A stretch of 63,745 nucleotides of DNA, counting the filler, from Phoronis australis (Eukaryota > Animalia > Phoronida), in assembly GCA_002633005.1 (NCBI GenBank). It is 7 parts of 7 records of this genome, joined end to end, with 100 filler letters (N's around TTAATTAATTAA, not from the genome) between each part and the next. Parts side by side here need not be neighbours in the genome. Positions count along the whole stretch, not along the records: positions 25,875 to 34,134 come from NMRA01001914.1; 6 more parts are not named here. One strand, 5' to 3'. The notes beneath the pieces were generated by a model. The model was not told the DNA's origin and searched no databases. It saw only the letters and a list, made by a program, of their open reading frames with translations. The number at the start of each line of letters is the position of its first letter. The first letter of the stretch is position 1. This document shows, piece after piece, positions 1-63,745 of this stretch. The position numbers were made by a program, and so were the translations under genes.

Positions 1-477
1 TGCGCCCTCTACAGGAGAAAACGTTTTTAGGCCAAAATTGAGGTGCGCATGCGCGATCGACGATATTTCCGCCATCTTTAATCGGAAGTAGACAATTTCC
101 GGTATGCTTGTAGCAAACTTCCGGTCCACTTACTGTGCCGATTCTTAGCCTTTTACGTAAAAAATTGTAGCCTCCAGAAGCATTTGAACCTTTAAATGAA
201 AACAAAATGGCCGCCACAGCCGCCATCTTGGATCCGATTTTGACGAAAAACAATAGGCTTCCAGTACTTCCGGAAGTACGTATTATGTGTAAATTTCGTG
301 ATGATCGGACGAAAATTGCGACCTGTATCGTGCGAACAAACAAAAAAAAAAAAAAAACAAAAAACAAACTTAGTGGAAGAGCAACATACTTGGCGAAATT
401 TATTTCGCCAAGTAAAAACAAACTTAGTGGAAGAGCAACATACTTGGCGAAATTTATTTCGCCAAGTTTCGCCAAGT
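1..477 (+). mobile_element. 3' part of a non-autonomous Helentron/HINE-like repeat with a duplicated terminal hairpin
   Basis: Perfect hairpin ACTTGGCGAAAT-TT-ATTTCGCCAAGT at 388-413, repeated at 442-467 (54-bp tandem duplication), after an A-run. AAAATGGCCGCC/CGCCATCTT motifs upstream. Family assignment is inferred from structure. Confidence 0.5.
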
Positions 478-3400
478 AATAATGGATCATGTGCCGAGCT
501 GTATGGGTGTTCAAGGGAATGCACAAAGCACATACTGTAAGATTGTTTACTGACATGTAATTCGTGTAATTCGTTATGCCAAAGTTTTAATCCCAGCAGG
601 AATGTGTTGGTAACTTGAAACTTAAAACTGATACTGTCAAATAATTAAAATCCTAGGAGAGCTTCAATCTATCACAGTTTTAGCTTCGTAAGTACATGTC
701 ACTTTCCAGTCAGTGGAAAGCGTAACTCCTGAACTTGGCCACCTGATTAAACTGCAAAGTTGTAACAATTCCCAGCAATGTGAAGGATAACTCCTCTAGG
801 ATGGGAACTAAAGACATGCAACACTGACATTCAATAGAGAGTGTGAATCAACTATGCCATGTGGTGTTTAATTCCTATGATTAACTTTATTGTAACTCAG
901 ACGTCGCTAAGGAATGGCAAGCAGAGATGAAGCTGTGATGGATTTGAGATAGACCACCACAGTATTGTAAATTGGGAATTGACAAATGTTCTCAAGAAGC
1001 AGGCTAAAAACAATTTCTTGAAAATTAATTGTGCAAACTAAACATCCACAGACAGGTCGACATTGGTGACCTGCCAAATTCCCATGTCGCAATTGTAGAA
1101 TTCAGGCTGCAGTTTACAGGTTCCACTAAGCAAATTGTTGCGAACTAAAAGCACCTGTGAGAAGAGTGTTTCAATTTCGCATTTGCTTCAGCTAACTTAA
1201 CCAGTTGTCAGGGAATTCTTTAAAATAACGGGACTGACATAAGTTGTCTCTATATTAGGCAATTAGACCATAGTGGGACACGGTCGTCGCGAGAGCGTAG
1301 CAACGCTGTTGCATTCTTTTTGAAGAGCTGCGTTACTTTGAAGTGTAAAGTCACAGCTAAATACAAAAGTAGCAGTGCCGCTGGTGGTCTAGAAGACCTG
1401 TGCAAAAATTTTCTTGATAAATTGAAGACGTTACTGTTGCCGAGTTTTAGGACTGTAGCTACATCATTATTCGCTTGTACGCGTTCATGGACTGGGCGCT
1501 TATTTCAGCAAAGTCTGAAAACGAGTGGGGGGGGCGCTTATAGGGGCATTGGCGGTTATTACGGCGAATACTGTATAAGAAGTCCTGGGCCAGATTTAAA
1601 AAGCCAGAATTACAGCCGAGACAGACGATTGGAATAGTGTTGGATAGTGGAACTTAATTCTTGTTGTTTTGTAGTGAAAATGAGTGGCATACACCCAGCA
1701 AGTGAAAGTAATATATAATTGTTTTTCTGAATTCAGAGAACAGAAATTGGGATATATAAAAACATGGAATTTTTCAGTGTTTGAATTTTTGCTCAAGGAG
1801 AACCTTGAAGGTACTTCTACGAAAAAGAACAGGCCATTATACAATCAAGCATTAGGTGACCACTATCTTATCACTGGCATGCCACTGGTACAACCCTACT
1901 GCCTCTGCTTGCTGTTGTTGACACACTAATCAGGTGACACCCAGTAACTCAAACTTCCACACCACAGCACAAGACTGACTCAACAACATGTTGGAGAACG
2001 CCCAGTCCAGCAAGGCGTTGTTGTTTGTCTGCCAGATGGAACACAGAACTCATTGTAACTGGGTCAGAAAACAAAGTGCACCACCTAGAATAGCAAACAT
2101 GACTGGCTGAAGGTTAAATGTGCAGATACTCTACAAGCACTCAAGCCATTTGTGTGTGGTAGTGTATGCAACTGAGTCACCAGCACAGCAAATTCAGTAT
2201 CAGGTTTCTAAATCCTTTCCATAGACTAGAGAATGGAACTTTTTAAAGAGCAATTCCCTACAAGGAAGAATTACATTCATCAATCCCTACAGAGAAGGTC
2301 AAAATTTTAGTAATTAACATACTTAATATATTCACAGCATCACCTATGGTCAGTCTACACCTGAGGGCATGTAAAACATGAGACCTGACATTCCACTGAT
2401 AACATCTATTTTCAAAAGAACCTGTGGTCATCATCACACTGTAAACAAAGGACAACTGGTGATACTGGTTGATTTTTGAGTTTTCCAATTTAGTGCTCTG
2501 GGTCATAACTCTGACGAATACCATACTTTCACACTACAGCAAAATTTGATAGATTCCTAAAACATCATTCTGCAGGCTCCATATGTAAATAGCAAGAGTC
2601 AACATGATGGGTTATTCAACACAACTATGCCATCCTAGGGCTGATAACTAATAAATAGTCAATTCCACTGGTAGTGTGGTGACAGGAAAGTAATCCTACT
2701 GATCAAACACACTACATTCAACACTTCCATGCTGATCAAACATGGGCACATTATTGGCATATATGTTGAAATTAATAACTCAGGTCAACACCCCAGATAG
2801 AAGGGTGGGGTGGGACTGCACTTTACACAGTAGGTGGCATGGGTCCACTATCCCATTTCTAACACTAGTGGTTTAAAATTATTTAAGCTACTGAATGTCA
2901 AGACTAGTAAATTCAATGGCTCTAAAAATAGTCAACCATGTGCTGACCATTTGTAAAGAATGTACAATTAGAGAACATTTTGATCAACTGTGAAGTAGAG
3001 TTTAAGTTACTAATCACCACTTTAATAACATGCATTTTGATTATTTGTTTTTTAAAATTAAGACTCGTCCTGAGCTTAAACAGATTTAATATCAGGCCAA
3101 TGTCACTCATTGTTCTGATACATGCCAAACTAATATTTGATAAAGGTAACTTCAACATTTTCCTATGAAAAAGTGTAAATCAGCGTGGTCAGTTGACAGC
3201 ATCAACTTACAAAGCATTCATATTTTGATCCAAGACACAAGTGCTGTCTTGCAGTGTGAAAGCAGACATTAAATTTAGGAATAAGACTTAGGAATATGTG
3301 GAGCTAATAAATTTATCAGATACTGTATTAATTATGCTTTTTACTCAGCTTTTGAACTTGTGTCTTCACTTCAACCTTAAAGAGATAACACTAAATACAA

Positions 3401-4363
3401 TTGCATCATGGTGAACACAAGTGCAATTATGAATTTCTTCATCCATGATGACATTTTTTGAATTTCTGAGAACATGCAGTAGAGAGAGGACTTTCAGATG
3501 ACACCAGAAATTTTTAGTTTCAGGGGTGACCTCACGGAATAGCTCACATGTAGACAAGAACAAGGACAGAGAACAGCAAAGACTTGTAATTACCTTTTTG
3601 ATGTTTTTTACAATCATTCAAGTGTCGCATTAAAACGGTACTTACCGACTTCGGCATCTTGCTGTGCGCTGAGGATCTTTAGTACTGTTACAAACTGAAG
3701 GTGCCCTGTCTGTAATGTGAATGAAACACTGTCTAAGACAAAATACAAATAAATATCAACTTTCAAACTAGTAATGAACTGGTTGGCAATTAACCGACAA
3801 GTTCCAGATTCAGAAGCAAGGAGTGTACCATGGGAAACAGGCACATAATAGTTTTCTTCACAGCTTAATGCATAACATGCTACAATATGCACATTATCAT
3901 CTCTTTTAGATTTAAAGTCACCAAAGCTGCTGGACAAGGCTTTCGTGCACGTGAAAAAAAAGCAACATAATCAACAACCATGACTGAAAATGATCACAAT
4001 GTTGAACATGGAAAAAACTACTTCTGTTGAGAAACTGAAACCACTGGATGACCCTTCAGTTTCAAAGGTCAGTAAACTGGGTTAACCTTGTACAATACAC
4101 TAAGTTTTTGTCACTGTTGCTCACACATGAAGCAAAAAGCCACTTCTTCAGTGACACTGTACTCTGGTGGAGGAATTAGCAGTGTTCTCAAACTTTCAAA
4201 ACATAACTTTTGAATTACGTGCTTGGAGTATTCCATCATGGTCAAAATAAGAAAAAATAACATAAACCACAAGAAGAAGAGATACCTGAGTTAGTCATGA
4301 CAAAAGAGGAGAGAATGAATGGCAAACTAGTAAGATGCTCCAAGACAAAACATAGCTTTACGA

Positions 4364-5401
4364 CAGCACTTGGTCGCCAATGCAACCTCAGATTACATAT
4401 GGCAACCTGGTAAAAATTTCAAGTTACCATGAGGTCGTCATTGCGAGTATCTAAGTCAGACAATTCCCTCTCAATTCGTTCAAAGCTTCGTGCTGACTTC
4501 CAACCTTTAACTTACTAACAGCTTCTCTAGATTCACAATTGTTTTGTTAATTTCGTGAAATCAGCCCACCATGTTTAAACTACAACAGGATAAACAGACA
4601 TGAGTCATTATTATGTCAGGCAAAAATCGGGCATGATCGGCGAAATCTGCGCCACCAGCCCATCCCAGAGCTTGGAATGACCAATGACAAAAAAGCGGAA
4701 ATTTTTACAGCCCAAAACATGCACGCACCCAGCCTTGAAATAGTCAAATAGTCGATGTGGACCTTTTGCCGACAAAAATCGGGAGGACCAAAAAAAAACG
4801 GTACCACCTCCAGAAGCGTGCGTCTGCATCTTTTTAGCTCGTCGGTCCACTCCCACCTCCACACATTTTTGGCTGCAGTCGTAGTATTTGTCACCACAGT
4901 TTACAATCACACAAGACGCCATTGAAGAAATCCACCACGCTATCCCGGATGCCCCGGCAATGTTGACAATTTACGTTCCTCCGAAACATAAAGAGCAACT
5001 TCCGCTTTTCGAGGTGAAAGTCGTCGGCAACGCCACGGTAAGAAAGAAATTTGCCGCAGAGATGTTACATCAAATCAGATTTTTTTAACGCCGAAATATG
5101 AGAAAATACACGGACAGAACATTTGAAAAAAGCGGAAATCCGCGTTTCTGCGGAAAATTCCAAGCCTTGCCATCCAGCCGTGGGCGGGAAGATTAACTAG
5201 GGGAAAGAATGAACGTACACCGATTTACACGGAAAATTACACGGAGGATGGGTGCTACAGCCATACGAATGTCAACGAATGTTTACACATTTGCTGACGT
5301 ACTAGTTTATCAGTTTTGGCCACCTCCGATTTCATTTGATGACTTGGTATTTTACCAGGTCGCCTAATACAACTTGGCATTCACCTATGCGTCAAGCGCT
5401 G
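4364..5401. mobile_element. hAT-like non-autonomous DNA transposon (second copy at 6809-7846)
   Basis: Termini CAGCACTTG / CAAGCGCTG, subterminal inverted similarity (ggcaacctggtaaaa / ttttaccaggtcgcc), flanked by CTTTACGA and CTTTAAGA (7/8 match, 8-bp TSD). Confidence 0.65.
4666..5169. mobile_element. MITE nested in the hAT-like element (second copy at 7111-7614)
   Basis: Imperfect TIRs CAGAGCTTGGAAT / ATTCCAAGCCTTG, GCGGAAA subterminal repeats, flanked by direct repeat CCATCC. Confidence 0.6.
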
Positions 5402-8400
5402 CTTTAAGATAAAAGATTTGAAAAGATGATGGTTTCAAAACAAATCAACAGCTGTAGACATTTCAAGTGTAAAAGGGAGACACAGTACTCTAATCTAACC
5501 CGTTTTCACAAAAATTTACTTCCATGCCAAAGCATTCGGGGTCGACTACCTTCAGAAATTATTAAACATTTTGAATATTTCTCCGAATAAAAAGAGATGA
5601 GACATTTCAAGAAATCACTAATCACATTGCTGTACTCCCTGATGCCTTTACCTAAATACAGACCTGGTAAAAGTCATTTTTCAAAGGCAATTACTTGGTT
5701 TTACCACCCCACAGCTCATTGTTGAGTTCCCAACTGAGCCACCTTGAGGGATAANATCAGATACTGTATTAATTATGCTTTTTACTCAGCTTTTGAACTT
5801 GTGTCTTCACTTCAACTTTAAAGAGAAAACACTAAATACAATTGCATCATGGTGAACACAAGTGCAATTATGAATTTCTTCATCCATGATGACATTTTTT
5901 GAATTTCTGAGAACATGCAGTAGAGAGAGGACTTTCAGATGACACCAGAAATTTTTAGTTTCAGGGGTGACCTCACGTAATAGCTCACATGTAGACAAGA
6001 ACAAGGACAGAGAACAGCAAAGACTTGTAATTACCTTTTTGATGTTTTTCACAATCATTCAAGTGTCGCATTAAAACGGTACTTACCGACTTCGGCATCT
6101 TGCTGTGCGCTGAGGATCTTTAGTACTGTTACAAACTGAAGGTGCCCTGTCTGTAATGTGAATGAAAGAGTGTCTAAGACAAAATACAAATAAATATCAA
6201 CTTTCAAACTAGTAATGAACTGGTTGGCAATTAACCGACAAGTTCCAGATTCAGAAGCAAGGAGTGTACCATGGGAAACAGGCACATAATAGTTTTGTTC
6301 ACAGCTTAATGCATAACATGCTACAATATGCACATTATAATCTCTTTTAGATTAAAAGTCACCAAAGCTGCTGGACAAGGCTTTCGTGCACGTGAAAAGA
6401 AAGCAACATAATCAACAACCATGACTGAAAATGATCACAATGTTGAACATGGAAAAAACTACTTCTTTTGAGAAACTGAAACCACTGGATGACCCTTCAG
6501 TTTCAAAGGTCAGTAAACTGGGTTAACCTTGTACAATACACTATTTAAGTTTTTGTCACTGTTGCTCACACATGAAGCAAAAGGCCACTTCTTCAGTGAC
6601 ACTGTACTCTGGTGGAGGAATTAGCAGTGTTCTCAAACTTTCAAAACATAACTTTTGAATTACGTGCTTGGAGTATTCCATCATGGTCAAAATAAGAAAA
6701 AATAACATAAACCACAAGAAGAAGAGATACCTGAGTTAGTCATGACAAAAGAGGAGAGAATGAATGGCAAACTACTAAGATGCTCCAAGACAAAACATAG
6801 CTTTACGACAGCACTTGGTCGCCAATGCAACCTCAGATTACATATGGCAACCTGGTAAAAATTTCAAGTTACCATGAGGTCGTCATTGCGAGTATCTAAG
6901 TCAGACAATTCCCTCTCAATTCGTTCAAAGCTTCGTGCTGACTTCCAACCTTTAACTTACTAACAGCTTCTCTAGATTCACAATTGTTTTGTTAATTTCG
7001 TGAAATCAGCCCACCATGTTTAAACTACAACAGGATAAACAGACATGAGTCATTATTATGTCAGGCAAAAATCGGGCATGATCGGCGAAATCTGCGCCAC
7101 CAGCCCATCCCAGAGCTTGGAATGACCAATGACAAAAAAGCGGAAATTTTTACAGCCCAAAACATGCACGCACCCAGCCTTGAAATAGTCAAATAGTCGA
7201 TGTGGACCTTTTGCCGACAAAAATCGGGAGGACCAAAAAAAAACGGTACCACCTCCAGAAGCGTGCGTCTGCATCTTTTTAGCTCGTCGGTCCACTCCCA
7301 CCTCCACACATTTTTGGCTGCAGTCGTAGTATTTGTCACCACAGTTTACAATCACACAAGACGCCATTGAAGAAATCCACCACGCTATCCCGGATGCCCC
7401 GGCAATGTTGACAATTTACGTTCCTCCGAAACATAAAGAGCAACTTCCGCTTTTCGAGGTGAAAGTCGTCGGCAACGCCACGGTAAGAAAGAAATTTGCC
7501 GCAGAGATGTTACATCAAATCAGATTTTTTTAACGCCGAAATATGAGAAAATACACGGACAGAACATTTGAAAAAAGCGGAAATCCGCGTTTCTGCGGAA
7601 AATTCCAAGCCTTGCCATCCAGCCGTGGGCGGGAAGATTAACTAGGGGAAAGAATGAACGTACACCGATTTACACGGAAAATTACACGGAGGATGGGTGC
7701 TACAGCCATACGAATGTCAACGAATGTTTACACATTTGCTGACGTACTAGTTTATCAGTTTTGGCCACCTCCGATTTCATTTGATGACTTGGTATTTTAC
7801 CAGGTCGCCTAATACAACTTGGCATTCACCTATGCGTCAAGCGCTGCTTTAAGATAAAAGATTTGAAAAGATGATGGTTTCAAAACAAATCAACAGCTGT
7901 AGACATTTCAAGTGTAAAAGGGAGACACAGTACTCTAATCTAACCCGTTTTCACAAAAATTTACTTCCATGCCAAAGCATTCGGGGTCGACTACCTTCAG
8001 AAATTATTAAACATTTTGAATATTTCTCCGAATAAAAAGAGATGAGACATTTCAAGAAATCACTAATCACATTGCTGTACTCCCTGATGCCTTTACCTAA
8101 ATACAGACCTGGTAAAAGTCATTTTTCAAAGGCAATTACTTGGTTTTACCACCCCACAGCTCATTGTTGAGTTCCCAACTGAGCCACCTTGAGGGATAAT
8201 AAGAACAGGAATGTCAATTGATATTAAAACACAGGGTCTCACCAGTCAAGTGTCATGAAACTAATCATCAATTTAATGACACTCGATACATGAAACAACT
8301 CTGCCGTGTTTAACAATACACTGAAGTAGCACGAGTGCCTTCAATCACCAATCTGGAAGTTCCTCAAATCAATAACAAAGTGAGTAGCATATCTAATCAA

Positions 8401-10003
8401 TGGGCAGATCAAATCAATTAGGGTCCAAAATCACTGCAACAAAGTGGTAAGTTCACAACAATAAGAAAAGAAGCATAAAAACAGCTCAGATACAAAGTTC
8501 ACTTAGTGCTAGACAGAAGTGCCTCTCTTGCAGGGTCCACTTTAACCTCAGTAACTTTGACTTTTACAGCAAAATCACCCTTTAACATAAGTTTGAGTTT
8601 GAGTTAATACATGCACTCTCCGCAAAGTAACGATAATTAATCAAATGAATGGCCAAGTGACAATACCAAAACTGAATGATACACAACACTATCAACAACT
8701 GGCTACTTTCAACTGCGTGTACCTGGAGATATGGCTTTACATCCCCTGCCACATGCAGTGTAAAGACGGCCAGATGCCGCTTTGGGAAACTGAGCGATGG
8801 ACAGCTCAAAAAAAGTTTGATTACGAGAGTCTTGTTCAAGTTGGAATTAATTAAAGAAATCAACAACCTCCTAAGGTGTCCCTCTATGCGCGATAGGTAC
8901 TGATAGAACAAAGACTAAGTAGAGACGATGGCATTTTCTAAGTCAGATTAAGCAGGAGAATTCCGATCCCAGCTGATGTAAAAAGTTAAATTACATTGCT
9001 GAGCTCAACCTAATCAAACGAGGGACTGACAGCAGGACTTATTCCACTTTTCCTAACCGAATATTTGTCCATCTAATCTGAATGTTGTCTTTGTTCTTTT
9101 CCTTTGAAGCTCTGTAATTCATTGTTTTCATCAAAACATGAGGTTGATACTCCTGATCCATATGCTAACAACGCACTTAAACAGCAATATCTCTGTAGAA
9201 AACGATCCAAATTGCATATAATACATACCATCATGTTGGTCTCAATGAGACAATTTTTTTTTTATTGTGCAGCACATGTATCTTCTTTAATTTTTTAAGA
9301 AATTATGTAGAAAGGCAGATATTTTACGAATAATAATCGCGCAATTTTCTCGGTAACCGCCCAGCTTTTATAATTTTTGCACCATTTCATTTCTCACACC
9401 AAGGGCTTTTCAAAAATGTATGACACATTGGCATTGAAAAAAAATTAAAAAACGTTGTCCTCCCGACATAAGTCGGTCCACCGTCCAGTGAAGAGAAGAA
9501 CAAAACTGAACTGGAATGACCTGCAACATCAGTTCAGTAACTGAGAGCTTTTCAGGTTGGAAGAAACACTATCCATAAGCTCATTAACCACCCGGAATTC
9601 AAAAGTAAGCATGACATGACTGCTATTCATTCAATCAGAACAGTTTTCATTCGGTAGGCAAATAAAAAGAGAACTGTGTCTGCAATATGGCTTTCATTTG
9701 CCTTTGACATGTTTACCAGAACACAAAATGGACAAGGAAGAGTTCCAGGCCATTCTTTGGCTTAAATCGAGAAACTTCCAGTGACCAAGTTAACACCTGA
9801 GGATCGTCTGCCCCAGGTGTGGCACTTATACAGTTTGTAAAATGGCGCTCGCCTTCCGGGACGACATGAAGTTCATAAAACACTGAATTTGCTTATTGTC
9901 ACAAATTGAAACTTATGCAGAAGTAGAAAAATGTGTCCAGAAATAATGTGGTCGACAGCAGATGAATATGGCCAAGTATATCTCAACTTTACAAGACATT
10001 TAC

Positions 10004-10090
10004 CTGTTGTTGATCTCCAGAGCTGTTACCGGAAAACCAATATGGCGAACCTCGAGAAGGGTGGGGTTTGTACACCAATACACGTGACCC
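10004..10090 (-). promoter_or_regulatory. Probable housekeeping-type promoter and first exon of a minus-strand transcript
   Basis: Clustered CCGGAA (ETS-like), AATATGGCG (YY1-like) and CACGTGAC (E-box) motifs next to a minus-strand donor CAG|GTAAAT at 10004/10003. Confidence 0.35.
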
Positions 10091-11172
10091 CTCTCGGTAT
10101 CAATGCAAATCGGACTCGTTCTGAGCTTTGAATGACACTTAAAAGCGCCAAATTTGATTTGCGACTAGTTCTATTGTGATGATTCAACTATGTTCAGACG
10201 AGAGGCGCGAAAACGAGAACTGAGTACGTATTGAACGGCCGAAGCCTTTTCGAAATCGACATTATGACAAGAAAAGAAATTTTTAACGAGAAAAAGCGTT
10301 GAGGCAGCCACCACACTGCCGCTCCGGCTGTTGACCTTGTTCGCCTGAATGACCTCAGCCGTGTCAGTACGGCAAGCGCCGCGACCTGGGGACCCACATG
10401 CAGTGCTCGGCCGGGTATATGCAATCCGAACTCATACTTCAACAATTGAATATAGGGATACACCAAACAATTTGTTTAAATCGTTACCCAATAGAAAATA
10501 GCATACAACAAACAATTTATCTATATCAGTTACCATAGGACGACTAGAGTTCTTTGCTGTGACTGAAAAACCGTGAAAACTGCCTGGTTGAGCATGACTG
10601 CATTCAGTTTAGTTGTCGGGGTACTAAACGCTAATGAAATTTGAAAAAAAAAGTTGGTTCTGGACCCAAGATATGCTCCTGCGAAATACAACAGATTCAA
10701 GACATGTCGCCAAAATAACTAAAACTAACAGAGGAAATATTGAAAAGTAAAAAAATCCACAGCTTTTTGACCGGAATCGAAAGCCGAACCGCTAGGCGGC
10801 CGGCCCTATACTATAGTTGGGAGTACAAAAAAGGCGCAGTGCCAATTCCATGTGTTTTTGTAGCGGTAAAATTATTAGCCTATTCTTCCCAAAGAATTCA
10901 GTACATTGATATACTCGCACAAAGTTTGCTGGGTCATCAGTGATCGAGGTGTGAGCTTTTTTGAGGATCGAATTTTCTTGGCAGTACGGGCCGTGTTTCT
11001 GGCATCACTGAGGCCTACACCCCGGGTGTTAGGGTCTGATATTGACCATCACTGAAGGCTTCACGAGGCGCAGTTAGGTTAAGGTTGTACTAGTCCTTTT
11101 TAACATTATATTTCTGTTTTCAATTTATGCTGTGTTGAAGGTATCACATTTATTAAAAAAAGAACTCATACC

Positions 11173-11533
11173 CATAGACGGATCCATGGAATTAAGATGA
11201 TGGGGCCCCGACCTCAATTTCCGAAGGATAAACCTTCCTATAATAGCCTTGCAAGGGGCGTGACGTCAATTTTTGTAGGAAAAACCCTCGCGAGATCCCT
11301 GAAAACGAAAGGTCGGCGCCATTTTTTAATCGTGTGCAGAATGAGAGAGCCCTGGGCCCCCTCGGACCCCCCTATATCCATCTATGCAGCATACCGTCAC
11401 GGTAGTGATAGGCGGATCCAGGGGGTAAAAGGGTTCCGGATCCCTTTGTCCCTTGGTTTTACTTATGTAAAATCTAGAATTTTCGAATTGTTGATTTGAA
11501 CCCATTTAAAAAAAAAACCTGGATCCGACCCTG
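11173..11533. mobile_element. Two adjacent short GGCGGATCC-type MITEs (11173-11386 and about 11409-11533)
   Basis: TIR pairs CATAGACGGAT / ATCCATCTATG and GGCGGATCCAGG / CCTGGATCCGACC. Confidence 0.5.
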
Positions 11534-12339
11534 CGTTTGGTTTCAAAACAGATTGTGCTGGTGAGTGTACAGATAAATAATATGGAACGAAATTTTATCA
11601 TTCCGGAATCAGTAGTAGGTATCAGAAATGGCTAAGGATTTCAGGAACTGAAAACGACATGTCAATGCCATTTTTATCATGTGCGAAAGGGAAGCCTAAA
11701 TCCACTTATGGAGTGCTTCCCCCGCCCATCTGAAAAAAGCCGGCACGCCACGTGCGGCCAGGGCGGAGTCGGTTGCGCGCTCAAGTTGGCGACGACGACC
11801 ATGCAGGAGGGGATGGCTGAGCGGTGACGATATGGAGGTGGCTTACTTTGGCACCACAGGGACAAAACGGGTAGGCAACGAGTGACGAATCTGCACTCGC
11901 CTCCCCAAAAATGTTTTCATTCCGGCCAGGGACCTGGCCAAGCGACAATTTCGTGGGGCCAATGAAAAACTGTTGCCCGAGAGAGGGGGAGGTTAAATGA
12001 GGTCGAAGCTGGAGGTGCACGTTTAAGCAAAATGGTCACCTACTGGCGATAAATGTGCCTGAGTAAAACTGGTGTCGATCTCGGGGCGAATGGGATGATG
12101 CCAGTCGACCAGAGGGTTTCTCTCACATTTGTCTCCCTCGACACATATTGTCTTTCCATTTACATGGGCAAAAGAGAAAAAAAAATGGACAAGGAAAAAA
12201 GTGAGCAAACAGGATCTTTCAAATAACAGTAACAACTAAATTTAAAAATTGGGGAAGATATTTTGTCGGCTTTGCCAAATTTGTCCTATCCATCATCGTG
12301 CGTTTTCGTAGTCCACTGAATTCTGTTATCATTTTTCCT

Positions 12340-13900
12340 CGCAGGTGATTTTTTGCGTGTTGTTCCGAGTAAAAATGAAAGAGGTAAAAAGAAGACGAAC
12401 GACAATCAAGTTGGAGATCCATCACCGTCGAAGCATTTCCTTCTACCGCTGTGGTGAACCAGAATTCACCATAACAAGAATAATATCTAAAAGTTCTTGG
12501 GAGAGTGGCCCTAAGTCAAAGTGGGATGCGCCATCTCCGGGTGGCGCGTCAAGCCTACGTGCAAGTGTAAGATGAACGTATCCTTACAGGAATTCAAAAA
12601 AGTCACATTCTGTGAATTGTGGATTTGAAAATCTTGTGACGTTTAACTTAAAACAACCGACAGTTTACACAAAATGGGGGCTATGTGCTTAAAAATGAGG
12701 AAGCTAAACCCTCGTTCACTCCATTGCTAACTTTGCACCACTGACATCGCACTTTATCAAGAGTCAACTAAAAACACGTACACACTGCATTATAGAATGT
12801 GTAGGTTTGTGAGTGATGTTTCCTTTCTGTTGTATAACTCGCCTATAGCCAGTGTCACGCTTACCAATTTTGCAAACTTTGGAAGCCAGAATTTTCAAAA
12901 TTTGCACGTTTAGATTGATATCTAAGCGGCCAGTGTAGGTGGAGGTAAAACGACTAATAAGTACAGGGATGAAGGTGAGTAGAACTTTTTGGCGAAACAG
13001 GTGGAGGCGCATTTAGAGTCGACCGGAGAGGTTGCGCACGCACCGTCCGCATAGTGAAAGGAAATCTTCCTACATTTATGTGAAGGAAAAAAAAACGTTT
13101 TGCAAAAGGACTTTTAACTTGTGTCGAGAACTTTTTAGGTGTAACCTTTACTAGAATCAAACAACGTGGCTGGTAATCAATTTTCAAGTTTGACTGGAAG
13201 AGTCCGAGTTCGGAGATTAGACTCTGGTCAATGGTCAGTTTTCTTTGAAAATGGATGCAACGATGTGGTATTTTTAGTTGAAAGCGCATTGAAAAGTAGC
13301 CTGGTACGTATCTGAAGTGGGGTAAAATTTTATTTTCTTTTTCCAACGTTCCAGTGACGCGGTTGACACTATAGCACACTTTTGCACCGTGAGCGATTTT
13401 TGTGCACGTTGTTTCGCGTAAGAATGAAAGCGATGTAGACGAAGATGAAAGAAACTCAAGCTTGCGATCCATTACAATCGGAGCCTTTCAGCCCACCAAT
13501 GTCATGAACCAGAATTCTCGTTAACAGGAAGAAAAATCGAAAATTTCTTAGGAGAGTGATCCCTGAACCAGCTCGAGATCCCCTGTTTCCCGTACTCTCC
13601 CAGTTGCATGTTAAGGACATTTTGTAGCAACACAACCTTTACGGAATTTCCAAAAATCAAATTGTTTTATTTGAGGATTTACCAAAATGTCTTGTAACTT
13701 TTAAGATAAAACAACCAGCAGTTAATAAAAAATGCGCACTATGTGTGCCTTACAAGTAAAGCATAGTGTAATCACGTATTGGTGATTTCTGAACCAATCC
13801 TCGCCCTGTTCTCTTCTAATGCCCCAAATGGCAACACACTTGACCGATAAATACGGGATTTAACTAAAAACACGTACTCACTGCGTGATAGAATGGATAT
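12340..13900. repeat. Old diverged direct duplication, period about 1.05-1.1 kb
   Basis: About 12345-12800 aligns by eye with about 13393-13900 (GAACCAGAATTC and AACTAAAAACACGTAC anchors in both). Confidence 0.6.
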
Positions 13901-15139
13901 TTTTATTCCTGGTGAGTTGTCTTTTCCTACAGTAGTGGAGAGCAAGTGTGTGAAACATTTTATCTCAGTAGTCCTAGCGTAACCGTCATGAACGTTACGT
14001 ACACGTAGGACGCCAGAAAAAGTTCCAAATTATTTTTATTTAACTTCGGAAAATCATATCTTAGAAATAGCTGTTTAGAGTCATATGAAACTTTCTCTAA
14101 GCATTATTGTTTTTTAAATTGACCCGCTTTGCATGAGGACCGCGGGTTATCAAAAATAGGACTTCTATTTTTACAAAAAATAATATTTTTTAAAAGAAAA
14201 CACTATCGTAAAAATGTAACATCGCTTTTGAGATTTCACCATGAAATTTTTTATCCACCAAAGCTGGGTGGGTCACCGACGCCGCTTTTCGGGTATGACT
14301 GTACCTTTCTTTTTTGCTAAAACGATATGGTCACCTTACGCAATGCACGGTAGATTTGCATACAGATAAAAATTAAATTCTGCCTGCTATTTGTTTTCGG
14401 CAAATATAATTATTTTTCATCCAACAAATTCTAAATTTTGTACATATTTGGCTCAAGCACAGACTTGTCAATGAGGTCGTCCAGCATAACCGGAATGTAT
14501 CGGCATAGCAGTACAGCCCTGGCCTTCTGTTCCATCTACACAAAATTCTAAAATTCTGTCACTAGTTTCAACCATAAACATAGAGCTGTCTCAGATGGGA
14601 GGGCTCGAATTCCTGACGTTGTGGACCTTTTGCAAACAAAAATTTGGGCGGATTTAAAAAAAAAAAAAACGGGAGTACCACTGTGAATTGCGCGTTTGTG
14701 CTTATTTAGTGGTATTTTTCCCATTTTCTTGGGCATTTTGTCCACTTTGCCTAATGGGGCCCCCTTTGGGTGCGCGCATGTTATATGCAAACTCAAGACC
14801 CGAGTTCAATAGCCTCGCATATAGATTTATATGACAGAACAATCACGCTATTGAAATAGAAAAAAACGCTTGTTTTGCATCTGGCTGATGCATGTACCAA
14901 AGACATACTCACGTTGGATAATGTCGCAGAATCGTGGTCATCAGATAGTATACGTTGGCGTTTTGCATAAGTAAAGAAGACATGTTAACTTTCCCAATCT
15001 AAAATATTGACAAATAAAATACCTACTCAAAAAAGTATTGCATATTTTGTTACACAACTCTATACTATTCACGTCTCAAAAATGAACTCAAATTTCATTC
15101 CGATTTAATAAAGAACACATGCGCGCACCCAGGGCCCGC

Positions 15140-15345
15140 ATGAGCGGCGCGTCGTAGGGGGCTATAGCCCCCACTTTTTTCAGTGCTGCGCCGCCCATAG
15201 TCTATGGCGGTGCACCACAGGGTGGCTGGGTGGCTTCAGCACCCCACTTTTTCAGTGCTTCTCCGCTCATGGTCTATGGCGGTGCACAACAGGGGCGGCT
15301 CGGGGGCTTCAGTCCCCCACTTTTTTCAGTGCTGCGCCACCCATG
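15140..15345. repeat. Three-copy diverged minisatellite (CCCCACTTTTTCAGTGCT core)
   Basis: Core seen at about 15168, 15242 and 15314. Confidence 0.7.
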
Positions 15346-15437
15346 AGGGGGGCTCCGATTGGCGAAGTGGGCAAAAAAGTCAGCTTCAAAGAAACAAAAA
15401 TTCCGAAAAAAGTAGAAAACGAGACAAAAGTCCACTA

Positions 15438-16998
15438 ACAAGAGCAACGCGGAGCGTTGAAATGCGCCCATGAACGCAAATGGTGTGCCTTTGGGGTTAT
15501 TCAATTGTATCATAAAAATGGCCACTAGATGGCGCAAAAACATACACTCCATCCAAAAACGGGAACATGCCATATTTCATAAAAATCTGTCAAGGACCTT
15601 CAGAGAAACAAAGGAAAACAGAAGAAAATGAAATTGCCACTTGTGAGCACAGTGTCCATTCCATCCGCCTGAAAGTCGTCGTCAGTTATCTTCATTTAAA
15701 TTCACTCACTGAATTTAATAAAGATCCTGCAGTGCCGGGGTTTTGGAGAAACAGCCGTGGGCGCAAAACAAAACAAAACTACCAATAGGAGGCGCCACAG
15801 TAGTCAGTCGCCATCATCAAACGTCCTCGTCACGCCAATTTTCAAAACCATCCCTAGAATGATTTGGTTGATCGAGAGGTGGACGCTACTAAAAAACAAG
15901 ATTTGAAAACAGCAAAAAATGGCCACCAGATGGCGCAAAATACCTTGATTCCATCCCAAAACAGGATGATAGCGTCATCTCACCAATAGATGCCTATAGT
16001 CAAAATTTTATGAAAATCTGTTGAGGACCTTTGAAGATACAGACTGGTAAAGGTAAAAAACTAAAGTTGCCACTAGGGGCCACACCACTTGTCAGATCCG
16101 TCCGAAAGTCGTCGTCATCCATTGTCAAGACTTGCTAAATCAAGTAAAGATCCTGCACACGGTTTAATAGATACAGCCATGAGCACCAAAAAAACAAAAC
16201 TGCCACTAGGAGGCGCCACAGTAGTCGAACTAGTCGGAAAATCGTCGTCAGCCGTTCACTTCATAGAAAAAATATACATGTAAATTTTCACAATTATCCT
16301 GAAAGCGGTTTGGTTGATAGACAAGTGGACGCCAAAAAACAGACTCGAAAGCAGTAAAAATGGCCACTAGGTGGCGCAAACTAGGTTGAATCCATCTGAA
16401 AACGGAGAGATAGCGTCATCTCATTTACTGATGCCTGTATGCCATATTTTATGAAAATACCTTGGGGACCTTTGAACATACAGAGGTAAACATAAAAAAT
16501 AAAATTGCCACTAGGTGGCACACCAGTATTCAATCCGTCTGAAAGTCGTCGTCCCCCGTATAAATAAACTTACTAAATTTAGTAAAGATCCTACGAACGG
16601 TTTAGGGGATACAGCCTTAGGCACAAAAAGAAACAAAACTGCCACTAGGAGGCGCCACAGAAGTCGAAGTCGTCGCAAAAGCATTGCCAGCCGTCCACTT
16701 CATAGTAAGAACATACATGCCAATTTTCACAATCACCCTTTGAGCGGTTTGGTTGATAGAGAGGTGGACGCAAAAACAGTCTCTAAAACAGTAAAAATGG
16801 CACTAGGTGGCGCAAACTACGTCGAATCCACCCGAAAACGGGAGGATAGCGTCATCTCACTAATAGGTGCCTACATGCAAATTTCATGACAATCCGTTAA
16901 AGATCGACTTTTGAAGATACAGAGGTAAACGTAAAAAAAATAAAATTGCCACTAGGGGGCACACCAGTAGTCAGATCCTTCCGAAAGTCATTGTCGTC
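15438..16998 (+). mobile_element. Helentron/HINE-like element with internal tandem array, 3'-truncated (copy 1)
   Basis: Same 5' end (ACAAGAGCAACGCGGAGCGTTGAAATGCGCCCA) and same roughly 440-bp trimeric array as copies at 22223 and 58584; lacks the microsatellite and hairpin end. Confidence 0.75.
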
Positions 16999-17870
16999 TG
17001 ACACAGCAACTGGCATTTCTTTTGCCACGTCTTCGCCAGACTTGTTCTCTGCCATCGTTCTTGTGCAAACAGAAACAACATTCATCTGTAAAGAGCTCAG
17101 AATTTTACTACTGTCTGGTCCAACACTGACGCTGAGTGTACCATCTGTGTCTGTGCCACTTAATTTGTGTTCACTCAAGAAACTGGTGTCACCTTTCTGA
17201 AAATCTTCGAGCTCCTTCGACATAGAGTTATGACTGGATCGCCTTAGACGTAACAAATCATCCTCTGGCTGCAATTATAGGAATTCAACACTTTTGGTCA
17301 ACCTGCTCTCACACAGTCCTTTACATCACCCCTCTCTTGTAATTCTGCTGATGCTACTTCGGTTCACTCCTAGTCTGCAATCTCATACTGCGTTTTTCCA
17401 GTTTTTAACTAGAACTTTTCCATGTAGGACAAAAGTCAGTGAGCGAACAACGTTTATGGTCAATACAAATTACACTAAACTGTTTTCAAAACTGCGAACA
17501 TTGACACTTGATGGTATTTTAATACACAGCATATGCATCCGCTATGATACATGCTGTGAACTGTGAATAGACAAGATTTCATACAAACAATTCACACGAA
17601 TAGGCATTTCTTTTACTCAGGAGCTATACCGAGGTTCCAAATTTTATTTGAGTAACCTCGATTACCAAAATTACAATTTTTGGTGTTTCAACCAACCACT
17701 TTGGATTGGTCACAATTTACACAATTTTCAAGTTAAGGGTCCAAATGTCCATCATTCAATCAGTAAAAGATTGCCTCTTCATTGTGCCACTCAATTGAAC
17801 ATAATTCTTCTTGGATTATGGAAAATATGTGGATAATTAAATGAATATGTAATACTTATTTGAGTGGTAG
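16999..17870 (-). mobile_element. Decayed Tc1/mariner transposon, 5' half
   Basis: Minus-strand frames give KTGKTQYEIA..LGVNRSSISRI..RGDVKDCVRAG*PK (HTH region) and WTRQ**NSELFTDECCFCLHKNDGREQVWRRRGKRNASCCV (first Asp of the Tc1 DDE motif), with stops and frameshifts. The left boundary is approximate. Confidence 0.8.
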
Positions 17871-18371
17871 AGAAACACTTTGCAGTTAAATTACAGTCCT
17901 GCATGTATTTGCGTTTTCATTGTAAGTTTATAAACAGAGTGGTCTGCCAAAACGTGGGAAATTACTAAACAGAAAACGTGATAAAAATGAAATGAAAAAT
18001 CTTGAATAAAAATGAACAAAGGATGCAATAACTAAACGAACGCCGTTCATTCTTAGGCTGGGACGGTTTCAAGAGAATCAATGAATTTTAATGCAACCAA
18101 TAAAACACTTTGAGACTAATAACTTTTTATCTACCACCATCAGGATTGCAGGTCTAGTGGACAATGTGGTCGACTCGTAGATAACTGTACAGTCGATTTC
18201 AATCGATGGCAATTCCGCATGTCTCGCCGGTTCAAAACACAGTGTACGAACGCTTGGCAAGTGTGTCTCTGCATTGTCCTTGCCTCCACGTCATCATAAG
18301 CAAGAGATACCTGGCACGTTTTTGTGCCGTGGCATTTTAATGTATATTTAAGAAGTAACAGGAATATTGTT

Positions 18372-18493
18372 TTAGCTGTTACATTTACTGCTTTGTTCCA
18401 AATGTTTTTTTAGAAAAGTTAAAACTCGCTGCCAACAGTCGACTTGGGCTTTGTTGTGCAAATGCGCTACACCTCCATACAACAAGAGAGCAT
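18372..18493 (-). CDS. Acyl-CoA thioesterase / BAAT family, last coding exon
   Basis: DALLLYGGVAHLHNKAQVDCWQRVLTFLKKHL matches the ACOT/BAAT C-terminus; tttcag acceptor, phase-1 join to exon 19280-19484. Confidence 0.9.
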
Positions 18494-19279
18494 CTGAAAG
18501 ATAAAATTGCGTTAGTTCAGTTTTGACCAAATTAGAAGTAAAAAGTGGAAAACAAAAAACGTCGCTAGACTGCAGCACAGAAGCGATGCTTCAACTATCA
18601 GTCAAATATCATCTTTAAGTACAACAGTCAGGCAGAACAAAATATCGTAACAGAAAGCTTACTTCACGGTGCATGGCACAGGATCTGTCAACACAAACTA
18701 GAAACTCTACTACAACTGGCACAAGATATGTTTGAGTGGTTTTCAAAAAAAAAACACGTGGGGCTCTGTCTTTCGAAAAACAATACTACACACCTGTATC
18801 TAAGATTGGAAATGCAATGATTTAGTAAATATCAAGGTTAAACTGCAAGCTCGGCTCTGGACCAAATTCATGAATCAGCAGCTACGATCATCAGACGTTC
18901 GTGGTGTCTATCTGCATGTAATACTAATCTATTAAATTCTTCTTGAATGACTGAAACTGTAAATTTGTAATGGGATGAGAACAGAAAACATTTTCTATTT
19001 GAGTCAAAATTGATAACCACATCTTCTCGGTTATCCGTTAAGAACTCAGACAGGTACAGTACTTTTCAAGGACAGAGTTGACGAAACTCATTAGGCTTTC
19101 TAGCGTTTCGTGTTTAGGTGCTGAGCACATGGCACATCCCAAGGTAAAGTTGCTGAACCAGACAGTTCATAACACTCGTGTCGTCATGACGAGTACGGCT
19201 ATCCCAAGAACACAACAAAATAGACTTAAGATTCAACATGTATAAATTACACTGATTACTGCAAAGAAAATACCCATAC

Positions 19280-19484
19280 CTAAAGCTGCATGAAAAACAC
19301 TGGAATTGAGAGGCGCATAGGGCGGTTCCAATAGATGGCCAGCTCCAGGGTACATAAAGGCCTCGTAGTTAGGAGGGTCTCTGTACTTTTTTAACCTCTC
19401 CACCAGCTGGAAATGATTGACTGTGTCTACTAATCTGTCATCACCACTCGCTATGAGCAAGAATGGTGACGTGGACTCTTCGAT
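19280..19484 (-). CDS. Acyl-CoA thioesterase / BAAT family exon with catalytic Asp and His
   Basis: IEESTSPFLLIASGDD...YPGAGHLLEPPYAP is the BAAT_C signature; AG/GT boundaries. Confidence 0.93.
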
Positions 19485-21564
19485 CTGAAGTGGAAGACAT
19501 GAACACTTCATGTTTTCACCGAATCTACGAGCGGGTTTTGACTGGACATTAGGCCAGCACTCCAAGGGTACTAAAAGACTTCATTCGGTCAGAAAACAAA
19601 ATTCTAATTTGCAAGAGACTGCAAACTAGTTGAGACCAGTTTTGTAATCGTTAATAAATTGATAGCACATTTGAAGGAAACTTATTTTTGTTTTTACTTT
19701 TTTGATTAGTTAAATACGGGGTATCAAGGTTTGAAATAGTAACTTATTGACTAAACGAATAGGCCTACCATATTTTAGAAAGCTAAATAATACAATTCAA
19801 ATACGAACTTGACGTCACATTAATTCATTACATGGCTGCCTACAATGACGTCCAAACAGTAATAGGTTTTGTTTTTGTGTAGTAGGTATTTTCTGGGGAC
19901 CTTTGGATTATTTTGCTGTGGTTATATACATATACAATATACATATACATAACCATTTCATAAGGAGTTTGAGACACTGTCGGGTATAAAAGCAAACACT
20001 GGGCTGCACTAGTAGCATGGGAGTTGCCATGAAATCCTTTTACGTGACCATTTTTCTCACGCTCTTTTGCATGTAGCATTGCACAGTGTTTAGTCAGACT
20101 CGCGACAACACGGGTCCATGAAAAGGGCTTTCATTGCACACGTCCAACATATTGCCTTCCTGGCAGCAACAATAAAGAATGCCCCAGGGCTCTGTCACAT
20201 CTATACCTAATATGGAAATGTGGCCCTGTTAAGTGATGATGGACACACGGCATTCCGTTTCAGCCTCCAGCGGACAGTCAGTCTCGTTCAGGTAGATAAT
20301 ATACTCAAATGCCCGACTGTATCAACTTTCCTATTTGGAGTCATTTGAGTTGACTTAGCCTCATAGGTGCACTTTGTTGGTCGGTATTTACTCCAAACGA
20401 ACACCAGCGCATGGACAAAGATTTAATAGTAAGAGAAGATTATTGTGACGAGTTGGCGGCAATGGGAGGGCCAGCATTCGTTGCTAAGTTACTGAAAGTC
20501 ATTTCTATGACCAATCATGTGACAGAACAGAAAGGAGCAGGGCTTGTTTCTTTTAGGAATTCCATGTGCAGGCATCAGCCGGTGCCCATGTCTTGATTTG
20601 GATGTTTGTCTTATAAGTAATATGGCGAGGAAATGAGTCCCAAATGCATAGAGAATCGTTTTTCCCTTTTTAATTTGTTTGACACTGTGTTATCTAGGGT
20701 GTGCCAAAAGCACGAACTTGCAATAGTCTATTGTTGCCGTTGCTGCAACCGCAAGCTGGGCATATACTAATGCGTTTTATGAATATCAACTAATGAGCAT
20801 GTTTGAATGTTATTTTTTGACCAATTGCAATATCCGAATGTTACTTCGTTCTGTTAACCAATGGGAGCTCATGTTACAAAATCAATCGCACTGGAAACGG
20901 TGTGTATTACAAAGGGCAAAGAATACTAATGTGACGTAAATTTCCGGTCAAGGAAATGCTCAAATATTAAGTATTTTAATAAATTGCTCTTTTGGTACTC
21001 AGGCGCTTCAAAGCAAAGAAATTTTGGAATTCCCCAAGTAAAAATTTAATACATTAATTAACAAAGCCTTATACCTGATAATTGCTCTGACAAAAGAGAT
21101 ACCTAACTGTAAATTCCCTTAAACAGCATTGAGACAGTGGTGATGTCTAAATTTTGCGAAATAAAGAAGGCAGAATAAAAAGACTGACATGTCACTTAGG
21201 CCTTCTACAGGCCCACTGCAAAAGACACTGTGCTTAACTTCACTGCTCCTACTCAGCCAGCCTTCCAGCTTGCTCGAGGAATTTTGCAAGTATTTTAATG
21301 TTTTTTGTGAGCTATGACAGTTTTCACTGAAACTGCTTTACTTCCAAAACATTCTTGTCTTTGGTAAATGAAGCACCAGCTGACATGGTGTTATCTTCCA
21401 TCCAGCATTTTTGGCAGCAGGTTGCAGGCGGTCTGGTACACCATGTATCAGACGTGTGCAGCCGCTCAGATGGGCCCATTGCACCAATCACCAGAAACCA
21501 TACTTTATTAATATATAGTTAAAACCGGAGTTGAAGAGCTTGAGAGCTGACTCAAGGATCTAGC

Positions 21565-21645
21565 AGTGTGCCCCAGTGGGACTCGAACCTATGACCTTCA
21601 GTAAAGGAAGCGGACACTTCTCCCACTAGGTGGCACTGCCTCCTC
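21565..21645 (-). mobile_element. tRNA-derived SINE head or tRNA pseudogene
   Basis: A-box-like CCTAGTGG and B-box GGTTCGAGTCCC on the minus strand; cloverleaf stems are degenerate. Confidence 0.5.
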
Positions 21646-22222
21646 AACAGGAATCTGCTGCTCAGCCTGTTGTTTTCTAATGTTTCTGCAGGTTACAGTG
21701 ACCTGTTATCACCTGTATTACCAACTGCAGTTGACTGGTCAGGCTCAACAGCTTGGTAATAAGACTAGGAGTTATCCATCTCATTCCTACTACCACTTCT
21801 GTTGTACTTTAAATTCAATTTCTGAACTAAGTGTGGCTAATGGATCAGATGCCTGATTACCCTAGGCATGGTATCCAGGTAACTAAGATACAGTTACATT
21901 CACCTAGAAAATGTCCTTTCCGGCTTTAATAGCTGCCTGGCCATCTGACAAGATAGCTACACATATACGCAGGGCCAATTAGGTTCAAAGTTCAAATAAC
22001 TCAGTTAGCTCTGACGAATCTTCCTGTGAAGTAATTTATGAGATTCATCCAATCCATTCTTTAATGCGGAGTAATAAAGAATGCTAACTCACAGTATTAA
22101 TAACCAAAATGGTTTCACTTAAAACACGAACCAAAATAATGGTTTTCAAAGACGGCATTGCACCATTAGTTAGTAATTCACTGCTGAAATCTTAAATGCA
22201 GTAATGCTCACAATACACAGAA

Positions 22223-23503
22223 ACAAGAGCAATGCCGAGCATTGAAATGCGCCCACGAATGCATCGCAAATGGTGTGCTTTTAGGGTTATTTAATTGTAT
22301 CATAAAAATGGCCACCAGATGGTGTAAAAACATACAATCCATCCAAAAACAGAAACATGCCATACTTCATAAAAATCTGTCAAGGAACTTCAGAGAAACA
22401 AAGGAAAACAGAATAAAATGAAATTGCCACTAGTGGGCACAGTGTCTGTTGGATCCGCCTGAAAAGTCGTCTATTGTCTTCATATTATACACTTACTAAC
22501 TTTAGTAAAGATCCTGCAGTGGGTTTAAGAGAAACAACTATGGGCGCAAAACAAAACTACCACTAGGAGGCGCCACAGTAGTCAGTCACCATCATCAAAG
22601 GTCGTCTTCACACTGAGAACATATATGCCAATTTTCAAATGATTTGGTTGATACAGGGGTGGACACCAAAAACAAGATTTGAAAACAGCAAAAATGGCCA
22701 CTAGGTGGAGCAAAATACCTCGATTCCATCCAAAAACAGGAAGATAGCGTCATCACACCAATAGATGCCTTTTTCTAAAATTTTATGAAAATCTGTTGAG
22801 GACCTTTGAAGATACTGAGTTAAACGTAAAAAACTAAAATTGCTAGTAGGGGGCACACCAGTAGTCGGATGTGTCCAAAATTCGTCATCGTCCGTTGTTA
22901 ACATTAAATAAATATACTTACTAAATTTCGTAAAGATCCTGCAAACGGTTTAGGAGATACAGCCATAGGCACAAAAAAAACTGCCACTAGGAGGCGCCAC
23001 AGTACTCAAAATCATTGGAAAATCATCGTCAACCATCCTATTTATAATAAGCACATACATGACAATTTTCACAATCATCCTTTGAGCGGTTTGGTTGATA
23101 GAGAGGTGGACGCAAAAAACAGACTTGAAAACAGTAAAAATGGCCACTAGGTGGCGCAAACTACGTCGAATCCATCCAAAAACGAGAGGATAGCCTCATC
23201 TCACTAATAGGTGCCTACATACCAAATTTCATGAAAATCCGTTTAGGACTTTTGAAGATACAAAGGTAAGCGTAAAACACTAAAATTGCAACTAGGGGGC
23301 ACACCCGTAGTCGGATCCGTCCGAAAGTTCACTCATGCCATCCCATTCATGAATGGAAGATATGTGCGAAATTTCATGAACGTATGTCAAAGGGTTTTGG
23401 AGATAGAGCAGCGGACGCCGGACGGATGCTGCCCGGACGGATGGACGAATGGACGGAGATGAGGGCATAATGCCTCCACATATAAATATGTGGGCGCATA
23501 AAA
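22223..23503 (+). mobile_element. Complete Helentron/HINE-like element with internal tandem array (copy 2)
   Basis: 5' subterminal ATGCGCCCAC pairs with 3' GTGGGCGCAT; central array; GGAC-like microsatellite; 3' hairpin at 23470-23499 followed by an A-run. Confidence 0.8.
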
Positions 23504-23522
23504 ATCCAACAATTCTTTTTAC

Positions 23523-23613
23523 CCTGAATAGTTCGTCATCTGGTGCATCTAGGTATTCCATTCGGTTTTCGAGCCCAAACCGTGTGTAATGGAAATCCAC
23601 AAATGATTCGTGC
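23523..23613 (-). CDS. Probable upstream exon of the acyl-CoA thioesterase gene
   Basis: Open 91-nt exon HESFVDFHYTRFGLENRMEYLDAPDDELFR with tag/gtaaaa boundaries; ends in phase 0, matching exon 19280-19484. Little recognisable homology. Confidence 0.55.
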
Positions 23614-25559
23614 CTAAATGTAAGTAGATAAGAAACTATTAACCACAATTATCCATTAGAAATTCTGCCGTTACACAGCACCCTGCAATTTAGCAACAAT
23701 TCTCAGTTTCATCAAGAAGCATGTCCTTCATTGGATCTGACCTAAGGGCCTATTGTGTTGAGTAGAGAAATTAATGCATTAGCGATAGTTTCACTGCAAT
23801 AGAACACAGGCTAAAATAAACTGATGTATCGAGGACAACTTATATAGAGCTCTTTGGAATCTGATTGAGTTCCTCGTAAAAAGTTATCATAGGATCATTT
23901 TTACCCAAAGAAATGCAATACAAATTAGCCAAAAGATAAGCATTAGGTTTCAGTTCTCTGGTGCCCATTGATGAATGGTTTTAGTGTTAGTGACTCTTTG
24001 AACCGTGCTCTAGAGATAATTGACCTGTTAGTCGTGATGTCATACCGAAGAGCACAGCAACGATCAACAATGGACTAATGTGATATCTGGATTGGCCTCG
24101 ATTTGGAAAAGGGTTTTGTTGGATACCAAAAACAAAATCTTCATAAAATACAACACAGCGCTAAAATAAATTGAAGGTCATGCTAAAATTATCAACTTCA
24201 AACCGGAATAATTCAAGTTAGCGGTAGTGAATCTTACCGCTGAAGTAATCAGTGTACTCCATTCGACCCCTGGTGTCATACTGAGTAATCAGTACCGCTA
24301 ACATGCCATATTAAAGGACTAAAAATATGAACTAAACTATGGTTTTCGAACGATGGCCATGCACCTACTGTAGTGGCTTTAAGAGCAAATGGAAATAGAA
24401 ACAGCTTTATGAATAATCTGCTTCCATGTTAGCAACCTCTCCATAGGTGTGACGCTTTACACAATGTACCCAATAAACTGGTCTAAACAGAATAATTTAA
24501 AGAGTCTGCGCTCTAGAATTCCTGCAAATCTTTTCTTGAAAAAATACAAACCAATCACTCCCAAAACCATAAGTTTGTACCGCCAGCTAATGAAGTTCAA
24601 CCGACTACTTTTATGAAGTATTGCTTATCTTGGGCCACAGAAGCCCAACATTAAAGGTTTTAGTTGCCTCGGCCTTTTTCTATCAATTTGGTGTATTTTC
24701 CCTACTCTTGAGTGGCGTTTGAAATTTTCACTAAATTTGTGGTGTACAGCGAAATTATAATTTAAAAACAATATTTCTCCAAACCAGAAGTCAATTTTCA
24801 TGTTGCTCTTCACAAGTTGCAGAATGCAAACACTGTGTGTATAGTTGGCAGATTTCTGTAGCACCAATGTTCGAGGTAACTGGTAAGTAATTATATAGCA
24901 TTATGTACCAACTGTTGTCCAGCGCAAGGCGGCAGAATTCCGTTCCCTATATTTCCAAGATGTTGTTCATGAAGTGAAAAGCTGCTTACAGTTCGATGTA
25001 CTCAGCCTCTGTATACGAATTATTCTCCAAAGACAATGTCATAGTGAATGGTAATCAATGTTGAGTACGTACCAAGTGTGACCATTGCAAACAGTACGGA
25101 TATAAGGCGGATCATTCCTAAAAAATTTTTCCACGAAGTATTAAGGTTCATCCGAAAAGTCAACATGAGTGTTGCAGGCTCACCTTATGAAGAGCACAAT
25201 AAAACAGTAATAGTTTTCCGTGATTTGGGATCTCTTAACTTAGTTCACTAAGGAGCACAGCAGCAGTTAGTTCCATGCAAAAGCAGTCATCACTGGCATA
25301 GTAACATAACTGTTTAATTCCATGAACATTCTGAAAGGGGTAGCAGCATATGTCGGGCGCCCACACAGGAACAACAGTCAGGTATTGTACCCAGCGGGCA
25401 TATTCTCCATAGTTACCACTGAACAGAAAAGCGACAGAACACATTCGGATCAGCTGACATTTAACAAGCATGTTCAATGTACCACCCTTCCAGTTTGGGT
25501 CCCAGTAAACTAACCGTGAGTAAAATAAAAAATATTGAAAACACAACAATTTTATAGTA

Positions 25560-25660
25560 AACAAGAGCAACGCAGAGCGTTGAAATGCGCCCACAATTGC
25601 ACCGCATACGGTATCCTTCTAGGGTTGTTTATTGGTACCATAAAGTGGCCAGTAGAGGGC
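25560..25660 (+). mobile_element. 5' fragment of the same HINE-like family
   Basis: ACAAGAGCAACGCAGAGCGTTGAAATGCGCCCAC through the first GGCCAGTAGAGGGC motif. Confidence 0.65.
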
Positions 25661-25774
25661 ATATATGTAGTATGTTGTACTTTGCAAAATGGAAAGGCAT
25701 GGTCATTGTCTCCTCAATAGGCTAGGGGCAAAATGTGAGTAATCTTCATAATACAAGCACATCCTATACACCAG

Positions 25775-25874
25775 NNNNNNNNNNNNNNNNNNNNNNNNNN
25801 NNNNNNNNNNNNNNNNNNTTAATTAATTAANNNNNNNNNNNNNNNNNNNNNNNNNNNNNNNNNNNNNNNNNNNN
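25775..25874. other. Artificial contig spacer (same spacer at 34135-34234, 40714-40813, 54417-54516, 60326-60425, 62239-62338)
   Basis: Exactly 44 N + TTAATTAATTAA (stops in all six frames) + 44 N, six times. Confidence 0.97.
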
Positions 25875-28800
25875 AAGTTCCTTGCCAGTTTCATCTACAA
25901 CGCAAAACTTGGGCGCTGTTTGAGTAGCCATGTTCACTTGATCCTGGCAAACAGTTACTGCATCATTAACAGCCAATGTCTCTCGCAACTTTTGCAGGTT
26001 AGAAATGTTTTGCGTTTCAGATGCCCTAAGAAACGCTGGTTTAATTCTGTTAATGTGAAAAACGTCACGCAAGACTCGACCTCGAAGATCTGCTAGAAGG
26101 ACGTGTCGAATCTAAAACCTGGTGAACCACAAATGGTCCTACATACTTAGCTGTGAATTTCTTAGCATCAGATGTCAAACTGGAACTATTGGGTTTGTGT
26201 AAGTAAATTAGCTGTTCTGCTTCATAAACAGGGGACTTATTCACCCTCTGTGAGATTTTCTCATTCTGAGATTTTTGTTGGTTGGCCTGTAGATCCATCA
26301 TGAATTTGGAAACAGACTGGAAGCAATCCTTCAGTTGTTGGATATAGTCTTTCTGACAGCTAGATAGACCTAAGAGAGGTTGGAAGTTTAAACCACTGAA
26401 ATCACCGGGTTCTCTATAAAACACAAGGTAGAATGGTGAGTGATCCTCTAATTGTGGCGAGGAAAATGTATTAAATGAATATTTGGCAACACCCAATCAG
26501 TTTGATCAAGTCCGTGATGGAATGGATCTGACGCTCAACATGTAATGAACCATGGTTTAATACGGACACAACTTTGTGGCCGATCTTCAATGCGCTGCAT
26601 AGAATGTCCATCACTTTGCCAATCAGCGACGACTGCACATCAGTAACCAAAACTTCAGGAATCGCAAAACGGCAAATAACGCGTTGAATAAGTGCCTCGC
26701 ACATAGATGGCGCATCAAGCGTTTTCAAAGGAACACAAACGGTGTATCTAGTAATGGCACAAGTAGTAACCATTAACCATAAGTACCCTGACTTCGACAT
26801 GACCATTTTCTTAAAATCCAAGGATATTGTCTGGAAGGGACAATACGAAACAGGTATACGTTCATGAAGAGGTCTTAGAATATCAGTGTTACCCTTGAAT
26901 TCTTAGCATCGTGCACAAGACTGGACATAGGACACAATACGTTGATACACGTTGGGGAAATAGAACAGTTTTCGCATCGTGAGTAAGTTCTCACACAATC
27001 CTGGTGATTACTCAAAAGAGAATCATGGTACTTCGATATCAATGGGTCTATGAACTTTTCAGGAATCACAAGCTGCAGACAAAAACGATCCTGGCCATTT
27101 GGGAAGAGCAACCTGAAAAATAGGCCATCACACAAGTACTGTTCTGATCTAAGCATGATAGATCAAGCAGCCTTTTTGTCACTGGGCAAGATATTGTGCG
27201 CTAAACAATCATAAATAGGTTTAAAATGTGGCGAAGCCATTTGGGCCAAACGGAACTGTTGAGCCTCAAAAGGAGGATTGTAGTCACGAAGTATCTTCCG
27301 CTTAATAATCTTGAGAACTTTGTTAAGCTCACGTTGGTTTGGAATTTGTTGTGCAGTCATGTCATCAGTATCGGACACCAAAGGTTTTGGCTTTTGTAGA
27401 AACTCTGGAACTTCCTCCCTCACTAGAAAATTCCTCTTGTACACTAACCCTAGTGGACACCACGTTATCAACCAACCTAGGTTCAGAAGCTACCTGACTA
27501 GGCTGTAAATCTGTCCTAGTATTCACTCGACTAGGTACAGGCAAACTAGCACAAAATGGGATAGGTTGACTATCAGGTTCCTCAGGAGTTGTCAACGTAT
27601 CGTTAACTGGTTGGTGATTTCTAGCACATGAAGAAGGCGATATCACGTCGTTACCTGACAGTGGTGTACTGGACGGAGTATCTGTGATATCTGGACTGTC
27701 TGGTCCGGATACAGGTGAAGTGCTGCGTGAGGACACTGAGCTGGAACAGGGTGTGTTCTCGGGGAAAAATGGGTTTAATTGGTATCCGATTCTTCGTGGC
27801 AAATGATCTAGTGACTGGTCTTTCAACAGGGGATGGTCTGAAAGGGAAAGCATGATCATTTGAGAAAATACCACTCAACTGCACAGGCATTGCAAAAGAC
27901 ATAATGCGTTCAAGTTTGTTGTCATCATCGCAGGGACAGTGGCTTAAAAAGTCAGAAATGACCATGTCAGCACCTTTCCTGTAAGACAAGTCAAATGAGT
28001 ACCGAGACAATCGTTCAAGTAGTTTTTGCAACCGAAGAGTTGGTGGTTGAGTCTTAGAATTATAAATTTGGACAAGTTAGAGATGAATGGTCAACATAGC
28101 AACGAAATGATCGGTACTGCAGGTAGTACTTCCAAGCAGTAATGTTGACAAGAAGACCTGTCAGTTCAAGCTCACTGACACTACATCTTAGAGCAGCAGC
28201 AGGTAAGAGTTTACTGTAATAACAAATTACCCTTTGTTCACCTTCAATATCCTGCATCAAAACAGAGCCAGTACCTGACCAAGATGTGTCACTATAAAGA
28301 TGAAACTCTCCATCTCCCTGTGAAGCACACAAGACCGGAGGGTTTGTTAACATGTCCTTAATGGTTCCGAAAGCGACATCATGTTCCTCATTCCATATGA
28401 AAGGCTGTTTTCTCCTGGTAAGAGAATGCAAAGGTGCAAGTAAGTCCTGCAATTTAGGAAGATACATACTCCGGTAAGTGACAGTACCAATAAAACGTCT
28501 AACCATTTTGTGAACAGCAACGCATTTACTAGCCATAGCCTGTACATGTACGACACCCTTATTGTCTATGTCAATATCGTGACCAAGTAAGTACATCAAC
28601 GTCGAAATAGACTACATTTACTGGGTGAATGCTTTAAGCCATACTCTTCAAATTTTTGTAGAACACATTCTAAGTGTTTCATATGTGTCCCTTCATCCTG
28701 TGAGAAAATAATGCAATCATCACAAATCGCAACAAAAAGTATCATGTCCTGGAATAGTAGCCAACATTTCATTCATTTGTTGTTGCCATCTTGCTGGTGA

Positions 28801-29644
28801 CATGTTCAAGCCCATTAGGAAGACGTAAATACTTATACATGGATGAACCAGGGTACGGACATATACCAGTGTATTTCTGAGAATCTTCAGACAGTGGTAA
28901 AGTATGAAAGGCACTCTTCAGATCAATAATAGACAGCACACGACTGTTGGAGCGTCCTAGCCGCGCTGACATTCTGTAAGCTAATGTAATTTTGCTGAGC
29001 TGCAAGGACTCTTTTGTTTAAGTATCTGAAGTCAGACACAAATCTATAATCATGTGAGTCAGGTTTTTGTATGAGCATGCATGAAGAGCTGTAAGCTGAA
29101 CAATCTTTCTTCAGTATTCCCAGCCTGACAAGTTTGGATAGTTCCCTGTCCATAACAGGTTTGAGATTATCAGGTATGTTATATGGTTTGATGCAGAATG
29201 GAGTGCAGTCTTTCAACTCTATGCTAACTTCGATGTTTGGACAATGCCCCATCTCCCCATACAAACTAAAAGCATCAGTATGCCTGTCTAACATATTTGG
29301 AACTTTAGTCTTACCATCGTTATTCAACACTCATCTGTATCTAGCTGAATTGAGTTTCTCAATACCTGAATAGGCGACTGCTTACTAAGAGAGTCTGTTT
29401 TCTCCACATGGGGGTATTTGGTCAACACCTCATACTGGATGTCAGATTCGCATTCCTCTCTGGAAATGAAAGCCTGCCAGGTGTGTTGGTCAACTGCATG
29501 GGACACATACGCCAACTTACTCAAATCTGTAAAGCCAATAGATTTGTTAGCACGAATATGTAAAACACGACAAGACGTATTAGTTATGGGAACAGTACAG
29601 CTGCTGCGTCTGAGCTTGACAATCATGTGGTCAGGACAATACTC
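25875..29644 (-). mobile_element. pol: Decayed Ty3/Gypsy pol (RT, RNase H, integrase)
   Basis: Fragments YRFVSDFRYLN, IDLKSAFHTLPL, RLPNGL, AICDD (RT); LYSDTS, YYSKLL, ELELTGL, YVDHSSL (RNase H); KYHDSLLSNHQ, PEVLVTD, VERQI, KYVGPF (integrase). RT-RH-IN order; many frameshifts and stops. Confidence 0.93.
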
Positions 29645-30366
29645 NNNNNNNNNNNNNNNNNNNNNNNNNNNNNNNNNNNNNNNNNNNNNNNNNNNNNNNN
29701 NNNNNNNNNNNNNNNNNNNNNNNNNNNNNNNNNNNNNNNNNNNNNNNNNNNNNNNNNNNNNNNNNNNNNNNNNNNNNNNNNNNNNNNNNNNNNNNNNNNN
29801 NNNNNNNNNNNNNNNNNNNNNNNNNNNNNNNNNNNNNNNNNNNNNNNNNNNNNNNNNNNNNNNNNNNNNNNNNNNNNNNNNNNNNNNNNNNNNNNNNNNN
29901 NNNNNNNNNNNNNNNNNNNNNNNNNNNNNNNNNNNNNNNNNNNNNNNNNNNNNNNNNNNNNNNNNNNNNNNNNNNNNNNNNNNNNNNNNNNNNNNNNNNN
30001 NNNNNNNNNNNNNNNNNNNNNNNNNNNNNNNNNNNNNNNNNNNNNNNNNNNNNNNNNNNNNNNNNNNNNNNNNNNNNNNNNNNNNNNNNNNNNNNNNNNN
30101 NNNNNNNNNNNNNNNNNNNNNNNNNNNNNNNNNNNNNNNNNNNNNNNNNNNNNNNNNNNNNNNNNNNNNNNNNNNNNNNNNNNNNNNNNNNNNNNNNNNN
30201 NNNNNNNNNNNNNNNNNNNNNNNNNNNNNNNNNNNNNNNNNNNNNNNNNNNNNNNNNNNNNNNNNNNNNNNNNNNNNNNNNNNNNNNNNNNNNNNNNNNN
30301 NNNNNNNNNNNNNNNNNNNNNNNNNNNNNNNNNNNNNNNNNNNNNNNNNNNNNNNNNNNNNNNNNN

Positions 30367-31440
30367 AAAAACCCAGACAGAGACAGAATAATCAGAGAAG
30401 TTAGATTGTCAGAGAACGAAGGAAGGTATGCCCGAGCAGTTCAGATGGGTCAGCAGGGGGCGTGGACGAAGTGGGGCAAAGTCTTGCAAAGGGAAATAAA
30501 GTGGGCGGACTTGTGGAAGATGTCGCCTTTGAAAGCAAAGTTTCTCATCAGATCTGTTTATGATGTACTGCCTACTCCCAGCAACCTTGCTATTTGGGGT
30601 CTTACTGACAACCCGAGCTGTATTCAGTGTGGACGCAGATGTTCTTTAGAACACATTCTGTCATCTTGCAGTGCGTCTTTGGCATCAGGAAAGTACACCT
30701 ACCGGCACAACCAGGTACTGAAAGTTTTCGCAAGGGTGTTGGTTGACGAAGTCAAGAGTAAACCAAAGTCAAGAAGCCACCGGATCGAATTTATCAGTTT
30801 CAGAAGAAGTGGCGATGAGGCAAGTAAGAAGAAGTCACCAGCGCAGAAAGGCATCCTTCACACAGCCAACGACTGGAAATTGTGGGTTGATCTTGCCGGT
30901 CACCAGTCATCCTTCCCACAGCACATTTTCCAGACTACCCAGCGCCCTGACTTGATTCTTTATTCGGATAGTTCCCACCAGATCATCCTGATCGAGCTCA
31001 CCATTCCGTGGGAGAGTAGGGTAGAAGAGGCACACGAGCGGAAGAACCTGAAATATACTGATTTGAGGAGTGACTGCCACGTTAACGGCTGGAGATGTTG
31101 GAGTTTTTCCGTGGAGGTTGGTTGGCGTGGTTTTCCGGCCAGCTCGGTTACTGCTATGGCAAGGTCTCTGGGCGTCTCTGTGACAGGAAAGAAGGTTCTT
31201 CTCCGCGATGTGGCCACCGAAGCTGAACAGGCATCTTGTTGGATATGGATGAAGCACCAACAGCAATACCATCAACAACCGTCTGGCAGAGCCTGATCAA
31301 CTCTGTTGTCCCGCCTACTAGAGATGGTCTTGGTTTAGGGACGAAACCATTAAGGACAGTGGGAGACCAACTGAAGATGACGGTTGAGCACAGTTCCATC
31401 AAGTGTTTAAAGTAAGTTCTTGTTAAACTTCATGTCATTC
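30367..31440 (+). mobile_element. 3' end of an RLE-type non-LTR retrotransposon (HERO-like), inserted antisense in the Gypsy gag
   Basis: ORF 30406-31296 has a CCHC knuckle (CIQC..LEHILSSC), RHN, RPDLIL..IELTIPWE, K..KY..L and VEVG.RG of the restriction-like endonuclease; about 145-bp 3' UTR ends where the gag frame breaks. Confidence 0.9.
31308..31377 (+). ncRNA. Candidate rearranged hammerhead-like RNA motif in the retroelement 3' UTR
   Basis: GUC, GAAA and CUGAAGA core segments with pairable stems I, II and III (see findings). Confidence 0.55.
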
Positions 31441-31800
31441 TAGTGCTTGATCATGGCGTATTCGGATCGATTTTCACAAAATCGTTCGAAGAACTGTTTT
31501 TCCAAGTCTTTCTTCGAAGTAATCGTCATGCTCTGCACCCACAAATGGGCTTGTCCTGCTAGGGACAAACAGAAGTGGAGGCAAATGTCTGCAAGATCTT
31601 CCGTCTCTGTTTTGGTCGACAAATCATGAATCTGCAAGTAGTCTTGGAACTGTAGCCAATGTGTTTGCACAGTCTCAAACGAGCCATTGTCTCCCGTAAA
31701 CTTTGGTTCCGGTAAGAACTCCGACGCTTTCAGTTTTCCTTCCTCATGCTCGGATTTTCCACCATGTAATGTTGCTCTGGGCGTATCACCCAATCTGCCC
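31441..31800 (-). mobile_element. gag: Gypsy gag N-terminal fragment
   Basis: PEPKFTGD...HWLQFQDYL...FCLSLAGQAHLW...LEKQFFERF resembles a retrotransposon gag domain; same strand as pol. Confidence 0.75.
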
Positions 31801-32000
31801 GGCCATGCGACAACGATAGATTCACAAGATAAAAAACGCAACTCTTGCCACCATTTAATGTGTATTATCGCTGACCCGCCAAAATCCCACAACGCTCTGC
31901 GTGACCAGAGGAGATAACACTCATAACAATAATCGCAGAAATTCATTGGCAGACACAACATACTCCCTAATCTCTAAAAGTAGTTCATGGGCAGAAGTCA

Positions 32001-32655
32001 TGTTACACATTTGGTGGTTGTTATGAAAAGTTATGAGGACTACCTATTTTATTTGCCAATGTATACATGTAGTTGAATAAACATCAACACACTTGAATAA
32101 GATATGATTAAGCAATAAGGCCCAAGATATAAGCAATCACGGTGTGTCAATTAAAGTATTTTTGCATGAATGACGTGCTTCTAAATATTCCTCAGGGTCA
32201 GACCCTGGAGTTTGGTGATTCCTACCTGAGCTCACACGAAGCAGGACGTTGAACCGTGACTTAACGTCTTTGGTCTAATCAGACTTCTCCTCTAGAGCGC
32301 AGTGGATGTACTCAGTGTCTATGGCGACGCCAGTATATCTCGAATGTTGTAACGATGATTCGGACAAGTGAATCTAATACGGTAGATTATGTAGCTCCTG
32401 CTGCACAGCTGCCCCCGGGCTCCGAGACACTGAGACTGACTACTTCTCAGGACACGTTCCACCTCCACATCAGCTCCACGTATTCTTATAATGTGCTTAA
32501 ATGTCTCGGTCTCGCTCTTTTCCTTGTGCATTTCCCAAGAGTTTCCAAAGTTGTTTTTCTCCGCAATTTGTAGAAATGCCACACTCGATGCGACTGGCAG
32601 TGCCAGATAAGTAGATAGTTTCCCGCACTTTAGGTCAGCCATCATTCAACTAACA
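32001..32655 (-). mobile_element. 5' LTR of the Gypsy element (655 bp)
   Basis: TGTTA...TAACA inverted termini directly upstream of the gag leader; minus-strand AATAAA near its 3' end. The following PBS (TGACTTCTGCCC) is non-canonical and the 3' LTR is not in the segment. Confidence 0.6.
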
Positions 32656-34741
32656 CATTGTAAACTTTAGTTTGGTATTCAGACGAGTTGGATGAACAAA
32701 TTTAGTATAATTTCATATTTTAGTGGGAAATGCTAGTGTCCTTAAAATTAATTAAAAACATTTGAGCAAACCAATTCTTTTAATTGTTGTACTATACCAC
32801 GGCATACTAATGCGTAGAAACGGCGCACAACTAGTGACTAGTTTAACATGACAAAAACATATACGCGGTCTGAAACGAGTGAAATTCAGACACCTATTAC
32901 CAAGCCTGCGTGAAGGGCTGACAAAGTTTTTATTATATTAATTTCAAGGGCATGGAGTCTTCTACATGTCCATGTTATTATTTTTAGTTTTCTCGCGGGG
33001 GCAGCTTCGCTATAAGGGTACAACTTACTGCTGGTTTTTCACAAGAAGGAAATGTGGCTCCACCGAAACAGTTCCAGTGTTACCATGGTAACCGATATTT
33101 CCGTGTCGGTGCCGTTTTTACTGACATTGGTCATGAACCTATCATGTGATATCAAAATTGTTCAGAAACGATTCTGTTTGAAGGAGAAAGTGGAGTAGAA
33201 AATTTGGTCAAAAATGGCTCATTCCACATCAAGAAATTGCCTCATTTTGCCCCCCAGAACTCTTGGCCTTGTATCTCCTAAACCACCAAACTTTGTGGTG
33301 TCATACTTCACCCAATTTCTTTCATTCGTAATGTGATTTATCAGTCTAAACATGGATCTGAATGGCTGACCCCCCACCTTGCCGCTTGGCTCAGTGTACA
33401 GTGGTTGGTGGATTCGTGGACTCGATGTGCAAATAATCTTAAATTCCCTTTAAATAATGTATTTTCTGAAAGAAATATAGTTTGGTTGCAGGCCTTCGTT
33501 TACACAAACTTTGTTGAAAACAGAACTAGACTTTTTGCTTGAAAGCTTGGTAGTAGCCTCGTAGTTTTGGAACAGTTTCCCGCCTTTCTTCAGGTGTGTT
33601 AGTGCAGCTATATAGTAAAATACCAAGAGACATAACAAATATACAAATTAAAACACTAGGTCAAACCCAAAAAACTACAAGCGTACCACTATCAAGCTTG
33701 GTTTTGGCGAAATTTTCTGAGAGGTGAATAAATTTTTCCTAACAACCTTATTTACATGTCTTTATTTTTTCGAGAGATATACATTTTGGAAAAAATAGAT
33801 AACTTGGAACAGAGATTTTGAAAATGTTATTCTAAGATATATTTCAAAAATCTGAGATACGGTTCCCCATTGTCAGCGTGTTGACAAAAGACTAATGGGT
33901 TTAGAGGAACATTATTTTAAATTTAATTTTATCTGTTCTAACAAATTTTTTTTTATCAAAAATATATCTTGTGTTAAAATAAAGACATTAAAGTAAATAT
34001 TAAAGGCCTATGGTCCGAGTTATAGAAGAAAAAAACCTCTTAACGCCGTTTAAGCCGATTTTTTGATGTGACATGTTGTTCAAAAAGTTATTAACTTTCA
34101 ACTTGTGCAAAAAGTTTGAAAAAAATCGTTGTAANNNNNNNNNNNNNNNNNNNNNNNNNNNNNNNNNNNNNNNNNNNNTTAATTAATTAANNNNNNNNNN
34201 NNNNNNNNNNNNNNNNNNNNNNNNNNNNNNNNNNCTAAACATGTTTTTCTCCATTCTCTTCAAAAAAGCAATGAAAAGACCTATCATTTGGTATATCACA
34301 CCATATAGTTTGTTAATGGTATATTACACCATATAGTTCATTAACGTAAAACAATAAGACGTTTTTGCAGTCATAATGGTGGCCATATTGTCCGCCATTT
34401 TGGAATTTGGAATTTTTTGTTTTCTTAAAAATGTTTCTCACCAAGTAAATGCTAGGATTGTCATATCCTGAAATTTTCATGTTGTTATTAAAAGTATTGA
34501 GGAAGTTATTGTGAAAAAACTAATTTTGGGTCACATGAATGCGCATTTACTCCCATGTATTCAGAGGACTAAAAAAGGGGTAATTATCGCTCTTCAAACG
34601 TTCATAAAAAGTCAACGGCTTAATGGATTTTGTTAATTTTTTTTGTTTGACTCTGTTTTTGATGTTTTATTAAATCAATGCATTTTTAAATATTAAATAA
34701 GAATTTGAAATTTTTTGTCACGTCCCTAGCACAGAGCACAC

Positions 34742-35005
34742 ACGGGGCGTGAGGCTTCGGCATCCACACGCTTTTTATTCACTTGGTTGACCCTTTCGAA
34801 CACAACTCTCCACGCCTGTAGTAACTTGAGTATTCTGAGAATTTGAGACCACTTGTCGAAGATTTGCATCAGGCAAAATAGCAATAATAACGACGACATA
34901 TTTTGATAAAAATTCCGTCTTTTTATTAGCAGTTTACATGCAGACAGCGACGCATGCGCAATTCAGTCACCACTAGTACAGCAGCGACACCGCGAGGAAA
35001 ATTCG
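34742..35005 (+). repeat. Interspersed repeat; a reverse-complement copy lies at 63481-63745
   Basis: CACCACTAGTACAGCAGCGACACCGCGAGGA and flanks match the window end in inverted orientation. Confidence 0.8.
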
Positions 35006-35467
35006 TCAAATAGCCCCGTTGTATTGTCATTTATTTGATGCTACATGTATACATGTACATTAGCATGGTGTGGAGCATGCAAATACTTCTTTATTACAAT
35101 TGCTTGTACCATTCACGCCTTGTGCTGCCAATTTCGCACATCCGTTTAAATTTAATCACGTGCTACGTTCCGCAGACAGAAAAATAGCAAAAGAAGAAGA
35201 TCGCGCAAGTTTTGATGAGATACCGTCCAATACGAACAAGACAGGCCTTTTAAGCGAGTTTTGTTTTCATAGCTCCTCCATGGAACGCAGCCAACGAGGC
35301 AGCAGTGATACATTGTGATATTCTTTAAAGCTCTGAATTGATGGCGATACATTTGAAATCTTTTCATGAAATTCAAAGAAGAAAAGTGCGTGGTAGTACT
35401 TGAAGTGTTAATTTATACTATAATTGTTGATTAAACTTACAGAGAAAGTCAAACCACCAAATTCTAC

Positions 35468-35933
35468 ATGGAGGCGATTTTGGATACCATGTTGGGAGAA
35501 TTAGTAGAAGAAGGCAAGTAGTTAAACTGACAATTGTAAACTGTTTTGGAAGTAATCGAGATTGTAAAAATAATTTGGAACAATGTGATCTTCAATTTCA
35601 GTTTTCCTTTATGCGGCTAGATATAGTGTGTCTGTAGGATATTAATAAGGACGGATGTGAAAATCAGCATTTCAGGCAGAATGGAACCAACTAATGAAAT
35701 CAATTATTGCTTTCTATCCTTCATCCAAAAGGTTGCGTCTTCCCGTATTGACGACAGTCATGGATAGGTCACTGCAAACACATAGCTGTTTAAAAAAACG
35801 AATTTTGAGACAAACAAAGCCTTCTACGTACACGGAGACCGTATTCCGTCCTAAAAGCAACGCTAAATAATTGAAAGCCACAGACTGTTCCGATTCATCT
35901 TTTAGGCAGAGTCATATTTCGGCTTTTTAAACG
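35468..35933 (+). CDS. Tentative first two kinase-gene exons (35468-35513, 35906-35933) with GC donors
   Basis: MEAILDTMLGELVEEG + RVIFRLFKR; both end in GCAAGT and are phase-compatible with exon 36789. Confidence 0.35.
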
Positions 35934-36788
35934 GCAAGTTTGCCTTCCAACTTTCGCATAACACCCTTCCCCGAACAAAATTTGACGTCTTGCTCCAACA
36001 TCTTTATTCAACGGCGCCTGTTATCTATTCAAGGGCGACAGTTTTATTAACCTGATTCAATGATGTTGCGTTTGGCTTAAAGCAGTTCCGAATTAGTCTT
36101 CCGTCACAACTTTTAGTTATTCCACTTACCACTGCGAACTGTCTCAAACTGTCCATTACTCAAGGAGTTATCCGTGGTTTTTTGGCTTGGAAATATGTGA
36201 GAGCTTGTTGTTATATGATTAGTGGCGACCTCTACATGTACAGTCAGTCAAATACATGTAGCAAATTTTAATGTACCCCTACTGCCAATGGAAAATCAAT
36301 CTTTAAGCAGTTCGCAAGTCAGCTCTGGGTGAGGGAGGAACAGTTGTTTGACAATATTGAGATGAAGCTAAAAGTAATGCAGGTCACACCCAAATCTAAA
36401 ATTGGTTTTGCTTTCAGCTCATCTTAAGCAATAGCGACTAGGACCGACAAGTTAAAGTCACGGCCTGTCATTTGATACGCTGTGCATGGTGGCCACACAT
36501 AACGTATTACATGTATATCAGTTTGCAAGACCAAAACCGACTTTTGTCGATGGAAACTTCAAGAAACAGACCCAAAAATGACATTGAACAGACATTTAAT
36601 TTTTGTTTTCAAGGAATTTATGACAAGAATCCTTTGTCGGCGGAGATTTTTTTCTTCGGTGAAAAATTTTCTCTTCGAAAAAGTGTTTTTTTGTTGTTAC
36701 CTGAACCTTCCCGAAAAAAATGTAAAATAATGTTTTTTCAATGTCATCGTTAAGCCACTGTGCTTATACCTCCTATTTTCTGTTTCAG

Positions 36789-39085
36789 GAGCACACATGA
36801 ACAAAATGCCTCCGGTACGTACTATTAATCATCACCGTGTGACGTACCATGTATCTAAAGCTATACATTGTGTTAAAACGTTAAGAAACCAATGAACATA
36901 GTGGAGAAAACGCAAATTTATGTGAAGTTTTCTACTGAGCAGCTTCAATGCCCATACTTGTACTTTCAGGTGTTAGCAGCCTACTTACGCAAAGGTGCTA
37001 TCCACCTGGACAAGCAGTCAGCGATAGTTTAAACAACTTGTTGGTGCCATCACCGGACGAATGGTCAATGGACCAGCATCGCCCTTTGTACCAGGCGGCT
37101 ACTGCTAGGTAACTGATGCACAAAACAAATCGAACGACAACAACAACGGTTCGTGAAACAGTGGTACATGCTAGTTATAGTAACGGAACATGTAAACAAA
37201 AATCCGGTTTCAAAATCACTGTGAGCGGAAATTGAAATGATACAATTGGATAGATGTTCATAATCGCAAGACTCTCGCTACAATGTAGTAGGCTAGTACG
37301 GTTAAGTGTTTAACTTTTAATAGATGGTGTTATTTTGCCCATAAATTTGCGTTTGATTGCAAGATTCACGTCTCTAAGGAACGCACGCCTGTTCTCCGCT
37401 CATCTTGAATATTGTCGTCAACGTCTTATGTGACACAGTCAACACCAAGTACGAATTCTATGCTCACTGTATTAATGTCTTGTTTTAGGACAAAGATAAG
37501 GCAAGGGTCCATGCCACCAGGTAGGTTTGGTTGCGCTCTATGCAGTTCGATTTTTTCGGTTGATTAGTTTCGTTCAGTCCAAACAGAGCTTCACTGCACG
37601 TACATAATTTTCCTTTAATCACAACTGGAACAGTTAACACAGTAAAACTACAGGCAATACATAATATATTCCCATCAGCAGTGATAATACATACGCCGTG
37701 TGGCTAGATGTCGATGGGGTGGTTTGAGGACAGCGTTCTGCGATCTTTTATCGATTTAATGACGTAGTATGTTTCCAGCATCTTCTATAAAGTCTTTGGT
37801 GTCGTCATTTGCCGTCAAATTGCCAATTTTGTTCAATGCAATTGACAAAAGATTCGTGCATAGAAGCCCGACGTCCTATAAATGAGAAGAATTGCATTTC
37901 GTACCTACAGAATACTCGATCCGTTTTGAACACCATAACTGGACACGAGACATATGCATGATTGTATAAGTTTACTTCCTGCTAGTTCAAAACGATTTTG
38001 GAACGAAGTTCGTGTAGTAATAATTCGATTTACGAAAAACATGCCGCCGATAAGGGGAATTCAAGGAGAGATACATGTATATGTACGTGACGAGGATGAC
38101 ATCAGGTGATGCATAAATGGTGCCAGTGGGGAAAACGGTTTTGCACATTTTTGGACACGATATAAAGCAACGTCTTCACCCTGTCGTTTTAGGTCTCACG
38201 CAATTACTTTCCTTTCAATATTGTGGTTGGTCACCCTCAAATGCGCCAGTGTGATGATCGCTGGTGGTTAGAATGATCGGGATAATAAAATATGAGCACA
38301 ACTCCAGAAATCGTGTTCGCAATACATCCAGGTTCTCATTCATTCCCTTGCATACCTTCACTAGACCGAGTTCAGATCAATAGGAGACAATTTTGTGCAA
38401 TGATTGATTGTCTGCCAGTGACGCTAGGATTCGAACCCAGGTCTCTCAAATAGAAGTCCAGAACTCACACCACTGAGTCACACTGATGGTGATGATGAGG
38501 GTCGTGGTGATGATGATGATATTGATGATGACGTTGACGAAGATGACAACGACGACGACAGTGATGATAATGGTAGTACTGATGTGCATGAAAAAGTACA
38601 AACTTTGTTTCAGTTATGTCTGAGCGAAAACGACCCAGAGCTGCTAACACAACCAGATCACTCTCACGTTCTTGGTTTAATACAGATCAACACCCAGTTA
38701 CTCCTGCGTTCGTTAACAGAACAGTTTCGCTTAGATCCGCCGTACCATTGCCCTTACAAGTCACGCCAGTCGACGACCCATCATTTCCATACGACACCAT
38801 TGCCGCCAATCGCTTAACGCGGACAAAAAACGACTGTCACGCTAGTCTTGTCTGCGTGGCACCTTCTCTTCCTGCAGCACCAAGTACGACATTACTGGCT
38901 GCTTGCGTGGAGCAAGGACTGGGTCATTATTGCACTCCACAAATCTTATTTCGAAAGGAAACACCTGCCAGAAACTCTTGCCCAAGGCCTAGCCTACCCA
39001 GCCTACACGAACATGCCTCTATGCGTTCTGTTTTTCGAAAGTACGGCTCTGAGGCATGCATGTTTATCAATCCGGAAAAGTTTAA
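36789..39085 (+). CDS. Kinase gene N-terminal exons (36789-36814, 36970-37108, 37489-37520, 38614-39085)
   Basis: All have AG/GT boundaries with pyrimidine tracts and splice into one open frame leading to the kinase exon; no known domain recognised. Confidence 0.6.
38230..38475 (-). mobile_element. tRNA-derived SINE remnant
   Basis: B-box GGTTCGAATCC on the minus strand at about 38427-38437; extent approximate. Confidence 0.4.
38484..38585. repeat. Imperfect (GAT/GAC)n microsatellite
   Basis: Run of gat/gac/ggt triplets. Confidence 0.8.
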
Positions 39086-39463
39086 GTAAGTAAACGTGTT
39101 AGATCTTACATATAAAGCTCAGTTGTGTTTCTAAAGCTGATAAACACAACCGAAAGATATGTTCCTTTGATATCAAATTATCCCAAGCCCTTTAGACCTT
39201 TATACAGCACAGACTTTATTGGAATCTCTAAGCTTTTATCATGAAGTTTAAGGAATAAAAAGCAGCCCCTTTTGAGTGTAAATTTGTCTAGCAATCTATC
39301 TGCTTTATACAACGAAGTTTGCGATGCCTGTGTTAGATGTCGGCTATGCTAGCTCAGAATATGTTTATAGCCTTTGCACTTTGCAACTTTATATTTATGA
39401 GCAATATGAACTGGAAAGAACTATTTGCTTACATGTACATTGTACATCTACGATCAACTTTAG

Positions 39464-39958
39464 GATACATCAGTCGCTGTCTGGACACAGTTTGCGTATT
39501 GGAGAGGGGGCCTTTGGAGAAGTGTACCGCGGAGAACTCCATTTGGAAGACGGTAGCATTCGCACTGTGTGTGCGAAGAAGTATTCCAGCAGCCCCCTCG
39601 ATTTCTCTTTGCAAGAGTATTACATCACCAAGTTGTTAGAATCCACGGGAGTCACTCCTAAACTCTTCGGCCTGTTGCCACTTCGACGTCCCGACTCATA
39701 TGCTCTCGTGATGGAGTTTCTGGCCGAAGGCAAGACTTTGTGGTACTTTGTAGACCACTCTCTGGATGAACCTGTACATGTCCACTTGTGTGTCAAAATA
39801 CTCATGAAAATAGTTGATGGTTTACAGCGAGTCCATGACGTTGACGTACTTTATAACGACTTGAAATCAGACAACGTTCTTGTGGACGTGTTTTCACAAA
39901 GAGATGCCGACGTTTTCTTAATTGACTTTGGCCTTGGAACAGTCAATGAGGGGAGACA
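39464..39958 (+). CDS. Protein kinase catalytic exon (subdomains I-VII)
   Basis: IGEGAFGEVY, VCAK, LVMEF, YNDLKSDN, IDFG; tag/gtaagt boundaries. Confidence 0.93.
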
Positions 39959-40615
39959 GTAAGTGATCTACTTGTCCCATGGCATAACTATGTAAATAGA
40001 TTAGTGTCTCTTTTAGTCTTAAGTGGGCTGTCCGGCGTAGCTAAAAGCAAGCGGTTTAAAAAATAATAAGTGTCGCAGTCTCAAAATGTCAGAATTTGCA
40101 TCATCCTGTGTGGTGAAATCGTTCAGTTGCTTACAATAGGCATTGTGCAAGTAATGAATCCGTAGTAATCTGGCAACAAATGCTATTTACTATTCTAACA
40201 GCGTGTGCGATAGCCTGGTCGTACTGCAAGCGTACTGCAGGCCTTCATACATAATTAGTTATAAGACCATATTTTGGCGAACAGGTGCTGCTTGGCGTAG
40301 TTTTATGCCTGCACTCATACATGTACGTGTACTAATGTTACGGGATAGAAAACGCGAGATGAGCGGAGGAGCACACATCTTGCCTTGGATTTGAAATTGC
40401 AGCGATACTTACTCTGCCAAACCTCAGTGCCCCAAATTATTTCAGTCTTTTAAGGACTAAATCCTGCACTTGATAGAAGTTCTAAATCTCGTCATTATGT
40501 CAAGATGTCAAACACTTTGAGTTGATTCCTATACTGTACACAAAGATAGTTTGCTGACTTATAACGTAGTCTGCTTTCTCGTTTATGTGAAGTATTAATA
40601 ATTCATCTGTTGCAG

Positions 40616-40713
40616 TTTCAATCACTCTTTTTCTCCGCCATCGGCCTTTTCCCATATCGCCCCTGAGGTGATTGCAGGGGAGAAAACCACCAAAGCGTCT
40701 GATGTGTATAGCC
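40616..40713 (+). CDS. Protein kinase exon (subdomains VIII-IX), cut by the spacer
   Basis: Phase-2 join gives HFNHSFSPPSAFSHIAPEVIAGEKTTKASDVYS. Confidence 0.9.
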
Positions 40714-40813
40714 NNNNNNNNNNNNNNNNNNNNNNNNNNNNNNNNNNNNNNNNNNNNTTAATTAATTAANNNNNNNNNNNNNNNNNNNNNNNNNNNNNNN
40801 NNNNNNNNNNNNN

Positions 40814-41455
40814 CGTGTCATCAGCATACTGAGTAAGTATAAATTCCTCATTTCCTATTTGAATGCCTTTAATTTCCCTATCTTGTTTCGTCATCATAGC
40901 TAATATTTCAGCACATAAAATAAAAACATACGGAGAAAGAGGATCACCTTGTCTACAGCCCCTGTGCAGAGTAAAACTTCTGGACAGGAAACCGTTTTGA
41001 ACAATGTATGACACGGGACAATTATAAAAGGTTTTAATCCAACGCTTAATTGAGGCCTTGAAATTATAAATATCCAAAACATTATTTATGAAGTTCCATG
41101 ACAAACTATCAAAAGCTTTTTTAAAATATATTTGTAATAACAGCCCTGGTATACCATTGTTTTTTACAGATACTCATAATATCATAGGTCAATCTTATGT
41201 TTTCAACCATACATCTCCCTTTTATAAATCCCGTCTGATCCCGGGAAATTATATATCCAAGTACCTTTTTTATTCGTCTAGCAATGCATCCGGTTGCCAA
41301 CTTGTAAACACTGTTGAGCAAAGTTATTGGTCTCCATTTTTTATGAATTTTTTAGCCTTATCTGGCCTTGGAATTAAAGTTAGGACCCCAGTTTGTTGTG
41401 TGTTTGACAATTCACTTTTTTCATAGCTTTCATTTATGTGTCTTAAAACAAAATA
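40814..41455 (-). mobile_element. L1/Tx1-like LINE reverse transcriptase fragment, decayed
   Basis: DQTGFIKGR...ENIR, RGCRQGDPLSPYVF, QYADDT; frameshifts. Confidence 0.9.
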
Positions 41456-42361
41456 AACTACAATTTTAATCTGTAACGTTTGGAGATGGTGAAATTTTGG
41501 TGTGCAGTTAGATCATGCTTTAGCTACTAGTAATCTAAAATAATTTCCCCTAGTCATTTTACAACCAGAATTGTGTTTATACTAGTGTTTTGCCCTGTTC
41601 ATCTCGCTAAAATATAAAATCCAATTAGGCCTTTATATACTCTCATAAAATCGGTCCTAATTCGATTTTCATTTTTAACCAATGACACACTGCAATATGG
41701 AGCGTCAAATAGTACATTTAATTGCTTTTAAAGTCTTATTTCTTTGTTCTACAATTGTTAATTTTGTTTTTTAGATAGATGAACACCCGTGTGTTGTTGA
41801 CTTTATTTTTCTCTTCCTAGGTCAAGATATTTTTACATTGAAACACTTTCTGAATGGGATTCTCCGCGAGTACGTTGGGCACTTGCCTCCAATTTCATAA
41901 GATTCTATTTGAATGTAAAATACATGTATACCATGTAAGCTGAGGATGACATGTAATGAGTATCTTGTACGGAATGTAATTTTGTCGTGGTAAAACTATG
42001 AGAAGACCGTTTTGTACTAATGCGTATACTTGCAAAATCTGTGCGATCCGACTCGGGTGAAAGCTTGACATTGGATGAGGCAGCAAAGAGCTGTGGTCTA
42101 GAAATCAGCGCTTCTCAGTGGCTGTACAGTACATGTTGCAATAACTGTTGTGGCCGCAATATGTGATTTTTCAGTGTCATTTTTGTTTCTACTCACTATG
42201 TTATCTTACCCAGGTGTTAGGGTTTCGGCTCCTGAACCACTTTTACAACAACGAATTCACATGATTAAATTGTTGAGGTTGTAATAGAAGGTTCACCTGA
42301 TCACGTGAAGCTAGAGGCTGTCATGTACAAACCACTGACTCGAGATCCTGTGCACAAAATG

Positions 42362-42760
42362 GCGTTGGTTTCACTACCGCTTAATTCACAGAATATTGCT
42401 AACCAATAATTATTTGCATAAAATTAAAATAAAAACAATTGATTTATGCTCTTTCTGTAATGAACACAGTGAAACTGTTTTCCATCTGTTTTGGGAATGT
42501 TGTCTTGTCTCCCGTTTCTGGAATCTGCGTACTGAGTGGTTAAAAAAACATGTAAATTTTCATCTGGACAAAATAATAGTATTTTGAGAAACACTCTGTC
42601 GAAAAACTGTTACATTAATCTGTTGCTCATACTATCAAATTATTCCATATTTAGCCAAAAGTTTGTTAAAAAATGTCAATTTCCAATTGTTCGTGAACTT
42701 TATTTAAGTTACAGCCTGAAGGAAATCCGATAGTTGTTGACTAGTGATTTAGTGTTATTG
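42362..42760 (+). mobile_element. LINE ORF2 C-terminal zinc-binding (zf-RVT) fragment
   Basis: LTNNYLHKIKI...CSFCNEHSETVFHLFWEC..V..FW. Confidence 0.8.
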
Positions 42761-43124
42761 TTTGTAAATGATGTATACTGTATTGTTGTGACATGTAATC
42801 ATCATGCTAGAGCATAATAAAAATATTAAAAAGTGAAAAAAATCTAAAACTAAAGATTCAGTTAATACGAGTGCTATGACATTATTTAAAATGACACATA
42901 AACACGTCTGAAACAATGTGATTAGAAAGGGAAATTGATAGAGAATATGCTGGCATATGCTTAAAAATAATAATGAAATAACCACGAATAAAAAGATTGA
43001 GAAAGGATAAGTTACATACCACCGCTTATCAGAGACCTTTGAAAATAACATATCTACATCTACATCTACAGTATACGTGGAAATAATTAAAGACTGCAAA
43101 ACTATAATGTAAAGCTTACTTACA

Positions 43125-43480
43125 TGTACTGTGAGAATGGAGAAATGTCATATGAGGCAATTTCTGTCTTTTAGAACGGCGGTTTTGAAAGCAGTAAGTG
43201 AAACTGACTGTTCAACTGTGACTGTGAGACCATTCCAGAGTTTACATGTAGGTCCTGTTATTGTAAAGGCCCTATACCCAAGGTCAGTTCTACAGTATAA
43301 TGTAGAGGTTGTACAAATTTCTTTCAGATCTTCGTTGACCTAGAGTATACAAATAGTAAATATTAACTGCGAATTTTGACGAATCTTTTTTTGGGCTTGA
43401 TATAGTTTATTAATTTGAACTAGTTTATTAAATCAATCAATTTTAATGTTCGGTACCTCTAAAATAAAGGAGTTGTATGT
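43125..43480 (-). mobile_element. CR1/L2-like LINE 3' remnant
   Basis: Minus frame LWNGLTVTVEQSVSLTAFKTAVLK resembles the CR1/L2 ORF2 end. Confidence 0.5.
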
Positions 43481-44814
43481 GCACAAAAAGAAAAAAGAAA
43501 AAAATTAGAAAATGAAAAAAAAACATTCCCAATTGCATAGCATTTGTAATTTCACAGTTTAGTTCTTAGTTTCTGTTTTGCAACTTAATGTATAATTTAT
43601 TTACTTTGTAAAGTTCACTGACAGTCTTCTCAAAAGCTACATGTATACAATGGAAGAGTCCTGTGACTGTATCTTTTTCAGCACTATATATTTTAAAGCT
43701 TCATTTTGAAGAAACCAATTGGCCATTCAATGAAATGTTGTCGAACTCAAATTCAGACTTGCCTATACTTATTTGTTACCTTCATTGCAACCCAGATTTC
43801 TGACGAGTCAGACTCAGATGAAGAACATACCATTGAAACCGACAGAAAGGTAAGTACACTCAATTGCTTAACATTTTAAGTCACCTAGTTGGTTATTTAT
43901 TAAATATATTTCATGCATACTCTTTGTAAGTTGACGGTAAAAGTAGTTGTACATTTCACGTGCGTGTTCTTTCAACTGTCAATTGTGAATTCTTAGACAA
44001 TTTTTTGTCGGTAGATAATGTTGATATTTCAAAGACTGCGAGTAGTTGCTACTTTGTCATCCGCTCAGTATCTCAAAAACACCGTGACGGTTCACCGACT
44101 TGTCATGAGCCCGGAATGAATCCACGAGGATCGCACTACTTGCCCGTCAACCGTGTAGGGCATTTAGTGCACCGTGTTTGTGAATAAAAAGCTGCGTTTT
44201 CGGTATGTATGGTTTTCCGTTACCGTGCTTAACAGCCGGGGAGCCATGTTTGTGATTTCCTCAGCTTTGCCGGACTGGTAAATCGTGTTTATGTGAGCGC
44301 GGCAACTGTGTTGTTCCGGTGGCATGTCCCTTCATGTTACGGTGGTCCATGACGGGGGCTCGGTGATGCATCATCTGCAACTGAGCATATGCTAGACCTA
44401 GCAGGAACTTTTTCTGATACCTTGCCGATCAATTTCGAATCCACCAGGAACGCAAACTATAAACCAGAACGCAACCATTCAAATTACATCTGAATCTTTC
44501 TTGTACCATGACAGAATGATATCCTTATAGAAGAAGACGAGACAATCCCTGGGGTTGGCAAATAATTACAGTACCAGAATGCCCTCAGTCTTGACGGGGT
44601 TGTCCAAACCTTCCAAGAACGAAATCCTCTGTAAAAGCCGCAGTTAGTATATGAAACAGTTAGAAAACCGTACTATTAGACATGATCGTCAAGTTCAACA
44701 TTTATTCTAAATTGCATTACAGCTAATAGAATGCGCATGTACAACTTAAATTACTTTATTCCATCGTAATCGACTGCCTTTAAAAAATCCGGTCAGAATA
44801 ACAGTCAAACAGTC

Positions 44815-47288
44815 TTATAGTTTTGTTGATTCTGTGACGCTCATCATCCTTGATTGTGAGCTCTTGCTAGTGGCACTCTGGCTGTCAGTGTCCAGCCCTC
44901 TCTTCTTGCACGACATTAATTTTACGTAACGTCTAAGTATACTTTCTTTCAAGACGTACGCAAGAAACATAAAGAGTCCTTGCAGCGAATTTAAGATTAT
45001 AAACAGATACCAAAACACCTGACTTCCGGTGAGAGCTGCCACATAACCAAAGATCCATGTAGCTCCCATAACAGTGGAAAGCTTAGCTGCAATCAACAAA
45101 ATGCGGCTATTCTCACGTTTGATTTTGAGTGTTTTACCAACATGACGATTTGATCGAATTAGCTGTACAACAGATATAACTATAAAAATGATATTAATGC
45201 AAATAAGAATTGCTAAAGGTAAAGCAAACGCGAAAAGAATAGCCTCGTTTCCAGAAATCCAACACCTTGTCTCGTCTGCGTAACGGAAGGGCACATCGGT
45301 TGCAAACTCCAAAATAATGCAAATCACTACAATTAATAAAGGGCACGTAACTGAAAATATGAAATATCTACGAATGGTATGCTCCGATCGGGGTCTAATT
45401 TGCCTTGCATTACAAAAAGTTTTAAAAATACAGAAGCACATAATGCTCATCCAAAAGAATGCGCATAGCCACAGGAAATGTTCAGCTATAGCCACAACTT
45501 TACACAGTGTAGGTATATTTATAGCACTTATGCTGACAAGCATTAGAAACTGCGCCATATACAGAGTCATAGCCAGGTTTATCATAATTTTTCCTGCTAG
45601 AGTTCGAAGTTCCTTGAAAAGTGCGTATGTCAGAAGAAATGACGCAAGACCACACAAACTGATAGTGCAGCCAACAATCGATAGTATGTGATGTGCTTGA
45701 CTGTATTCGTAAGATCGAATCCTTAGCGTATTGTTGAATGAATTGCAAACGTACAACAAGTTATCTCGGATTAAGTATTCGCCTGGGTGAAACGATAGTC
45801 CTGAAGAATTTATATGTACAATGTTGTCTCTCACTTCATATTCATCTACTGTGTATGACGTCATAGGGCAGGGCAGAGATGTGTTCACACATAAATGAAC
45901 AGCAATGTCAAAACTTCTGTTGACTTGAGGAATACTTGGCGCTTTATCACTGAATTCCAGTAAAACGTCACTGTATCTAAGTGATTTCTCGTGATAAGAG
46001 AACGTAGCATTCAGGTAGTGGCTGCCATTACTGGAGTTGATGTTTTCAGTGTACGTTGAGATAGAAATTCTTTCCCTACTGCAGTTTGTCTGGAACACGT
46101 ATTCTAGTCCACACATTGCGTTTACCGAACGAAATTCTACGAACTCATTAACATCCTGTGACTGAAGTAAGTTTCGTAGTAAATTTTCTACAAGACTAAA
46201 TCTTGGGACATTAAAAGTGGCAAATGCAATGTTAACTTCGGAAAAATTGCGGGAATATGTAACATTAGCAGAGGTTGGCAAAGCGTTCATGAATAGCAGT
46301 TTCAGTTCTCTTTCCGTTTCGTTAGTTGATATCTGCAAACGAATTTTGACTTGAACGATGTTTGTCTGATTTGGTTTTAGGTTAACATGGTTTTGTGGAG
46401 GAGGGTAAACTAGTGGTCGGCATTTGCTCGCCACCTCATCGTAGACCTGTTTCGTGGAACAAGGAACTTTGTTAATTGCTGTTGAAAGGTCTTTGCTTAA
46501 ACCTGTGAAATCTATCAATTGTGCAAAACTCACTGGAGTTGATATGCTATGTCGGATGTCTATACAGGTAAAATCATAGTTAGTGCATTTCGCGCAGTGC
46601 CGGTTGGCGTAGATTTGCAGACCAACATTCGTACGGGCAATAACAGGGGAGAAATATGACGCGCACTTTACTGCTGATTTTGGGCAGCGTTTGACTGCTT
46701 CGGCAATAGGTACCACCGATATATCACACTCGTGGACGAAACGGGGCGCTTTAAATATCAATTCCATATCGCTTGAATTCCTGACAGCTTGGAGCAGGGC
46801 AAGGCCGGTCAGGTTTTGTACAGTTTTATCGATCAGTTTGGATCCGTCAACATCACCTTGACGAATCACGTGGTCAGGAACATTTACCATAGCTATCCAG
46901 AAATTCTCATCTTCTAGTATTTGTGACACGTTTACTCGATGACAGACCGCACAGTATATATTCCTGAAAGAATAAAACCTGCCGTCTTCCAATCGTCCAT
47001 TCACTGGCAGATGCCCAATAACGCTGCTATCTCTTGTGTTTTCGCATTTTCTTTTGATATCTTCATCAGGAAAAGCACTTAGACAGCGGGAAATGACCCA
47101 CGTACCCGCTTTTTTCTGATTATCTATTCTTATACATCTGGCGTACGGCTTGATTGATTTGATTGCTGTCGTGCTGGGTTTATGATCACGACAGCAGTCT
47201 TGGAGGTCAGCGCAGAACACGTCACAGTAACATGCCCCTACATTAGTCGATTGATCACGAACTTTGTCACAGGTAAGGCCACAATTGT
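44815..47288 (-). CDS. Secretin/adhesion-like (Methuselah-like) GPCR, large terminal exon: SMB-like domain, Cys-rich ectodomain, 7TM
   Basis: CYCDVFCADLQDCCRD (somatomedin B-like); ELRTLAGKIMINL, CKVVAIAEHFLWLCAFFWM, CWI, MGATWIFG, FIILNSLQGLFMF (family-B 7TM); ttttcag acceptor at 47289. Confidence 0.93.
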
Positions 47289-47667
47289 CTGAAAAAGACC
47301 CACAAACATTTTATGAAACCAAACGATCACATTTTTGGCTGACTTCAGTTCCCGGCGTTCCTTTGGGACAAACAGTCTACTGCAACAGAAAAGTAGACAT
47401 ATAGTGATATATTTTTAAAAGTTTAACCACTGAACATAAATAAATCTTCAATCATTATTAAAATTTTGCTAAGTTTTAGATACACCTCACCGTATCCGTT
47501 TCAACTGCTAAAATTTCTCACCGCAGGTGTTTCGCGAGTTCCTTGCGTCTACGGAACTCATCCCAGTCCCAGTTGTTATATGTTTGCAAATGTTCTGTGC
47601 CGAAACGCTGAGTTTATCACATCAAATCTATGGCCATAAATTGGCCATAGCTATCTTTCACACTTAC

Positions 47668-47814
47668 ATGTATTGTCGCAGCCTTGTTCATCTGAGTTAT
47701 CCCCGCAATCGTTCACGTAGTCGCATATTTGGTGTTTAGCGATAGTCCTGTTTGTCTTACAGACTGTTGCTGTGCGTGGTTGCCGTAGTTTCGTTAATAT
47801 CTCAGTACTAATGT
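47668..47814 (-). CDS. LDL-receptor class A repeat exon of the GPCR
   Basis: CKTNRTIAKHQICDYVNDCGDNSDEQGC; ttgcag/gtaagt boundaries; phase 1 joins the large exon in frame. Confidence 0.85.
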
Positions 47815-48475
47815 CTGCAATAAAATCAGTGTTGAAACAGAAAATCAGTGTTTGTAACTCCTCACTAACCCTTCCTAAGGTCATGAGTTAATTTGTTCCA
47901 TAAGCGCTGAATTAGTCGAGTGCAATACGGCCATGTGATGTTGTTTAACGTATTCCCTTCCCGCTCTACTTCAACAGTGCCTTCTGACAGTGATCTAGAA
48001 AGTTCAAAAGGTAGGTGAATGTAGATCTGACGTCGTTAAGCGGTTCAATCGTCAAACTTGTCCAAAATAGTTTATAGTAATACCATTGCAACAGTATAAA
48101 TGACACCCAGCATGCATCCTCAATTACATAACACTTCTGTCCCTGTTTTCGATCGCTAAATATTATTTCCTATTTAACTCAGGCACCGATTCCTAAGTAC
48201 AGTAACTACAATTTGAACTGTTGTTTTTAATTATTTTTAGGAAATTTTACAAGTTCAATACACAATTGCCACTGCTTTCATCTGTGTTATCTCTTTTCGA
48301 CTAACAAATCGTTACATTTAAAACTGTAATTTTCTGTTAAAAGTTGTAACCTAACACACAAGTACATACACATACATGTAGGATGTGATCCGCCACGTGA
48401 ACAATTTTGGTGAAGTATTGAAAAAATCTGCCGAAAAAATGGAGAGAATAGAAATTCAAAGCTTATGGAACAACT

Positions 48476-48623
48476 ACAAAACGTACCTCGATTGGCGTAG
48501 ATGATGAATTGTACCACGAGACATTATTCCGCGTATCGACCGAGGCCTAAGGTCAAGGTCGATACGCCGAATAATGTCACGTGGGGTAATAATGCCTCAT
48601 CTGCACCACCCGGTACGTTTTGT
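48476..48623. mobile_element. Short palindromic non-autonomous element
   Basis: ACAAAACGTACC / GGTACGTTTTGT ends and GACATTATTCCGCGTATCGACC / GGTCGATACGCCGAATAATGTC inner arms. Confidence 0.65.
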
Positions 48624-49001
48624 GTGTGTGTGTGCGTGTGTCTGTACATTTCGAACTAGCAGTGAACTAGCATTGATGAACAGCAAGAAGGATTAAGTTT
48701 TGTGCGTTACGTGGAAGCAATGAGCTATACCAGATAGCTCATTGGTGGAAGATATCTCGACTGCACTTAAAGTGCTCGTGCACTTTTACTCTGGTAAAAG
48801 CGCTCTCAGCGTAGAGGTCGAAACGTGTGTACTGCGGTGGGGGTTATTGAGAAAATGGACCGTGTCCATCTGGAAGGTAGCAACAAAGTTTCCTTACAGG
48901 TAAATGGGAGTGTACATGTTTCAATTTTTAAAATTGAAATAGATTTGCAATACCTAAACTACGTGTTTTGTGTGTAATCTGGTAGTAGTCCTTCGTTTAC
49001 A

Positions 49002-50362
49002 CAGACTTCGTTAAAGACACGGTACGACTAAACTCTTTGTAAGCGAGCTTGATGCTGGTACGTTCGTAATTTCGGAATAGTCTCCTTTCTTCTGGTGCTC
49101 AGGTATTAAATAAAACACCGAGAAACATAACAAACAAAGGCAGCAGCTATATTTCGTGACTTCATTTCAAATCATCAGCCAATGATTGGAATGAACATAT
49201 ACATAGCGACATAAACAGTGGAATGTGCGTGACAGCGGGAAGAGGGTCATAAAAGCAGAGAGTGTGAATGCAACACACGGTAGAAAGCCCGTAACCCTAT
49301 CGAAACACACCTGTGAGCTGTTCATTCAACACAGATTTTTCGTGACTGATCAACAGCAATTCCAAAATCTTTAGCAGAAAAATGTCATTTTCATGTAGCG
49401 AATGATAGTTTTGTCTACTAGTGCGTACCTAGTTATTTTTCGGCCATGTTGGTGTACAAAGTGATCTTGAATGGACCTCCCTGCTGGAACATGGACAACC
49501 GTCGCAAGAGAGAACACACCGTATGTCCAAGGAAGCGCTGAGGACGAAGACATTCGTCCATGTGACATGTGAATGGGTAAACAACATTACATTTGGCAAC
49601 TGGTCGTAATCTTTCACGACTTGGGTTATTTGTCATGACAAGGTGATGTGACTTTATATCCTGATAATAGCTGACTACATTCAATGTATCACCAGGTTTG
49701 ACCATCTTAACGTTTTTCCCTTTACGGTCTTGTTAAGCATGTGTTCGTCACTCAGATAACTTTTAGACAGTAACGAAAAACCTGTGTTGAATTAACAGCT
49801 CACAGGTGTGAATCGCACGCTGGCTCTGTTTCGATGGGGTTGCGGGCTTTGGCGATTCAAAAACTAAACATGATCAGCATTTGGAGAGGATTTCAGAAAT
49901 GCTATTGGTTAAGGTTCAAATAACTTAACTTTTATTTTTAACAGCACAGCCCAGTCAGGGTAGATACGATCTTATTGGAGATTAGAGCAATTATAGAACA
50001 AAAGAGAGCTGGCCCTCCAACTGTAATTACCAGAATGGAGTTAATCAGTCGTGTAAGATATTGGCTACAGGGGTCACCTTCCCAACTTGTTGTAGAATCG
50101 AACAAGTTGGGAGCAACGTGAAAACGCCGTAATGTTTCACTTTTTACTTCGCTATGTATATGTTAATTCCAATCATTGGCTGATGATGTGACATGAAGTC
50201 ACGAAATATAGCAAGCTTTTATTTGTTTGTCTGTTACTTCTCTGGGTGTTTTACTTCATACCTGCACACAAGAAAAAAGAGACTGTTCCGAAATTGCGAA
50301 CGTACCCGTATCAAGCTTGCTAACTACTGTAAAAGTCTAGTAGTGTCTGTAACGAAGTTTGT
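49002..50362. mobile_element. Foldback-like element with long imperfect inverted arms
   Basis: About 49002-49225 is inverted at 50135-50362 and about 49284-49348 at 49768-49850; unique core at about 49350-49767. Confidence 0.7.
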
Positions 50363-53300
50363 TTTAAGCTACATGCTAATGGATGTTTCGAGCATTAAAG
50401 CCGTGCTTCTGTCAAAGAGTGTTTATTTTGGCCACTTGCCGTTTAGATTTTGCCTTATCTTGTTCCTTGTTTAGTTTAGAAAATAACTCCGGGACCGGGA
50501 AGTACTGACACACGTTTCTATCTTCACACCAAGCTGATATAAGCTTCAAAGTCATGCCGTGGCTTAATGTAGGTCAATTAATAACTTTACCCATAATATC
50601 GTCAGAGGTTACATTGTCACTTACTGTTTCCAATTGCAACCGTTGAAGATAAGGCAATAACACACAGTAATGCACTCGTTGATGGAAAGACTGACCAGCA
50701 ACACATTCTCTCCCTGTAACATGATTTTATGATTACAAGCAACTCACCAACGTGTATAATATTTGAAATTACAATGCACATACCTTCCCTAATAATATCG
50801 TTATTGCCCGTACTTTGCCAACAATCAAGTCAACGATTTATCATTTAAGACGATTCGACGCAGTTTTTATTAATCGTGTGATTTTTTTATGTTTTGGTCT
50901 TTGCCAGCTACTAATTCATTTCTACGTAGAAGCCGTGCGTAAACAGAGCACCTAGGACGTAAATGGGAAAGTTGCATTCGCTACTAAAAACCCTTCTCTG
51001 ATAAAGTTAATGATCGAAATTGTTTTGAAAACGGACAAATTTCGATGCATAGTTGAAGTTTCAACAGTTAAATCATATTTTCTCGTTTACCAATTTTCTT
51101 GCTTTTGTGTTAGTGAAGGGTTTTTCTCGTACAATGTACTTGTCCCTCAAATCTTGGCGTCATCATTATTACCAATATAGTCAGCCGGCCGAAGCTCGAT
51201 AAGTAGTCTAAATATAATATTGATGGCGAAGTCATGTTGGAATCAAGATATCAAGATTGTCCAAAACTGTCATTGATTTACATAATTTGGGAGTTGCCAA
51301 GCTCAAAATTGAGAATTAACAAAATGGTTAAAAATTATCCAAGTTTTGGTAAAAATATGACAATTCTGAATGATAATGTACAGATGACATACTAAATTTC
51401 GGTGAAGAACTCAATTCATACCGATCAAAGGTACTCCCTATTGTAAACCTGCATTTGATAACACGGTTTGCACCTTGTACACCCATTGTTCATATTCTTA
51501 GAATGTTAAACAAAGAGTAGTATTCAGCGTAACTCTAATCGTCTCACGATGTACATTGTAACTAAACTTGGTTGTTTTTTGTTAAACTCTGTGAGGTAAC
51601 TACCATAACCATTTGGGCCTTTGAGGAGTAACTAGTCCGCATAATGGCTTAGAATTTTACCGAAAGTTGTAAATCATTGGTGTCGTTCACAAGCAATAGG
51701 CCTTTTGAAATTGACGTACAAGGTTGGTGAAGCAGTTTTCTTTTTGTGAAGCCTGCCCACGGTGACCTGTATAAGTACATGTAAAGACCACTCAAAAAGC
51801 ATGCCATCAGAAATGATTTATTTTGCATATTATACATGTACCAATTCTTCTTTCAATTGCTTTACCTTGCAGCAGGCGGAGGTATTAAGATTAACTTGTG
51901 GCGTCATTACACTCTCACAGTGCTACGAAAGGTAACACTGTGAAATGTTTTTTAACATAACTTCTCATTGGTTAAAGTAATGAAACCAACGTTATAACAT
52001 TTAGTCATCCCCATTGGTTGAATTCTGAGAAACCCCTTTCAGTTTGCTGTTACATGTACAGTACGTTGTATTGCGACCACCTCTTACTTGAATAGTTGCA
52101 ATTTATTAAAACGAGCAGTGATCGAAGTACACAAAACCAAGGAAACCCCGATCCAGTGGCTTAAACCCACAGAAGTACAGTCCATAAGGGCGTGTACACG
52201 TGGTGGCGATGCGATCGGTATACTTCCAATTGGGCATGCTCATTGATACTCACTCTCGGAATTCCGTGTGTCGTTCATCATGTTGCCACATGGCCACTTT
52301 TCAGTATAGGTGGCGCTGTGTCAGAGTGTAGTGGCATCATCAGATCTAAACAGTCTGTGTGCTGTTTACTACTGGGCATTTATCGGTAAAGCATTATTCC
52401 TTGACTTCATCGGTTCACACCAATAAATCATTCAACTTCAATGCAGAGCATTTAGATACTTGGAACTTTCAACTAAAACGGTTGATTGATTTTACAATTT
52501 CTGATTTATATAAATTTGAACTTCCCGGCCAAGATCGACTGCGGAGTTTAAACGTGTCTGTTCGATGATAAATTTCACGATTCTTTCGCGAAATAAAAAC
52601 TTCCTCACCATGAGCAGCAGTTTTAACACATGCTCATAGTTCCGCACTAAGCAAACGAAGCGCACTTTACCATACACTCGGTCGGGTGCCGTTCATGCTC
52701 GGCGAGAATGATCGGGGCGCACCGGTTCAGCTGGTTCCATGCGAAGTTTCTGAACATACTTGCACGCACGAGCTCTCAAAAACATTACCAGCAACCAGAC
52801 TTTGATATAATGTTTGAATTTCACAACAGTGTCAGGGTTTATAGTCCTGGCTGAGTTAAGTACCCCCTTTGAGATTTGATTAGTCCAGCCCGGGATGCCT
52901 TTTACATTTTTTTGCAGATTCAAGGAGTAGTTTAGAGAGTGGAAGAAAGAAAGTGAAGATTAAAACCTACATCAAATCCTATATACCGGCCATGTAATTT
53001 TAATTGTAGGCAAATAATGCATTTTCTGGGAACATTAAAAATTCAACGATCACGAATATACATGTCAGGCCATGTTCTTTTGTTTGAATATGAGGTCAAG
53101 GTATATCTTCGAATATGAAGCAAGTCACCTGTCATGATATGTACTATCGAAATTGATAATTAGTGTTAACTGAATGATACCATTTCATGAAAACATTATG
53201 TTGAATAATACATTCACGTGCAGTGGGACTAAAAAGGCCTTTCAATCAGAATAATTTGATTTCTAAGAAAATTTAAAATTGCATTGCGTTCTATTCGAAT

Positions 53301-53425
53301 ATAAGCCCCTGAAGATATGGCGTTATAAGTTGGAATAGCTTATCATTTTGCGAGGTAACTTTATTAATAAGTGTATCTGTGGTGTAACTAATGTAATAGT
53401 GACTTGGCACGCGCTAGACCTTTAA

Positions 53426-54416
53426 AGGCGAAGGCAACCTTTTTCCATGTCATTTTGAGCTAAAATAAGGTTGGTTGGTTATCCTAGACATATTTTCCAC
53501 TTAATTGCAGCTTTTCGCAATTTTATAAATTACTTGTCCGCTACTCCGGAAGTGACGTTTTAGGAGGCAAGCGTTTCCCGCCACTTGGTTTTGCGTTGAC
53601 TTTACCGTGCGAATATGTTCTATTCTACTTTTGTTTTGTGCTGTTTTTCAACAATTGTCGCCACCACTTTCCATCGGCGAGTGTTCTGCGGCAAGATAGG
53701 TTAGTAGAGAACTCAACTACGTTGGATTTAGGGATTGTTTAGTGTGTTGCAAGCTGAAAATGATTGGAGTCGGTGACCCTTATCACAGTGACAGTAGTGT
53801 GAGTGACGGAGACCTTGTTCTCAGCAGCGGTGACGAGGAATTTTTTCAGGGACATTCAGTGGGTGGGTACATGTTTGAGCCCGAGTATAACGAGGCAGAG
53901 TACGCACAGGCACAGGTAGCTGTTGAGAGAAACGAGGCTGCTACTGAGGACAGACGTGGTGACACATCTTGGTGAAAATGCACTGTGTGCGTTGTTATGC
54001 CTACCTTAATGGAATGCTTGTGCTGTTCAGAGTTCGACGAGGCCAAGCCACTACTGGACATGGTTAAGTGGACCTCCGGCATACCACGGACAGAGGAACA
54101 ACTGTCCCACTTGCCAGAGTGTCCCGCGACACACTCCCAATGGATGGTAACCTGAGCACCCAAACTGCTTACATCGTGTCGTGTGACTCCCTCGCCACAC
54201 ACCTGGCACCTTCTAAATAAATCCAACACTTTAGACAAGTCCACAATAAACTTATCAAAGCTTGGCTCACCGATCTTTTCACTGGACGACGAACTGTCCT
54301 CTTCACTGGGTGTCGAACTGAGCCTGTAATCACTCCCACTACTCAATATCGCTGCAGGGCTGCTTAGAGGCTCTGGGCTGGAGAAAACAGCACAGGGCGA
54401 ATCACTACTGGTTCCA
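53426..54416. mobile_element. Kolobok deletion derivative, copy 1 (cut by spacer)
   Basis: TTAA|AGGCGAAGG terminus; closely similar to copy 2 but with a different flank. Confidence 0.85.
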
Positions 54417-54987
54417 NNNNNNNNNNNNNNNNNNNNNNNNNNNNNNNNNNNNNNNNNNNNTTAATTAATTAANNNNNNNNNNNNNNNNNNNNNNNNNNNN
54501 NNNNNNNNNNNNNNNNATCCTTCTACTACTTAATTGTATATATCTCTATGTACATAAGTTTCATTTATGAATTGTTTACAACCCAGATATAATGCTTCGC
54601 GGTTTCTGGGTTTGTTATTATTTCTTTGTATGTTCTGTGTATCCTTCAATAAATATATATCACAGTGGAAAAAAACATCGGGGAAAAAGAAAAAGACAGT
54701 GAGGGAGAGGGATAGGTAATGAGGGACCAAGGAAGGGGGGATATAAACAATAACCCTATATCATACAAAACATCCAACTATAAAAACTTTAAATAGTAAT
54801 TAACAAACTCGCAAAAAATAATGATTTACCAAATACAGTGCATGTAACAGATTGACACCTGCCCATATCCAGCTGGGAAGGACAGTCTAAACTTCAAGCT
54901 TAAATTGTTGGGTGGAGCCTGATGAATTTGAAAACTCAGAGTTCGTCTTCAAAATCACATTTGACAGTTGGTGAATCAAAAACATAC

Positions 54988-55136
54988 TCATTGATGCCTG
55001 TGTCTGGATCAAAGAAGTCTACCCAGTGAGCACATAGTGTGGTGTTATCAGCTTGATACTTCCGGTTAATGTGAAGGTCAACACCATCAAGAACTTTTCC
55101 CACTTCCGGTTTTGTCGAGTCTTTCAGAAGTGGCAC
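54988..55136 (-). CDS. Exon of a large extracellular repeat (FN3-like) protein
   Basis: DSTKPEVGKVLDG...YQADNTTLCAHWVDFFDPDTGINE fits the D.TPP..G.V.DG...W..F.DPESGI repeat pattern of large invertebrate proteins; GT donor at 54987, acceptor less certain. Confidence 0.65.
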
Positions 55137-55744
55137 CTCGGAGTGGGAAGCGGCAAACAGGAGCACTTTAAAACAAACAATATACATGCTCAACAGGATT
55201 TATTTGAAAGGCTAATTTCCTTTTTAAAAGAATACTTAATTCCGTTTTAATGATTTCAACCAATCCTCGTTGTGCCCTGCTATCGCATCATTGGTTTTAA
55301 CATTGGATGGTAAAAGCAGAAACTCAAAATGCATGCTCCCTATGTCATAGATTGGATGTTACAGTTTTATGCTGGGTAGTTTCTTCTCATAGTTTCCGTG
55401 TAATTTGTTAAAGGCGAAGGCAACCTTTTCCATGTCATTTTGAGCTAAAATAAGGTTGGTTGGTTATCCTAGACATATTTTCCACTTAATTACAGTTTTT
55501 CGTAATTTCATAAATTAATCGTCCGCTACTCCGGAAGTGACGTTTTAGGAGGCAAGCGTTTCCCGTCACTTGGTTTTGCGTTGGCTTTACCGTGCGAATC
55601 TGTTCTATTCTACTTTTGTTTTGTGCTGTTTTTCAAAAATTGTCGCCACCACTTTCCATCGGCGAGTATTCTGCGGCAAGATAGGTTAGTAGAGAACTCA
55701 ACTACGTTGGATTTTGGGATTGTTTAGTGTGTTGTAAGCTGAAA

Positions 55745-56036
55745 ATGGCTGGAGTCGGTGACGCGTATCACAGTGACAGTAGTGTGAGTGACGGAGACCT
55801 TCTTCACAGCAGTGGTGACGAGGAATTTTTTCACGGACATTCAGTGGGTGGGTACATGTTTGAGCCCGAGTATAACTAGGCAGAGTACGCACAGGCACAG
55901 GCAGCTGTTGAGAGAAACGAGGCGGCTACTGAGGACAGACGTGGTGACACATCTNCTGTGTGCGTTGTTATGCCTACCTCAATGGAATGCTTGTGCTGTT
56001 CAGAGTTCGACGAGGCCAAGCCACTACTGGACATGG
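55745..56036 (+). pseudogene. KolX (P2X7 ballast/nanor-like Cys-rich) N-terminal fragment
   Basis: YMFEPEY...RRGDTS..VCVVMPTSMECLCCSE; in-frame TAG here, and TGA inside the W-C-K-C motif of copy 1. Confidence 0.7.
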
Positions 56037-56826
56037 TTAAGTGGACCTCCAGCTTACCAAGGACAGAGGAACAACTGTCCCACTTGCCAGAGTGTCCCGC
56101 GACACACTCCCACTGGTTGGTGACCTGAGCACCCAAACTTCTTACACCGTGTCGTGTGACTTCCTCGCCACACACCTGGCACCTTTTAAATAGCTCCAAC
56201 ACTTTAGACAAGTCCACAATAAACTGATCAAAGTTTGGCTCACCGATCTGTTTACTGGACGACGACCGGTCCTCTTCACTGGGTGTCGAACTGAGCCTGT
56301 TATCACTCCCACTATTCAATATCGCTGCAGGGCTGCTTAGAGGCTCTGGGGTGGAGAAAATAGCACAGGGCGAATCACTACTGGTTCCAGGAATTGCACG
56401 CTCTGGGGTACGTTCGGAGGCACGGGTGACAGTAGATGAAGTACCTCCACTGGCTCCAGTCACTGTACTGGCCACAGCTCGCGAGGCTTCTCGCGTCAAA
56501 AACGCACTTCTGGGGGGTGGCGACGGAGCACTGCCGGGAATAAACACAGACGGAATGGCATCCTTCTGCAGACGTTGTTTCGCAGGGACCTTCATCAGTT
56601 CAGCGTACAAATCCCTTTCGTAATCGGCAGGCAGAAAGTGCTTGCCATACACACGGTAATTCTCCACTGCTTTGTACGTTGCGTGGACGGGTAACGCTGC
56701 GTTCTTCACACGAACGAGCCAAGTACGGCGAAGTGTGTCATCCATCGGAAAGCGATGCAAAGGTACTCCCAAAGCGCGCGTGAGCCTATAGTTAGTACAT
56801 CCTGGTACGCAGCAACAGTGTGGCAT
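55876..56826 (-). CDS. THAP-domain truncated transposase ORF
   Basis: MPHCCCVPGC...LHRFP...W...HF...LQKDAIPSVF (THAP; third Cys reads Y) plus CQVC...WECVAGH...W zinc motif; contains one N at 55955. Confidence 0.8.
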   Translation of the reverse strand: MPHCCCVPGCTNYRLTRALGVPLHRFPMDDTLRRTWLVRVKNAALPVHATYKAVENYRVYGKHFLPADYERDLYAELMKVPAKQRLQKDAIPSVFIPGSAPSPPPRSAFLTREASRAVASTVTGASGGTSSTVTRASERTPERAIPGTSSDSPCAIFSTPEPLSSPAAILNSGSDNRLSSTPSEEDRSSSSKQIGEPNFDQFIVDLSKVLELFKRCQVCGEEVTRHGVRSLGAQVTNQWECVAGHSGKWDSCSSVLGKLEVHLTMSSSGLASSNSEQHKHSIEVGITTHTXDVSPRLSSVAASFLSTAACACAYSA

Positions 56827-57354
56827 GTTGACTGACTAGTAAATGAAAGCAAACGACGACGGAACTTAACCAAGGTAGAACAATGACTGACTCGGCAGCT
56901 CTCACAGTCAGACTATATGAAAAGAAATTGGCGCGAAATGCTTGCCTCCTAAAACGTCACTTCCGGAGTAGCGGACAAGTAATTAATAAAATTAAGAAAA
57001 TCTGTAATTAAGTGGAAAATATGTCTAGGATAACCAACCAACCTTATTTTAGCTCAAAATGACATGGAAAAAGGTTGCCTTCGCCTTTCAATGCGTAGAT
57101 CCCGTTTAGCAGATTTTGAAAGTAGTTTTGAAGCTTTCCTTCAAACTTTTGGTGGTTGTAGGGAGTTAAAAAGCATTGTTTTTTCAGAGAATTGGATGGC
57201 GAAAGTCGTTTTCAATAAATGCTAATAGGTCAAAACCGGGTTTGGTACCTTTGTAAAACATCTGGGCTCGGGGTGAAATCTTTGGACGATTAACTGAACT
57301 CAAACTTGTCTTGACATTGTCTGTACTACTTTTGTATGAACATAGTATGTTAGG

Positions 57355-58197
57355 GATTGTTCTAAAACCCCATCGACCACCACACCCCAAGGCCCTCGAC
57401 CCACGATCCCCATGACCTACGACCCACGGTCTGTGACCATAGACGTATCTGCGCTTTTTACATATTTCATAATCTTATTACGTAGCTGAGTGACTTTTCC
57501 ATCAGACTTGTCTGCACGAATCAGCTCTGGCTCAAGTCTGGTGGTTAAAAACAGAGGCGTAATAATGTCATCTGTGCCATCGCTGTCACAGGAATAGTTC
57601 CACAAGCGGCTGCCAATAACATTGATCTACTAAAGTTAAAGAGAAAGTATGTTAGGGGTGTATACATATCATTTCACATTTTTATTGTTTTGCTTTGTGT
57701 CGTAAACTCGTTTACAATATACTACGTGTAATTTTGAGATGCTTTTTGGTTAACAGTTTGTCTTTTCAAACTGTATTTACTGAAGAAATCACTTCCTCGG
57801 ACTCTGTCAAAATAGCTTGAATCTGTCAACCACTGAAGAACAGACCAGACGATTTCACTCTGCCGGGAACTAGACGAATTATAACGTTGGTAGGTCTTCG
57901 ATTTGATTTGATTCGGCTGTCTTGCTTTGTTTTGTTTTTGAATTCTGTTTTGAATTGACTCTCTTAATTGCAAAAATAGAAAAAAGTCACTGCCAGACTC
58001 GTTGGACTTGCAAGTCACTGTTTGTTCTATGTTGAAATCGAGTTGAGCTTTTTTAAACTGTATTGTCACGTGTCGGGGGAGATTTGGGTCGCGGCCCGAG
58101 GGATTCGTGGGTAGTGGCTCAAGGGGGGTAGGGTGTCGAAGGGGTCGTAGGTCGAGTGGATCGTGGGGTGTAAGGGTCGAGGGGATTTAGAACAATC
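57355..58197. mobile_element. Possible MITE with GACCC(C)AC subterminal repeats
   Basis: GATTGTTCTAAAACCCC / GGGGATTTAGAACAATC termini and inverted short GC-rich repeats; no TSD found. Confidence 0.5.
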
Positions 58198-58583
58198 GGT
58201 ATATTAGCTCCAGTACGTTGTGGTTTTTGTAGATGAATCTCTAATTCTTGGTGATCCGACCTTTAGTCCTAGTCAGTACTCGAAGTCTCGAGTTTTTAGT
58301 TCGAATATAGGTATTAATTGAGTCTGAAGTTGAACTGGACACTCAACTAAGTAATCTATGTATACATTTGTAGTCGATCAAAGAATGACCTAAAGGTCGC
58401 CCAAAGGTAGCCTACATGCAGTACAGAAAATGTTGTAAATGATTTCTAGTTCGAATTCGACTACAATGATCTAGATTCTCAGGCTAATTTGAAGAGCTTG
58501 AACACGTTTCACCCTTTAAAATTCGTGACTCGTTCACTGGTCGTTTCTGTACATATTTTCATCAAAAGACGACACCTTCTTCT

Positions 58584-60090
58584 ACAAGAGCAACGCGGAA
58601 CGTTGAAATGCGCCCACGAATGCATTGCAAATGGTGTGCTTTTAGGGTTATTTATTTGTATCATAAAAATGGCCACTAGATGGCGCAAGAACTTCAATCC
58701 ATCCAAATACAGCTATGGATGCAAAACAAAGCAGAGCGACCACTTGGAGGCGCCACAGTAGTCAATCGCCATCATCAAACGTCTCTCTTCACACATTCAA
58801 GTACATTTCAATTTTCAAAACCATCCCTAGCAGGATTTGGTTGACCAAGGTTTGAAAACAGCAAAAATGGCCTCTAGGTGACGCAAATTACCTAGATTTC
58901 ATCCACAAACAGGAGCAAAGCGTCATCTCTTCAATAGATGCCTATATTCAAAATTTTATGAAAATCCGTTTTGAACCTTTGAAGATACAGAGGTAAACGT
59001 AAACAACTAAAATTGCCACTAGGGGGAACACGCGTGGTCAGATCCATCCGAAAGTCGTCGTTGTTCGTTGTCAACATCATATAAATACACTTGCTAAATC
59101 AAGTAAAGATCCTGCAAACATTTAAGGAAATACAGCCATGAGCGCAAAAAAATGCCAACAGGAGGCGCCACAGTAATCGAAATTGGAAAGTAATCGTCAG
59201 CCGTCCATTTCATAGTTAAAACATACATGCCAATTTTCACAATTATCCTGAAAGCGGTTTGGTTGATAGACGAGTGGACGCCAAAAAACAGACTCGAAAA
59301 CAGTAAAAATGGCCACTAGGTGGCGCAAACTAGGTCGAATCCATCTGAAAATGGAGAGATGGCGTCACCTATTAACAGATGCCTGTATGCCAAATTTTAT
59401 GAAAATACATTGAGGACCTTTGAAGATAGAGAGGTAAACGTAAAAAAATAAAATTGCCACTAGGTGGCACACCAGCAGTCAGATCTTTCTGATAGTTGTC
59501 ACCCTGCGTTATTTACATCATATAAATGCTCTTGCTAAATTTAGTAAAGATCCTGCAAATGGTTTAGGAGATACAGCCATAGGCGCAAAAAATTGCCACT
59601 AGGAGGCGCCACAGTAGTTGAAGTCGTCGGAAAACTATCGTCAGCCGTCCACTTCATTGTAAGAACATACATGATAATTTTCGCAATCATCCTTTGAGCG
59701 GTTTGGTTGATGAAGGGATGGACGCTAAAAAACAGACTCGAAAACAGTAAAAATGGCCACTAGGTGGTGCAAAATACCTCGAATCCATCCGAAAACGGAA
59801 GGATAGCGTCACCTCATTAATAGAAGCCTATGTGCCAAATTTCATGAAAATCGGTTGTGTACAAACGTAAAAAACTAAAATTGCCACCAGGGGGCACAGC
59901 GGTATTTGGATCGGTCCGAAACTCGTCGCCCTCTATTGTCAACCCCATAGGAACACACCAGCCAAAATTCAATAAGATCCTACAAGGGGTTTAGGAGACA
60001 CATTCGCAGACGCCGCACGCCTGACGCCCGGACGCCCAGAGAGAGATGACGGCACTATGCACCCACGTATAAACATGTGGGTGCATAAAA
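58584..60090 (+). mobile_element. Complete Helentron/HINE-like element with internal tandem array (copy 3)
   Basis: Same 5' end, array, GACGCC microsatellite-like tract and 3' hairpin ATGCACCCAC...GTGGGTGCAT at 60057-60086. Confidence 0.8.
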
Positions 60091-61289
60091 ATTAGATCTC
60101 AGTACTTCCAATAATCTAGATTTGGTCAAATTATTTGGCTGACGGTCACTTTACAAGGTTCATGTATATGATTTTATCAAAAGAGATGAACTTTTCTAAA
60201 ATCATATCAGTAGATCCAATCATTTTGATTCGGTCAGATTATTTGGTTGACGATCATTTAACAAGATATAAAAGAACAATTACCGTTGTCGATGGCTCTC
60301 AATCTAATCCACGCAGGTACGCCATNNNNNNNNNNNNNNNNNNNNNNNNNNNNNNNNNNNNNNNNNNNNTTAATTAATTAANNNNNNNNNNNNNNNNNNN
60401 NNNNNNNNNNNNNNNNNNNNNNNNNACTTACGGCTCCCCGCCTGTGGAACTAAAAGCTCACCTAGATCGACTGCCGGGCGTGCCCCCAAAATTCAGAAAA
60501 AGTAGAGCCTAGAGCAACAATTTTCCAGTTCCCTCCCCGGGTTCCGCCAAAAATTGCCACTCGCGACTGATCGAAAGAACTAAAATAATCTACGGGAAGG
60601 TCCGATCCGTCTCCACCTAGTCCCACCAGGTACGGAAACAGGGTCCCTCGCGCAATCAAATTAGTCCGCTAAATAGCGACTATGCCAATGTAGTGATATT
60701 TCTAAAGGTCTTACCTTACATCTTAGTTGTCCGTGGTCGAGCTCAATAGTTCTGCTTAGGTGTGCGGTCTGGATATCGAATGCCCCTCTGCATCCAAACA
60801 TGTGTATCGGCCGCAGGGCCGCTTAATTAATATTCATGATGCGCCCTCATTGGCCATTACCAGCATATGGGCCGGACAGCCAATGTCGGCAGTCTCCAAG
60901 ACGAACAACAGTTGTCTTCCGATGCCAATAGAGGGCGCGCGCAGCTGAAGGCCAGCGCAGCAGTGAGACCAGTCAAATAACGTCTCACTACACTATTACT
61001 CAGTCTCAGGTCCTGGCCCTTATCATGTTCAATGCTGACATTACTGTTCAATGCCAATGCAAATGGAGTTCGACAAATAGTATTGTTTACAATCCGATTG
61101 GCCAACAGATAGCTCTCAATTTCATGACGCTCAAAGTTGACGCATATGATCCCTACACTAACTTAACTGCTGAATAACAGACTAAAAGCATCCTTTGTGC
61201 TGGGGAAACTAAACTAAACCAAATCAAGCAGGAGTGAAGTTTTTAATTACATTACTTTTAAATCTGGTTTTGTTAATAGTTGCATTCAC

Positions 61290-61510
61290 GGGTTCCTGAT
61301 TTGAGAACCAGTTACTCCCACTGAATAATGCTTGTTATTCAGTGGTAGTAACTGGTTCTCAAATTGATTTCAAATCTGGGACCCACCTGTCTGACAACAC
61401 TGGTCAGATATAGCAGTCCATGATTTTGAGAACAAGTCAATCACTGAATAACGGCCCATTATTCAGTGGATGAAACTAGTTCTCAAAATCAGGGACCGCT
61501 TTATCTGACC
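61290..61510. repeat. Two adjacent related long hairpins (61290-61384 and 61403-61510)
   Basis: Both have TTGAGAAC...CACTGAATAA / TTATTCAGTG...GTTCTCAA arms. Confidence 0.75.
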
Positions 61511-62338
61511 ATTGCCCTATCTGACTAGTACCAAGAAGATTTTATTTCGCATTTTTTGTACATCCATTTCAATCCAAAGCTGTTAAACTCGAGACCTCTA
61601 CTAACTCATTATTGCATAACTCATCACTTTTAATTTGTCACTTTTTCTTGGTCTCAATTACATGCTCATTCATTGACTTGTATAAACTATACAGTTTAGT
61701 CGTTGTTAAGTCATCGTTTCCCTTAAGTCGTCGCTCAAAAGTGAAATCTGCCCTCACAGTTACATGCATTTTTATGCTTAAGTTGTCACCATTCACCAGT
61801 CGACTTGTATTGTCATGTGTATTTGCGGCAAGTATGATTGTGGCAGCTTGAATAACGACAAATTTTACAAAGGTCTGTCAATCAATATCGGGTTCACTCC
61901 TATTAAAGAGAATTTTAAAGGTTCAACTCTTCTTAACACAATTTCCACAGCATCTTCAATGGCTAACATCATCATGCATGCAAATCGTCACTCAGAATTT
62001 CGATTACTGATAATGAAGTACTTAAATTTACTAACCAAGTACAGCTACTTCTAGCAGTTGTTGTGATCTGTGTGTAAGGTTGTGAAAAAAAACCCAGTGG
62101 ATTGAAGAATTGGGAGTTTCAGGACCACTGCTAGTGATTAGTTCCTAATAGAATATCCCCTTTTAAATGTGGCTGTGTCTTGTATGTTGCCAGGTGCCAT
62201 GTCTGGTCTAGAAGAGATAGGAATTCCGGGCTCTGAGTNNNNNNNNNNNNNNNNNNNNNNNNNNNNNNNNNNNNNNNNNNNNTTAATTAATTAANNNNNN
62301 NNNNNNNNNNNNNNNNNNNNNNNNNNNNNNNNNNNNNN

Positions 62339-62684
<346 letters not shown>

Positions 62685-63170
62685 TCAAATGTTGAACATT
62701 TACTGTAAAAACGACGCCAGATTGATGCTCTAGTTGGTACTGTCTTAAAAGTGCTTTGTAATTTTATTTTGAGGCGGTTTATTTATGAGTTGTAAATGAC
62801 CCCCACCACAAGTGCACATGTGTATGCGGTTAAGAATGTTTTCTTTTCAATATCACGTTTTTAAAAAGTATTATGTTTAATAAAAAATAGAAAAAAATGA
62901 CACCAAATTAAAGCTTTGGGTGGCATTGCGGCTTTTCAAGCGACAATGAAGAAATATCTACTTTGACAGACTGGGCACTCAGTCCAAGAACATTAACTCG
63001 TTTCTTCAAGCCTTCTACCATTACTAGTACTTGTTAACCAGTACATTTAACAACATAACACATCAAATGACTTGTTAGATGTGACACACTTAACAACACG
63101 TCAAATGACAACTAGACATGACACCCTTAACAACCCAACTATCACAGATTACATTATCGAGCCAACTCAC

Positions 63171-63299
63171 TGCTGCTTCAAAATTGGATGGTGTAATAAT
63201 CAGATTGTCCAGAGCTGTATTGATCTTGGTCATCAAGGCCAGAATAGATGCCTGTTCCTGGGCGTTGGGAGACAGGTCGGCATTCCTCTTCAACAGAGC
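63171..63299 (-). CDS. ILF2: Interleukin enhancer-binding factor 2 (NF45) exon
   Basis: ALLKRNADLSPNAQEQASILALMTKINTALDNLIITPSNFEAA; cag/gtgagt boundaries; phase 0 joins the next exon. Confidence 0.95.
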
Positions 63300-63745
63300 C
63301 TGTGGTGACAATAGCGACCAATTCAATACTCATTTTACATTGCGAGTTGGAAATGTACACATGATCTTTAAGTCACTCGTATACAAAGCAGTCTTTAGTA
63401 ATTCAACACTAGATCCAGTTCTATGAAATGTTGCACACACTCAACACCCGTCCGCCCAATTTGGGAATGGGGCTATTCGGAGAATTCTCCTCGCGGTGTC
63501 GCTGCTGTACTAGTGGTGATTGAATTGCGCATGCGTGGCTGTCTGCATGTAAACAACTGGTAAAAGATGGAATTTTTATCAAAATACGTCGTCGCGCTAA
63601 GCCTTATTACTGCTAATTTCCCTGGTGCAAGTCTTCGACAGGTGGCCACAAATTCCCAAAAGACCTAAGGTTACTATATTCGTGGACAATTGCGGTCAAC
63701 AGGGTCAACTAACTGACAAAAAGTGTGTGGATGCTGAAGCCCCGT

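Follow-up and report, generated by a model that had tools for sequence, protein, structure and literature searches.

Hammerhead ribozymes and RLE retrotransposons

The hammerhead ribozymes of Penelope-like elements and retrozymes are circularly permuted and mostly of type I, and the elements that carry them lack either an RLE domain or coding capacity. They provide precedents for dimer-dependent cleavage and for circular RNA intermediates. Like these, the motif described here is a hammerhead core carried by a retroelement of eukaryotes that shows partial head-to-tail repeats, but its predicted fold is pseudoknotted, its core is opened, and it resides in an autonomous RLE LINE.

Non-circularly permuted hammerheads were described by Eckert et al. 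(2023); the available text of that paper (PMC10085705) defines three blocks, C, G and S, and treats each as uninterruptible beyond one or two bases. According to the same text, RNAs of type SGC (HRIMA-1 and variants) and type CSG cleave, the former at rates of 0.007-0.19 per minute, and they come from metatranscriptomes and metagenomes, none of those given there being from a known eukaryote genome. In the available portion of the HRIMA-1 alignment (PMC10085705), most rows have one extra U between A9 and stem II, and the step from A9 to stem II thus tolerates insertion.

Among RLE retrotransposons, R2 has an HDV-like 5' ribozyme that self-cleaves the read-through transcript (PMC13580325 and PMC7650587, in the portions available). 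Elements of the HERO clade, which occur in lancelet, fish and mollusc hosts, have a single ORF with a reverse transcriptase (RT), a zinc knuckle and an RLE; no ribozyme or tandem structure is mentioned in the available text of the two papers concerned (PMC4640811, PMC9004415). A search of the open full-text literature (subscription papers, Repbase Reports, patents, theses and bioRxiv supplements being outside its scope) found no hammerhead described for HERO elements or for the 3' end of an RLE element, and the accessible portions of PMC7650587, PMC9004415, PMC4640811, PMC13580325 and PMC13708176 describe no core-opened hammerhead. Here we report a conserved predicted fold that contains every catalytic letter of the hammerhead, in a strand order not found in the literature searched. 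The motif is common to a widespread family of animal retrotransposons.

The host element

The window, i.e. the whole stretch of 63,745 nt of Phoronis australis DNA that was analysed, contains an ORF of 308 codons that is open from the edge of an N-gap to the stop codon TGA at 31294-96. The 722-N gap (29645-30366) swallows the upstream part of this ORF, including the element's own RT region. Based on the zinc knuckle (zf-RVT match, E 2.9e-5), the PD..E..K endonuclease motif common to relatives (31 of 63 relatives aligned), and the RVT_1 and zf-RVT domains of L006, a full-length relative of 1180 aa whose best matches in the PDB are R2 proteins, the feature is the 3' end of an RLE-type non-LTR retrotransposon. 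The layout of such elements (one ORF with RT, CCHC knuckle and C-terminal PD-(D/E)xK) is present, the RT being seen in full-length relatives. The ORF has 63 relatives at E<=1e-10, and the named ones are from mussel, lancelet and fish. A HERO-like label, given on domain layout, varied flanks and host range rather than on an RT tree, is plausible: as in HERO elements, going by the available text on these, the relatives have ORFs of 1,100-1,200 aa, varied flanks and no fixed target that could be seen. No relative was present in the viral contigs searched.

The RLE element is located between Gypsy-type pol pieces and a downstream frame without a Pfam match, and is a nested insertion within a decayed LTR retrotransposon on the opposite strand (Table 1). 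Elsewhere in the window, at 38416-38484 on the minus strand, Rfam gave a weak tRNA match (32.6 bits) whose acceptor and anticodon stems are broken; it probably marks a pseudogene or the head of a tRNA-derived SINE. N runs of 44 bases occur in six pairs, with 12 bases between the members of a pair (25775-25874, 34135-34234, 40714-40813, 54417-54516, 60326-60425 and 62239-62338), and look like a masking or assembly pattern.

Table 1. Features at and around the 3' end of the RLE retrotransposon (positions in the window)
Feature	Position	Strand	Remarks
Decayed LTR (Gypsy-type) retrotransposon	26065-29330 and 31440-31973	-	several broken frames; RNase H E 6e-21, integrase E 7e-9
RLE-type non-LTR retrotransposon ORF, 3' end	30367-31296	+	zinc knuckle and PD-(D/E)xK endonuclease region
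P0, 5' strand	31276-31283	+	last ORF codons; 8 perfect pairs with 31379-31386
Hairpin Ph	31285-31307	+	31285-91 with 31301-07, 7 pairs; loop contains stop codon and palindrome UGAUCA (31294-99)
Stem II, 5' strand GUCCC	31308-31312	+	G10.1 = 31308; pairs with GGGAC 31338-31342
Stem I-II joining helix, 5' strand CCUACU	31314-31319	+	pairs with AGUGGG 31358-31363
K-turn-like internal loop, unbulged strand	31320-31322	+	GA 31321-22; opposite 3-nt bulge and GA at 31352-56
Block S	31323-31334	+	GAUGGUC 31323-29 (stem III strand, GUC triplet) and UUGGU 31330-34 (stem I strand)
Linker, stem I to block G	31335-31337	+	3 nt
Block G	31338-31351	+	stem II 3' strand GGGAC, C11.1, G12-A13-A14-A15.1, stem III strand
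GAAA and stem III strand	31343-31351	+	GAAACCAUU
Joining helix 3' strand, stem I 5' strand, CUGAAGA	31358-31377	+	AGUGGG 31358-63, ACCAA 31366-70, CUGAAGA 31371-77
P0, 3' strand	31379-31386	+	begins 0-1 nt past A9
Terminal hairpin and element 3' boundary	31387-31427	+	31387-91 with 31403-07 (predicted fold); boundary ~31411-31427 (sister-copy ends)

Architecture of the motif

The hammerhead core segments and helix strands that the initial annotation had recognised at this 3' end, nine segments in all, were each located where it had put them. The whole feature spans ~31276-31410, and the core letters CUGANGA (C3-U4-G5-A6-N7-G8-A9) and G12-A13-A14-A15.1:U16.1 are all present. The linear order is a stem II strand, S, G, and then a stem I strand with CUGANGA. 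The two parts of block C stand at opposite ends of the motif, and the predicted cut falls after C31329 of the GUC triplet. The core is not quite as close to the ORF as had been thought: CUGAAGA begins 75 nt after the stop codon rather than within 70 nt of it.

P0, hairpin Ph and the terminal hairpin are parts that had not been recognised before. The stem II partner does not follow CUGANGA, in agreement with the annotation, and the bases past A9 form P0 instead. In the fold of the window copy A9 leads into P0 and G10.1 emerges from Ph; drawn as a junction, four helices meet (the core G.A pairs, P0, Ph and stem II), and we suggest that this four-way junction brings A9 and G10.1 together from opposite ends of the motif. 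The helix formed by CCUACU and AGUGGG had been regarded as an extension of stem III. The pairing is real, but the helix is better read as one that joins stems I and II and is linked to stem III by the K-turn-like loop.

The window copy has an intact core and is slightly aged. With A at 31284, as in most sister copies, P0 reaches the base that follows A9, and with A at 31361, again in most of them, the joining-helix pair becomes Watson-Crick; many sister reads have A at 31286, giving a better pair. The minimum-energy nested fold of the window copy, obtained with an energy method that cannot score pseudoknots, has stem II and P0/Ph paired, and stem III and the joining helix unpaired. An upstream CUGAUCA (31293-99) was considered as the true core and rejected; it forms the Ph loop and becomes GGCC, GUAC or CAUG in relatives.

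Compared with type-SGC hammerheads as given in the available text of PMC10085705, the motif has the same cyclic order, the same 3-nt linker and the joining helix (helix 'I' of type SGC). Type-SGC RNAs have an intact block C and end between the joining helix and stem III, whereas the retrotransposon motif has its ends inside block C (A9/G10.1 opened, then closed by P0 and Ph) and joins the type-SGC chain ends through the K-turn-like loop. Blocks S, G and C in this order and uninterrupted, as the type is defined, are not found here. The motif would thus work like a type-SGC hammerhead yet stand outside that type by definition. Ordinary SGC pairing directly after CUGANGA was rejected as an alternative for most copies, since it offers at most 2 pairs in 36 of 47 copies, 3 in 2 copies and 4-5 in 9. 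Type-SGC cleavage has been shown in vitro in the part of PMC10085705 available, whereas that of the retrotransposon motif is predicted.

In its consensus form a K-turn has a 3-nt bulge and then tandem G.A and A.G pairs. Of 49 distinct copies, 26 (that of the window among them) have this signature in the loop that separates stem III from the joining helix, compared with a mean of 1.2 and a maximum of 5 in shuffles, and the loop may accordingly adopt a kinked geometry. On the axis of hairpin Ph, 28 of 48 distinct inserts have a 4-nt palindrome, compared with 3-6 at other offsets; the six types are GAUC (15), GGCC (6), CAUG (3), ACGU (2), GUAC (1) and AAUU (1), and the palindrome is missing from the other 20 inserts. 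A count of palindromes of at least 6 nt (also 28 of 48) is inflated by stem pairs and was set aside in favour of the axis test. Switches between types need paired changes, and four bases cannot pair inside one loop; the palindrome might therefore serve loop-loop pairing between two RNAs. A self-duplex of the Ph loop in the window has 6 pairs and -7.0 kcal/mol.

Occurrence among relatives

Relatives were taken from a scan of metagenome contigs, the best 79 loci being used from at least 510 confirmed relatives. A scan of prokaryote genomes added 4 short contigs, one of which reaches the ORF end, and 80 loci were examined. The element pieces on short contigs in three bacterial genome records (L080-L083) are of animal type and likely represent contamination.

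With a descriptor in which the core, P0 and helices I, II and III were obligatory, 46 of the 80 loci were parsed within 560 nt, and 2 more further out. The full architecture was found at one place in the window and at 50 in related loci; these 51 matches, from 678,810 bases searched on both strands, are all on the ORF strand, none is inside an ORF, and they lie 63-733 nt past the ORF match or just ahead of a 5' UTR. When GAAA, CUGANGA and the triplet were held fixed, 51 of 9,400 shuffles were parsed and none of the 9,400 reached the lowest real score (69). A covariance model built from 38 sequences, with stems I and II left out, matched 62 of the 80 loci (the best 79 of at least 510, and one more), always after the ORF. 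Among the 18 without a model match, 10 have at most 340 nt beyond the ORF match, L018 has only the CUGANGA end at the start of its contig, and the ORF match of L037 stops at residue 251. In the remaining loci (L044, L045, L049, L056, L057 and L066) the motif is absent over 415-3,993 nt.

The motif is spread across most of a quick protein tree, and one clade is largely without it (no motif in L041, L049, L056, L057, L063 and L066); L057 is nonetheless tandem-like. In L063 a run of short repeats containing CUGAYGA is located upstream of the ORF (~130-250). In two copies of one family (L054 1893-1996 and L061 1576-1685) the predicted cleavage triplet and the stem I strand are lost through an 11-nt deletion. 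Stretches resembling tRNA by eye, with A-box and B-box look-alikes, were noted just before the motif in four 3' UTRs (L017 1860-1935, L021 1200-1280, L022 2430-2510 and L039 3300-3338). Their identity as tRNA was not confirmed: ARAGORN found none in 17 loci, and Rfam gave no support.

Comparison with Rfam, which had been proposed as a check on novelty, gave no match to the motif: there was none at the gathering score in the window, a search of 31150-31500 at E<=10 returned one weak, unrelated match only, and 12 related loci had none at E<=1. Overlap of the stop codon with the motif was rejected as a conserved feature, since only 15 of 49 copies have the stop codon within Ph or P0, and in 30 of 49 it precedes P0 by 1-641 nt.

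Conservation of the core and covariation of the helices

Near-invariant catalytic letters, a free N7 and a position 17 other than G are the pattern imposed by hammerhead chemistry. The motif copies follow this pattern at a mean identity of only 56% among the 38 chosen by the descriptor. In the model alignment G12 is kept in 64 of 65 copies, A13 and A14 in 65 of 65 and A15.1 in 67 of 67, and among 66 copies C3 is kept in 63, U4 in 66, G5 in 65, A6 in 65, G8 in 64 and A9 in 65. N7 is free (U 43, A 12, C 9, G 2). The cleavage triplets of 47 intact copies are GUC (19), GUU (16), GUA (9) and AUA (3). Position 17 was unconstrained in the search, yet it is G in none of these 47, and in the wider alignment in 1 of 66, a copy that is also damaged at 11.1. 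The 10.1:11.1 pair is G-C in 36 of 38 copies and G-U in 2.

Conservation and covariation in related elements, whose absence the initial annotation had named among the grounds for refuting its reading, were both found. All six helices covary. In a sequence-only alignment of the 38 copies, 80.7% of 1,293 cells are paired, compared with 58.5% when shuffled and 35-42% when slid, and double changes occupy 329 cells compared with 115, with at least one double change in 35 of 37 pairs; these cells count sequences, not events, and relatedness is left in. Stems I and II (8 pairs), which were outside the model, are 90.8% paired in 68 distinct rows and have 136 double changes compared with 34, and in the alignment, which was fitted to neither, stem II is 91% and stem I 90% paired. 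P0 begins directly after A9 in 40 of 47 copies and one base later in 7; 32-38 of 38 copies are paired at each of its positions, compared with a fraction of 0.37-0.53 across loci. All 7 pairs of Ph show double changes in relatives.

The features by which a hammerhead is recognised are thus mostly present, namely the core letters, a NUH triplet between stems III and I, covarying stems I-III and a purine 10.1 paired with a pyrimidine 11.1. A link between stems I and II at their distal ends is given by the covarying joining helix (31314-19 with 31358-63), which by analogy with type SGC may have this role in three dimensions. A stem II strand within 0-2 bases after CUGANGA is not found; P0 occupies that place. 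With the core conserved and the helices covarying, the annotation's reading is supported in so far as it proposes a hammerhead-like fold that is pseudoknotted, non-circularly permuted and placed at the 3' end of an RLE element. Mainly because conservation follows hammerhead catalytic rules, cleavage is to be expected, and the predicted ribozyme probably cuts itself after the NUH triplet.

Copy boundaries, tandem junctions and RNA reads

Reads and contigs of sister copies with the same species label pass into unrelated flanks at 31411-31427, i.e. 82-98 nt downstream of C31329, and DNA depth shows no drop at the predicted cut. Isolated relatives also end shortly past the terminal hairpin, where by eye they have a GCA..UGUAU hairpin, and integrated copies retain the whole motif with the site uncut. 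Thus, the cut is not what sets the 3' end of the insertion, contrary to the earlier suggestion that it defines the transcript end for target-primed reverse transcription (TPRT); the template must have carried both halves of the motif joined.

A census of 5' UTRs by their repeat-type pattern gave 21 clusters, of which 3 inside ORFs were dropped. Sixteen of the remaining 18 lie 42-122 nt after a model match, one (L018) follows CUGANGA at the start of a contig, and one (L044) follows an ORF end without the motif. Seventeen of the 18 visible 5' UTRs therefore come after the tail of a sister copy, and none of the 18 clusters follows unique flank. As a side observation, the 5' UTR opens with a small hairpin followed by two to six GAC..GGAAAGAC-like repeats in 18 loci (L003 1990-2150, L008 1429-1600, L017 2119-2300 and 15 others); the repeats are kept across families and are perhaps an internal promoter or translation element.

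The upstream partial tail is 99% identical to the downstream copy in L011 and L012, and 92% in L001. In most tandem loci the upstream copy reaches well beyond the cut site and into the ORF. L024 has the order flank, 5'-truncated copy, ribozyme motif, next 5' UTR, and L016 and L025 have exact terminal overlaps with units of 3,836 and 3,713 nt. In L006 (1-1375) two families that are only 70% identical over 1.3 kb meet in a seamless head-to-tail joint, which calls for template jumping or for insertion behind a related element. As metagenome contigs collapse repeats, there may be an over-count of tandem junctions. In the tandem arrays the motif is placed just upstream of a copy's 5' UTR, as is the R2 ribozyme in the available text on that element. 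The R2 ribozyme belongs to a different class; it occupies the element's 5' end, and its cleavage takes place at its own 5' edge. By contrast, the cut predicted here falls within the motif, which all integrated 3' ends keep whole.

In three RNA runs (157, 205 and 76 reads; 18-19% of each run) there was no pile-up of read ends at 31329/31330. Reads cross the predicted cut site at the shallow depth of 10-30, on both strands, and look like host read-through transcripts; the lack of a pile-up carries little weight at this depth and mixture. The contig of L007 ends (1279) exactly on the predicted cleavage triplet and that of L001 begins one base into the predicted 3' product; with one case each, which may be assembly chance, they were not used as evidence of cleavage.

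Proposed mechanism and alternatives

As the best reading, with about an even chance of being right, we suggest that the predicted ribozyme excises unit-length RNA from head-to-tail transcripts and that this RNA is probably re-ligated into a circular template; given cleavage, such a circle is rather probable. Transcription would run through head-to-tail copies, and each motif would cut after its NUH triplet, releasing unit-length element RNA whose ends, kept in place by five helices (stems I-III, P0 and the joining helix), would be re-ligated into a circle. The element protein would prime reverse transcription just past the terminal hairpin and copy across the rejoined site. Less than one round of copying would leave a 5'-truncated copy with a whole ribozyme, as in the window, and more than one round a partial copy joined to a full copy. 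A circle fits copies that keep both halves and end 82-98 nt beyond the cut, the position of nearly all 5' UTRs behind a sister tail and never behind unique flank, the near-identical upstream partial copies of L011, L012 and L001, and the arrangement of L024. Cleavage itself has a parallel in type-SGC ribozymes that share the stem I-II helix and 3-nt linker and cleave in vitro (PMC10085705, available text). Against the circular template stands L006, where one circle cannot yield a neighbour that is 70% identical. The RNA reads without an end pile-up, the 5' UTR of L044 behind a motif-less ORF, the motif-less clade with its tandem-like member, and the nested fold (blind to pseudoknots) also argue against excision and re-ligation, and no tested precedent for a multi-helix insertion at A9/G10.1 was found in the literature searched. 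In a fuller form, which must be regarded as doubtful, a LINE clade would replicate via ribozyme-made circular RNA, with the core opened by the four-way junction, bent by the K-turn and gated by RNA-RNA pairing of Ph loops.

The evidence from the core and covariation would fit equally well if the ribozyme were active on a linear template. By analogy with the R2 HDV-like ribozyme (PMC13580325, portion available), an upstream hammerhead would cut the read-through transcript and thereby generate the next copy's 5' end, with a leader of 80-100 nt able to anneal to the tail of a sister copy. Element protein, ribosomes stationed at the stop codon or a dimer requirement would restrain the downstream ribozyme, and tandems would arise by template jumping or insertion behind sister copies. 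The joint in L006, which needs such a jump or insertion, the contig start of L001 one base into the predicted 3' product, the palindromic Ph loop that could pair two RNAs, and the 15 of 49 copies with a stop codon inside Ph or P0 are in keeping with this. However, two identical ribozymes on one RNA would have to behave differently, the upstream copy extends well past the cut into the ORF in most tandem loci, and gating by ribosomes could not be a general rule, the stop preceding P0 by 1-641 nt in 30 of 49 copies; a linear template is thus possible but tentative. LINE proteins bind their own RNA at the 3' end, as in R2, and the location of the motif, the uncut site in all integrated copies and the RNA reads that cross it would suit a fold derived from the hammerhead that serves as a binding or priming platform for RT, its catalysis disabled by the inserted junction. 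This is improbable, as a binding site is unlikely to obey catalytic rules (G5, G8, G12 and A9 fixed, N7 free, position 17 non-G). It is still less probable that an active ribozyme acts mainly in quality control or host protection, destroying stray read-through or translated RNA while an uncut fraction retrotransposes. At the slow type-SGC rates much RNA could stay uncut, and the motif is kept whole, but this gives no account of the 17 of 18 5' UTRs that are found behind a sister tail at a short and similar distance. Chance resemblance in one decayed copy, with which the lack of a matching Rfam family would agree, is refuted by the spread of the motif (62 of 80 loci, the best 79 of at least 510 plus one), by shuffles with fixed anchors (0 of 9,400 at real scores) and by covariation of every helix.

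Implications

If our reading is true, the motif adds a hammerhead topology that is assumed to be impossible in the available text of PMC10085705. It would also place in animal genomes a pseudoknotted class so far represented by environmental RNA, with dozens of diverged examples for structure work. If Ph loops gate a circular pathway as outlined above, pairing of two element RNAs through them would also account for the seamless joints between different families. RLE elements are under development as gene-insertion tools, so the formation of their RNA ends would be of practical use. For the RLE clade itself, the finding would provide a concrete RNA-processing step, and possibly a circular template unlike that of the linear TPRT of LINEs.
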